DNA of 64,000 nt from Octopus vulgaris (Eukaryota), in assembly GCA_951406725.2 (NCBI GenBank), contig OX597829.1, positions 2,418,001-2,482,000 on the forward strand, read 5' to 3'. How positions within the stretch are numbered: the stretch's first letter is position 1; each line of letters starts with the position of its first letter. Below the pieces are notes generated by a model that was given only the letters and a program-made list of their open reading frames with translations, made no database searches and was not told the origin of the DNA. A program made the translations under genes and the position numbers. Below are positions 1-64,000 of the stretch, one piece after another.

Positions 1-1056
1 ATGAAAAATCTTTTAGAAAAAATAAGTAAATGAGTGAAAATCGAACTGATGAGTTTAATTAAATAAGGCATTAAAGCATTAAACGACTCTCTCCAGACAA
101 TGAAATAGGCTTCAGTACATGAATACATACATACATATATATACATATAGGGGGAGTTTACGAAAGAAACAAAAGACAAAGACAGGTGGTGTACAAAACA
201 AATAGATGTATTAGTATAACGCTCAGGAATAGAAAAAGTCTTTTACGTTTCGAGCCTACGCTCTTCTACAGAAAAGGACACAGAAAAAACAAGGAGAGAA
301 AAAAATGTGTGTAGTGGCTAATGATCTATCATGGCGACTAACTCGGACAAAAGGGTCACACACCTAAATATATATTTTGTGTCTGGGGAGAGTCATACTG
401 CCTTAATATCTAACACACTCACTGGTTCAATCTCCACTCATTATTTATTTATTTTTGGAATACATGGAAAATAAATAATAAAGGAGTGAAAATTGAACCA
501 GTGAGTGTGTTAATTAATGAGGCATTAAAGCAGAATGTCTCTCCCCAGACACAAGAAAAAAATCTGAGGTCAAAATGGATATCATCAGCAAAGGGCAGAG
601 AAGGGCATATAAGTCTAAAGTGGCACATATAAATATACAGACTTACTCACACACATGCAGTTATGTACCTACAGAAAGAGAGGGGGAGAGGGGATTAGGG
701 GTGAGATGGGGAGAGGGGAGGAGAGAGGAGAGAGATCATTTCTCTTTTCATAGAATAAAGCATAAAACACATTCTGAAATTTGAATTATTTACATCACTA
801 TTTGCGACTAGGAAACATTACAAGCTTCCTTGGATTCTCCTAAATTAAAATACACCAGGTCTATGTTTTGCTAAATAAAAAAAATATAACAAAAATTAAA
901 GCAGTTGATTCATTGTGTCTAGAGGGCCCACAAATGCTTCAGTGGATTTGCAGAATCTTTTACTAAATAAAAGATTTTACTAAAATAACCCTTTTTACTA
1001 CCAATCCACCTGGAGCTTCCCCTGGTTCTATGACATAAAAATTAGTGTTTACTTGA

Positions 1057-1460
1057 AAGATAGACCGTTATGTAAACCTCCTCGAGGAATGTGAAGAAAC
1101 AGGCTGGAAAGCAGAACATTTTCCAATCGAAGTCGGATGTAGAGGATTCGTTGGACACGGTGTGAGATGACTGTTGTTATCGTCAGGCCTAACTCATTGT
1201 AAAGCCAAACCACCATGACCGATATCCAAACTACAGCGGAGAAGGCTAGCCACTGGATTTGGTTAAAAAGAGACAATGAGCAATGGCTAGAAGAATATTG
1301 AGCTTTATTTGATAACCAGCTGATCTAGCAAGTGGGGCCTCATATCAGGTGCGCACTGATGCCGTCGAGAGGTAGGCCCCGAAACGGCATGCATTCTCTC
1401 CTGATGACCCCATACACTTGCTGGCTTCTGGTATGCGGAGTTTTGACTGATAGCACTTGC
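1057..1460 (+). mobile_element. 3' fragment of an RLE-type (HERO/R2-like) non-LTR retrotransposon, degenerate, with 3' UTR
   Basis: Manual translation gives KIDRYVNLLEECEETGWKAEHFPIEVGCRGFVGH*, then after a frameshift DIQTTAEKASHWIWLKRDNEQWLEEY*. These are C-terminal motifs of restriction-like-endonuclease retrotransposons. Confidence 0.75.
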
Positions 1461-1852
1461 ATGTGCAAGTTGTTTGCAAGACATATAAATGTTCTTAAAA
1501 TTCTAAAATTGTTCATTTGTGTTCCAAACACCAGCTAAATAATGACAAAGGTATTCTACTTAATTCTCAATTATTTCCAAAATTAATTAAAAGAAAAGCT
1601 GTGTAGTTCAACAGAATTATGGTAACAAAAGGGTTGAAGTGATCTAAATTAAAAGCTTCCAAGGCATAGGCATGGCTGTACCATAAGAATGTAGTTTTAG
1701 CAGCAGAGATTAGAGGTTAGAGAGAGGAGAATGAGAGATTCATATTCCTGAGAGTCAAGCTTTTTGTTTCCATATCTCTTCTGAAATATACTACCATTGT
1801 TCTAATTAATTTCAATATTTATGAAGAATTTAGAAAAATACCTTTGCCATAA

Positions 1853-2082
1853 TTAACCCTTTTGTTACCATATTTCTGTTGAGATGCTCTGTGTTTCTTT
1901 CAATTAATTTAAAATATAACAAAGAATTTAGTAAAATATCTTAGTTACCATTAAGCTGGTGTTAGGAACATAAATTGTGACTAAGGTTTGGTGGAAGATT
2001 TTAATTCAGAACTTATGAAAACAAGACATTTAGTACTACAGAGCCAGAGATGGTTTTAGCCAGGTTGGTATAGAAAGGGTTA
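1853..2082. mobile_element. piggyBac-type MITE (~230 bp), TTAA target, CCCTTT termini
   Basis: ttaa-ccctttt...aaaggg-ttaa. The same internal sequence recurs at about 2310-2536, 7873-8100, 17074-17300, 20083-20303, 27652-27880 and 36368-36597. Confidence 0.75.
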
Positions 2083-3372
2083 AGCTGGTGTTTGGAACAT
2101 AAATTAACACAAAGTTTTGATGGAAGAAAGTCTTAATTTTGATCACTTTAACCCTTTTGTTACCATATTTCTGTTAAGGTCACTTTTAGGTGGGTTAGAG
2201 TCACATAAGTGCTAAACCATAACATCCTACAAAAAATACAATGGCACTGCACTAGGTGGCCAGACTAGAAGCATAACCTTGTTTATCTTCATTTTAAAAG
2301 ATGGGATGAACCCTTTCCTTACTGTATTTATTTTGAGATAATCTGTGTTTCTTTCAATTACTTTAACTATAACAAAGAATTTAGTAAAAGAACTTAGTTA
2401 TCATTAAGCTAGTGTTAGGAACATAAATTGTGACTAAAGTTTGGTGGAAGAATTTAATTCAAAACTTATGAAAACAAGACATTTGTACTCAGAACCAGAG
2501 CCAGTTTCAGTCGGGTTGGTAAAACGAAAGGGTTAACCCTATCTGATATCATTCATTTTCTCTCCTGTAAAGAAAATTTTTTAAGCAAGATCTTAACAAA
2601 TTATCTATTGCTTATGTGTAAGTTGGAGGTAATAGTGAGGGGTGAAGCGAGCACATATGGAGAAATATCATCAAATTTATCTCTCTTTATAGATTTTATT
2701 GGTTTGTTTAATTTGAAGTTTGTTTTGTGTGTGAGAATGAGGGAGACACAATCAGCCATAAAGCCAATCCTATTTTTAAACCCAACAGCTGGAAGTCAGC
2801 AGTAACAGCAGGGTGAGGAGGATTCTGTACACCTGTACACCATGTGGACAGATGTGTGTGTGTGTGTGTGTGTAACACACCCCAAAAGTACACAAAAAGA
2901 AGGATAGTAAATATTAGAGAAGATAAAAAATTTTATTAAATATAGACTAATTCTCAATATTGATAAATACTGGTGGTGGTGGTGGTGGTTGTGTGTGTAT
3001 GTGTGTGTGTTCTTTTTTTTTTTAAATCAATATCAATTCTTATTTTGTTACATCTATTGATCTAACAAACAGTTTGTGAACAAATGTATTGTTGGTTGAA
3101 GTCTTTTTTTTTTTTTTATCTTTCTAAGGGCTGATCACTAGAACTCCACATATCCCTGTTTGTCATGCAGAACAGCTACTAAAAAAAAAGTACACTCACA
3201 AATCATCATCATTAATGTTATCATCATTCTAACAAAGGCTTAACAGAATTTGTTTGAAGGAGGCTTTCTATGACTGAACACCATTCCTGTCACCAATCCT
3301 CACTTGTTTCCAAGTAATTGCCCAACAATTGCCCAATGTCAACACAAAGACACAACACACACAAATATATAT

Positions 3373-3769
3373 GTTTCTTTATTGCCCAGAAGGGGCTAAA
3401 CACAGAGGGGACAAACAAGGACAGACAAAGGGATTAAGTCGATTACACCGACCCCAGTGCGAAACTGGTACTTATTTAATCGAAAGGATGAAAGGCAAAG
3501 TCAACCTCGGCGGAATTTGAACTCACAACGTAGCGGCAGACGAAATACCTATTTCTTTACTACCTACAAGGGGCTAAACACAGAGGGGACAAACAAGGAC
3601 AGACAAACGGATTAAGTCGATTACATCGACCCCAGTGCGAAACTGGTACTTTATTTATCGACCCCGAAAGGATGAAAGGCAAAGTCGACCTCGGTGGAAT
3701 TTGAACTCAGAATGTAACGACGGACGAAATACTGTTAAGTATTTCGCCCGGCGTGCTAACGTGTCTGCC
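3373..3769 (-). mobile_element. SINE family B, head-to-tail dimer
   Basis: Two tandem units containing gcctttcatcctttcggggtcgat...aagtaccag. The head ggcagacacgttagcacgccgggcgaaat and B-box-like gagttcaaattc are read on the minus strand. Confidence 0.8.
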
Positions 3770-4718
3770 ATCATCATCATCATTTAGTGTCTGTTTTCCA
3801 TGCTGGCATGGGTTAGATGGTTTGACTGAAACTTGTAAGACAGACACTGCACCAAGATCCAGTCTGATTTGGCATGGCTTCTTTGTCTGGATGCCCTTCC
3901 TAATGCCTGCTACACCAAGAATATAATGGGTGCTTTTTACATGCCACCATCATGGGTGCCAGTGATGTGACATTGGCATCAATGTGTGTGTGTGTGTGTG
4001 TGATGGCTGTCCAATCATGACTGGTGAAGACCATCACTGACCAATGTCCATGTAAAATGCCAACAATGCAAGTACATGAGGTTATTGCAGCCAAAATCAG
4101 CTCCACCCAGCTCCACCCAGGTGGCTTCTATGCTTACTTTAGTGCCCTCCTACTTGACCAGCATGGGAAACACATCTCACCAGCCATTGCACAAACTAGA
4201 ATTTTATGTCCACCCTAAAATGTCCAATGCTGTTCCTTGCATATCTGGTTTTATATGAAAGTGACCTTCTCCTAGAGACATGCTTTAACAAAAATTGAGG
4301 AGTACCTCACTCCCAGTGGTCTGCCAGCACTACGGTCACCAGCCTGGAATTTTTGAGGGCCTGTGATGTAGCTGGATAGTCACTGGACATACAGTAGGCT
4401 CATCTGTCCTTTTGACAGGACTTGCCTTTAGTCCTGCCAGGTTTCTGGCAACCCTTCTCACCAGGCAAGCCTAGTGAGGGTGCAGGTTTGGTTACCAAAG
4501 ACCCAACGAGGCAACAGGTTGTACTGGATTCCATGTTAGCACACATGAGAAACTTCACAAATGACCTGATATATATATATATACACACACATAATCATCA
4601 CCATCTATATATATATATATATATATATATATGTAGGTCCCGGGTTGATTCGGGGTTAACCACAGTAAATAAGGTACTCAATACATAGCAGAGTAAAATT
4701 AATTTATTATATAGAAGG

Positions 4719-4769
4719 AGCTTCTACAGGACTAGAACTGTTTCATTCAAGAGAAATCATCAGGAAGCT
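4719..4769 (-). ncRNA. Type I hammerhead ribozyme in a palindromic Penelope-like remnant
   Basis: Minus strand reads AGCTTC CTGATGA TTTC-TCTT-GAAT GAAA CAG-TTCTAGTC-CTG TA GAAGCT, with stems I and III fully paired. It lies in inverted repeat 4702-4842. Confidence 0.75.
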
Positions 4770-4840
4770 CCTGATGATTCCTGATGATTTCTCTTGAATA
4801 AAACAGTTCTAGTCCTGTAGAAGCTCCTTCTATATAATAA

Positions 4841-4881
<41 letters not shown>

Positions 4882-5631
4882 CATATATATAAATCAGTAA
4901 ATGGTGGGGTTGTGTTGACTGCACGCGGAAAAATTATAATATTTCTTTTCCTCTTCCAAATCTTGAAAATTTGCCTTGAGATGATAAACCAGTTTGATTT
5001 ATTATTATTTTTTCTTTTTTATTTTCCCTACACCCATTTTTATTAAAATTTACTTTCAAATTTTAGCATTCTGCCTTATTATAATTTTTCCTCTCCTATA
5101 TACATATACATATATATATACATACATACATACATATATATATATATACATACATACATACATACATCATTGCTTAGCATCCTCTTTCAATGCTGGCATG
5201 GGTTGGATGGTTTCACATGGAGCTGGCTATCAGGGAGCTATCCAGACTCCCACAGTCTATTGTGACATGGTTTCACTGGCTGGATGCTCTTCCCAACACC
5301 AACCCACTTAACAGAGTGTGGTGTACACACACACACTCACAAGATTCTTTTACTTTCTCTCCACCAAAATCACACATAAGGCTTTGACTGGTCCAGGGAT
5401 AAAAGCAGAAGATACTTGCCCAAGATTTCACATGGTGGAACGACAGCCTGAAATCATGTGGTTGACAAAATAATGAACAAAGCAACTTCTGGTGCACCAT
5501 GCCAGAAAAACTGGTGAGGTACTCATGGATGGGATGTGTTTTTTGGAATAATGGTCTCATCCTAAGCTAAGCAACAATAATAGTAACAAAATTTAAATTT
5601 CTTCATCCTCAGGTAAACAATATCTGTCAGG

Positions 5632-5940
5632 ATAATGTGCCTCAAAGTGATTACTCTGCCATGGTTATGAAGTTAATGTGCCACTGCATAATGTGCCGCC
5701 AGAGCTATGAAGTTAATGTGCCGCCAGAATCATGAAATTTAATATGCCACTGTATAATGAGACACCACAACTATGAGGTAGACGTGCCATTGCATAATGT
5801 GCCACCAGAGCTATGAATTTGTGCCACCACTGCTATGAAGTTAATGTTCTACTGCATAATGTGCTACCACAACTATGATGTTGATGTGCCACTGCATAAT
5901 GTGCCACCAGAGCTATGAAGTTAATGTGTCACCACAACTG
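5632..5940. repeat. Degenerate minisatellite of alternating ~17/24-bp subunits
   Basis: Recurring ataatgtgccaccagagctatgaagttaatgtgccactgc. Confidence 0.8.
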
Positions 5941-6714
5941 GCACAGTGCCGACAAAACGGCAATTTTAGAAAGCATAAATTGTTTCCAATGGTTTGGGGA
6001 AGGTTTAGCTGCTATTTCTGTCGGAGGTGGTGAAGCTGTTCCATCATTGGCTTTTGTTAGAGTATGTAGTTTACTTTACAGGTTGTTATTTAAGCTATCC
6101 CACCATGCAGTCCTCAAGAAAAAGAATGGAACATCATCATCATCATTACCATCACCAGTAGCAGCACCATCATCATCATCAGCAGCACCATTATCATCAT
6201 CAGCACTACCATAACCACCACCACCATCACTGCTATCATCATCATCATCATTGTCATTGTCAGAGCCATCACCACCACCATCATCATAATCATATCAAGA
6301 GTGTTGTAGTTAATGTCAACATATGACTTTAGAATGTAAAAACATTCAAGAAATCTGAAGCAAAATCCATAAAACAATATAAAGAAATCCCTGTAAGAAC
6401 TATGGAATAACGGCTTTGTTTGAAAGGAGGACTAGAGTAAACAGTGGCCATCTATCAGGTGACTTATCAGGTGTGTTTACTGAACATGTTCACAAATCTG
6501 ACCTTCCCACACATGCCTGTCCACTTATTCTTATACTACATACTGTAGGATTTTTCTACGTGGTGGTTGTTCAAGCTGCTAGAAACAGCAGCCAAGTGTT
6601 CTTCAAATGATATTCCACCAAAGAAAAACAACCACAAAAAAAAACTACAGCCAATAACCCTTTAGCATTCACAGGGTTCTGCCAAAATTAATGTTTATTT
6701 ATTCTTTTATTTAT

Positions 6715-7325
6715 TTTTACTTGTTTCAGTCATTTGACTGCAACCATACTGGAGCAATGCCTTTAGGGGTTTTAGCTGAACAAACTGACTCCAGGACTTA
6801 TTCTTTGGGAGCCAAGTACTTGTTCTGTTGGTCTCTTTTGCTGAACAGGTAGGTTACAGAGATGTAAACACACCGACACTGGTTGTCAAATGGTGATGGA
6901 AGGACAAACACAAAGACACACACACACACACATATATATATATCTACCAGAGTAAGCACATAAATGTGAAATAAGGTGGAAAAAATAGTACTCGAATACC
7001 AGAGGTAGAGTAATATGCTTTATTAAAAAGCAGCAAAAATATCACAAAAACTGTTACTCAGAGTTTCCCATTCCTGTTCGTCAGATAGTTTTGTTTCTAA
7101 ACAAAGCAGTCTGATGAACAGGAACGGGAAACTCTGAGTAACAGTTTTTTGTGATATTTTTGCTGCTTTTAAATAAAGTGTGTGTATATATACGATGGGC
7201 TTCTTTAAGTTTCCCTCTGCCAAATCCACTCACAAGGCTTTGATCTGTCTGAGGTTATAGTAGAAGACCCTTGCCCAAAGGTTCCATGTAGTGGAACTGA
7301 AATCAGAGCCATGTTGTTGGGAAGC
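6715..7325 (-). mobile_element. SINE family A copy, interrupted by a PLE/hammerhead palindrome and nested in a TTAA-type MITE
   Basis: Matches the family A sequence on both sides of an insertion in its internal CA/TA tract. Flanked by taaccctttagcatt (6655) and aatgctaaaggattaa (7520). Confidence 0.7.
7047..7148. ncRNA. Pair of inverted type I hammerhead ribozyme motifs
   Basis: Minus 7092-7047 reads AAAACTAT CTGACGA ACAGGAATGG GAAA CTC-T-GAG TA ACAGTTTT. Plus 7103-7148 is the same motif with CTGATGA. Stem II is weak in both copies. Confidence 0.65.
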
Positions 7326-8409
7326 AAGTGTCTTGCAGCCATGCCAGCACCAATTGTTCACATTGTTTTGAATTACTCGTGCATTATGTTGTAGCTTTGA
7401 TATTTGGATAAGATAACTGTCAATTTTAGAATGACATTGTAGAGTAGGTGTGAGAGGCCGGATCTGGACAGTTTGAACATAAAACAAGTAGAATGCTTTA
7501 GCTGGATATGGCTGGTCAAAATGCTAAAGGATTAATATTGATTTCAAGTTTTGGCACAGGGCCAGCAATTTCAGGGAAGGGTTAAGCCTATTTACCTCAA
7601 TCCCAGTGTTCAACAGACAAGATGAAAGGCAACGTTGACCTCTGCAGAATTTGAACTCAGGACATAAAAATAGACAAAATGTGGCTTAGAATTTTGCCAA
7701 GTGTACTAATGATTCTGCCAGCTTGCTGACCTATATAGCCATTAATATTGATTACTATATTATACATTAGATAATGTAGTTTTAGGTACACTGTCTGAAT
7801 AAAAGTAAAATGTAATGGTCACACCTAGAATATCTTTGATCATAGGTCTGCTGGGTCAGGAGTGACCTAATATTAACCCTTTCGTTACTGTATTTATTTT
7901 GAGATGCTCTGTGTTTCTTTCAATTACTTTAAATATAACAAAGAATTTAGTAAAATAACTTAGTTATCATTCAGCTAGTGTTAGGAACATAAATTGTGAC
8001 TAAGGTTTGGTGGAAGATTTTAATTCAAAACTTTTGAAAACGAAACATTTGTACTCAGAGTCAGAGGCGGTTTCAGCCAGGTTGGTAACGAAAAGGTGAA
8101 ACAGCAACTACAACCACTAAGACTAATTATTATACTCTACATCAGATAATGTAGTCATAAATACACCAACTCTATTTTCAAAAATACGATGATCACACCT
8201 GGAACATCTTTAATCAAAGGTTTACAGGTTCAAGATTGACCTGGAGTTTAACAATAGCAACAAAGAAAGAACACATTGGGTAATGTAATTCTGGGTTAGC
8301 TGCACACAAAAAAATGATGGAGTGGTCAAGGCTGGACTGTTTCTGATCATAGGTTTGCTAGATTGAGTTCGACCTGGAGTTAAACAACAACCAATTTCTT
8401 AGTGACATG

Positions 8410-9443
8410 CAGGTAGGAACAGGACCATGTATGTGCAGGCATGGTTCAGCCGTCTCTGGGTTTCATCTCACAGATGTCCAATTGGATTCAAATCCGAGCT
8501 GAGAGCCAGCCACAGCATGGTTCAGGTGTTGTGATGAAGCTCATGGTGACTCTGGCCATATGGCAGGGAGCACAGTCCTACTGGAATGCGTGGCTATGGT
8601 GACATGTGAAGAATTGCATAATGTGAGGTTTTAAGGGTCTGATCAATAGCACTCTGCCTGAACCAACATTTTGGAACACATGGGACCCTATTCTCTGCTT
8701 CAGATCCATAGCACCCCACACATCTCTCTCCAAGACACATGTGTCTCTGTAGTGCTCACCTTTCCTACGCCACACCCTCACTCTGCCATCCGAGGTAGAA
8801 ATGCAATACCAGCTCTCGTTAGAAGACTATTGACCTGCATTGTTGATGCCACCAATGTCAGTGCTGTGTAGCCCACTGTAGTTGTGTCTGATGGTGGCCA
8901 GGTGGTGACGAAGGGCCCTTGAGCAGGACAATGGCAACGCAGGTTGTTGGCAGCCAGGTAAAATTATACCATGTCATCACTGATGGGTTGCTGTCCAGTA
9001 CCAATGGTCTAGGAAGCTGTCATGCTGGCCAGTCTGAAGTGAACACAGAGGTGTTGCAGGTGGATGAGATAGTCCTGCCTGGGCGTGGTCACCTGGAAGC
9101 ACCCTCAGTGGGCACTGTCTGCAGTGTTGTTGGTATTGTTGTATCACTGTTGCAGGTGATAGATGGTGCTGACATGGACATTGTAAGCTTTCGCAACAAC
9201 CAGGGTACACTACCTTGCTTGCCGATAGCTTGTTCACTCTGTACTGCTGACAGGTGGGTCATACCTGATGCATTCAAATTACAAATGCTAGGAATGTGGT
9301 TCAAGTTGGTTTTTATACCCATATCCTCCACCAGATGCACGTGCATTTCAGTTTTCATTACAACTGTTTGCAACTGCCACCAATGGCATTCAATGCAACT
9401 GCGTTTTGATGACTCGTTTCAGGGAAAGTTGAAAGGTTACCTG
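8410..9443 (-). pseudogene. Tc1-family (DD34E-type) transposase pseudogene with one TIR
   Basis: Fragments VAKAYNVHVSTIYHLQQ (HTH), VTTPRQD, RVWRRKGEHYRDTCVLERDVWG, FQ*DCAPCHMARVT (DNAPxH motif) and SSDLNPIGHL*DE (SPDLNPIE motif). The end TA|CAGGTAACC is at 9445-9435. Confidence 0.85.
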
Positions 9444-10053
9444 TAATTTGAGTCTCAGCCATAAACCAGCATATCTTGGAATATTTACACTTACATCCCC
9501 GAAATAAATCTTCAGAATTTATGATATAAAAATGACATTTGAAAAAATCGCGTTTTTTTTTGCAGTTCAGTGTATGTACAGAGGTTGATATATTTGACTA
9601 AATTTTCTTCAAGTCAGTGCCCCAGCATGGCCTCAGTCTAAAGATTGGAAATATAAAATCATAAAAGGATAACACCCAGTACACTCTGTAAAGTGGTTGG
9701 CACTAGGAAGGGCATCCAGCTGTAAAAATCATGTCAAAACAGACAATTGGAGCTTGGTGCAATTTCTCTGGTTTGCCAACTCATGCCAGCACAGAAAATG
9801 GACATTAAATGATGATGATGAGGAGAATGAGGATGATGATGAGAAGGAGGAGGAGGAGGAGGAAGAAGGGGAGGAGGGGAGGAGAAAGAAGAGGGGAGGA
9901 GGAAAAAGAGGGGGAGAGGAGGAGGAGGAACGCCATTTGATTGATATCAATGCTATTCAAGCTTATATGCCCCAAAATTAGACTATTTTTCCTCAGTCAA
10001 TATATGATGAAGGCTTGTAATTCAATTTACAAAATTAATGTTGGAATACTTAC

Positions 10054-10236
10054 ACCTTTATTAACATCCTCTCGATTGACTTTATTTGGTACGACAGCAC
10101 GTTCAACAGGAAGAATTTCATTTCTAGTGGTTTGTTCAACAGACCCAAAAAGAAGTCGAAGTGCAAACGGTCCAAAAACAACACAAACAAAGCCAACAAT
10201 TAGATATTTCAACAGCGTCACCGGATGTCTCCGCAT
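10054..10236 (-). CDS. First coding exon of a host type II membrane protein, possibly a Golgi glycosyltransferase (GALNT-like N-terminus)
   Basis: MRRHPVTLLKYLIVGFVCVVFGPFALRLLFGS... is a basic tail plus one TM segment and a stem. Strong acceptor ttttcttttcag before 10277 and phase-0 donor GGT|gtaagt after 10054. The sequence is non-repetitive. The product name is a guess. Confidence 0.6.
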
Positions 10237-10539
10237 TTTTTAATTCCGTTCTTCCAATATGGAAAAAATATATTTAACTGAAAAGAAAAAAAGAAAAATA
10301 TAAATAAAATTGTTGTTTGTTTTAGATTATTAAATATTTAGAGCAAAATATTTAACCCTTTTGAGTTTTCTGTTAAAATATATATACTGCTGTGCTTCAA
10401 TATTAATTTCAAAAATAATGAAGAATTTAGTAAAATAACTCTTGTTATTAAGCTTGTGTTTGAAACAGAAATTAACATGAAATTTTGATGGAAGAAGGTT
10501 TTAACTGAGATAACTTTAACCCATTTGTTACCATATATG

Positions 10540-11113
10540 GTAATGGGAGAGACGTTTGCATTGGTATGATCATGTACTATTCTTATTCAAGCAGCTACAC
10601 TTTCAGCACACCAGCCCCGCTACTGACTTGGTCACCTAGGAATTGGAAGCTCTTAACTACTTCTAGTATTTCTCCCTGGAATGTGGCGGAAGTTGTTCTC
10701 TGCACATTTTCAGTGTTTATTGCTCCTGAGCATCTGCCACATACAAAAACTATCTTCCCAGTTAGCCTTCCTTTGATATTGCTCCACCTCTTATGTGTCC
10801 ATAGCTTACACTAGGTACATCTTATGGAGTTTCTACCTACGCCTTTTCTACATATCGAGCAGGGCCATCTACCTGAAGGGATTTGTGGTTTGCCTGTGTT
10901 CCTACTTATTAGGACTTTGGTTTTAGCTAGGTTGACTCTAAGGCCCTTCGATTCTGATCCTTGCTTCCACACCTGAAACTTCCCCTCTAGTTCTCATAGT
11001 GACTCATCAATTAAAGCAAGGTCGTCAGCATAGAGGAGCTCTCAGGGGCATCCTGTCTTGAATTCCTCTGTTATTGCCTGGAGGACTATGATAAATAGGA
11101 GGGGGCTGAGGAC
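10540..11113 (-). mobile_element. RTE-type LINE reverse transcriptase fragment
   Basis: Minus-strand translation includes ELLYADDLAL, RVNLAKTKVL and SGRWPCSICRKGVGRNSI. Confidence 0.85.
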
Positions 11114-11253
11114 TGGGGAAATGTATAAGTGGATGGGGAGTAAAGCACCGGCACAGTTTCGATTACCTGTCATTATCCATGGATTGCAGGAGCTTCATAT
11201 TAGTGGTTGAGATAACAGTTTAATAATATGCATGGAAAAAAATATCTTATTTA

Positions 11254-11295
11254 GTACGACACACCTTTCGACCTGTTCTTGGTGTCTTCAGGTAC
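11254..11295 (-). ncRNA. Minimal hammerhead ribozyme relic
   Basis: GTAC CTGAAGA CACC-AAGAACA-GGTC GAAA GGTGTG TC GTAC. Core, stem I and GUC site are present. Stem III is degenerate. Confidence 0.55.
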
Positions 11296-11365
11296 ATAAA
11301 TAAATTTAAAAAATAATAAAAAGGCTCACTGGAGATTCGGTTTTACATATCACTAAATGTCTTTC

Positions 11366-11369
<4 letters not shown>

Positions 11370-11406
<37 letters not shown>

Positions 11407-11495
11407 TGTATATATATATACATATATGTATATATATATATACATATATGTATATATATATACATATATGTATATATATATATACATATATGTAC

Positions 11496-11541
<46 letters not shown>

Positions 11542-11543
11542 AC

Positions 11544-11591
<48 letters not shown>
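11370..11591. repeat. (TA)n/(TACATA) compound microsatellite
   Basis: Direct reading. Similar tracts occur at about 43950-44232, 45497-45560, 53532-53613 and 62489-62710. Confidence 0.95.
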
Positions 11592-11594
<3 letters not shown>

Positions 11595-11819
11595 TCAATA
11601 TAAGGGTAGCAAAAAATTCAATAGAAATTTTTTCGCCACCAGTGGTCTGGTGAAAAAAAAAAATAGTCAACAGACTATATAATGTACATTCAACAATGAT
11701 ATTAAGGAATAGCCTTAATAGGCCATTCAACTCACTAAAACGAGCAGCTAAACTCAAACCGCTAAATAGTAGTAATTCAGAAATCAAAGGAAAATTAAAA
11801 ACATTTACCCTATTATTAT

Positions 11820-11857
<38 letters not shown>

Positions 11858-12998
11858 TGAGCTTGTGCCCAATTTAAAGACCTTCCCATGGACCACAGGG
11901 GGAGCTGAAGGTAGCTATAGCAAGTAAACTGATACCTCCCAGCCATAACCTGGTTGATATTTTCTTTATTTATTTTCAAAAGTAATTTTATTATGGAATG
12001 AGGTATTGTGGGGTTTTTTTACCCTCTATGCAAACTGTCAAATTTAGCCTAGCACTCTGTATATACAGGGAAATTCATGCATGCACACACACACACACAC
12101 ACACACACATTATTGAGTCGAGTCTACACTGCTTCTATCTCCCACATCTCATTCACAAACACTTGGTCAATCCAGTGACATAATAAAGGCACTTGCCAAA
12201 AATCCTTTTCCAGAGCAAATTAAGCCCAGGCCCAACAATGAATGTTTAAGAAACACCACAATTATGCCAGTACCATTTTTAGTCCTTAAGCTAGCATCAT
12301 GTTTTTTTACAGTATAATTTTATCTACTTACCTTAGCTAATTAGCTTTTATTATATCTTAATATATCATTGCTATGATTAACTTGTTATTTCTAGCTGAG
12401 TGTCAACTATTGTAAATTTTTACAGAAGGCACAGACGATAAAGTAAATAACCTTAATGATTGTCTAATTATTACATGCTGAAAAAGGATATACAGGCATT
12501 CGTTATTTAAATATATTCATATTAGCCAAGATGATAACTTTAACTTTTGGCTTCTCTGATTACACAGAAAGTGAGTGACACATATGCGTGTGATTAATAA
12601 GTATTTCACCACAATAAGCATTTCTCAGAGACTGCTTGTTTTCACACAACACCAAAACTTTAGCACTGAAAACATCATTAATCATAATATTGTCAACAGC
12701 AATCTGAATAAACGTTCCTTTTAGTCCTTTTATTACAGCGGTTATTCAGTCACATGGCTGTCTCCAAAAATGTACAATGTTGCCAGCGGTTTAACAAGCT
12801 GAAGGGAAAATATGTATAACCGGGATGCAGTTACTGAAGAGCGCAGACTGTGCCGTGGGATTTTTACGAAAATATTTTATCAACTTGTTGAACAACATTG
12901 AATATAATTAATGCTCTGTGTGTCTGTGTGTGTGAATGTGCACGTAAACACACATAAAACTGTAGGTTTATACATAACTGTATGTGTGCATGCATGTG

Positions 12999-13092
<94 letters not shown>

Positions 13093-13138
13093 TATATAAC
13101 AATATCTAAAATTGGGTATACAGACCGATAGGTATGTA

Positions 13139-13182
<44 letters not shown>

Positions 13183-13394
13183 ATCCAAACATGAAAACAC
13201 AAAGAGAAAACACAACAACGCGAGGACGTGGAACAAATATAGTATTATTGGACGCTCAGGAAGGACGGGAAGAAGGAGGGTTCTACGTTTGAAGTGGAGC
13301 TCTTCGTCAGAAACATAGGAAAAGGAAATATCCAGAGAAGGGAAGACGGAGGAAAAAAATCGCCAACGGTACACACGCGGTCACATTTGTGGCC

Positions 13395-13602
13395 GTTTGC
13401 CAGCTCCGTCTGGCACCTGTGCGGGTGGCACGTAAAAAGCACCCACTACACTCACGGAGTGGTTGGCGTTAGGAAGGGCATCCAGCCGTAGAAACACTGC
13501 CAGATCAGACTGGGCCTGATGCAGCCTTCTGGCTTCACAGACCCCAGTTGAACCGTCCAACCCATGCTAGCATGGAAAGCGGACGCTAAATGATGATGAT
13601 GA

Positions 13603-13606
<4 letters not shown>
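13395..13606 (+). mobile_element. Family C repeat (3' UTR of the RTE LINE) with (ATG)n tail
   Basis: ggagtggttggcgttaggaagggcatccagc...gctagcatggaaagcggacgctaaatgatgatg. Other copies at about 14341-14650, 34724-35270, 44965-45485, 45780-46040, 47604-47845 and 48611-48903. Confidence 0.8.
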
Positions 13607-13639
<33 letters not shown>

Positions 13640-13763
13640 CAATAAGAGGCTTCCAAATAGGAAAGCCTTGTGCTAGAAAGAGCAGTAGAAAACTCAAAAC
13701 CACCAAATTCGTTTTTGTGCCAGGCCACTGGTAATAATAATTTCTTATTAACCTATTGTTATT

Positions 13764-13807
<44 letters not shown>

Positions 13808-15807
13808 GCAAAATGGGACAAGAACACAAAATATCCGGACAGCTAGATATATATATATGTATATAAATTCTACTACATATATATATATGAATGTGTGTAA
13901 GGTAGGTGAAATAAACAACAGATGCTTTGCCCCATGCAGAAAGAAACTGCAGGAACTATTTAACCTTTTTGTCACCGTATTTCTGAAAATGATAAGATTT
14001 AACAAAATACTTTTGCCTTTTATGAAGCTGGAGTTTGAAATGATTTTCATGAAAGGTTTTAATTTAAATCATTTTAAAGAATTCTATATCAGAGAACAGG
14101 GGAATCAGTCTTAGATGGATTGATATTAAAAGGTTTTAACCTTTTAATCATAGTAATAAAGCTCTTCCAATGGTGGTCAATGCTTTCCCAATGGTTGCTT
14201 GGAAACCATTCTGTATTTTCAGAAGATATCTCAGGCTCACAAGCATTTCACCTTTTAGCCATTCTCTTAGAGATTATGTTGGTCGTAATCCTTAAGCATT
14301 CAAATTGCTGTATCGAATGTAATGTTTATTTATTTGCAATCATCATCATCATCATTTAACGTCCGTTTTCCATGCTAGCACTGGTTGGACGGTTTGACCG
14401 GGGTCTGGGAAGCCAGAAGGCTGCACCAGGCTCCAGTTTTATCTGGCAATGTTTCTACAGCTGGATGCCTTTCCTAACGCCAACCACTCCGTGAGTGTAG
14501 TGGGTGTTTTTTACGTGCCACCTGCACAGGTGCCAGGGAGGGCTGGCAACGGCCACAATCAGTTGGTGCTTTTTACATTCCACTGGCACAGAAGCCAATC
14601 AAGGCGGCGCTGGCATCGGCCACGTTCGAATGGTGAAAGACCACGTTCGGTTTTGAATTAATCATGCCTTATCTCATTGCTCCAGATTTCAGTGAAGTGT
14701 TTGTTCTATTTTAGAATAACATTGTAGGGTGGATATGAAAGGCCAGATGTGGCTAGTTTGAGCATAAGACAAGTGGAATATTTGGGCCAGATTATGGTCT
14801 GTTTAAATGCTAAAGGATTAATGAAAACTATGTACAATGGTCTTGCAGGTTACAAGACTACCACAATTCAGCTGACATCATGACAAAATGCTTCCGGTAG
14901 ATTCTGTAAAGTGGGTGATCATAGGAAAGAGGTCCTGAACCATAGAGATTATGCCAAAATATAATATACAACTAAGATGTGGTTATCTAAGATGTCAATG
15001 AGTGCAGTAAATTTGAATTAAACATGAATCAAATCATGACTATCACTCCAACTCATGCCAGCATGTGAAAACAAACATAAAATGATGATAATGATATATA
15101 TAATTATATATATAGGTAGATTTTACGAAAAAAACAAAAGACGAAGACAGGTGGTGTACAAAACAAACAGATGTATTAGTATAACGCTCAGGAATAGAAA
15201 AAGTCTTTTATGTTTCGAGCCTACGCTCTTTGACAGAAAGGGACACAGAAAAAACAAGAAGAGAAAGAGAGAGAGGGAGATAAATTTGTTTATAGTGATT
15301 AAATGTTTGTGTATACAAAGCTCACTCCCTTCATCAAGTTGACATTACCTGTCCAGGTGCACAGCACATCACACGTCAGGTGACGAAGAGATTGCAGGGC
15401 AACATAAGATGAAGTGTTTTACTCAAGAACACAATGCAATGCCTGATCTGGAAATTGAAACCACAATCTCTCAATTGTGAGTACAATATCCTAACCACTA
15501 AGCCATGTGCCTTCACATATTGTGTTCTTGAGCAAGACACTTTATTTCAGCTTGCTCCAGCTGACTCAGCTGTAGAAATGAGTTTACGTCATCAGTACCA
15601 AGCTGTATCGGCCCCTTTGCCTTCCCCTTGGATAACATCAGTGGCATGGAGAGGGACAGCTGGTATGCATGGGTGACTGCTGGTCTTTCATAAACAAGCT
15701 TGCCCTGACTTATGCCTCAGAGAGAAACTTTCTATGAGCAATCGCATGGTCATCTCATGACTAAAAACGTTTTTACTCTTTATATATATATATATATTTA
15801 TGTATAA

Positions 15808-16177
15808 CTAGCACTATGACCTGGCAACGCCAGGTTATTGTGCTAGAGCATGCATATACAGCTGTGTGTGTGCACACATACACGCGAGTACTGTCCAAGT
15901 CTCTGACCAATCACATACAGCTAGCTGGCATTCAATTGGCGTATCAAGTTTCAGGCATTTTGATTGGGTTTTGGGTCGAAAATTCACAAAAAAGTCACTT
16001 CTATTGATTTTTTAATGGCTTTGCAGGGTGACTGGGGAAATGTAAAGATGTGCACGACCACCTTTGGATAGTTTTGAATGACCATAGAAAGTGCGAGCCC
16101 TCTAACTGAAAAATTGTGGATTTGTATAAAGGATACACACACACACACACACATTTTGCCGTTTATATATAGAGAGA
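15808..16177 (-). mobile_element. Non-autonomous Helitron
   Basis: Minus strand reads A|TCTCTCTATATATAAA...CTAG|T, with the subterminal hairpin acctggc-aac-gccaggt (15819-15835) 7 nt from CTAG. Confidence 0.75.
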
Positions 16178-17424
16178 TGCATAAGAGTGTGTGTGTTTAC
16201 ATATATATTTTAACAAGTACTTGTTTCATTATCCTGAGAAGGTTGAAGGACAAAGTGTGCCTCAATGGAACTATGGACTCAGAACATAAATTGCCATAAC
16301 TAAATAAAAGATTGATACCCTAACAATTATACCAATTCTCATAATGGTACCAAATTTTGGTACAAGGCCAAGTATTTTAAGGGAAAAGGGATTTATTGAT
16401 TTCATTGATCCCAGAGCTCAACTGGTACTTATTTTATTCATCCCAAAAGGATGAAAGTCCAAGTCAACGTCAGTAGAATGTGAGCTCTGGATGTAAGGCA
16501 TCTTGTTCAGCATGCTGATGTTTGTAGCAGCTCACTGCCTTTGTGGCAATCCTTAATAATGGTAATTATAATTAATCCTGGCAGAAAATAATTTATTTCT
16601 CATAGAAACACTGACCCTTTCCTTTGTTATTTTTTTTTTCCCCTTTTTTAGACAAGCATTAACATTGTGTCCATGACTCCTTTCTGGACCTCCACAATTG
16701 GAAGGAGAGAGAGGAAGGTATCCTCAAACTGGATGCTTGTAACAGAGTGGACTCTGCCAAAGACAATCCAAGGTGGAGGAGGAGGAGGGGGGATGTGGTA
16801 TTGGTGGTGGTGGTGGTGGTGGTGGTGGTGGAGGAGGCGGAGGAGGAGGAGGATGGTGGTGTTAAACTTGAGCATTGGAATAAGTTTAAAGATCAAGAAA
16901 TAGGAAAACCATAATTTGCAGCACAGGAGCAGAAACACAACCTATTACCTTAACGAGTGCTTTAGCAATGATTGAAAAAAGAAACATAGCTCCCGGCAAA
17001 ATATAAAGAAAGACTCAGAAACAGACACAACAAAGAGAAAATAGCAATGTAAGACATCATACACACTGTCAGATTAACCCTTTCATGACCAACCCGGCTG
17101 AAACCGGCTCTGGCCTTGTAGTACAAATGTCTTGTTTTCATAAGTTTTCAATTAAAATCTTCCACCAAACCTTAGTCACAATTTACGTTCCTAACACTAG
17201 CTGAATGATAACTAAGTTATTTTACTAAATTCTTTGTTATATTTTAAGACAATTGAAAGAAACTCAGAGCATCTCAAAATAGATGGAGTAACGAAAGGGC
17301 TGCTGACCTAACAGCAAGAGTTGTGTATATTATGTGCCAAGTGTTTTAAAGCTTCTCCACAAACTGCTTTGAAACCTTCAATTTTTATGAGCTTCTTGGT
17401 GTTTAAGATTGATCTAGTATATGT

Positions 17425-17750
17425 GAAGACATGTGGCTCAGTGGTTAGAGCATCAAGCTCACAATCATGTAGTAGTGAGTTCAATTCTCAGACCAGGCTG
17501 TGTGTTGTGTTCTTGAGCAAGACACTTTATTTCGTGTTGCTCCAATTCACTCAGCTGTAGAAATGAGTTGCAACGTCACAGGTGCCAAGCTGTGTCGGCC
17601 CCTTTGCCTTTCCCATGGATAACATCAGTGGCATGGAGAGAGGAGGCTGGTATGCATGGGTGCCTGCTGGTCTTCCATAAACAATCATGCCTGGATTTGT
17701 GCCTTGGAGGGGAACTTTCTAGGTGCAATCTCATAATCATTCATCACTGA
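17425..17750 (+). mobile_element. tRNA-derived SINE (family E)
   Basis: A-box tggctcagtgg, B-box-like gagttcaattc, then gtgttcttgagcaagacac. A partial copy lies at about 15520-15770. Confidence 0.7.
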
Positions 17751-17929
17751 AGGGGGGGGGGGGGGGTTATAGTATATGGAATACTCTAAGAACCATTAAA
17801 CTTTAATTCTTTAATTACAATATTTCTGATGAAATATGCTGCCAAAATGGGGTTCCTTCAAAAGGATCTTTCGGGGTAATGCTGCTATTTGACAGGGTAC
17901 AAGCCTGAAGATTGAGGAGTCTTTTCAGA

Positions 17930-18185
17930 TTGAACTACTTCTTCTCTGCATTGATGATAGCTCACAGAATGTTGCAGGAAAGGATCACAAGACAGATTCT
18001 TCAAGCTGAGTCAACAGGCAGGAGATTGAGGAATGGACCGAGAATGATGTGGCTGGATAATATCCATTGTCACAGCTGGTCACACTTGGGAACCCAGCTG
18101 TAAAGTTTAATGATCGCTGCTTTTAATAGAACCCTATGGAGGAGGTGCATCAGGACTCTTTCCCCACAACCCTCCCAGAAATATT
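17930..18185 (+). mobile_element. Old LINE C-terminal fragment
   Basis: RMLQERITRQILQAESTGRRLRNGPRMMWLDNI resembles the GxRxRGRPxxRWxD C-terminal motif of RTE-like ORFs. Confidence 0.55.
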
Positions 18186-19231
18186 GGGACTAAGTTAAAT
18201 GCCTACAAGTTACCAATTCCAGTTCGGGGATTCTAGACATACTCTGTTTCTAAGGTACTTTATACTTGCTCTATTACAACACTACTGTACACATACTCTG
18301 TTATTATAGTACTATTCAGATCCTTCAACTATTAAGAAATACCGAACACACAGCCATTCTTAATAGTTGAAAGATCCAAGATAGAGATCATGTTGATCCC
18401 ACAAGATACTAAATTCTGTAGAAGCAATTCTGCTTATGTTTCATCACTATTTCTGATACAATTATTCTTGTAGTATACACAAACTTTATTACTATGATTC
18501 TATACACTGCTTTCAACTATTAAGAATGGCTGCATGTTTAAGGTTGATCTGATAGTTGGAATACCTCTGAGACCAAAAATATTTTATATGAAACAAATTA
18601 AATTAAACAGCAACAGCAAAAAGACAGATTTACTTTTTTTTTGCCATATGTCAGCTGCTAATTAATAGATCTGCCATTCTGTATCTCTATTTCAATGCAT
18701 TAAATTTGTCATATAATAATTGGCCTTAATCATTACTCTGGTCTCATAAATAAAATCGGTTGAATGAATCAGGTTATTACTAATGCATTACAGACACTAG
18801 AATGGTAAGCATCCTCATTAAAACAAATCAGAATTTTTCTTTTTGCCATTGTATATAATTTCAATTTTAATGCTATATTTTAAGCAAAACTATTGTACAA
18901 ATAATTTTGAATTTTGTTATATATTGGGAAAAAAAATCATAATTATAGACTTTATCAGTTATGACTTACCAAATATAATAATATTGTTTTCAACACATAA
19001 TTTCAGTTCAAAATTCTTGCAAAACAAAAAAAAAGTTTAAAATTTATATTTTCAATGTTACACCATAAAACACAAGAGAATATTTAACTTAGTTGCTTAA
19101 ATAACAATGATATGTATTAGTGACTTTGAAGTATTTCATCTTGGCACTCTTTTAGGTTTGGTATAAAATGAGAAATCAGGATATACAGAGGACGGATGCA
19201 GCCATTCAACTTTGACATTTTACTGCATCTT

Positions 19232-19631
19232 ATTTCTTTATTACCCACAAGGGGCTAAACACAGAGAGGACAAAGGGATTAAATCGATTACATCAACCCC
19301 AGTGCATAACTGGTACTTAATTTATTGACCCCTAAAGGATGAAAGGCAAAGTCGACCTCGGCAGAATTTGAACTCAGAACGTAACGGCAGACGAAATACC
19401 TATTTCTTTACTACCTACAAGGGGCTAAACATAGAGGGGACAAAGAATGGCAGACAAAGGGATTAAGTCGATTACATTGACCCCAGTGTGTAACTAGTAC
19501 TTAATTTATCGACCCCTAAAGGATGAAAGGCAAAGTCGATCTCGGCGGAATTTGAACTCAGAACATAACGGCAGACGAAATATGGCTATGCATTTCGCCC
19601 GGCGTGCTAACGTTTCTGCCAGCTCGCCGCC
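19232..19631 (-). mobile_element. SINE family B dimer with 13-bp TSD
   Basis: tttactgcatctt at 19219-19231 and 19632-19644. Full head ggcggcgagctggcagaaacg. Confidence 0.85.
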
Positions 19632-21384
19632 TTTACTGCATCTTGGCTACCAACTTTCAGTAAAATCTTTCAAAATATGCCTTTTGATTTTGGATTTGTT
19701 TGCAAGAATTTAGATTGAATTCTTTATATTTGCAAAGGCTCACAATTAATAAAGCCTATAAACACACATACACTCTAGTTGTTATTTGTTTATATTTCAC
19801 TCCTCTTTCTTTGTGAAAAATAGCGAATGCTAGTCTATGTTCCCCCAAGAATATTTTTCATGAAAACTAATTTTTTGGAACATAAACAAACATCAACAGT
19901 TTAGGGGGTGGGGAAGAGAAGACAACTAATAATCTGTGTATGTGTTTACAGGTTTTATCAGTTGTGACCATCCCAAATATAACAATATTTCTATATGTCA
20001 CAAGCACATTTGCAGAAATGTTAACACTTTTGATGCCAAAGTATCTGAGACTACCCCTGCATTTTGAGACAAGCTTCTGGTTTTAACCCTTTCATTACTG
20101 TATTTCTGTTGAGATGCTCTGTGTTTCTTTCAATTACTTTAAATATAACAAAGAATTTAGTAAAATAACTTACTTATCATTAAGCTAGTGTTAGGAACCT
20201 AAATTAAAGTTTGGTGAAAGATTTTAATTCAAAACTTGTGAAAACAAAACATTTGTACACAGAGTCAGAGCCGGTTTCAGTCGGGTTGTAACAAAATGGT
20301 TAAAGTGATCTAAATTGAAACTTTCCAACATAATTCCATGCTAATTTACTTTCCAAACTTCAGTTTCATAATAGAAAACTTTATTTTATTTCGTTGTGTT
20401 TAGGAAGGGTCATTTTGCTAATATTATCAAACACATTGGTTCAATACTATTTTGTTATTACTCGTCAGTTGGTAAAAATATCTATCCAACTAACTAACCG
20501 ATCATTTGTTTAACTTGTTGGTTAAATTCTTAACTTGTAATTAAATTCTTCATTCTATTGTGTCTGGGGAGAGTCATTTTCTTTTTGTGTCTTATTATGT
20601 AACACACTCACCAAGTTTTCTTATTTTTATTTTCCTAAAATTTTACTGGTGAGTGTGTTACATAATAAGACAAAAAGAAAATGACTCTCCCCAGACACAA
20701 TAAAATATGCTTCAACACACAAACTCATATAAAGAATCTTGCAAACCAAATCCAAAAACGAAAAATTCTTTATTATTTTCAAAGTAAAATAAAGGTGGTG
20801 CTTTTCAACAGAAACATGATTATAAAAGAATCAATAACAATAAATGGCAGAACCCTATTATTCATTTTGGTTACTGCTATTTCTCCAGGCTAGTTCGTCT
20901 ATACACACACTAGCTCATCTATATACACTCATTCCCTATGGTTTTCTGTCCTTTACTTGTTTCAGACATGAAACCACGGCCTTGCTGGAGCACTGTATTG
21001 AAGTGTCTTGTCAAAACAGATTGCTCTCAGTAATGTGTTCTTTTGTTTTTGTTTTTTTAACTTGGTACTTATTCTATCAGGCTCTTTTGCCAAATCACTA
21101 AGTGATAGGATGTAAACAAACCAACACCAGTCGTCAAGTGTTGGGAGGGCCAAACACAAACGCACACACTTATGTAGACATGTTTTGCACAGTTTTGCAT
21201 CTATTAAATTCACTCAGAGGGTCCTGAGGCTGTAGTGGAAGACACCACACAGTGGGACTGAACCTGAAACTATGTGGTGTCAAAGTGAGCTTTGTAAACC
21301 CACACACCCATTTAAGGAGTCTCTTAACAAGTTATTGAAAATGCAAACAAACTGCTTCTGTACCATGCATCTCTTTACTCTCCC

Positions 21385-21750
21385 TTTTACTCTTTTACTT
21401 GTTTCAGTCATTTGACTGTGGCCATGCTGGAGCACCGCCTTTAGTCGAGCAAATCGACCCCAGGACTTATTCTTTGTAAGCATAGTACTTGTTCTATCGG
21501 TCTCTTTTGCCAAACCGCTAAGTTACAGGGACGTAAACACACCAGCATCAGTTGTCAAGCGATGTTGGGGGGACAAACACAGACACACAAACACACACAC
21601 ACATATACATATATACGACAGGCTTCTTTCAGTTTCTGTCTTGGTCAGCCCAAGGCTATAGTAGAAGACACTTGCCCAAGGTGCCACACAATGGGACTGA
21701 ACCTGGAACTATGTGGTTGGTAAGCAAGCTACTTACCATACAGCCACTCC
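21385..21750 (-). mobile_element. SINE family A (tRNA head, internal CA/TA tract)
   Basis: Minus-strand head ggagtggctgtatggtaagtagc...ggttcagtccca, tail tgaaacaagtaaaagag. Other copies at about 23922-24320, 39973-40365, 41549-41945, 42310-42685, 47375-48180 and 53128-53498. Confidence 0.85.
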
Positions 21751-24598
21751 TGTGCCTATCTATTAACAAAAATTTTAAAGTAACAAATATTTTGCTTGTT
21801 AAGCTCAGTTAAATTAGTTAATTAATCAAACATATCAAATAATATAGAAATTATTTCCAATTAATATAATTTCTAAGAGTAAAATTATATTATTGATTTT
21901 AAAACAGAGAAAAATCTGTATTGAACATGCGAACTCAAAGTATTTTATTTTTGTTACGTCCTGGGTTTCATACAGCACAATAATTTTGAAGGGGTTTACA
22001 ACACTAACACCTGCTTTAGCAGGGAAAATCTTCATCATTTAATGTCTATTTTCCAAGCTGGTATGGGCTGGACAGTGTGACCAAAGCTTGTAAGGCCGGG
22101 GAGCAGCCCAAGTCTCCATTGTCTGTGCCGGCATGGTTTCTATGGTTGGATACCCTCCCTAATGCCAACCACTCTGCTGAGTGTACTGAGTTTTTTTTTT
22201 TTTTTTTTGCTTCTTTTTTATGTGATACCAACACTAGTATCAACTCTGCTGTGGTGGATGAGCCTTCTTGAGTACAGCAGGGCACCACATATCTTGGTCC
22301 TTTCTCATCTCCTTCATCTTGATATCAGCCTTCAATACTTCATCCCCATGTCTTCCTGGCTCTCCCTCTTCCACAAGTTCCAGGTCTTAAAATATCCAAA
22401 GAGAAGGCTTAGCTGAATCCCATGAAACATTGGCATCTATGTAAGGAATACTACTGCACTTGATCATTTTACAGCCATGAAATATTCCTACTTAAATACT
22501 CAGACACACACGTGTGTGTATAAGCATAGCCGTGGCTGTGTCATTGAGAAGCTTTCTTTGCAAACATTGTCTTGGGTTCAGTCCCACACCACAGCACCTT
22601 GGGCAAGTGTCTAAACTGTAGTTCCAGACCAACCAAAGCTTCGTAAGCTTGCAAGTGTATTTGGTAGATGGAAACTGATAAATGATATATATACAAATAT
22701 ATATCATCATCATCATCATCATTTAAAGTCTGTTTCCCATGCTGGCATGGGTTGGACAGTTTGAAAGGAGCTAGCAAGCTGGGGAGCCCCAGTTGTCTTT
22801 ATTGGCATTGTTTCTACAGCCTGATACCCTTTCTAACACTAACCACTTTACAGAGTGGAATGGGTGCATTTTACATGACACAGACATGAGTGCCACATAA
22901 AAAACACCCAGATGTGTGTGTATTTAAAGACAAACAGATAGATACAAGCATAGCAATGTGGTGAAAAGTTTATTTCACAAACACATGGGTTGGACATTGA
23001 ACAAGTGTCTTCTGCAAAAGCTCCAACTAATCCAAGGCTTTACCCATGTGTGTGTATATGTGGGTATGTATGTCAGTGCATGTGTATGACACTGGGAAAT
23101 AAACTAGTGTTGGTTTATCAATCTACTCATTGACTTAGCAGTTAGAAACTGACAAAATAAGTACCAGAATTAAAACATGAACTGCAGTTGATTTGATTGA
23201 CAAAATCCTTCAGGGTGATGCTCCAGCAAGGCCACAGTCTAATGACTGAAACAAGTAAAATAATAAAAGTACACACACACACACATACTGGTTTACAACA
23301 TGCCAAATTACAGGTGCAAGGATAAGTCTGCTGCCACCACTATCATGCCATCAAGCTGAAAAATAGAATTCTTGACTTTGAAGAATTTAGAAGAAATTCT
23401 TGAGACTGATAAACTAAATGTTTTAAAATCTATCCAAAGAAATATTTAAGCAGCAGTATAGATCAGTTGAACTAAAAGCTGGTATAAATATAGAAATTCT
23501 TGTCATTTGAGATATCTGGCCAACATCTGGTCTTTGAATAAGCACAATTTTTTAATTATATAAATTTCACTATGTCTATCAACATTCAACCATTCAAAAT
23601 TGTTACCAAATTCCAAACTGGGTTGAAGTGCAACAGATCTTACTTATGGGTCACTACATTCTAAAGATCTAAAATATTTGGCATGTTGGTAGGTGGGGGT
23701 GGGCAGAGAGGAGAGGAGCAGGGTTCATAACTACTATATTGAAGTTTTAAGAAGTTTGAATTTGGAAGCTATTTTTATTTATATATTTTCTTTCACTTGT
23801 TTCATTTAGAGAAGAAATAAATGAACATCTTTGCATTGTTCTTGCAATAGACTTTCCGTTACCATATTCCTGCTGAAATGCACTGTCATTGTTTCAATTA
23901 ATTTTGAATATACTCTCTCTCTCTCTTTTTACTCTTTTACTTGTTTCAGTCATTTGATTGTGGCCATGCTGGAGCACCGCCTTTTAGTCGAGCAAATCGA
24001 CCCCAGGACTTATTCTTTGTAAGCCTAGTACTTATTCTATTGGTCTCTTTTGCCAAACCACTAAGTTACAGTGACGTAAACACACCAGCATCAGTCATCA
24101 AGCGATGTTGGTGTGGAAAACACAGACACACAAACATACACACACACACATATATATATATATACGACGGGCTTCTTTCAGTTCCCGTCTACCAAATCCA
24201 CTCACAAGGCTTTGGTCGGCCCGAGGCTATAGTAGAAGACACTTGCCCAAAGTGCCATACAGTGGGACTGAACCCGGAACCATGTGGTTGGTAAAAAAGC
24301 TACTTACCACACAGCCACTCGTATGCCTGAAGAATTTAGTAAAATAACTTCATCATTATTAGACAAGTGTTCGGATCATAAGCTAACATGAAATTTTAAT
24401 GGTAAGCTTTAATTTAGATCACACTAATCCTTTTGTTACCATATTTCTTTTGAAATGCATTTCTTTTGTTTCAATTCTAAAAATAACGAAGAATTAAGTA
24501 AAATAATTACACAGATGTACTTGCATAGCAAGTGACCTGATCTGAGATCGTGTGCCGGAACGAAAACAATTGCAGTGTGGAAGGTGTTTATAAGCCAT

Positions 24599-24804
24599 TT
24601 AAGAAACACACAAAAACCGTTAGATTCACTTCAACATTTAAACTTAATTTGTCGAAATATTTTCGTCGCTTTCAGACCGCGACCTCAGAGATGCAGCACG
24701 AAGTTTTGTCAGTGAACAGGTAGCGGTCTCAAAGCAACAAAAATATTTTGACAAATTAAGTTTAAATGTTGAAGTGAATCTAACGGTTTTTGTGTGTTTC
24801 TTAA
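24599..24804. repeat. Inverted repeat (PLE pLTR-like remnant) with variant hammerhead motif
   Basis: Arms ttaagaaacacacaaaaaccgttag... and ...ctaacggtttttgtgtgtttcttaa, about 87 bp each. Confidence 0.75.
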
Positions 24805-26252
24805 GTAAAATAACTTTGCCATTATTCATCTAGTGTTTGGAACATAAATTAATAAGAAATTTCAAAACAGGATCATTGGTTCATAGAACTAAGGGCGTTT
24901 TCGGACAGGTTGTTATCAAAATTGCTATGGAGACAACTAATCTTTATAAGCATCAACTGATGCATGCTACCATTTCTTATTCATGACTTTTGCAGAAAGT
25001 AACAGTCTGACGTTCAGATTTAGAGAATATATACAAAAAGGAAAATAAAAAAGATGGTAGTACCATATTAATTTGTGTGTAACATGCAGGAAGTAGATGA
25101 CAAAGAATCTCTATGAGTTGTGACATATGGTCTTCATGAAGACCTGTACTTGTGCAAATATGGTAAAACAGTCATTCAAGTATATGATACAGGTTGTGAC
25201 ATGTGATGTGTCAACATTTAGATCTCCCGCTCTTTATGCTACATTCCTGTTACATTTCCATCTATTGACCCCTTAATCTATTACACACACTCTCTCCTGA
25301 TCACTGCAGCACACCACATACGCAACAAGAGATGGTACAATCTCCTCCATTATCCTGTATCACCCTACCGCTCCGCTATCATTCCACCAGTGTAATGAGG
25401 GATGTAATCGGAAGTATACCATTCATATTCAATAACTTTTTTTTACTACTATCATTTTCTCTCCTTTATATCACCCTTAAAGTGAAACACACAACTCTCT
25501 CTCACACATTATTCATCTTTACTGCAATCCATCACCTCCTCTCACTCTTTCTCTCTCACACACACATTATCTTTTTTTTTTTTGCCCACAAGGGGCTAAA
25601 CACAGAGGAGACAAACAAGGACAGACAAAGGGATTAAGTTGATTACATTGACCCCAGTGCGTATCTGGTGCTTAATTTATCGACACCGAAAAGATGAAAG
25701 GCAAAGTCGACCTTGGTGGAATTTGAACTTAGAACGTAGAAACAGACGAAATACCGCTAAGCATTTTGCCCAGCAGGCTAACGTTTCTGCCAGCTCGCCA
25801 CACACACACACACACACATTATCTCCATTCAAGTTTATCTTTACTGGGATTGATGACTAAACTCAATACTGACTCCCACTTCCATTAATCCTGACATGAA
25901 GTACAAAGTACTGAAAAAGGATCTCAGGACACTGAACCTTTCAGGTGAAACAACAAAGAACTGAGGTGCTTGGTGCCTTGCTGTACTCAAGAAAACACAC
26001 ACTCCACAGCACAAGTGTTAAGTCCGTTCCCCCTGATGGGGAGGATTAACCTGCAAGAGTCCTGCACTGGTGTCATATAAAAGTGCCCCCGCAGTGCCAT
26101 GTAGATGCACCTGTACAGTGCCACGTAGATGCACCCAGTACACTCTGCCATATATCCTGCCATAGAAACCATGCCAAATCAGACTGGTGTCTGGTACAGC
26201 TCTTCAGCTAGCCAGCTCTGGTCAAACCACCCAACTCATGCCAGCATGGGCA

Positions 26253-26648
26253 TGGAGGCACAATGGCCCAGTGGTTAGGGCAGCGGACTCGCGGTCAGAG
26301 GTTTGTAGTTTCAATTCCCAGAGTGGACGTTGTGTGTGTTTATTAAGCGAAACCACCTAAAAGCTCCACGAGTCTCCAGCAGGTGGTGGTGGCGACCCTT
26401 GTTGTACTCTTTCGCCCCAACTTTCTCTCACTCTTTTTTCCTGTTTCTTGTCCCCGACTTCCTACGCAACCGCTGAGCTTCGATGCGCATTCATCCATCC
26501 GTCGATGCTCTCGGTGTCCGGGGGTTGACCTGCTTTCTCTTCTGCGGGTCTTACGAATAGCAAAAGGACCACGTTTCGGACTTCTCCCACTACAGACAAT
26601 CCTGATGCACGATCTTGCAAGCTCTGGGACGAAAACTGCTTCACTCAA
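26253..26648 (+). mobile_element. tRNA-derived SINE (family D) with 30-bp TSD
   Basis: A-box tggcccagtgg. TSD caaaccacccaactcatgccagcatgggca at 26223-26252 and 26649-26678. Related copies at 34123-34410 (-) and about 44730-44970. Confidence 0.8.
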
Positions 26649-27651
26649 CAAACCACCCAACTCATGCCAGCATGGGCAATAGATGTTAAATGATAATGAT
26701 GATGATTCATTACTTCCTCCTGGCAATATTTTTGCTTGTTTTGTACTGCTGCCCCCCCCCCCCCCCAACATCATGCTGACATTCTCTCTTCTGCTTATAG
26801 ATCCAGTCGTATTGTCTTGAATAAATGGAAGCAACAGAGAAGACATGTCTCCAGTGTTGATGCCATAATAAAATGCAGTATCAAGGACATGCTGAAAAGT
26901 AGTTGGCAAATAAATAGAGATTATATATTAAGTAGCAGGGACTTAGATTTTTGTGTTAAGACACGAGGGAGTAGAGGAGGAGGAGGAGACGACCACAAGA
27001 TTTTATACACGTGAATCTTCATTTCCGTTTATTGGGGAAAAAGTGAGAACATGAAATAAATTATTCAGTGAGATAAACAGAAATTGTTTTATGATGTATA
27101 TGACAGAAGCTGGAATTTATTTATTTCCAGAATATTTTTTTACTGCTACTACTACCGCCACCAGCACCAGCACCACCACCACCACCACCACTATCCTTAT
27201 TATTATAAGGTAAGGTAATCAACTCATCCCCTTCCCCTAAAATTGCTGCCCTTGTAACAAAACCTGAAACCATTATTATCATCATCATCATCAATATTAA
27301 TATGCAAACTTTTTGTTTTTGTATGTACCTGTTGCGTGTGTCACTTACTTCAAAGTGGCAAAGCGAGAGAAAAGAGGACAGAGATGAGGTAAGCAAGAGA
27401 GTGAGAGTGAAAGAGAGTGAAAGAGACAGTGAGTTTTGTGATTTTAAATGTTTATCACATCGTAAGAGAAGTAGATACATAGTTACAAGTACACAGTGTT
27501 AAATCAAAAGCAGGAGAGAAGTGGAAACACAAAGGATGTGAAAGAGAAAGAGAGACAGCAGATATATAAACCCAAAGGTAAGTCCATAGATACATAGACA
27601 CAACAAATATTGGCTGTCAGTTTCACTTTTCATTACCACACGAGGATAAAA

Positions 27652-27880
27652 TTAACCCTTTCGTTACTGTATTTATTTTGAGATGCTCTGTGTTTGTTTC
27701 AATTACTTTAAATATAACAAAGAATTTAGTAAAATAACTTGGTTATCATTAAGCAAGTGTTAGGAACATAAATTGTGACTAAGGTTTGGTTGAAGATTTT
27801 AATTCAAAACTGATGAAAACAAGACATTTGTACTACAAGGCCAGAGGCGGTTTCAGCCGGGTTGGTAACGAAAGGGTTAA
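27652..27880. mobile_element. piggyBac-type MITE, cleanest copy
   Basis: ttaa-ccctttcgttac ... gtaacgaaaggg-ttaa, a perfect 12-bp TIR plus TTAA. Confidence 0.85.
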
Positions 27881-28179
27881 CTCACAAATGGCTGAGTACT
27901 CCACAGACATGCATAACATTAATGTAGTTCTTAGGGAGATTCAGCTTCACACAGACTATGACAAGGCTGGCCCCTATGAATTACAGCTACAACTTGAGAC
28001 ATATATATATGAATGTATTTGTACGTGTGTATAGTTTAGGTTAGTTAAAACATGTTTGCAATAATAAGTGTCGTGTGGTGGAAAACACAATTACCAAACT
28101 TTCATTCATAAATCCATTTATTATTTAGTTCTTTTGCATTTCAATTTGTACATTTGTACCCAGAAACTCTCAACAACAG

Positions 28180-28818
28180 CATGCCAGAAGAAATAGAAGA
28201 ACGAATAATTCTATCTCCTAAAAATTCTGTCTTGCAATAAATGAAAAACTTCTTAATATTATACCAGAGGCCCTTAAAACGTACATAAGCATGGATTCAG
28301 TGTCCTGCAATAATGAAGAGGAGGTTCAGAGCTATCCATTTGAATTCATAAACTCACTCACTCCATCCGGTATGCCTCCTCATCACCTCAAAAAAGTAGG
28401 GCTATTGTAATGCTGCTAAGAAATCTTTCAATCAGTCAAGGATTATGTAATGGAACTCGCATGAAAGTGCAAAGACTTCATGAACATTGTGTAGAGGCAT
28501 CATTGTTAACAGGTTCCAACAGAGCTCGCACAGTTCTAATTCCCAGAATAAAAACTTAGCCCAAGTGATGCAAGTATTGCATTCACACAAAACAGACTTC
28601 AGTTTCCGCTTCAAAGGCTTCAGGGCAAACATTTGAAAAATCCGGAATACATTTGCCTTAGCTGGTATTTTCTCATGGCCAATTATATGTTGCATTTTCA
28701 AGAGCATGAGCCATGAACAATATCAAAGTAAGAGTTATGACACTCAGCTGAGATAAGAGACAAGGCTAAAAACGTGGTGTGATGCACACAAAATATTGTC
28801 TACCATAAAGTACTGTGA
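28180..28818 (+). pseudogene. Helitron RepHel PIF1-like helicase C-terminal fragment, frameshifted
   Basis: YPFEFINSLTPSGMPPHHL, KVGAIVMLLRNLSISQGLCNGTRM, VLIPRI, FSHGQLYVAFSR and TQNIVYHKVL*. Confidence 0.9.
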
Positions 28819-29247
28819 GGAAGACCACTGCACCAGCTAGCATCACCACCACACCAGCTGCTCCATCATTACACATCCACATTACACCTTTAAGATCGGG
28901 AAAACAGTTAGGGGCCCACTAGATCTCTCTCGGCATACCAGCAAACCACAAAATTGCACCAGCCAGCATCACCACCACCACCAAGCCTGTCATATATATA
29001 TGTATGTAATGGTAGCGAGCAGACAGAATCATTAGCACTGCGGGCAAAATGTTTAGTGGTATTTCATTTGCTGCTATGTTCTGAGTTCAAATTCCACCGA
29101 GGTCGACTTGGCCTTTCATCCTTTCGGGGTTGATTAAATAAGTACCAGTTACGCACTGGGGTTGATGTAATCAATTTAATCCCTTTGTCTCTCCTTGTTT
29201 GTCCCCTCTGTGTTTAGACCCCTGTGGGCAAAAAAAAAAAAAATGTA

Positions 29248-29307
<60 letters not shown>

Positions 29308-29867
29308 ACCACCACCACCACCACTGCTTGACAACTGATGTTGGTGTGTTTGCGTCCCTATAACTTAGCTGTTCAGCAGAAGAGACTGATAGAATTAGCA
29401 CCAGGCTTACAGGGAATAAGTCCAGGGGTCGATTTCTTCGACTAAAATGCGGTGCTCCAGCATGGCCATCGTCAAATGACTGAAACAAGTAAAAGAATAA
29501 AAGAATCCCAGAAGAACATTCCGTGCCCCTAAACCAAGAATGTTCTCTGAATATGTACGATGTATTCTAAGGTTAAATAGTAATTCTGTTTACGTTTTCG
29601 TAACTGAGATATTTTGGTTGGATTATATAGTCATCAGTTTCACACTTCTTTCTATATTCTCTAACTGTCAACAATATACTTTTCTAGGACTGAAATTTTT
29701 GTGGGTAGGGGGCAGTTGACTAGATCGACACTAGTACACAACTGGTACTTAATTTATCGATCCCAAAAGGATGAAAGGTAAAGTCGACCTCGGCAGAATT
29801 TGAACTCAGAATATAATGACAGACGGTCATAATATGTAAACATTTTTCCTGCACCAGTACACTGTTT

Positions 29868-30273
29868 GGATCTTTTCGGTTTGAACGGCAGTTTTTCTAG
29901 CGGTGCCATATGAAATTGTCACCCATAATTATGACCCTAGTATCGATCTATTGCATTTCAATCTGTTTTAGGGTTAGGGTGGAGGAAGGGTATCTTTTTT
30001 ACTTCACAAATATAAATAAACCCAATCTGTTTCTTAAACGAGGGACATATTCATACAGCACAGAATGTTTTCACCTCAATAGATGTATTTGATTGGTTGA
30101 AATTGCAGAAATTGAAGAAAAAAACAACAAATATCTTACAGACTATAGAATTTTCTCAATAAAGCCAAGAGAAAAAGATGTTTTATAAACACATTCTACC
30201 AGTATACGAAGTTTAAAATTTTTTAGTTACGTGGAAATCATTTTAAAAAACTGCCGGTCAAACCGAAAAGATC
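29868..30273. mobile_element. Mutator-like MITE (~410 bp)
   Basis: TIR ggatcttttcggtttgaacggcagttttt / aaaaactgccggtcaaaccgaaaagatc. Flanking repeat acactgttt (8-9 bp). Confidence 0.75.
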
Positions 30274-31710
30274 ACACTGTTTACAGATGCTTATATTTTT
30301 TATGTTTTCTGTGAATTTTTCAAGGGTCCAGCAAGTTATTATTATACTTGCTAGAATAATAACGATGATGTTTATGATTATGAGGATAGTAACTATAATG
30401 AAATGCCGATAGAAATGCCGCCCATTTTGTAAATATAACGTTATTACCATCCAGAATTGATTTGTACAGGATTAAACAAAGACCATTCGTCTCTAACTAC
30501 TCACTTTTATACCCACATGAACATACATATTCGTACACATATACACGTATGTGTATAAATGTGTGTGTGTGTACGAGGGTTTCTATCAGTTTCCATCAAT
30601 CAAGCGTACTCACAAGTGTTTGAACGGCCTGAGACCATAGTGGGAGACACGTACTTGCCCAAGATGCCTCACAGTAGGAGCGAACCAGGAGCCATGTGGA
30701 TGGGAAGCAAACTTATCACAGCTTACAAAGTGGTGATTCGATGGCTGAAAGTTTCACGTTCGAAAAAGAGCACCATAACAAGAACCTCTGCCAATTTAAC
30801 ATATATATATATATATATGTTAAATATACTGAAAGAAGCCCGTTGTATATATGTATATATATGCGTGTGTGTGTTTGTCCACCCAGCATTGCTTGACAAC
30901 CGATGCTGGCGTGTTTATGTCCCCGTTACTTAGCAGTTCAGCAAAACCGACCGATAGAATAAGTACTAAGCTTACAAAAGAATAAGTCCCGGGGTCGAGT
31001 TGCTCGATTAAAGGCGGTGCTCCAGCATGGCCGCAGTCAAATGACTGAAACAAGTAAAAGAGTAAAAGAGAGTAAAGAGTATATACAGTATATACACATA
31101 CATAAAAGAGTGTGTGTGCGTATATATACACACACACACACACAAACTCATACCCACACACATAACACCAAGTAGATTAAGTCAGTTTATTTGCCAAACT
31201 GCCGCTGCTAATCAAGAATGCGCTGTGGAAGCATCAGAGATAATTTAGTTTCGGCAAAGTTATTTTTGTCATTTAGCTTATCCTAAGATTCTTTACAAAA
31301 TGGTACTGTTTGTAAATATTAGCTGCAGTCTTTTCAGCCGGTATGTATGTATAATACACACACACAAATATATATATATATATACAAATTGAGATAGGGG
31401 TTGTAAATGCAACCCTCTATGGGATAACATATATCCAATATACTGCTAGTGAAGTACCCAACAAAGTTAATACATAAATGTTAAGGATTACGATGCAATC
31501 AATTCATTTACTGTATTATATGGGCAAAGGTAAAATGTTTTACCACAAATTAATAATACAAGATAAGAAAACAGAGAAATACATCGAAATCAAATATCAA
31601 TTACCAGATAATGTATGTGGTGGTTTAATAAAGTATGTGATTGAGTATTATCTGGTAATTGATATTTGATTTAGATGTATTTCTCCATTTTCTTATTTTG
31701 TATTATATAT

Positions 31711-31764
<54 letters not shown>

Positions 31765-31918
31765 GTATGTATATGTGTGTGTGTATATATTGACAGGGCA
31801 AGACTGCTAGGTAGTCGGCCGTATGCTAGAAATAGATAATCAACAATCAAACTACAAAGAAAGTTCTCTAGAGGAAAAATTCAGCGAACACCAGAACCAA
31901 ATTTGGCAGGCATGACAG

Positions 31919-31958
<40 letters not shown>

Positions 31959-31967
31959 GTATGTATA

Positions 31968-32775
31968 ACTAGTGGATAAACACAAATGAAAGGTATAGTG
32001 AAAACGTGTTTTTTATTTTAACAAAAGAAAGAACTATTATAGTGATAGAAATTGAAATTTACTTCCCGCCACACGACACACGTCTATAAAACGGAGAGCA
32101 TGTTTTATCAACACACAAAAACACGCGTGCGCATTCATATACGCACGCTCCTTCCCCTACACCCTGCATCCAACTTAGAAGCAACGTCACTCCCAACAAC
32201 AACTGGTTGGGCAAGACTTCCGCCCGTCCCCTACAAAAAAACCACCCTTTTAAAAAAAAAATTTTTTTTTTTTTTTCCCCGACACAACCACCCCCCAATT
32301 TTCGGTTATGGGGAAGACGAATCTGCAAAAAAATTGACAAAAATCGGCATTTCTAAATTATCACCCACCCCACCTTCCTTCATTTTTTTCAGAATCTTTT
32401 TGTTTTCTAAATATGCAAAAAAAATACGAACTTTATGATTCGTACAAAAATTTCGAAACATTCTGTACTTAGGGTTACGGTTTTAGAGTTAGGGGTTAGG
32501 GCTTTAGGGTTAGGGTTGGAGTTTTAGGGTTAGTGTTGGAGAAAAAAGTCAAAATTGAAGAAGTTGGGGCGGTGGGGGTCACGATGCCAATTTTTGGCAA
32601 TTTTCCAGACCCTCCATATCCGAAAACAGGGGATTTTGCCAAAAAAAAATTTCAAAAATAAACAAATTTGAGAGAAAATGGGGGTGGGTTGAGCGGAAGC
32701 CTTTCCACCTGTTGCATCACGTAATAGCAGCCAAATTTTTGCTAAAACCACATACCATACCACCTTTTATTCTCA
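31968..32775. mobile_element. Unclassified CpG-rich element with internal TTAGGG-like repeats
   Basis: Abrupt compositional change after a TA/TATG tract. ttaggg variants at 32469-32533. Boundaries are approximate. Confidence 0.4.
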
Positions 32776-32901
32776 AATTAAACTTGGGATATTGTAAAAG
32801 TTTTACAATACCTCGATGAAAAAAAGATAATAAAGGAAGAATGGAAAACCGAAGTAGAAACTGCTGGAATATGTTTTGTCAATCAAGGCAGACTGGATGC
32901 T

Positions 32902-33329
32902 GGATCTTTTCGGTTTGAACGGCAGTTTTTAACATAATTTCTAGGTAACTAAAAAATTTTAAACTTCGTATACTGGTAGAATGTGTTTATAAAACATCTT
33001 TTTCTCTTGGCTTTATTCAGAAAATTCTATAGTTTGTAAGATATTTGTTGGGTTTTTTTCTCTTCAATTTCTGCAATTTCAACCAATCAATGAAGTCTAT
33101 TGAGGTAAAAAATATTCTGTGCGGTATGAATACGTCCCTCATTTAAGAAACAGATTGGGTTTATTTACATTTGTGAAGAAAAAAAAAGACACCCTTCCCC
33201 CCACCCCCACCCATAACCCTAATCCTAAAAGAGATTGAAATGCAATAGATCGATTCTAGGGTCATAATTATGGGTGACAATTTCATATGACACCGCTAGA
33301 AAAAACTGCCGTTCAAACCGAAAAGATCC
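32902..33329. mobile_element. Second Mutator-like MITE copy, inverted relative to 29868-30273
   Basis: Same TIRs with the internal sequence reverse-complemented. Imperfect 9-bp TSD ctggatgct/ctgtatgcc. Confidence 0.75.
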
Positions 33330-36300
33330 CTGTATGCCTAATTAATAGCTACAATTCTAGACTTTATGAAACAGAATCTATCTTTATTTGTCTGATCGGT
33401 CATTACACACCGAATGACCAACAACACCATCAGCACCGCTTCCTTCTTTATCTTCGTCGTCATCATCATCATCCTTCTTTCTGCAGCTCTGGAACAATCC
33501 ATTGCTATTGTACTAACAATAGAAAAATATGTATATTTTTGTGTATTCACGTTCGATGTGGACGGGGGAAAATATATAATAATCTGAATAGATACAATCT
33601 TCAGACTAATTAATAATGATAAAATTAGACGCTGAGACCTACAATTATTTGTATTGCTGATATTTATTTATTTGTTTATTTATGTATTTATTCATTTATT
33701 ATCGTTTCTAATTGCAGCACGCGTCTAACCAAACTGGAGCGTCTTGTCTCACTGCTTTTTTTCTGGAAGAGACATTCCACTGCTGCCGATCCATCTGAGT
33801 CACTGACATCCACTGTGTGTGTGGTGCTGGATACAATGTGGCTGATGAAGTGCAAGCGCGTGCAGAGGCTGCGTCATCTTCAGCATTTCCTTGACAATGA
33901 AAAGGCATGGCTGTTGTCTATCAGATGGGCTTCCCCCACACCAACCCTGTTTGTCACTTTAACTGGGTTTAGACAAAGGCTGAGACAGGGTGCTTGGCAG
34001 CTGGAATGTCGTCAAGCACTCACAATCCTCGACAAGTTGGGCAATGCAGAAGTTTCTTGCCGACACTTTTTTTCTTATTTAAAGTTTCAGCTCAGAGCTG
34101 CGGCCATGCTGATGCACCGCCATTATCTCTTTCTTCGCCCTTTTCAAACCTAGCCAGGCTCATGGGCCCGGTTTCCGTGGCGTACATATTCCCCCCAGCT
34201 GGACGGGACGCCAGTCCATCGCAGCGTTACTCAAGAAACAGGAAGAGAGAAAGATGTGGTGAAAGAGTACAACAGGGATCGCCACCACCCCCTATCGGAG
34301 CTCTGTGGAGTTTTTAGGTGCTTTCGCTCAATAAACACACACAACGCCCACTCTGGAAATCGAAACCACAATCCTCCGACCACGAGTCCGCTGCCCTAAC
34401 CACTGGCCCATTTGGTGACTGAACACTAGTTGTCAATGAAAATTAACTGGCCTGACTGTCCCAGAGGACTTCCACACCAGGATCCATGGATAAATTCTAG
34501 CAATCCTTCGGCTGGCATTACTACCAGAGAATATGCCAGTTCAAGATAAACTCTATAGAAACAGAAACACTGTCAGCCAAACCTGTCCAATATGTGTGCA
34601 AAGGGACAAAAACCATTCTGCAAGCACTCTTCGAGTATTAAGTTCCTCTCAGGCCTAATGAGTTTTAATTTGGGCTCCTTCGGCAACTACTACCTTCAGA
34701 AGTTTCCTATCCCCATAAATACATCATCATTATCATTTAGCATCCGCTTTCCATGCTAGAACGGGTTGGACGGTTCAACTGGGGTCTGGGAAGCCAGAAG
34801 GCTGCACCAGGCCCAGCCTGATCTGGCAGTGTTTCTACAGCTGGATGCCCTTCCTAACACCAACCACTCCGTGAGTGTAGTGGGTGCTTTTTACGTGCCA
34901 GGGGAGGCTGGCAACGGCCACTGTCGGATGGTGCTTTTTACGTGCCACCGGCACGGAGGCCAGTCGATGCAGCGCTGGCAACGGCCATGTTCAGATGGTT
35001 CTCTTACATGCCCCTGGCACTGGTATCACAGCTACAATTTCCATTGATGTTGATCGATTTCGATTTTGATTCTGATTCTTACTTGCCTCAACAGGTCTTC
35101 ACATGTAGGGTTTTGTGTCCCAAGAAGGAAAGGTATGCATAAGTGGAATGGCTACATCCCAGATAGAGGCCACGGGTTATGGTCTCACTAATCCTGCCAG
35201 GTCTTCTCACGCACAGCATACTTCCATAGGTCTCGGTTTCTAGTCATTTCCTCAGTGAGACCTAAAGTGAGACATACAAGTGGTATTTTGGATAATCCTA
35301 GCCAATACACACCATAAAGAGTAGACTCTGATGAGTATGTCAATAAGAATATATCGACATATGCATTATGCCAGTGCTAACAACAGTTAGAATCAAAGTC
35401 TACTTTTTGACTAGGGCTACTAGAGACTATATTTATTATTATTATTAATTATAATAATAATCCTTTCTACTATAGGTGCAAGGCCTGGAATTTATAGGAA
35501 GTGGGGGTAGTCAATCACATCAACCCCAGTACTTCACTGGTACTTAATTTATCAACCCTGAAAGGATGAAAAGCAAAGACAGACGAAATACTTGTTTCTT
35601 TATTACACACAAGGGGCTAAACATAGAGGGGACAAACAAGGACAATCGGAATATTATACACAGTATATATTTCTTTACTACCCACAAGGGGCTAAACACA
35701 GAGAGGACTAGTAGGACAGACAAAGGAATTAAGTCGATTACATCGATCCCAGTGCCTAACTGGTACTTAATTTATCGACCCCGAAAGGATGAAAGGCAAA
35801 GTCAACCTTGGCAGAATTTGAACACACAACGTAACGGCAGGCGAAATACGGCCACGCATTTTGCCCGGTGTGCTAAAGGTTCTGCCAGCTCAAAATACTG
35901 TTAAGCATTTTGCCTGGCATGTTAACAATTCTACCAGCTCATCGTCTTAATAATAATAATCCTTTTCACTATAGTCGCAAGGCCTGAAATTTGTGGGGAG
36001 GGGGGGCAGTCGATTACATCAACCCCAGTGCGAAACTGATACTTAATTTATCGACCCCGAGAGGAGGAAAGGCAAAGTTGACTTCAAAAGAATTTGAACT
36101 CAGAACGTAAAGACAGGCAAAATAAAACTGCTAAGCATTTTGCTTGGTGTGTTAACAATTCTGCCACTTCATTGCCTTAATAACATTGGTTTCAAATTTT
36201 GTGGGAGGTGCCATGCTAATTAAATTGACCCCTGTGTTCAACTGGTACTTATTTTATCAACCTTGGCAGAATTTGAACTCAGAATATAAAGACAGGCAAA

Positions 36301-37323
36301 ATGTCACTAAGCATTTTGCCCAGCATGCTGCATATTCTGGCTATTCCAGCATGCCACAAATTCTGCCTTAACCCTTTTGATACCAAACCGCCTGAAACCG
36401 CCTCTGGCTCTGTAATACAAATGTCTTGTTCTCAAAAAATCAGTATTAAAATCTTCCACCAAACCTTAGTCACATTTTATATTCCTAACACTAGCTTAAT
36501 GACAACTAAGTTGTTTTACTAAATTCTTTGTTATATCTAAAATTAATTGAAAGAAACACAGAGTATCTCAACAGAAATATGGTAATGAAAGGGTTAATAA
36601 TAATATTAAATAATAAAAATAATAACAAAACTGAAGACAGAAGCATTTAATCCTGTGGGAGAACTCTCCGAGCACAGTGAAGTAAATTGCACAAACTTTC
36701 TTCCTGCTTTCCAGTGTAGAAGATAGATGCCAACTAGAGGAATTACCTTCAAAGAAATTCATTTCTTGTCATCAACTTCAAGATGATTACCAACAATGTT
36801 ATCCCAATGAATGGTAAGCCATGGCACACTGGAATCAAGGTGAATAGATGAGTGCTGTGTGCAAGAAGTAAGGAGAGGAAAGTCTGATGTCCCTCAGCCA
36901 GACATCCTACCAACTATCCCATCTCTGCTACCATCAAGACAGTAGCACGGATGGAATGGAATAGATATATTCTTAGCAGAAAAATGGATAGATAAGAGGG
37001 GAAACTATTTGAAGTATATTCAAGTTTGGACTAGCCTTGAACATTTATCTCTGCATATACTTCATATTTTGGATAGGCACATACATGTGCCAGAGTGTCT
37101 TTGAAGAATATATCCAAAATACATGACAGAGGGTTTAGAAAGAGGCAGAGAACAACTTCAGATCAAGTGATGAAGGTTTAATTCTATGATGTTGCATTTT
37201 ATGACATAGATTAAAAAAAATGGATTATGTTGACTGGCAATTGGCAGTACAGAAGACTGGACCTCACCTTCCTCATGAAGGCATGGCAAATTCAAATGAT
37301 ACTTACATAAAGGTGATAATATT

Positions 37324-37504
37324 TATCTATTTCTTTATTACCCACAGGGGGCTAAACAGAGAGGGGACAAACAAGGACAGACAAAGGGATTAAGTCGATT
37401 ACATCAACCCCAGTGCGAAACTGGTACTTTATTTATCGACCCCGAAAGGATGAAAGGCAAAGTCGACCTCGAAAGATACTTGTCAGAAGTGGGATTCGAA
37501 CCCA
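37324..37504 (-). mobile_element. Chimeric retrocopy: tRNA-Leu 3' fragment + trailer + 5'-truncated SINE B
   Basis: 37504-37481 reads TGGGTTCGAATCCCACTTCTGACA, followed by AGTATCTTTC and then the SINE body. TSD aaaggtgataatatt at 37309-37323 and 37504-37518. Confidence 0.75.
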
Positions 37505-39482
37505 AAGGTGATAATATTGGAGGCTGATGGCATGTCTGCTCCCAAATACACATCTGCAACCCTGTCCCTCAACTCTTTAACATTCAGATTATTCCATCAA
37601 ATATGATACCTTTTTCTTTACATTGTTTTGAACTGATCATGCCTGATCTTGTAGCATTAAGATTTTGATGATGTGATCATTTATTTTTTAGAATGACATT
37701 GTAGGGTAGGTGTGAGAAGCCAGATCTGGCTGGTTTGAACATAAAACAGGTAGAAAAAATTGGGCGCTGAATATGGCTGGTTTAACCCTTTAGCACTTAA
37801 TCGGGCCATATCCTGCCTAAATATTCTGCTTGCTTTATGTTCAAACCGGGTAGATTTGGTGTCTGGCATCTACCCCACAACGTCAATTTGAACATCAACA
37901 ATCACATCGGGGAGATTTCAAGGCTACTGGACAATGCAGGATAAATTCAAAACAATGTGAATAAATAAGCATTACATTTGATTGAGTGATTTGAATGCTT
38001 AAGGGTCAGGCACCACTCATTTCCGTACCACCCATGTGGCCCCTGTAATACTGGATCTACCCTTATTCAGCCTATACTAACACCATCTTTTAACACTCTA
38101 CCCTGGCCTGTGACAATGCCCATGTGTAAGGGGTCACATAGGGCATGTCTGTAATCAATACATACAATCCTAACACTCCTGTGACCTGTCATTATTATTT
38201 ACTTGTCCCCAGAGACCCTGTTCTTGCCATCTGTCACTCTTACTATGATACTAACACCCTGCCGTTGCCTGTCATTCGCACCTCAAACTCACCTTACACC
38301 AGTTATGCTTTTCTGCAATTATATTCATGATTGATTGACCCCACCCCTAAGAGAGTAGTAATGCCAAATAAGAACTAACACAGAATGTGTCAACCCATCC
38401 CACCCATGTCAGCACAGAGGTGTTTATAAAATCCTTTCTACTAAAGGTACAAGGCCTGAAATTTTGTGGGAGGGGACTAGTTAATTACCTTGATCCCTAG
38501 TATGTAACTGGTATTTATTGACCCCACAAGAGTGAAATTCCATGGAATTTGAAACCAGAACATAAAATTAGACAAATTGTCATTTTGCTTGGCTCATATA
38601 ACGATGATAATAATGATGCTGTGTGTGTACATGTGTATCTGTGTTATCATTTTGCTCATTAAATTTTCAGAGCATTCCTTCCACTTTTAATTAATTATCA
38701 CTTCAGTAAAGACAACTATTCATAAAACATGCTGGGCAAAGTTCAGAGAGCTTCTAACTCTGTTGGAAACTAAGGGCCTCTCCTTCAGAGTGAAAAACAG
38801 ACGAGGCCTGTTGATAGGCCAAGTTACTGAAGTGTTTGTGCAGAGATAACATCTCTTATAGATGTGCTGTTTTAAAACAATAAACAACAGAGTGAGATGA
38901 AAATTGTTGTTGGCACGCTGGGCCAAATCCTTATCTATGATACATACTCGGCTATTTTAATATAACGCTGCCTCATTTGCATTTACTGGATTTTCTTTCA
39001 CCCAGACTGCCATTTACAACACCTGTGGGGTGTTTTATTTACTGTTTCCGTGGCTGGTTGTGAGTACACAACATTGAAAAGTCCCATGGAAACCTTTAAT
39101 GAAATTTGCAAATCTCACAGGCTGCTGCTGCTGTTAGAATAATTTTTGCCTTCCCCCTTCATTTATTGTGTTTTTAATGCAGCAAGTCCATAAGAAATGT
39201 TATGTCAGGATGAGTAACACTGTAACTAGCCTATAAACAGTGTATATACATTAAGGATAAATAACACTGTAACTAGCCTATAAACAGTGTATATGCAGAT
39301 GTGTGTGTGTTGTATACATCAGTGCTTCTCAAACTATCTGATGTGGCATACCGGTAGTTTTTTTTCCACTGTGCCAGGGACCGGTAATATTTCTTAGTAA
39401 TATTAATTTATACAGCAAACAATATATATAATGAATATAATAAAAGTTGACAAGTTTATCTTTTCTATCTTATATTTATTCT

Positions 39483-39713
39483 TATTTCTTAACTACCCAC
39501 AAGGGGCTTACCACAAAAGGGACAAACAAGGACAGACAAACAGATAAAGTCGATTATATCGACCCCAGTGTGTAACTGGTACTTATTTAATCGACCCCGA
39601 AAGGATGAAAGGCAAAGTTGACCTCGGCAGAATTTGAACTCAGAACGTAGAGGCAGACAAAATACTGCTAAGCATTTCACCCGGCATGCTAACGTTTCTG
39701 CCAGCTCGCCGCC
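39483..39713 (-). mobile_element. Full-length SINE B monomer, 3' half of the U6 chimera
   Basis: Head ggcggcgagctggcagaaacgttagcatgccggg through tail ...gtgggtagttaagaaata. Confidence 0.85.
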
Positions 39714-39717
39714 TTTT

Positions 39718-39812
39718 AAAAATATGGAACACTTCTCGAATTTGTGTCATCTTTGCGCAGGGGCTATGCTAATCTTCTCTGCATCGTTCCAATTTTAGAA
39801 TATGTATCGCCG
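39718..39812 (-). pseudogene. U6: U6 snRNA retropseudogene lacking about 10 nt at the 5' end
   Basis: Minus strand reads CGGCGATACATATTCTAAAATTGGAACGATGCAGAGAAGATTAGCATAGCCCCTGCGCAAAGATGACACAAATTCGAGAAGTGTTCCATATTTTT. The ACAGAGA box is mutated to GCAGAGA. Confidence 0.92.
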
Positions 39813-40135
39813 TATCTTATATTTATTCTGTAAACAAATAACACAACATTACATAAGCATTTTATAACCATTTTCTAATGTTTCTTTCTTTTCTGGAAAC
39901 TCACAGCGTACTGGCAGCTGATGGCTCGCAGACCACCACTTTCAGTAGCACTGGTATACATCTTAAAAATTGAGAGGCTGTGTGGTAAGTAGCTTGCTTA
40001 CCAACCACATGGTTCTGGGTTCAGTCCCACTGTGTGGCACCTTGGGCAAGTGTCTTCTACTTTAGCCTCGGGCCGACCAAAGCCCTGTGAGTGAATTTGG
40101 TAGACAGAGACTGAAAGAAGCCCATCATATATATG

Positions 40136-40170
<35 letters not shown>

Positions 40171-42764
40171 TTGTGTGTCTGTCCCCCTAGCATTGCTTGA
40201 CAACCGATGCTGGCGTGTTTATGTCCCCGTAACTTAGCAGTTTGGCAAAAGTGACCGATAGAATAAGTACTAGGCTTACAAAGAATAAGTCTCAGGGCCG
40301 ATTTGCTCGACTAAAGGCGGTGCTCCAGCATGACCGCAGTCAAATGACTGAAACAAGTAAAAATAAAAGAAAAAAAAAAGAAGCTTCAAGAGACCTGAAA
40401 TAATTCATTTTCAGTTTTATAACTCAGACAAGGTAAAGCTGTGTTTTATGATACGTCATCCTGTGATACAGCAGGGCACATCATTTCATCATTGCATCTT
40501 TGAGTCATCAAGTGTTTCAGGTTTTTCAACAGATGCTCTCACCCAGAGACCCAGGTGGGGGGGGGGGGGGTTGATCGAGCCCATAGCTTGTTCCCAAGTA
40601 ATACTGCCCCTTCCAGGGCTCACCCCTCCTGAAGAATGTGAAAAGAAGTGCCACTCCCAAACAGTTGAAGGAATCCTGGGTATAGGTAGACCCAGGAAGA
40701 CATGGGATGAGGTGGTCAAGCATGACCTTCGAACGTTGGGCCTCACAGAGGCAATGACGAAAGACCGAGATCTCTGGAGACATGCTGTGACTGCAAAAAC
40801 CTGACAAATAGCGTGAGTTCATGGCTGTTTCCTGCACCAGTTTCACAGAGCAGCGCTAGCCCATCCAAAGTACCTTGAGGTAACTTCTGCTGCTGTGATC
40901 TAGCAGAATCATTACTGCATCAGACAAAATGCTCAGTGACACTTCTTCCAGATTTATGTCACTAAGGTCAACTTCACCTTTCATCCTTTTGGGAGCAATA
41001 AAATAAATATCAGTTATGTACTGGGGTTAATGTAATTGTCTCTTTGTCCCTACAGTAGAAAGAAAGGAAGAAGTAAGAATGTTCCACAGAACATAAACTA
41101 GTGACCAGTGATATCAGGATAATACCTATTTCTTTACTACCCACAAGGGGCTAAACACAGAGAGGACAAACAAGGACAGACACACGGATTAAGTCGATTA
41201 CGTCGACCCCAGTGTGTAACTGGTACTTATTTAATCGACTCCGAAAGGATGAAAGGCAAAGTCGACCCCGGCAGAATTTGAACTCAGAACGTAATGGCAA
41301 ACGAAATACCGCTAAGCATTTCGCCCGGCATGCTAACAATTCGGCCAGCTCATCGCCATAACAGTATAATACCAACACGTCCAGAAGACAATTCCGATAA
41401 GGAACTGATGGAAGCTGAATGATTCCTCAAAGAGAGGTTTAGAAAAATACTGGTTGGCACAATCGAGGGGAGAGAAGGGGAGGAAATGGAGATTTATAAA
41501 ACGGAAGATAACAGGTGCTGGGGTAGGGGTTGTGTACATGAGAAACTCTTTTACTCTTCACTCTTTTACTTGCTTCAATCATTTTGACTGCAGCCATGCT
41601 GGGGCACCACCCTTAGTCGAGCAAATCGACCCCAAGACTTATTCTTTGTAAGCCTAGTAGTTATTTTATTGGTCTCTTTTGTCGAACCACTAAGTGACGG
41701 GGACGTAAACACACCAGCATCGGTTGTCAAGCGATGTTGGGGGGGGACACACAAACACACCACACACATACACACACACACATATATATATACATATATA
41801 CGACGGGCTTCTTTCAGTTTCCATCTACCAAATCCACTCACAAGGCTTTGGTCGGCCCGAGGCTATAGTAAAAGACACTTGCCCAAGGTGCCACACAGTG
41901 GGACTGAACCCGGAACCATGTGGTTGGTAAGCAAGCTACTTACCACTGTTGATAACACTAGAAAGACTGAATCTGTAGATGGAGCAAGGTAACATATGTA
42001 AAAAAAAAGGGTAGCAAATACACACAGAGGCAAATATATATGAACATATGTATTTATACACATATATAGAGAGGTAGGCAGAGAGAGACAGACAGACACA
42101 ATATGGCCAAATGGCTAGGAAGTTTGTTTGCACTCATGAGATCTGGGTTTCTTCCAACTGCATTGCAACTTGGACATGTGCCAGTTTCTATAGCCATGAA
42201 GCAAGTTTGGGCACACACACACAGATATATACATACGGATATTTGTGTAAGTATACATGCGTATATGTACAAGTTTGTATGTTTGGTGTGTGTGTGTGTG
42301 TGTATAGGCACAGGTATGGCTGTGTGGTAATAAACTTGTTTCCCAGCCTCATGGTTCCGGGTTCAGTCCCACTGTGTGGCACTTTGGGCAAGTGTCTTCT
42401 ACTACAGCCTTAAGCTAATCAAAGCCTTGTGAGTGAATTTGGTAGACAGAAACTGAAAGAAGCCCATCGTATATATACATGAGTGTGTGTGTGTGTATCT
42501 TTGTGTCTGTGTTTGTCCCCCACCACCACCACTTTACAACCAGTGTTGGTGTGTTTACATCCCCCATAACTTGGTGATTTGGCTAAAGTGTCTGACAGAA
42601 TAAGTATTGGGGTTTATTCATTTAACTAAAAATTTACAGTGGTATCCCAGCATGGGCACAGTCTAATGACCAAAACAAGTAAAAGATACATATATATATA
42701 AATACACACACACACACATATATATGTGCATACATATACAAGTATAAACAAATATATATGTGTA

Positions 42765-43945
42765 TTGTGCAGACGCATAAGAGGTGCAGCAACATCAAAG
42801 GAAAATTTACCAAGAAGATAGCTTTCGTATGCGGCAGATGCACAGGGGCAATAGACACCACAGATGCTCAGAAAACAGATTCCATCACACTACTGGAGGA
42901 GAAACTAGAAGTAGTTGATAGCTTTCGCTACCTAGGTGACTAAGTTAGTAGTGGAGGTGGATGCTCAGAGAGTGTCACCACTAGGAATACAAATAGCCTG
43001 GGCAAAGTTTAGAAAGCTTCTATCCCTACTGGTGACAAAGGGTCTCTCACTCAGAGTGAAAGACAGATTGTATGACGCATGTGTGTGAAATGCCATGCTT
43101 CACAGTAGTGAAACATGGGCTGTGACTGCAGAGGACATGTGTAGGCTTGAAAGAAATGAAGCTAGTATTATCCGCTGGATGTGTAATGTCAGTGTGCACA
43201 CATGACAGAATGTAAGTGCCCTGAGAGAAATACTGGACATAAGAAGCATTGAATGTGGCATGCAAGAGATACGTCTGCGCTGGTATGGTCAGGTACTATG
43301 GATGGGTGAGGAGAGATGTGTGAAGAAGAATTGGGATGAGGTGGTCAAGCATGACCTTCAAAAGTTGGGCCTCACAGAGGCAATGAGGAAAGACCGAGAT
43401 CTCTGGAGATATGCTGTGACTACAAAGACCCGACAAATCACGTGAGTTTATGGCTGTTTCCTGCACCAGTTTCGCATAGCCCCAGCCCATCCAAAGTACC
43501 TTGGATCGCAGAACGACCTGCTGTGCTTACCTTGGATCGTAGGGTGACCTGCTGTGCTTGAGGAGACCTATTGAGTCAAGTACATCAACATCAAAATAAA
43601 AATCAAATGGAAATTGTAGTTGTGATACCTGTGCCAGTGGCACGTAAAAAGCACTATCCGAACGTGGCCAATGCCAGCGCCTCTTTGACAGGTTTCAGTG
43701 CCGGTGGCACATATAAAGCACCAACCAATCGTGGCCAGTGCCAGCCTCCCCTGGCACTTGTGCCAGTGGCACGTAAAAAGCACCCACTATACTCTCGGAG
43801 TGGTTGGCGTTAGGAAGGGCATCCAGCTGTAGAAACTCTGCCAGATCAAGATTGGAGCCTGGTGCAGCCTCCATGGCTTACCAGACCCCGGTTGAACCGT
43901 CTAACCCATGCTAGCATGAAAAACAGACATTAAATGATGATGATG

Positions 43946-43948
<3 letters not shown>
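42765..43948 (+). mobile_element. 5'-truncated RTE-type LINE: ORF C-terminus plus complete 3' UTR and (ATG)n tail
   Basis: THKRCSNIKGK...LEVVDSFRYLGD, RLRWYGQVLWM and WDEVVKHDL...DRDLWRYAV, contiguous with the family C sequence. Confidence 0.85.
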
Positions 43949-44035
<87 letters not shown>

Positions 44036-44072
44036 ATACATACACACACATATATATATGTATGTATGTATA

Positions 44073-44104
<32 letters not shown>

Positions 44105-44194
44105 CATACATACACACATATATATATATGTATGTATGTGTATATATATATATATATATATATACATACATACACACATATATATATATGTATG

Positions 44195-44237
<43 letters not shown>

Positions 44238-44487
44238 GGAACAAAAATTAAATAGAGGGCATTCAAACCGTCCAATCCATGCCAGCATGGAAAGTAGACG
44301 TTAAATGATGATGATGATGCACGTATGTATGTGTGTGTGTCATGATCATCATCATTTAAAGTTCACTTTCTATGCTGCCATGGGTTGGATGGTTTGACAG
44401 GAGCTGCTGAGCAGAAGACTGCATCATGCTTCAATGTCTGTTTCGGTATGGTTTCCATGGCCTGATGCATTTATTTATATATTTATT

Positions 44488-44536
<49 letters not shown>

Positions 44537-45492
44537 AAGTTAATCCAAACAAGAAAACAAAAAGACAACAACGCAAGGATGTGGAACAAATAAAGTATTA
44601 TTGGACGCTCAGGAAAGAAGGGAAGAAGAAGTTCAGTGGATTTCTGGTAATGTCTGATCTCTCAAAGAGCTACGGTACCAGGCCTATACATACACATATA
44701 TATATGTATGTGTGTATGTATATATGTGATCACCATGACCGACCAGGCTATCAGATGTTACTGCACATCACTGGTCACAATGGACTTCACATTGTTTTAG
44801 CCTTCAAATGACACCACCCAGCTAGTTAAGCGAGCAGGCTAACAGAAGAAAGAGGGAAAGTTGTAGTGAAAGAGTACAGCAGAGATCGCCACCATCCCCT
44901 GCCATAGCCGCGTGGAGCTTTTTAGGTGTTTTCACTCAATAAACACTCACAACGATCAGTCTGGGAATCGAGACCTCTGGAGATATGCTGTGACTGCGAA
45001 GACCCAACAAATAATGTGAGTTCATGGCTGTTTCCTGCACCAGCTTCACTCAGAAGCCCCAGCCCATCCAAAGTACCTTGGATCGCAGGATGGCCTGCTG
45101 TGCTTGAGGAGACCTATTGAATCAAATACATCAAATGGAAATTGTAGTTGTGATACCTGTGCCGGTGGCACGTAAAGAGCCCCATCTGAATGTGGCCGAT
45201 GCCAGCATCGCCTTGACTGGCATGTAAAAAGCACCATCTACACGTGGCTGATGCTAGCGCCGCTAACCGATCATGGCCGTTGCCAGCCTCCTCTGGCACC
45301 TGTGCCGATGGAATGTAAAAAGCATCCACTACACTCACGGAGTGGTTGGCAGTAGGAAGGGCATCCAGCTGTAGAAACGCTGCCAGATCAGATTGGAGCC
45401 TGGTGCAGCTTCCTGGCTTCCCAGACCCCAGTCGAACCGCCAACCAATGCTAGCATGGAAAACGGACGTTAAACGATGAAGATGACACATAC

Positions 45493-45569
<77 letters not shown>

Positions 45570-48500
45570 TATAAAAACTCCTTTCCATCTACAAAATTTG
45601 CTTACAGTATATTGCTCACTTCTGGCCTTCATCTACCCAGAGTACTGTACCATAGGTTGCAAGGGAAACTCCATCACCACACAGTCATGCCCGCACCTAT
45701 ACAGATACATAGATGTGTGTGTGTGTGTATGAGAGAGAGATATGTATACATCCATATATATACATATATATATATATATCTGTCGGTGGCACATAAAAAC
45801 ACCATCCGAGCGTGGCCGTTCGCCAGCCTCGTCTGGCACCTGTGTCGGTGGCACATAAAATCACCCACTACACTCTCGGAGTGGTTGGCGTTAGGAAGGG
45901 CATCCAGCTGTAGAAACACTGCCAGATCTGACTGGGCCTGGTGCAGCCTTCGGGCTCCCCAGACCCCAGTTGAACCGTCCAACCCATGCTAGCATGGAAA
46001 GCGGACGCTAAATGATGAATGATGATGATGATGATGATCGTTCGTGATGCATGTTCAATATATATATATATATATATATATTTATTAAATAATAAATAAT
46101 ATATATATATATATATCCAAACTGACTCTTTCCCTAATTAGTTGGGCTTTGACCCTCTCTGTGACCTTCATTACCTGATCCAAGAGCTTGATACCTCTGT
46201 AATTATTTGTATCACCTTTTCCTTTGTAGCAGTTGACTATGGTGCTGCTACACCAGTCATTTGGTATGATGATGATGATGTATGGTTATATGGTTACAGG
46301 ACATCACCAATGGTGCAAATAACATGAGATATGTAAACAAATGAGGGGAAAATGAGTGGAATACGTAAACAACGAGAAAAAATGGAAAACAGGATGAGTT
46401 AACATAGAGAAAGGACCCTTCATCAGTTGTTAGCTGTCTGTCTAATCCTCATTTCAAGCATTTAACAACAATATGAGTCTACAAAGATAGTTGATCCCAT
46501 AAATTCTAAAATAAAATTTAGGATTTATGGAGGGTCATGGTTGGGAACAAAAAAAATGACAGTGGAGACATGCAAGGAAGCTGAACGTAAACAAACGTGG
46601 AGGGTCGTTAGAACAGAACGAGAGGAAAACATTGAACGCTGGGAGAAACATTCCTTTTTTTGAAAAAAGAAAAGTTAAAAGAGAGAGAGAAATACATACA
46701 TATATATATACAATAAATATATATATTATACAATAAATATATATATATAAAGTTAATCCAAACAAGAAAGCACAAAAAAAACACAACGCAAGGTCGTGGA
46801 ACAAGTATAGTATTATTGGATGCTCAGGAAGGAAGGGAAGAAGGAGGGTTTAAAGTTTCGAGCAGAGCTCTTCGTCGGAAACATAGGAGAAGGAAAGATC
46901 CAGAGAAGGGAAGACAGAGGGAAAAAAAAAAATCGTCAATGGTACACACGAGGTCACATTTGGCTGCGTGGTTCAGAACCTTACTTGTCAACTATGTAGT
47001 CACAGGTTGAGTGTCACCAGACAGCAGGTACAAACATGACAGTCTAGTAAAGGAATGTCACTTCCTGTTTTGTTCGTGTGTACATATGTACAACGTATGG
47101 TATGCGTGTTACACTTGTCCTGACATCCTGTGATGCTTGAGTGAGTACCAGTCATGTAAATAATGTTGCTCAATTCCAATCCTTCATGTCTGACCATGGG
47201 AAAATATTATCAGGTGAGGGTCAGTGACTGGAAGGGCATCCAACTGTAGAAAATCAATTAGACCCATGCAAACAATAGATTTATGATATATATATATATA
47301 TATATATATACGTGTGTGTGTGTAGATATAAAAATACATAAATGCAGGTTTTACCCAGATATATATTCTTTCATTTTTTTACTTGTATCAGTCATTTGAA
47401 TGCACCCATGCTGGAGCACTGACTTAAAGAGTTTTAGTCGAAGAAATCAACCCCAGGACTTATTCTTTGTAAGCCTAGTACTTACTCTATCGGTCTATTT
47501 TGTTGAACTGCTAAGCTACGGGGACATAAATACATCAACATTGGTTGTTAGGCGATGGTGGGGGAAAAAACATGGACTCAAAGACACACACAAACACACA
47601 CACATCATCATCGTTTAATGTCCGTTTTCCATGCTAGCATGGGTTGGACGGTTCGACCGGGGTCTGGGAAGCCAGGAGGCTGCACCAGGCTCCAGTCTGA
47701 TCTGGCAGTGCTTCTACAGCTGGATGCCCTTCCTAACGCCAACCACTCCGTGAGTGTAGTGGATGCTTTTTACGTGTCACCGGTACAGGTGCCAAGGGAG
47801 GCTGGCAGTGGCCACGATCGGTTGGTGCTTTTTACGTGCCACCAGCAACATATATATATATAGCACTTAGCTTCCTTATTTGGGAGCCTTTTATTATATT
47901 TCTATATGAATAATATTTTTCTATATGAATAATATTTTGTCTAATGACTAATTCGTCTTTGTGCCAGGCCACTGGTAATAATAACCTACGTTATTACCCT
48001 TTTTGATTATATATATATATATATATATATACAATGGGCTTCTTTCAGTTTCCATGTACCAAATCCACTCATAAAGCTTTGGCCAGCCAGCGTCTATTGC
48101 AGAAGACACGCGAGGTGTCACGTAGTGGGACAGAACCCAGAACCATGTGGTTGGGAAGCAAGCTTCTTACCACACAGCTCCACTCTCTTGTGATCAAGCA
48201 GGGGCACTGCATTGTAGGATTTAGCCAAACAAATATCAATGCCAGTACTTATTTATTTTATGATTCATGCTTATTTTGTCAGTCTCTTTTGCCAAACTGC
48301 TCAGTTGGCAAACAAAGCAACATCAGTTGTGAAGCATGCTGGGCGTAAACAGGAAGCGAGCTGGCAGAAACATTAGCAGGCTAAGCGAAATACACGGTGG
48401 TTAGTATTTCATCTGTCTTTGCATTCTGAGTTCAAATTCTGCCAAAGTTGACTTAGCCTTTCATCCTTTCAGAGTCAATAAATTAAGTACCAGCTGTGTA

Positions 48501-48903
48501 CGGGGATCGATCTAATTGACTGGCCCCCTCCCCACCAAATTTCAGGCCTTGTACCTAGAGCAGAAAAGAATGCTAGAGATAAACAGAAACACACACACAC
48601 ACACATATATCATCATCATCGTTTAACGTCCGCCTTCCATGCTAGCATGGGTTGGACGATTTTGACTGAGGGCTGGTGAACCAGACTGCTGCACTAGGCC
48701 CCAGTCTTGATCTGGCCGTGTTTCTACAGCTAGATGCCCTTCCTAACGCCAACCACTCCGAGAGTGTAGTGAGTGCTTTTTACGTGCCAATGGCACGGGG
48801 GCCAGTCAGGCGGCACTGGCAATGACCTCGCTCGAATCCTTTTACACATGCCACCAGCACAGGTGCCAGTAAGGCGACTTTGGTAACAATCACGCTTGAA
48901 TGG

Positions 48904-48935
<32 letters not shown>

Positions 48936-50100
48936 CACAAGTTTCAGTATACTAAATCCACTAACAAGCATTTGGTCAGCCAAGCATTAGAGAAGGTACT
49001 TGCCCAAAGGGTCATACAGTGAGGCTGAATCTGGGACAATGTGAAGGCATAAGGATAACATATCCGTGACTCACAAGTGGGTAAAACCTGGTGACATGTA
49101 TCATGCTGTCACAAACTGTTTCGGCTGTTTGCACAGTCCAAAGCAAGGATGGACACTCTTGTAGACCTTCCACCCAGGATGTGATAGCTGGAGCTAGGGC
49201 AGTACCAGCACACTCATTTTGTACTTGAAGTACCCTGAAATGAAGTACCTTCATCGTGTTACCTGACCTATGGTTGATTTTACTTCCAAAGGATCATTAG
49301 ATCCCAAACTCTAATCACTAGGCTATTTGGGTATTTGTGAACATCATCATCATCATCATTTTTTAACGTCCGTTTTCCATTTTGAAATGGGTTGAATGGT
49401 TTAGCCAGAGCTGGCAAACTGAGGAGCTGACCCAGGTCCTAACTGTCTGTTTTGGTAATGCTTTTTCTACAGCTGGATGCCCTTTCTAACGTCAACCACT
49501 TTACATAAGAAAAAGAAATATTTACGTAGCCACTGAAATGGTTTGAAAGCCTCTTGTGTGTGTGTGTGTATAAATGTACGTGTTTGTATACAGAGATTTA
49601 ATTGTGTGTGTGTGTGGATTTATACGTGTAGATATGGTTACTTTTATGTATGTTCAAAACAACCTCTCGTGTAACACACACATATTATGTCGTGTGTACA
49701 ACAGCTAAAAGGAAAAGCAGAACAATCATTCTTGAATATTAATGGTAAACAGATACGGCATCGGCGGTGGTGGTGGTGGTGGTGGTAGTAGTACACACGC
49801 TATTGCACACATTACCAACAAAAGTGTGTCTACATGCTCGCTTGACCAGCTAGAAATAGCAGTCAAATACCCTCCCCCCCCATCCCTATCACGCACACTA
49901 ATCTTATATATATATATCATTGTAATAGTAAAATAACGCATTGGAAAATGCAATTCTAAACGTGATAAGAAGAAAAAAATAAACGGGATGGTCACGGCTA
50001 AAACGTACTTGATCAAAAAGATATGTGAGCAAACCTGGGGCTTAAACAATAACAACAGCAGCAATTTGTATTTTGATTTCCCTGAATACAATATAATATC

Positions 50101-50134
<34 letters not shown>

Positions 50135-50961
50135 TTATTTATTTATTTATTTACACACGCACACACGTACGGCATGGAGATGGAACGAAAATTAAAAGAC
50201 AGGAAGAATATTGAGGAAGGAAAATGTGATATTTACGTAGCCATTGAAATGGTATGAAAGATTCTAGTAAAACTGAGGAATATGGTTTAATCACGGTCAA
50301 ATGATGATGACGATAGAAAAGCCAGAAGAGGCGACTTAAATGAAAAGAAATGACAGAAAACGATAGAAACAGCCTCTCTCTCTGTGAATGTGTGAAGATA
50401 TCAATTATAACAGGAACGGTATTAAAAGACGGGTAATCCTTAAGTTTTTGTTATAAAAACCTAAAGACCATTCCCAACTTAATATCAAAATATTTTTTAA
50501 GATATTCAAAATAAATTAAATATTTATTTCTTTTTGATAAATTGTTAGATAAGTTACGAAAATCATCTTTCATAATTACTTGATTGTCGATTATAGAGAA
50601 TGACAATTCGGAATGTAATTTCTTTCAATTACTTTTAGATTAAATATTGTTTTTCTTTCCTTTTAAAAAATTTCCTTATTCGATTTTGTTATTTTTATGA
50701 AAATGAAATAGAAAATTTTTTTTTTTTTAATATCTGCTACCTGTATATAAAATGTAACGGTCTTTTTATTATGGGTCTAAGATTTTGTAATTAAAACTTA
50801 AGGTCTACCGAAAAAGAGAAGCACACGAGATAGAGTGAGCGAGCGAGGACGTGTTGTGTAGAAATAATGGTTTAAAAATGTAATTAAACAAATTTTAAAC
50901 GGGAATTAAACGAAACTATATGAATACACAGAGAGAGAAAGAGAGGTTATATATGTATGTG

Positions 50962-51017
<56 letters not shown>

Positions 51018-51127
51018 ATTTATCTGTAATATATATGTGTAATATTCATCGACATCTATAAACACCGGATATAATTCATGTGTATAGATAGAAAGACAGA
51101 CAGACAGATATATAGAAAGATAAATAG

Positions 51128-51297
<170 letters not shown>

Positions 51298-51437
51298 TAA
51301 ATAAATAGACAGTACTCAATATATATGGCAATGTAACAAGAACCAACTCAAATAATAACAAAAATAAGGAATCAGGCATAAAATTACATACCTGATATTT
51401 CCGAAGCTATCCAAGACCGTTTTATGGTTTGTTACAA

Positions 51438-51470
<33 letters not shown>

Positions 51471-51795
51471 TGGTTCACTACCAAGCAAATAAAATTAAGA
51501 ACATTTTAATCACCCGGTGCTCGCTTCGTTCTCGTTTTTTCACTTCATAATTTGTTTGGAAATTGACTTATAATAATAATTTTATTATTATTATTGTATG
51601 ATTAGGCTTTTTTTTTTTGCTTTTTTTGTTTTTGTATATGTGCAGTCCGTTGTTGTTGTTGTTGTTGTTATTTGTGTGGTACGGGGAGGGGGGGAGTGAG
51701 ATTTTTGTTGTTGTTGTTGTTTTAGTTATGACTTAATAATAAATATATTTTTCTGTTTGCATATTTACCTCAATCCCACAGCCGAAACTACAACG

Positions 51796-51828
<33 letters not shown>

Positions 51829-52905
51829 GTAACTATCACTACTACTACTACTGCTGCTAGTACTGCTACTGCTGATATATATGCTCGCCGCTTCTATAAA
51901 TACGACTCACAACTTATGGGCACTGGCTGATACCACCACCATCATCACCGCTACCACCACCACCACCACCACCACTACTACTATTACTCCTGTTGCTGCT
52001 GCTGCTGCTTTTTGTGCTGCTGCTGCTCCTCCTTCAACGAAGAAGGATTCTCCTCGTGGTCACTCGACTTGGTGGAAATAACAACCAAATCTCCCTCAGC
52101 CCTTATCCTTCCGTCAAAAAAGGACACATGCAATAACGTAGTCCGGGTAATATTCTGATTAAAACAGATAAAAGATAAAGACATGATGGTCACGATAGGA
52201 ATGTCTTTGATCCATGGGTCTGCTCAATTAGAGGCTGGTCTGAAACTAAACAATATATTTAAGTAGTATTGTTGTTTATAACACTGCATCAACATATTTC
52301 TACATAAACCATAGGTTAGCTCCATGTGGCCAGTCATCTTGCTAGAAATGGCAGCTAAATGTCCCTTTAAATCACATACTGCCGTCATAAATAGAAGGGT
52401 ATACTGATTAATAATGTCGATGTCTTTTATTAGTAGTAAACCTGGCAAAACAAAAGGAAAAAGAGGTGGCTTGGTCACGGTTGGAATAGCCTTTGATTAT
52501 AATTCTAGCCAATGACGGTTGAACAGCGATTAAATAAACACAACCACGAACCTCCAGGTGGTCGTTCTATTTTCTAGAAAGTGCAGCTAAAAATCTTCGA
52601 ATCGCGTCTCAGTCGTTATTTTATAGAAGGAAGGACAAACCAGATAAGGTGAGCCCTGAACCTGTATGAAGAAAAGAAGGACAGAAATAGAATCGTCATG
52701 GTTCTAATTGTAAAGTACATTGATCATGTTTCCTTGCCTTTGATGATGTTTACATGCTTGACCTAGGGCTAAACAGCTTCTACTGCTGACAATGTTTACA
52801 ATAACAGAAACATCCTAACCATTCATTAAAGTTAATCGGCTCCACTCGCGGTTATAACAACTCTCCTCTCCCCTTCACTCTCTCTCTCATTATTTCTTTC
52901 TCTCT

Positions 52906-52950
<45 letters not shown>

Positions 52951-53552
52951 GAATATAGATATGTATGTATGTATGTACGTTTGTATGTATGTGTGTATGT
53001 ATGTACGTATGTATGTATGTATGTATGTATGTATGTATGTATGTATGTATGTATATGTGTATGTATGTATGTATATATATGTATGCATGTATGTATATGT
53101 GTATGTATGTATGCATATATATATGTATTACTCTTTTACTTGTTTCAGTCATTTGACTGCGGCCATGCTGGAGCACCGCCTTTAGTCGAGCAAATCGACC
53201 CCGGGACTTATTCTTTGTAAGCCCAGTACTTATTCTATCGGTCTCTTTTGCCGAACCGCTAAGTGACGGGGTCGTAAACACACCAGCATCGGTTGTCAAG
53301 CAATGCTAGGGGGACAAACACACACACACATACACATATATACGACAGGCTTCTTTCAGTTTCCGTCTACCAAATCCACTCACAAGGCTCTGGCCGACCC
53401 GAGGCTATAGTAGAAGACACTTGCCCAAGATGCCACGCAATGGGACTGAACCCGGAACCATGTGGTTCGTAAGCAAGCTACTTACCACACAGCCACTCCT
53501 AGAAACATACATACATACATACATACATATAATATATATATATATATATATA

Positions 53553-53616
<64 letters not shown>

Positions 53617-53653
53617 AAAAAAGGTTTGAAAATGCAATTTAAACGATGTTTAT

Positions 53654-53698
53654 TTACTTAACCGGTTTCACTCTTTGGTAAAAGATTGTCAAAAGTAA
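53654..53698 (-). ncRNA. pLTR hammerhead ribozyme, U3-A8 core variant
   Basis: TTACTT TTGACAA TCTTT-TACC-AAAGA GT GAAA CCGG TT AAGTAA, with palindromic stem III ACCGGT. Confidence 0.6.
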
Positions 53699-55059
53699 CA
53701 TTGAATAATATGGGTTCAAAAAGTTTTACATAATTGTCACATTGGATATTATGCATTCAAAAAAGTTTTTTACATAATTGTCACATTGGATATTATGAAT
53801 TCAAAAATGTTTTTTTATACAAAATTGTCACATTACATGTATAAATATAGTGTTTGGTAACAGAGAAGTTCAATAGTGTGATGAGAATATTTGGAAAAAT
53901 TGGCAGAAAAGGATAGAACAAATATATTATTGGAAATTTGGTTGCGTTAATTATTGGTTGTCGCAAATTGTCACATTACATGTATATATATACAGTCTTT
54001 GGTATATATATACAATCTTTTGACAGCAAAAATTAAAATGGATTTTTTATACATCTCAGAATATTTTAAGTTGAAGGCGAGAATATGTTGTTACTGACCT
54101 GTTTGTTTTAGCAGAAAGGTTGAATTGAGAGAAAAAAGGTTGTACCCAGTGTGGTGTATACTTCCCCTTCAAGCATCAATGGTTTTGGGGTTATCAGGAG
54201 GTTAGTATGTGGGTGTGAATAGATGTGTCCGTGCCTGCTGGTCAAGCAGCGTCTGCTTGTCACACACATATATACACACACACACACACACACAACAACA
54301 CACACACACACACACACACATAGTATACAAACACACACCACATACACACAATACACACAGAACACACACACACACAACGCACCCACATATATAATATATA
54401 CACACAACACACAAATATAACATGTATTTATATATAATATACACACATGTATATAACACACATACACACACAACACACACACACACACACACACACACAA
54501 CACACGCACACATCCATACATAATATAAATATCACACAAATACACCTAGCATATATATACACATACAATATACACATACAGCATGTATATAATACACATA
54601 CACAATATATGCATGCAATATACGTACGCAATACATACATATAATATATATATATATAGACAATGCATATACATATATACATGTATACATATAAATAGTG
54701 TTTACATACACATACATAGATATACCACATATACACACAATATACATACATACAATGCATACACATACACGTACATACATATAATATATATAAACACACA
54801 CACACATAACATACATACACAATGCATACATATATATACACGCAATGCATATACATGTATTCATGCACATATGGCACACCTACAATATACATATATATAA
54901 TGCACACATACACACACATATATACACTTAATTGTACACATACATATACAATACACATACATACAATATACATATACACAATGCGCATGCAAATAATGCA
55001 CATGTTTATACACGCATAAACATGCAAATAAATATACACACACACACATATACATACAC

Positions 55060-55090
<31 letters not shown>

Positions 55091-55306
55091 CATATACATA
55101 CATACATACATGCACATACATATATTTTTTCACACATATACACACACATATATATATATAAAATTCACACACACACCCACACACACAAATTACAAACCTA
55201 TAGCGTACACACTCAAATATATCTCTACATACCGCACACACACACAAACAATGTACTCACATATACACACATACCATGCATATACACACACAACACTCAC
55301 AACTAA

Positions 55307-55848
55307 ATTCCACAACTAAATCAAGACCCACGCCTGAAAAAAATACTGGCAGCTCATAAAATAATAAAAAGTAAGAGACAACCTAAATCCCTAAAAACCT
55401 CCTCACCAACGCAAAATTACACAACACAAACCCACCGCCCACCATCAAAAAATGTGGTCGCCCCAACTGCAAGACCTGCATCCACCTCATTGAGGGATCG
55501 TCGTACAAGTTCCACTCGGGACACACATTCATCATAAAAAATAATTTCACGTGCGCATCAAAAAATTTACTCTACGTCATAAGGTGTGAAGGATGCCACG
55601 AAGACTACATAGGGCAAACGAGCCTTACCCTCAGAGAAAGAATGACAGTTCACCGACAACAACTGAGGGACCCCTCCACAAGACAGATACCACTAAGTGG
55701 ACACTTAGACCTTTGTGCACACAATAAGTCCCCCAAATTCTTAGTCTTCCCACTATACCAATGCTCGGACAACACCACAGACCAAACACGAATAAATAAG
55801 GAAAGTAATCTTATTCAAAAATACAGACCACAACTAAACATACTCTAA
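55307..55848 (+). pseudogene. Inverted duplicate of the PLE GIY-YIG endonuclease region with the intact C-terminus
   Basis: Reverse complement of 56845-57349. Ends ...KESNLIQKYRPQLNIL*. Confidence 0.9.
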
Positions 55849-56512
55849 CATACCCCCTGGAAACACATCCAGAGCAAGCACACAGGGACACGCGCACACT
55901 CACAGCATATCGTGCGGGCGGGCACATGCACGCATAGGACACACTAGCGGGCATTGACCGCACACATACGTGGCATACACACGCATGCATTATATATATG
56001 TAGGTTATGTATGTGTGTGAGTGTTGTGTGTGTGTGTGTGCACGTTGTGTGTGTGTGTGCGCGTGTGTATATATATGTGTGTGTGTGTGTGCACTGTGTG
56101 CGTGTGTGTGTATGTGTGTGTGTGCGCGCGTTGTGTGTGTGTGTGTGCACGTGTGTATATATGTGTGTGTGTGTGTGCACTGTGTGCGTGTGTATGTGTG
56201 TGTGTGTGTATGAGCATTGTATACGTGTGTATGTATTTACATGTGTATTTGTTTTTTTGTTTTTATATATATATATATATAAAAACAAAAAAAAAACAAA
56301 TACACATGTAAATACATACACACGTATACAATGCTCATACACACACACACACATACACACGCACACAGTGCACACACACACACACATATATACACACGTG
56401 CACACACACACACACACACAACGCGCGCACACACACACACATACACACACACGCACACAGTGCACACACACACACACATATATATACACACGCGCACACA
56501 CACACACAACGT

Positions 56513-56545
<33 letters not shown>

Positions 56546-56844
56546 GCACACACACACACATATATACACACGTGCACACACACACACACAACGCGCGCAC
56601 ACACACACACATACACACACACGCACACAGTGCACACACACACACACATATATATATACACACGCGCACACACACACACAACGTGCACACACACACACAC
56701 AACACTCACACACATACATAACCTACATATATATAATGCATGCGTGTGTATGCCACGTATGTGTGCGGTCAATGCCCGCTAGTGTGTCCTATGCGTGCAT
56801 GTGCCCGCCCGCACGATATGCTGTGAGTGTGCGCGTGTCCCTGT

Positions 56845-59119
56845 GATTACTTTCCTTATTTATTCGTGTTTGGTCTGTGGTGTTGTCCGAGCATTGGTAT
56901 AGTGGGAAGACTAAGAATTTGGGGGACTTATTGTGTGCACAAAGGTCTAAGTGTCCACTTAGTGGTATCTGTCTTGTGGAGGGGTCCCTCAGTTGTTGTC
57001 GGTGAACTGTCATTCTTTCTCTGAGGGTAAGGCTCGTTTGCCCTATGTAGTCTTCGTGGCATCCTTCACACCTTATGACGTAGAGTAAATTTTTTGATGC
57101 GCACGTGAAATTATTTTTTATGATGAATGTGTGTCCCGAGTGGAACTTGTACGACGATCCCTCAATGAGGTGGATGCAGGTCTTGCAGTTGGGGCGACCA
57201 CATTTTTTGATTGTGGGCGGTGGGTTTGTGTTGTGTAATTTTGCGTTGGTGAGGAGGTTTTTTAGGGATTTAGGTTGTCTCTTACTTTTTATTATTTTAT
57301 GAGCTGCCAGTATTTTTTTCAGGCGTGGGTCTTGATTTAGTTGTGGAATGTTGTTGTATATAATAGTGTAAGCTTCTGCATTCCTTGGGTTGTGTGTTGA
57401 GAGATAGGGGAGGCTATTTACTGTACTGTGGATGTGTTTGGGTTTTCGTAGGTCTTGAATGTTGATTGATTTGGCCCGTTCTATTCCGTTGTCTACTAGT
57501 GATGCCGGGTAATGTCTTTCGAGAAGAATTGCCCTTAGTTCCCGGAGTCTTCTATTTCGTGTTGTGTCATTTGAGACAATAGTGCAGATTCTTCTCGCTA
57601 GGTTGAAGGGGATATTTGTCTTTGTGTGTTTTGGGTGATTGGAGGTGAATAGAAGGTATTGTTTAGAGTCAGTGGGTTTGTAATGGATGTCAGTTTCAAT
57701 GTTGACGCCTTTTTTAATGATTAGGATGTCAAGAAAAGGGAGTTGGTCCTGACTATATTCCATTGTGAATTGAATGTTGTTATTTACACTGTTGATAAGG
57801 TTTTTGAAGTCTATAAGTTGGTCGAGTGTGTGGGGCCATAGGATGAGGCAATCATCTAAGTAGCGTTTCCAGTTCTCCAACAGGTATTTGTGGAAAGACT
57901 GGCCGTACTTATATTTGGATTTTTCATAGATATGTGATTCCAGGTAGGCCATCACCAGGTTTGCATAGGTAGGTGCAACTTTCGTACCCATTGCAGTTCC
58001 TGAGACCTGTCTGTAAGTGTTGTTGTGGAAATACATGAAGTTGTTTTGCAGAATAAATTTGAGGCCCTCAATTATGAATTCTTTTTTAATTCTTTCCGGG
58101 ATCTCATTGGGATATTTATCTAGCCAGAATTTAATGGCTTCCAGTCCATATTGATGTGGGATTGTGGTGTAAAGATTAATGACATCAAAAGAAACGATTA
58201 AGGTGTCTTTATCGGCATGTTTGGGGAGATGATTTAATAGGTCCAGGTCATCTCTTACAATACTTGGAATGTGTTTCAGTATTGGCTTTAAGATGATATC
58301 TATAAAGTTGCTAAGTCTGTGTGTTTCACAACTTGGGCCTGCCACTATTGGTCTCAGTTTGAGATCAGTGGGATGTGGTATAGTGATGCAGGTTGAAGTG
58401 GACTTTTTGCAAGCTTCTGTGATAATTTGACTCTTGTGTATTTTTGGAAGCCCATAGAGTGTGCTGGTTTTGCAATTAAATTTAGTAATGTAGTCGCATT
58501 CCTTTGCTGTCAAGTCATTCCGGTGTTGGTAAATGAGTGCCTTCAGATTGGTCATTGTTTTGGATTGCTGGTAGTCGACTACTCTTTCGTAGTATGTGGT
58601 ATCCTCTAAAAGGAGAGATACAGAGTTTTTATATTGCTCAGTATTCATAACAACGACCGTACTACCCTTATCAGCTTCCTTTATTGTGACGTCATGATTG
58701 TCTCGTAGCGTATGGATGATTTCCCATTCTCTTTTACTGGTGTTGGGTTTGAGTTTAGGTTGTGGGAGTTCACCATAAGGGAAGTTGGAGATGTAATCGC
58801 AAAATTTGTCTAAGGTTTTGTTTTTGCCTTTTATGGGATTATAGTTGCTTTTGTTACAGACCATTGATTCGTCGTTATTATTAGTTTTCCTGTCAAAAAA
58901 TTCCTCTGTGAGGCGTAATTTTCTGCAAAAGTGTGAGATGTCATCCTGTATTTCCCTCAGGTTAGGGTATTACGGAGTTGGGGTGAATTTTAGTCCTCTT
59001 GAAAGGATTTTTATTTGTGGTGTCGACAGGTTTAGGTTAGAAAGATTCACTATTTTTGGTTTTTCGGGGTTGGTATCTACCATCTGGTGTCGTGGAAACT
59101 GATGCCCTTGCCTAAAAAA
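56845..59119 (-). CDS. PLE ORF2: reverse transcriptase + Zn-knuckle linker + GIY-YIG endonuclease. One premature stop and a disrupted C-terminus.
   Basis: VNLSNLNLS...LSRGLKFTPTP*(TAA 58972-58970), LYGLPKIHK, LRPIVAG, SFDVINLYT, GTAMGTKVAPTYANL, YLDD, CGRPNCKTC and LLYVIRC...YIGQT. Confidence 0.93.
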
Positions 59120-60423
59120 GGAATCCTGGGGGTTCTTCTGTTTGCGGTATTTTGCTGTATGTGATTCTGTCCCCCGTTGATATGTTGTCTGTTGAAGAGG
59201 TTTTGGTTGTTGTGATTCTGTCCCCCGTTGATATGTTGTCTGTTGAAGAGGTTTTGGTTGTTCCAGGGTCTGGGTTATTGGTGTGGCCTCCTGGAAGAGT
59301 TTTGGTTATTCCAGGGTCTGGGTTGTTTGTCCTGGGTGTGATGTTGGTTCCTTAGAGTGGGTTGGAAACTATATTCATGGTTTAGAAGTGAATTCCTATA
59401 TGTTGGGGGAGAACTGTGAGTTAGGAGCGGTTTGGGTTGGAATCTACAATCATAGTTCAGAGATGGGTTTCTAAGTGAAGGGTAGGATCTCCGAATCTGG
59501 AACGGTTCTTGTGTGGGTTGGGGTCTACGTTGTCTAGTAAAGTTTTGTCTTGTGATGATGGGTGTCTCGGTTCTTTTGATGGGATTGTAGTGCTGTCTGT
59601 AAGTTCTGTTGTTGTTGTTGTTGATGTTAGGGGTGGTGTGTGTTCGGTGTTTTGTGGTTGGTTTTCTTTGTTTTTGGCGAGGGGTGTGAGTTGAAGTAGA
59701 TATTTTAAAATATGGGTTGCTTGAAAGGTGTTCCTTTGTGAACTCTGTTTCATAATTGGTGAACCAGCTGTTTTTTTCCATTCGCTGGAGGGATGTTAGT
59801 TCTTCATCCTCGCAGTTTTTTCTCCAGAGTTTGGTGGTTTCATCAAGGAGTGCTCCTTCACAGTGTTTTGAGATTTCAATCTGCATTTCATTGTCAAGGG
59901 TCTTGGATTTTTCTTCACTGGCGTTGGCTCTGAGCCGCAAGAGTTCTACTTCCGTTTTGAATTTTTCAAAAGCTAGTTTCTCCCTGAGGTTTTTTTGGTT
60001 TTCTGGTTCATTTTGGATGGGTTTTATTTGTAGTTTTCTGGGTAGGATGATAGGGGTGGAGTTGAGCCACTTTTCATAAATGTCAGCTTTGTTGTTATTT
60101 TTTATGAAATTCCAGAAGGCAAACTTACGCGCTTTGAGATTTTTACTCCAGGTGTTGTTAAGAGAGCTTTTAATTGAGAAGCAGTCTTTAGTTTGCTCCT
60201 GCTTTGGGAGCACTGCCGTCTCTATGGATTTCATTAGGTTTTGCAGTGTTGGGATGATGTCAGGGATTTGATTGGTTGTTTTGGCCTCCATGAGTCCATT
60301 TAGGTATAAGTGCGATTGTTCGACTTTGTTTATTATGGTTGAAAGTTTCGAGGAGATTTCTTGTAATTCTTTTAGGATATTTTGGTTCATTAAAGATTCT
60401 GCTTGTTGTGATTTGGGTGGCAT
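59077..60423 (-). CDS. PLE ORF1: coiled-coil-like protein with a Q/N/R/P-rich repetitive C-terminus and one internal stop at 59277-59275
   Basis: Long stop-free frame from MPPKSQQAESLM. The frame continues past the TAA to ...PRIPFLGKGISFHDTRW* (TAG 59079-59077). Contains a 51-nt tandem repeat (NNQNLFNRQHINGGQNH x2). Confidence 0.75.
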
Positions 60424-60537
60424 TTTCGGGACTCGTGTGATGTTTATATATATATAAAAAAGTTGAGTTGTGGGGTATCGCACGAGTGGGATTGTATAAG
60501 AAAAAAGGTTTGAAAATGCAATTTAAACGATGTTTAT

Positions 60538-60582
60538 TTACTTAACCGGTTTCACTCTTTGGTAAAAGATTGTCAAAAGTAA
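60538..60582 (-). ncRNA. pLTR hammerhead ribozyme copy just upstream of ORF1
   Basis: Identical to 53654-53698. Confidence 0.6.
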
Positions 60583-61246
60583 CATTAAAAGTAACATTGA
60601 ATAATATGGGTTCAAAAAAGTTTTTTACATAATTGTCACATTGAATATTATGCATTCAAAAAGGTTTTTTACATAATTGTCACATTGGATACGCTGCTTG
60701 ACCAGCAGGCACGGACACATCTATTCACACCCACATACTAACCTCCTGATAACCCCAAAACCATTGATGCTTGAAGGGGAAGTATACACCACACTGGGTA
60801 CAACCTTTTTCTCTCAATTCAACCTTTCTGCTAAAACAAACAGGTCAGTAACAACATATTCTCGCCTTCAACTTAAAATATTCTGAGATGTATAAAAAAT
60901 CTATTTTAATTTTTGCTGTCAAAAGATTGTATATATATACCAAAGACTGTATATATATACATGTAATGTGACAATTTGCGACAACCAATAATTAACGCAA
61001 CCAAATTTCCAATAATATATTTGTTTTATCCTTTTCTGCCAATTTTTCCAAATATTCTCATCACACTATTGAACTTCTCTGTTACCAAACACTATATTTA
61101 TACATGTAATGTGACAATTTTGTATAAAAAAACATTTTTGAATTCATAATACCCAATGTGACAATTATGTAAAAAACATTTTTGAATTCATAATATTCAA
61201 TGTGACAATTATGTAAAAAACTTTTTTGAACCCATATTATTCAATG

Positions 61247-61291
61247 TTACTTTTGACAATCTTTTACCAAAGAGTGAAACCGGTTAAGTAA
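61247..61291 (+). ncRNA. pLTR hammerhead ribozyme copy in the inverted pLTR
   Basis: ttacttttgacaatcttttaccaaagagtgaaaccggttaagtaa. Confidence 0.6.
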
Positions 61292-61370
61292 ATAAACATC
61301 GTTTAAATTGCATTTTCAAACCTTTTTTCTTATATAATCTCACTCGTGCGATACCCCACAACTCAACTTT

Positions 61371-61419
<49 letters not shown>

Positions 61420-61494
61420 TTGATTCGCTTTTTCGCTGTTTCTTTCTATTCGTCTTTTTTATTCCGCTTTCATCACAAGCATCATCGCCACCAT

Positions 61495-61537
<43 letters not shown>

Positions 61538-61589
61538 TTTCTCTAAAACCTTCGATATATATACCAATGTTAACATATACAGTATAGTG

Positions 61590-61822
61590 AAGCGGCAAGC
61601 TGGCAGAAACGTTAGCACGCCGGGTGAAATGCGTAGCCGTATTTCGTCTGCCGTTACGTTCTGAGTTCAAATTCCGCCGAGGTCGACTTTACCGTTCATC
61701 TTTTCGGAATCGATTAAGTAAGTACCAGTTACGCACTGGGGTCGATGTAATCGACTTAATCCGTTTGTCTGTCCTTGTTTGTCTCCACTGTGTCTAGCCC
61801 CTTGTGTGTAGTAAAGAAATAG
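61590..61822 (+). mobile_element. SINE family B monomer
   Basis: Full head-to-tail match. Other copies at about 25571-25799, 29010-29230, 35460-36330 (cluster), 41127-41358 and 48352-48570. Confidence 0.85.
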
Positions 61823-62484
61823 GTATACGGTATAGTGAGTCAAGGAACGTTCAACAACAAATATTACAGATGTAATGAGGAGAAATAATGAAGAGACCGG
61901 CCAACAAATCATTACTGGTACTGCCTATATTTGATAATTTAATGAATCTTCGTTAATTAAAATTTTAATGAAGGATGTTTCCTTTGCCCATCTTTATTAG
62001 TGTTTGTCTCTATATATCTAATTATTTCAATTTGTTAAACCATATTTTCTCTACGTTTATTATATTAACCGATAGATTGGTAGATTTGTTAAAATATACA
62101 AGTTCAGGTATAGGGGTATGATTTCAAGTTTGGTTTCACTTTACATCATATTTAGCATGTGTGGCTGTATGATAAGAGGTTTGCTTCTCAACCACATGGT
62201 TCCAGGTTCGGTCCCACTGCGTAGCACCTTGGGCAAGTGTCTTCTACTATAGCCACGGGTCGACCAAACCCTTCTGAGTGAATTTGGTTGACAGAACTGA
62301 AAGAATCCCAAGTCCTTTCTCCATGTGATCGGCTTGAAGAATCGTTAAGACACTAGGATATTTTCCTACTTTTCTTAACATGAAACCAATGGTAGCCTTA
62401 ATTCACAAATAAAGAAATTATATCCACCAATGCGGTTTTGAGCACCCATTTTCATCGTTCGACATTAACATATATATATCATCT

Positions 62485-62562
<78 letters not shown>

Positions 62563-62641
62563 ATGTATATATGTATATATATATATGTACATATATATAT
62601 GTATATGTATATATATACATACATACATAATATATATATAT

Positions 62642-62708
<67 letters not shown>

Positions 62709-62713
<5 letters not shown>

Positions 62714-63500
62714 TAAAAGAAATAAAACATATGCATATATATAAACATATATGTACGTACCTACCTCTACATGTACATATACATGCATATATGAGTACAG
62801 GACACCAAGGGGACGTCGAACACATAGAGAAACGAAAACATAGACACAAACCAAAGGAACAGGACATTTTTTTTAAAACAACAAAAAATGGAGTACAGGA
62901 CAGTTAACACAATGAAAAAACCCCTTCTTCAGTCGCTAAGGTTTCATCTACTCTACGTTTCGAAGGATAAAAGCGAGACGTATCTTCGACAAGAAACTTT
63001 CCTTCCTGCGAAAAGCAAATCAATTAAAATTCTGAGATCTTTTCGCAGAGGGGTAAAAAATGGTAAAAAAATGGTAAAAAAACGAGACAGTAACGACGGT
63101 ACAAAAATATAAACAGTAAAAAAAAATATATATATATAAACAGTAAAAAATATATATATAACAGTAAAGGACAGGACAGGGAGAACAAGATAAGAAGGGC
63201 TGTTGACGCCGAACGTAAAAAGTATTGCAAACGCTGAATTTTTTGTGACGACGAGAGAGCAGGAAAAGTCGTCCAGTAGCCTTAAAAGGCGGGCGAGAAA
63301 GACCGTTAGCAGTTACGGCGGAAGTATCGTCGCAGATGGACGACGGGAATGGGGGAGGAGGAGCAAGAGGAAGGGAGAGAAGAAGGGGAATGGTGCGAGG
63401 AGACCATGAAGAATGGTGAGGGGGAGAGAGAGAATGAAGAATGAGAGAGAGAGGAAGAGACAAGTTAAGTGAGGGAAAAAAGACGAAAAGGGGATGGGAT

Positions 63501-63531
<31 letters not shown>

Positions 63532-63720
63532 GCAGAGTGCGCGTGAGAGTTAATATCAAGGCGAACTTGATATACAGAACAATCTTACTTAAGAGGGTGC
63601 GTGCGTTTAGTCGTATAATATATTAATAAAAGAAATAAAACATATGCATTTATATAAACATATATGTACGTACCTACCTCTACATGTACATATACACGCA
63701 TATATGAGTACAGGACACCA
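62709..63720. mobile_element. ~1-kb non-coding element with ~100-bp direct terminal repeats in (TA)n, PLE-like
   Basis: attaataaaagaaataaaacatatgcat...gagtacaggacacca at 62709-62807 and 63622-63720. Confidence 0.55.
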
Positions 63721-63759
63721 TATATATATATATATATGTATATATATATTTATATATAT

Positions 63760-64000
63760 GAAAGAAGGTTTCAAAATGCAATTTTAAAGATGTTTATTCA
63801 CTTGACCGGTTTCACTTTTTTAGAAAAAGATTGTCAAAAATATAATGTAAAAGCTTTGTTGTGTTAAGCCCTGGTTGTCACAAAGGTATTAAAATACATA
63901 TATACATTCTTTGATAATGATAAGAAAACGTTAAAAACAGTTTACAAAAAAGTATTTAAGAAAGTATTCAAAAAAGTATTAGGAGTTCAATAAAAATCAT
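63760..64000 (-). mobile_element. pLTR end of a related Penelope subfamily with a U3-A8 hammerhead-like motif
   Basis: aagaaggtttcaaaatgcaatttt...cttgaccggtttcac...gattgtcaaaa is similar to 53614-53700. Minus strand reads TTGACAA...GAAACCGGTC. Confidence 0.65.

What the first reader, a model, noticed from the sequence alone, without database searches (positions are those of the whole stretch)
37309..37518. Pre-tRNA-Leu 3' end captured on a truncated SINE (second Pol III RNA chimera)
Seen: 24 nt matching the T-arm/acceptor end of eukaryotic tRNA-Leu (TGGGTTCGAATCCCACTTCTGACA), with no CCA but a trailer-like AGTATCTTT. It is fused to a 5'-truncated SINE B within a 15-bp TSD. Inference: the RT jumped from the SINE RNA to the U-rich 3' end of an unprocessed pre-tRNA. 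With the U6 chimera about 2 kb away, this suggests the RT that mobilises this SINE routinely captures Pol III transcripts, a possible route to SINE head-swapping.
Basis: partly seen in the sequence, partly recalled or inferred. Interest (0 to 1): 0.72.

Follow-up and report, generated by a model that had tools for sequence, protein, structure and literature searches.

The report
Unprocessed tRNAs captured by jumping SINEs
The tail end of an unfinished transfer RNA and part of a mobile SINE element sit here as one insertion, likely because the copying enzyme jumped from one RNA to the other; the genome holds well over a hundred such tRNA fusions, and the leucine ones likely preserve in DNA the mark of a chemical modification on the RNA that was copied.

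Summary
Observation confirmed. A 180-bp minus-strand insert (23 nt of tRNA-Leu positions 51-73, a 9-nt trailer without CCA, the last 148 nt of SINE B) lies inside a perfect 15-bp duplication; a related species has the empty site. It is not an LTR primer site. No gene carries the exact trailer; seven other fusions carry it with one change and the nearest genes differ by two. The locus is a dead one-off, but one of many: 64 of 76 dispersed tRNA-Leu(CAA/CAG) copies, most dispersed tRNA-Glu copies, 21 of 23 sampled non-gene U6 copies and 5S copies are joined through a U-rich end to SINEs or LINE tails; 0 of 44 U1 ends are. Best reading: reverse-transcriptase template jump (0.78). New here: 12 of 30 Leu fusions start at 58/59, and read-through copies are enriched for changes at A58, a likely m1A58 footprint; it is weak or absent in Glu, Ala and Leu-TAA. 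Head swapping is not shown: no fusion has multiplied. The scan reported pre-tRNA/SINE fusions before in two other genomes; U6/SINE chimeras are in print.

The parts
37309..37323 (.). target-site duplication, copy at the element's 3' end (15 bp)
   Evidence: empty site with one copy in organism E
37324..37471 (-). 3' 148 nt of SINE B (positions 92-240 of a 241-nt copy), 5'-truncated
   Evidence: 7 of 148 bases differ from the majority of 24 other copies
37472..37480 (-). pre-tRNA 3' trailer, 9 nt, ending in three T (Pol III oligo-U end, inferred)
   Evidence: one substitution from the trailer of L050-L054, L056, L058; two from gene L002/L057
37481..37503 (-). tRNA-Leu(CAA/CAG) positions 51-73 (T arm, acceptor 3' strand, discriminator); no CCA; A58 unchanged
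37504..37518 (.). target-site duplication, copy at the element's 5' end (15 bp); base 37504 also fits tRNA position 50
39718..39812 (-). neighbouring chimera: U6 snRNA copy lacking about its first 10 nt, ending in T5
   Evidence: Rfam U6 89.3 bits
39483..39717 (-). neighbouring chimera: full-length SINE B joined at its 5' end to the U6 copy
39466..39482 (.). 17-bp target-site duplication of the U6 chimera, 3' copy (5' copy at 39813-39829)

Best explanation
This is a single insertion that joins the 3' end of an unprocessed tRNA-Leu (T arm, acceptor strand, trailer) to the 3' part of SINE B, likely made when a LINE reverse transcriptase copying SINE B RNA at the target site jumped onto the oligo-U 3' end of a nuclear pre-tRNA. 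Steps: (1) target nick, priming on the SINE tail, 148 nt copied (insertion and duplication shown; enzyme inferred); (2) jump to the 3'-UUU end of a pre-tRNA-Leu(CAA), probably of the L002 gene lineage, without microhomology, so likely through non-templated addition (inferred from R2 biochemistry); (3) 32 nt copied through an unchanged A58, joined to the target by a 1-nt T microhomology (sequence shown); (4) one later or copying substitution in the trailer (inferred). The copy has no A box and is dead. The same process has left fusions of many pre-tRNAs, U6, 5S and SINE RNAs with several SINEs and LINE-like tails (shown). In the Leu(CAA/CAG) set the enzyme often stopped at, or misread, position 58, most likely because m1A58 was already on the trailer-bearing precursor (pattern shown, cause inferred, about 0.65).
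For: Empty site lacks both parts. Seven sibling fusions carry the near-identical trailer on five partner types. 64 of 76 non-gene, non-PBS Leu copies align to a partner within 40 nt (66 hits less 2 microsatellite artefacts), against 2 of 41 loci first labelled genes, one of which proved a fusion. Six spliced CAA copies keep a trailer, three of them matching trailers of intron-bearing genes (L012, L147, L155): RNA template. No read-through copy ends in CCA (0 of 48). 48 hits of B box + trailer + TTT + partner start across at least Glu, Asp, Gly, Leu, Ser, His, Arg. U6: 339 exact 3' ends, 21 of 23 non-gene copies among the first 30 fused to a retroelement; Pol II U1: 0 of 44. 19 of 22 SINE A fusions are at the SINE's 5' end, which should carry a triphosphate, and pre-tRNA ends in 3'-OH (both recalled), whereas RtcB needs a cyclic phosphate and a 5'-OH (PMC6789731). 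Serial fusions exist (L144, L198, L205, L281). SINE B fusions: duplication score 10 or more in 6 of 17 against 7 of 272 shuffled flank pairs (one of the six is an AT run, two are the window's own). Position 58: 12 of 30 trailer-anchored Leu fusions start at 58/59 against 3 of 63 dispersed Glu copies at 59-61 (p 5e-5); A58 is changed in 6 of 22 non-gene single-mismatch copies (p 3e-4) and 8 of 49 read-through copies against 0 of 60 Glu.
Against: No gene with the exact trailer is in the assembly. The window's junction is inside the SINE, which suits ligation to a cleaved RNA as well. The partner LINE was not identified and no enzyme was tested. Only 1 of 29 truncated Leu copies (the window's) has a clean, non-repetitive duplication, and 1 of 30, so single-event origin is not proven for most tail and SINE A fusions. 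Many copies starting at 59 lie in (AT)n, where the first two bases could belong to the flank. The 58/59 pattern is weak in Asn (4 truncated at 59-61, one A58T) and nearly absent in Ala (1 truncated of 20 hits) and Leu-TAA (1-2 truncated, about 8 read-through, no A58 change). The U1 motif holds three CpGs, so old U1 copies drop out of an exact search sooner than U6 copies.
Confidence: 0.78

Rival explanations
1. The pre-tRNA was ligated to a cleaved SINE B RNA (RtcB type) and the fused RNA was then retrotransposed.
For: Shown for U6/L1 in human cells (PMC6789731, abstract and model section). The window junction is internal and has no microhomology. RtcB is the tRNA-splicing ligase (recalled).
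Against: RtcB needs a 2',3'-cyclic phosphate and a 5'-OH; pre-tRNA oligo-U ends are 3'-OH (listing, PMC5737608 abstract). Most sibling fusions are at the very 5' end of full-length SINEs (19 of 22 SINE A; most SINE B).
Confidence: 0.12
2. Two events or DNA filler: SINE B inserted alone and the 32 nt were added separately, copied from tRNA-gene DNA during repair or inserted later.
For: Short 5' filler is common at retrotransposon junctions (recalled). For the fusions without clear duplications an insertion next to an older tRNA copy cannot be excluded one by one.
Against: One duplication encloses both parts and the empty site lacks both; the piece ends exactly in the terminator T run; siblings are spliced or carry 5' leaders; genes themselves are not followed by partners.
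Confidence: 0.05
3. A 5'-truncated daughter of an active tRNA-Leu-headed SINE B subfamily, i.e. head swapping already accomplished.
For: Eight full-length or near full-length Leu fusions lack a T4 terminator before the partner (L010, L024, L030, L156, L158, L161, L166, L167) and could be read through; template switch is the proposed route to new SINE heads (PMC5786205 passage).
Against: The window junction is unique at one mismatch; trailers and partners combine freely; the only repeated Leu junction with shared flanks is a sixfold segmental duplication (L132-L137).
Confidence: 0.03
4. The piece is the primer-binding site of an LTR retrotransposon.
For: Such a family exists: 40 of 60 loci fetched are 18-nt tRNA-Leu primer sites with CCA.
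Against: The window piece lacks CCA, runs 8-9 nt beyond position 59, has a trailer and lacks that family's flanks.
Confidence: 0.01
5. On the sibling pattern only: the pile-up at position 59 comes from AT microhomology with (AT)n targets or from nuclease cleavage in the T loop, not from a stop at m1A58.
For: Leu has A59-T60 and about half of the copies starting at 59 have alternating AT/AC flanks; Leu-TAA, Ala and Glu show little pile-up.
Against: Glu and Ala have AT at 58-59, yet 0 of 63 dispersed Glu copies start at 58; the other AT in the Leu 3' exon has no start among the 18 truncated copies; microhomology and cleavage do not explain substitutions at A58 in read-through copies.
Confidence: 0.3

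Closest known systems
U6/SINE and U6/L2, L1, RTE chimeric retrocopies of platypus and Anolis (Doucet et al. 2015, PMC4476161; passages read)
   Same: Sense small RNA 5' of a SINE or short LINE piece, often 5'-truncated, short or no duplications with some partners, ascribed to template switching by stringent LINEs.
   Different: Here the passengers are also pre-tRNAs with leader, intron and trailer, 5S and SINE RNAs, in an invertebrate (octopus-like by recall and by earlier scan notes), with a position-58 signature.
U6/L1 chimeras by RtcB ligation (Moldovan et al. 2019, PMC6789731; abstract and section 18 read)
   Same: Oligo-U end of a Pol III RNA joined to a variably truncated retroelement.
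   Different: Pre-tRNA ends lack the cyclic phosphate and most partners here are joined at their native 5' end.
Human tRNA/LINE-1 chimeras (bioRxiv 10.1101/2025.02.02.635956; passages read; supplements closed)
   Same: tRNA sequence and retroelement in one duplication.
   Different: 21 loci, mostly 5' halves in antisense, ascribed to twin priming; here sense, 3' ends, with trailers, far more numerous.
Tailless tRNA retropseudogenes (Schmitz 2004 as cited in PMC4476161; Noll et al. 2015, PMC5322556, term search only)
   Same: Retrocopies that may keep precursor sequence.
   Different: Those are primed directly on the tRNA and lack any tail; these carry a retroelement 3' end.
R2 reverse-transcriptase template jumping (Pimentel et al. 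2022, PMC8857657, abstract; PMC11581009, passages)
   Same: End-to-end, homology-free, serial jumps that need non-templated addition.
   Different: Shown in vitro for R2; the partner enzyme here is unidentified and untested.

Membership tests
small-RNA/non-LTR chimeric retrocopy (U6/LINE, U6/SINE type) | small RNA 5' of, and in the same sense as, a retroelement 3' end | tested here: met
small-RNA/non-LTR chimeric retrocopy (U6/LINE, U6/SINE type) | one target-site duplication encloses both parts; empty site lacks both | tested here: met
small-RNA/non-LTR chimeric retrocopy (U6/LINE, U6/SINE type) | passenger ends at its RNA 3' end (oligo-U) | tested here: met
   trailer ends in TTT; siblings end in the gene's T run; exact source gene not found
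small-RNA/non-LTR chimeric retrocopy (U6/LINE, U6/SINE type) | joined by RT template switch rather than ligation | not testable with these tools
   only indirect arguments from junction positions
LTR-retrotransposon primer-binding site | complement of the mature tRNA 3' end with CCA, about 18 nt, next to an LTR end | tested here: not met
   no CCA, 23-24 nt, trailer; true primer sites in 40 of 60 loci look different
tRNA-headed SINE family (new head) | A and B boxes in the head | tested here: not met
   only positions 51-73 present
tRNA-headed SINE family (new head) | several copies share the junction in different flanks | tested here: not met
   junction unique at up to one mismatch
tailless retropseudogene | 3'-truncated small RNA with no tail | tested here: not met
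   3' end complete and followed by SINE
human tRNA/L1 chimeras | tRNA half, mostly antisense to the element | tested here: not met
   sense 3' piece with trailer
m1A58 reverse-transcription signature (sibling set) | cDNA ends at 59 and mismatches at 58 | tested here: met
   Leu(CAA/CAG); weak or absent in Asn, Ala, Leu-TAA, Glu
m1A58 reverse-transcription signature (sibling set) | signature lost after demethylation or TRMT6/61A loss | not testable with these tools
   needs RNA from the animal

The most novel reading that the evidence does not exclude
The genome holds a heritable fossil library of nascent Pol III RNAs, written by LINE reverse transcriptases that jump onto oligo-U ends. It records which tRNA genes were active in the germ line, the order of processing (leader and trailer still present, intron in or out) and the modification state: stops and misreads at A58 mark m1A58 on Leu precursors, mostly after splicing (A58 changed in 6 of 15 intronless against 1 of 30 intron-bearing copies, pooled sets), and its near absence on Glu precursors. 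Terminator-less fusions among them are ready-made candidate SINEs.
Probability: 0.6. Interest if true: 0.72.

Novelty: new variant of a known kind. Interest (0 to 1): 0.55.

Why it matters
The locus alone is a dead chimera of a known kind. The set matters more: it shows the proposed first step of SINE birth (tRNA joined to a LINE-recognised tail) happening many times in one genome, gives a natural test of template jumping against RNA ligation because pre-tRNA ends and SINE 5' ends do not suit RtcB, and, if the A58 reading holds, shows an RNA modification leaving a readable trace in germ-line DNA, so that precursor processing could be studied from assemblies alone. It also warns that many dispersed 'tRNA genes' here are retrocopies.

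Tried and rejected
Exact trailer search: only the window and one decayed copy, L031. PBS reading rejected. General duplication search in tail and SINE A fusions mostly failed: 1 of 29 clean, 1 of 30, where the low-complexity filter also zeroed short matches; first attempts were uninformative. Rfam U1 search scored only 42 of 31,184 candidates, mostly genes, so it was replaced by a pattern count. Tests of the position-59 peak in Ala, Leu-TAA and Glu were largely negative. The attempt to read the ancestral trailer base in related species failed: no contig of organisms B, C or D covered the 5' junction and the raw-read run laid nothing; these holes prove nothing. L060, L062 and L063 were dropped as chance or SINE-internal matches, L061 as partnerless; L011, first labelled a gene, was moved to the fusions. 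Of one search's 194 hits only the first 100 were listed; 60 new ones were fetched and 5 more, and G at position 58 was excluded by that pattern. Counts were made by eye from the listings. Paper searches returned nothing, 51 only PMC4476161, 70 and 74 nothing on pre-tRNA/SINE fusions or modification footprints; Noll 2015 has no passage on modification. The partner LINE was not sought.

Full report
The observation. On the minus strand a 180-bp insert (37503 to 37324) lies between two exact copies of a 15-mer that occurs nowhere else in the window. The SINE part differs from the majority of 24 other copies at 7 of 148 positions. A contig from the same species confirms the 5' junction without a difference (possibly the source sample). 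In organism E a single contig joins 37308 to 37504, so the empty site has one copy of the 15-mer and neither tRNA piece nor SINE; contigs of organisms B and C run from the flank into the SINE tail. This is one insertion event that postdates the split from E. The U6 chimera nearby is real: Rfam U6, full-length SINE B and a 17-bp duplication.

Source of the tRNA piece. The exact end-plus-trailer is found only here and, in part, in decayed L031. With one mismatch allowed, 14 places appear: seven carry the trailer with C for T at its third base and are fused to five kinds of partner (L050-L054, L056, L058), one more (L059) carries the trailer of gene L002/L057, and that gene, an intron-bearing tRNA-Leu(CAA), has the same body as L050 and L052 and a trailer two substitutions from the window's. 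Two genes of the C29 cluster are also two substitutions away. The primer-site alternative was tested: 40 of 60 fetched loci are 18-nt primer sites with CCA in a shared LTR-type context, unlike the window piece.

The window copy is one of many. Of 76 non-gene, non-primer-site Leu(CAA/CAG) copies fetched, 66 align to a partner within 40 nt, 64 after removing two microsatellite artefacts: about 32 to short stem-loop tails, 22 to SINE A, and the rest to RTE-like 3' ends (label recalled), SINEs B, C, D or U6; five partner references came from the loci themselves and match trivially; 2 of 41 gene-labelled loci hit, one of them a real fusion. None of 48 read-through copies ends in CCA. Many keep the 5' leader and the intron; six CAA copies are spliced yet keep a trailer, which shows an RNA template. 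A generic B-box pattern gives 48 fusions from many tRNA families; 63 of 98 tRNA-Glu hits are dispersed and most show a partner. U6 has 339 exact 3' ends; of the first 30, 7 are genes and 21 are fused to retroelements. Of 29 tail copies preceded by five T, 21 could be assigned to U6, tRNA, 5S or SINE 3' ends (5S and a diverged tRNA-like RNA confirmed by Rfam). The Pol II RNA U1 shows 0 of 44 such fusions, with the caveat that its CpG-rich motif decays faster. SINE B itself has captured pre-tRNA-Glu, -Ala and -Asn; 6 of 17 SINE B fusions score 10 or more for a duplication against 7 of 272 shuffled pairs, though one is an AT run and two are the window's. For other partners duplications were mostly not found (1 of 29; 1 of 30), as reported for platypus U6/L2 chimeras (PMC4476161, passages). 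About 10 long SINE B copies in this window extrapolate crudely to 4e5 in the genome, so capture is common in number and rare per insertion.

How it most likely works. A LINE reverse transcriptase primes on the SINE tail at the nicked target, stops or reaches the 5' end, and jumps to the free oligo-U end of a nuclear Pol III transcript. Such homology-free jumps need non-templated addition in R2 (PMC8857657, abstract; PMC11581009, passages); an added A would pair with a terminal U (inference). Ligation by RtcB, shown for U6/L1, needs a cyclic phosphate and a 5'-OH (PMC6789731, abstract and section 18). Pre-tRNAs end in UUU-OH (PMC5737608, abstract start in listing), and 19 of 22 SINE A fusions are at the SINE's 5' end, expected to be a triphosphate (recalled). 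Serial fusions (L144, L198, L205, L281) fit repeated jumps. The window's own junction is internal and free of microhomology, so ligation stays possible for it (0.12). The partner LINE was not identified.

A footprint at position 58. In two searches anchored on the trailer, 30 independent fusions split into 12 near full length, 12 starting at 58/59, 4 at 63-64, one near 40 and the window at 50/51 (six hits were one duplicated event; p 2e-10 against uniform breaks). Among 22 non-gene copies with one mismatch in the 23-mer, 6 differ at A58 (4 T, 1 C, 1 G; p 3e-4). Pooled over searches with different filters, A58 is changed in 6 of 15 intronless and 1 of 30 intron-bearing copies (p 0.003; suggestive only). 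Stops at 59 and misreads at 58 are the reverse-transcription signature of m1A58, which is present on human pre-tRNAs with trailer, leader and intron (bioRxiv 10.64898/2026.05.17.725798, passages; the stop signature is recalled). Against: about half of the copies starting at 59 sit in alternating AT/AC flanks; Asn shows 4 truncations at 59-61 and one A58T, Ala one truncation at 58 or earlier among 20 hits, Leu-TAA one or two against about eight read-through copies, Glu 3 of 63 with no A58 change in 60. Glu also counts against pure microhomology, since its AT at 58-59 has no start. I put the m1A58 reading at about 0.65, for Leu(CAA/CAG) only.

Head swapping. The window copy has no A box. Most fusions carry four or more T before the partner and would terminate; eight Leu fusions do not and many Glu fusions have short T runs, so candidate read-through units exist, and L223 joins another SINE's head to full SINE B. 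No junction was found multiplied in different flanks within these searches. The route is proposed in print (PMC5786205, abstract and passages; PMC4476161) and remains a possibility here.

What is known. U6/SINE and U6/LINE chimeras are described in platypus and Anolis (PMC4476161); human tRNA/L1 chimeras are few, halves and antisense (bioRxiv 2025.02.02.635956, passages; its supplements are closed and could hold sense cases); tripartite chimeras are described in a fungus (PMC2104539, listing only). Searches found no paper on sense pre-tRNA-plus-trailer fusions as a class or on modification footprints in retrocopies; the library lacks most subscription papers. This scan has noted pre-tRNA/SINE fusions in a shark and a camel-like genome and a U6 three-part chimera in this genome; none held the m1A58 terms. 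Verdict: real, a new variant of a known kind; interest 0.55.

Noticed in passing
L064-L122, L168-L172 (G000, many contigs): An abundant LTR-type element family with an 18-nt tRNA-Leu primer site including CCA (40 of 60 loci); counted only.
   Followed up: partly
L047 minus 165-267; copies L025, L030, L037, L087, L099, L161, L162, L165, L167: A tRNA-Leu-like gene with a deletion across the anticodon arm lies in the C29 cluster; about nine captured copies of this type suggest that such genes are transcribed.
   Followed up: partly
L144 1500-1700; L198 1375-1560; L205 1460-1850; L281 244-370: Serial fusions: tRNA-Leu piece + U6 + SINE A; tRNA-like head + U6 + U6; tRNA-Glu + SINE B + RTE-like tail; tRNA-Leu(TAA) + U6 5' part.
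   Followed up: partly
L223 1440-1780: Head of another SINE ending in T5 joined to a full-length SINE B: a SINE-head capture.
   Followed up: partly
L274 360-430, L275 318-387: A diverged tRNA-like RNA (Rfam tRNA 32-35 bits) with trailer captured on a tail; the two loci share flanks and are one duplicated event.
   Followed up: partly
L279, L280 and three similar hits: 5'-truncated U1 copies that keep the 3' box and run into (ATT)n: possibly pre-U1 retrocopies or a U1-derived element.
   Followed up: no
L001, L029, L042, L006 and about 30 others: The short tail partners (about 50 nt) nearly all begin 2-4 nt before a GC-rich stem-loop, suggesting a hot spot for jumping just after the recognised hairpin.
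   Followed up: no
L201 1400-1520: U6 copy in inverted arrangement (antisense 5' part followed by sense 3' end).
   Followed up: no
L046 (G000:C29:8.819-8.829 Mb): Cluster of intron-bearing tRNA-Leu(CAA) genes with tandem duplicated 3' halves about 110 bp apart.
   Followed up: no
window 54001-60000: Strong opposite GC and AT skews in adjacent 2-kb bins, probably inverted simple-repeat tracts.
   Followed up: no
window 3374-3770 and 19231-19634: SINE B copies followed by a second copy of their own 3' part starting at position 52.
   Followed up: no

Follow-up and report, generated by a model that had tools for sequence, protein, structure and literature searches.

A U6 snRNA-SINE chimera inserted as one unit in the Octopus vulgaris genome, and an estimated several hundred further U6 fusions

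Introduction

Mammals, platypus and lizard carry retrocopies in which U6 snRNA is joined to SINEs or to LINEs of the L1, L2 and RTE clades (PMC4476161, in the sections cited here). The mammalian U6/L1 and U6/Alu chimeras retain an intact U6 oligo-T, are followed 3' by a sense retroelement and carry a single target-site duplication round both parts (PMC4476161; PMC13174262), all of which they share with the octopus locus described here. U6/Alu is portrayed as very rare in mammals, where U6 and U6atac may be the sole RNAs to take part in switching (PMC4476161, same sections); for human L1, chimeras with 7SL, tRNA and other RNAs number from a few to 21 loci (PMC13174262, in the parts cited). The octopus chimeras differ from the mammalian ones in that full-length SINEs lead among the partners, 7SL and U2 also act as acceptors, poly(A) is absent and extra bases are often present at the junction.

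U6-Mon-1 and U6-L2 of platypus and U6-AnolisSINE2 and U6-RTEX of lizard resemble ours in their SINE partners, in the involvement of several LINE clades per genome, and in their 5'-truncated U6 and short LINE 3' pieces (PMC4476161). These sets comprise 40 and 16 copies, respectively, obtained under a strict identity filter, and the L2-type duplications of platypus are short (PMC4476161, as far as the cited sections go). In comparison, several hundred fusions are estimated here, in an invertebrate, and they include a SINE with a Tx1-like tail and duplications of 12-18 bp.

Two further systems are related in part. SINEU of crocodilians also carries an snRNA-derived 5' part on a mobilisable 3' part, and template switching has been proposed as its origin (PMC4494074); Tx1 families with such snRNA-derived heads have been mentioned (PMC4758252). 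SINEU, however, has master copies and a shared structure, which are the criteria by which SINE families are recognised (PMC4494074; PMC7245038, in the passages cited), whereas the octopus copies appear to have been made independently. The R2 enzyme can jump from the 5' end of one RNA to the 3' end of another via untemplated additions, as we propose here, but the demonstration was made in vitro with an enzyme of a different LINE clade, and its authors doubt the weight of such jumps in vivo (PMC8857657). No report of an invertebrate U6 chimera appeared in the openly accessible articles that we searched for comparison (including PMC11838501 and PMC11727581, in part).

Here we describe a U6-SINE chimera in a 64,000-nucleotide stretch of O. 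vulgaris DNA (contig OX597829.1; hereafter the window) and the genome-wide set of fusions to which it belongs. The locus belongs to a class already described; what sets the octopus set apart is its size, the prevalence of full-length SINEs as partners and the variety of RNAs that serve as acceptors.

Results

Structure of the locus

The chimera splits a MITE that we take to be hAT-like from the length of its duplication (Table 1). Read along the minus strand, its parts run in the order duplication, U6, two A's, SINE and duplication, and the inner edges of the two duplication copies coincide exactly with the U6 5' break (39812) and the SINE 3' end (39483).

Table 1. Coordinates of the chimera and its host element within the window.
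Feature	Position	Strand	Basis or remark
Target-site duplication, copy 5' of U6, 17 bp	39813..39829	-	Two copies 100% identical; target present once in other MITEs
U6 snRNA retrocopy, nt 11 to T5, source variant V3	39718..39812	-	Rfam and variant comparison
Two extra A's between U6 T-run and SINE start	39716..39717	-	Solo-copy and junction comparison
Full-length tRNA-type SINE (SINE B), 233 nt, 8.3% from majority sequence	39483..39715	-	
A-box-like and B-box-like segments within SINE B	39693-39703 and 39630-39641	-	By eye
SINE tail, homologous to Tx1/L1-type LINE 3' end	39483..39536	-	Alignment
Target-site duplication, copy 3' of SINE, 17 bp	39466..39482	-	Direct-repeat comparison
Host MITE, split by chimera	39320..39953	+	634 bp, terminal inverted repeats, 927 candidate copies
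MITE 8-bp duplication	39312-39319 and 39954-39961		

An Rfam search returned a U6 match of 89.3 bits on the minus strand (39718-39822), whose first ten U6 positions fall inside the duplication. The copy, described as near-complete in a first-pass annotation of the same DNA, does end in its oligo-T but is 5'-truncated: it begins at nt 11 of V3, where 2 nt of microhomology are shared with the duplication. The V3 genes are clustered in tandem on C1. Relative to V3, the retrocopy has lost 2 nt and carries five substitutions in nt 21-102 plus one at nt 16; one change, A41G, falls in what we take to be the ACAGAGA box. No promoter was found upstream of the U6 retrocopy, and this locus is probably dead.

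The U6 3' end is intact and finishes in T5 (4-8 T in the class). Directly after it comes a retroelement that points the same way and likewise retains an intact 3' end. What had been annotated as a short TAAAA-like junction before SINE B, which is indeed full length, resolves into the T5, two extra A's and the SINE's own AA-GGCGG start. We assign the AA before GGCGG to the SINE because solo copies have A at positions -2 and -1 (91% and 82%). The two extra A's are likely untemplated or the result of stutter. The A-box-like and B-box-like calls in SINE B follow what we presume to be the consensus.

Just to the right of the MITE lie a full-length SINE A (39974-40380) and an RTE-like fragment (about 40670-40800), both separate insertions. 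Elsewhere in the window, a 726-aa frame with a reverse transcriptase domain (56789-58969, minus strand) has a 415-aa frame just upstream of it (59275-60522, minus strand); the C-terminus of the 726-aa frame looks like GIY-YIG, and we take that frame to be Penelope-like.

A single insertion event

When the insert and one duplication are removed, the window MITE aligns straight through with 19 other copies, among which the site is deleted in one, several differ by a few bases and two diverge slightly beyond the site. U6 is present in none of these 19 copies and neither is the doubled target, which bears out the empty-site comparison that the first-pass annotation had suggested. The locus thus combines one duplication round both parts with an empty pre-insertion site.

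We collected 39 loci in which U6 is joined to SINE B, mostly by likeness to the window junction, for which reason they are not an unbiased set. The full 3' end is present in 34 of them; three of these were dropped since their upstream flank is itself SINE B, which left 31 for a duplication test. A duplication of 12-18 bp encloses U6 and SINE B together in 12 of the 31 loci, the window locus included, and a duplication round the SINE alone was seen in none of them (0/31). Mismatched locus pairs, used as a null, passed in 7 of 930 cases. Long duplications are lacking in 19 of the 31 chimeric loci and in 14 of 19 solo SINE B copies, the other five of which have one. They are scarce in chimeras with SINE A (1/25) and with short tails (3/32); most of these have no duplication, and their single-event origin rests on adjacency.

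SINE B does enter other SINE B and U6 copies (L060, L051, L040), so in principle a second insertion could have placed it at the T-run of a U6 copy that was already there. At the window locus, however, a single perfect duplication holds both parts, the tested loci offer no SINE-only duplication, and the MITE site is without U6 in every aligned copy. Two sequential insertions are refuted here and we give them almost no probability; U6 and SINE entered the genome at this locus in one event, as had been proposed from the direct repeat.

The SINE B copies at L040, L051 and L060 have entered one another and U6 at short targets that resemble each other, which produces head-to-tail arrays.

U6 fusions across the genome

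We searched the genome (2.8 Gb, 227 contigs) for U6 3' ends. There are 233 exact matches to the 3' 19-mer (0 for the control) and, when up to three mismatches are allowed, 827 matches to a 24-mer (1 for the control). Of the 233 exact matches, the first 100 in contig order were classified by script as SINE A (32 full-length, 2 truncated), full-length SINE B (6), a third SINE (1), short tails of about 50 nt (27), RTE-like 3' ends (5), U6-U6 (2) and others (25). Six of the 25 were reassigned by eye: a SINE A relative, an RTE-like ORF, two CR1-like ends judged from translations, a 5S and a SINE B tail tip. The clade labels RTE-like and CR1-like are ones that we presume from general knowledge. In the final tally of these 100 unselected ends, 79 are fused, with a sense partner (SINE, LINE end or 5S) immediately 3' of U6, 2 are U6-U6, 8 are gene-like and 11 are other; full-length SINEs are the largest partner class (40/100).

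This proportion, extrapolated from the youngest class, suggests about 650 chimeras among the 827 ends, and we estimate that the genome holds several hundred separate U6 fusions, a scale missed by the first-pass annotation, which had proposed such a search. Three U6 source variants contribute, V3 being that of the window copy.

Several other arrangements were seen in the same survey. Fold-back (inverted) U6 copies occur at L113, L136, L149, L119, L108 and L019, with the same 3' flank on both arms in L113 and L136; they look like DNA-level duplicates and not retrocopies. Four variants of the roughly 50-nt tail element share nearly one start point, immediately before a two-hairpin 3' end whose stems covary by eye, and they are found both in chimeras (L061, L067, L068, L083 and others) and solo (L080, L134, L149). 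Their shared start suggests a fixed stop or processing site. At L158, a SINE tail without a body was initially read as a LINE end and is a short tail inserted in an unrelated repeat.

Independent origin of the fusions

The shared layout of U6 and SINE B at no fewer than 39 loci is what a composite, SINEU-like family amplified from one or few master copies would also produce. The details of the loci point elsewhere. The 39 loci have 34 different junction strings and three U6 variants, each of which occurs with both SINE B subfamily marks, and the majority of the U6 changes that recur are C>T or G>A, mainly at CpG sites. A tree was built from 34 chimeric and 28 other SINE bodies, two of the latter belonging to U6atac and U2 chimeras. 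It requires 20 label changes against 20.7 when labels are shuffled, and its starred branches force at least three, although the tree is weak (4/59 branches starred) and its power to detect a family correspondingly low. The correlation between U6 and SINE divergence (rho 0.29, p 0.09) is weak and is not counted as support. With neither a uniform junction nor descent from master copies in evidence, the composite-family reading is largely refuted and in our view highly improbable; the U6-SINE B fusions look independent.

The mobiliser of SINE B

A low-stringency search with the SINE tail in 879 kb of DNA found LINE 3' ends, and the last 55 nt of SINE B match a Tx1/L1-type LINE. The majority 3' ends of SINE B and of the Tx1-type LINE can be aligned across 55 columns, in register up to the last position, with a score of 57; the best of 5000 shuffles scored 41.5. 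The 3' ends of RTE-, CR1- and R4-like elements, considered as alternative sources of the tail, scored 16-26.5. The Tx1-type LINE is about 6.3 kb long, young and abundant (28,066 first-look candidates), and encodes an ORF1 with a weak zinc knuckle and an ORF2 of 1152 aa with endonuclease, reverse transcriptase and zf-RVT domains. Among solved structures, ORF2 is nearest to human L1 ORF2p (E 3e-55, vs 3e-21 for R2). The label Tx1 is one that we assign on features presumed to be diagnostic.

The first-pass annotation had suggested here the mammalian phenomenon in an invertebrate, probably driven by a non-L1 LINE. The locus is indeed a U6/SINE chimera of the known vertebrate type, but the tail alignment and the affinity of ORF2 indicate that the guess of a non-L1 driver is probably wrong.

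None of 148 U6 flanks is joined to the Tx1 family that we found. That LINE sits in tetranucleotide repeats, while SINE B chimeras have unique duplications of 12-18 bp, and from these two observations the real mobiliser would be a sister family. We regard a sister Tx1-type family as the likely driver, with good though not full confidence. At L310-L317, copies of the tetranucleotide-repeat-specific LINE include many open 1152-aa ORF2 frames.

Other acceptor and donor RNAs

Fusion extends to other small RNAs. Of 25 matches to 7SL, 14 are cluster genes (three of those were viewed) and 11 are dispersed, 10 of which are fused. U6atac has 43 matches, and 13 of the 15 viewed are chimeras. For U2, a junction pattern identified five chimeric junctions, against about 79 expected for U6 with the same motif (34/100), which indicates a preference for U-ended RNAs but no strict need for them. 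The best 30 U2 loci, tried first as a control, were all gene-like and hence saturated, and the junction pattern was used instead. On the donor side, U6 is also fused to full-length 5S (L116) and to its own capped first base (L093, L084).

A few of these loci have features of their own. In L084 (1358-1570), a tRNA, U6 and a 5' piece of U6 stand in series, with no duplication by eye; a double jump is possible. L093 (375-630) has U6-U6 followed by a short CR1-like tail, and local duplication is possible since both U6 copies carry one variant base. The number of U6atac-like copies (43, L230-L244 among them) is large for a minor-spliceosome RNA. Many dispersed U2 genes (L245-L274) keep both flanks across more than 10 chromosomes, which suggests that U2 gene units are mobile at the DNA level.

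Discussion

Template jumping and ligation compared

We consider that the chimera was probably made by a LINE reverse transcriptase, itself probably of Tx1 type, which copied the SINE RNA through to the 5' terminal base before jumping to the oligo-U end of U6. The enzyme would nick the MITE, prime on the Tx1-like tail of the SINE and add a few untemplated bases on reaching the SINE 5' end. The A overhang would then pair with the terminal U's of U6, U6 would be copied until its 5' hairpin, and the product would be joined to the target via the 2-nt microhomology. Several of the LINE systems in this genome would make the same hop, each independently, with other small RNAs accepted and U-ended ones preferred.

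The R2 enzyme offers a biochemical parallel: it adds mainly untemplated A, and such overhangs are needed for its jump, although long A overhangs are unproductive and jumping in vivo is doubted (PMC8857657). Extra bases are present at 74 of the 87 octopus junctions with a T-run of at least 4. The first extra base is A in 41, C in 31 and G in 2, and the C-over-G bias may partly be terminator read-through, because V3 genes have C after the T-run; a linker C is seen with all three U6 variants.

In human U6/L1, RtcB has been shown to join the 2',3'-cyclic phosphate of U6 to a 5'-OH RNA, the fused RNA then being retrotransposed, and SINE RNA could have been joined to U6 in the same way. U6 and U6atac far outnumber the other acceptors in this genome, the T-runs are mostly 4-6 and resemble the 4-8 of human junctions, and truncated LINE partners occur, for which ligation is possible. 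For the SINE chimeras, however, ligation appears unlikely. Of the SINE-head partners, 40 of 42 begin at +1, a position at which Pol III transcripts are expected to bear a triphosphate. RtcB requires the U6 cyclic phosphate and a partner 5'-OH and joins precisely, and with a triphosphate partner it gave 0/26 full-length products (PMC6789731, in the experiments cited here). At the window locus, by comparison, the partner is not 5'-truncated but full length, two extra bases separate it from U6, and most other junctions also carry extra bases. The 5' ends of U6 and 5S act as donors, and 7SL and U2 as acceptors; neither of the latter two is, to our knowledge, known to end in a cyclic phosphate. The end chemistries of small RNAs in this animal, 3' and 5', are assumed here. 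Together, the +1 SINE partners and the 7SL, U6atac and U2 acceptors lead us to favour jumping over RtcB ligation; the first-pass annotation, which named both routes for mammals, had missed these distinguishing features. Four read runs were compared with the MITE and SINE side only; their signal comes from paralogous SINE copies and is uninformative on junction, expression and polymorphism.

Implications

Whether U6 chimeras arise by ligation or by template switching is treated as still open in the cited parts of a 2026 paper (PMC13174262). The hundreds of junctions in this genome, whose RNA ends would by inference be chemically unsuited to RtcB, bear on that question, and the young Tx1-type family with its open ORF2 provides material for testing. 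On balance, and with some reserve, we read the genome as a record of several hundred in vivo end-to-end jumps, in which at least four systems (Tx1-, RTE- and CR1-like, and the SINE A driver) capture U6, U6atac, 7SL and, more rarely, U2, sometimes serially, and which would be nearly the sole retrocopy route for such RNAs here.

The octopus fusions extend the class of U6 chimeras beyond vertebrates and show a route by which SINEs could gain new heads. If the reading as a record of in vivo jumps is true, this genome would offer the clearest genomic evidence that the chimeras found outside mammals are products of jumping and not of RtcB ligation, and the process would constitute a running source of SINE heads.
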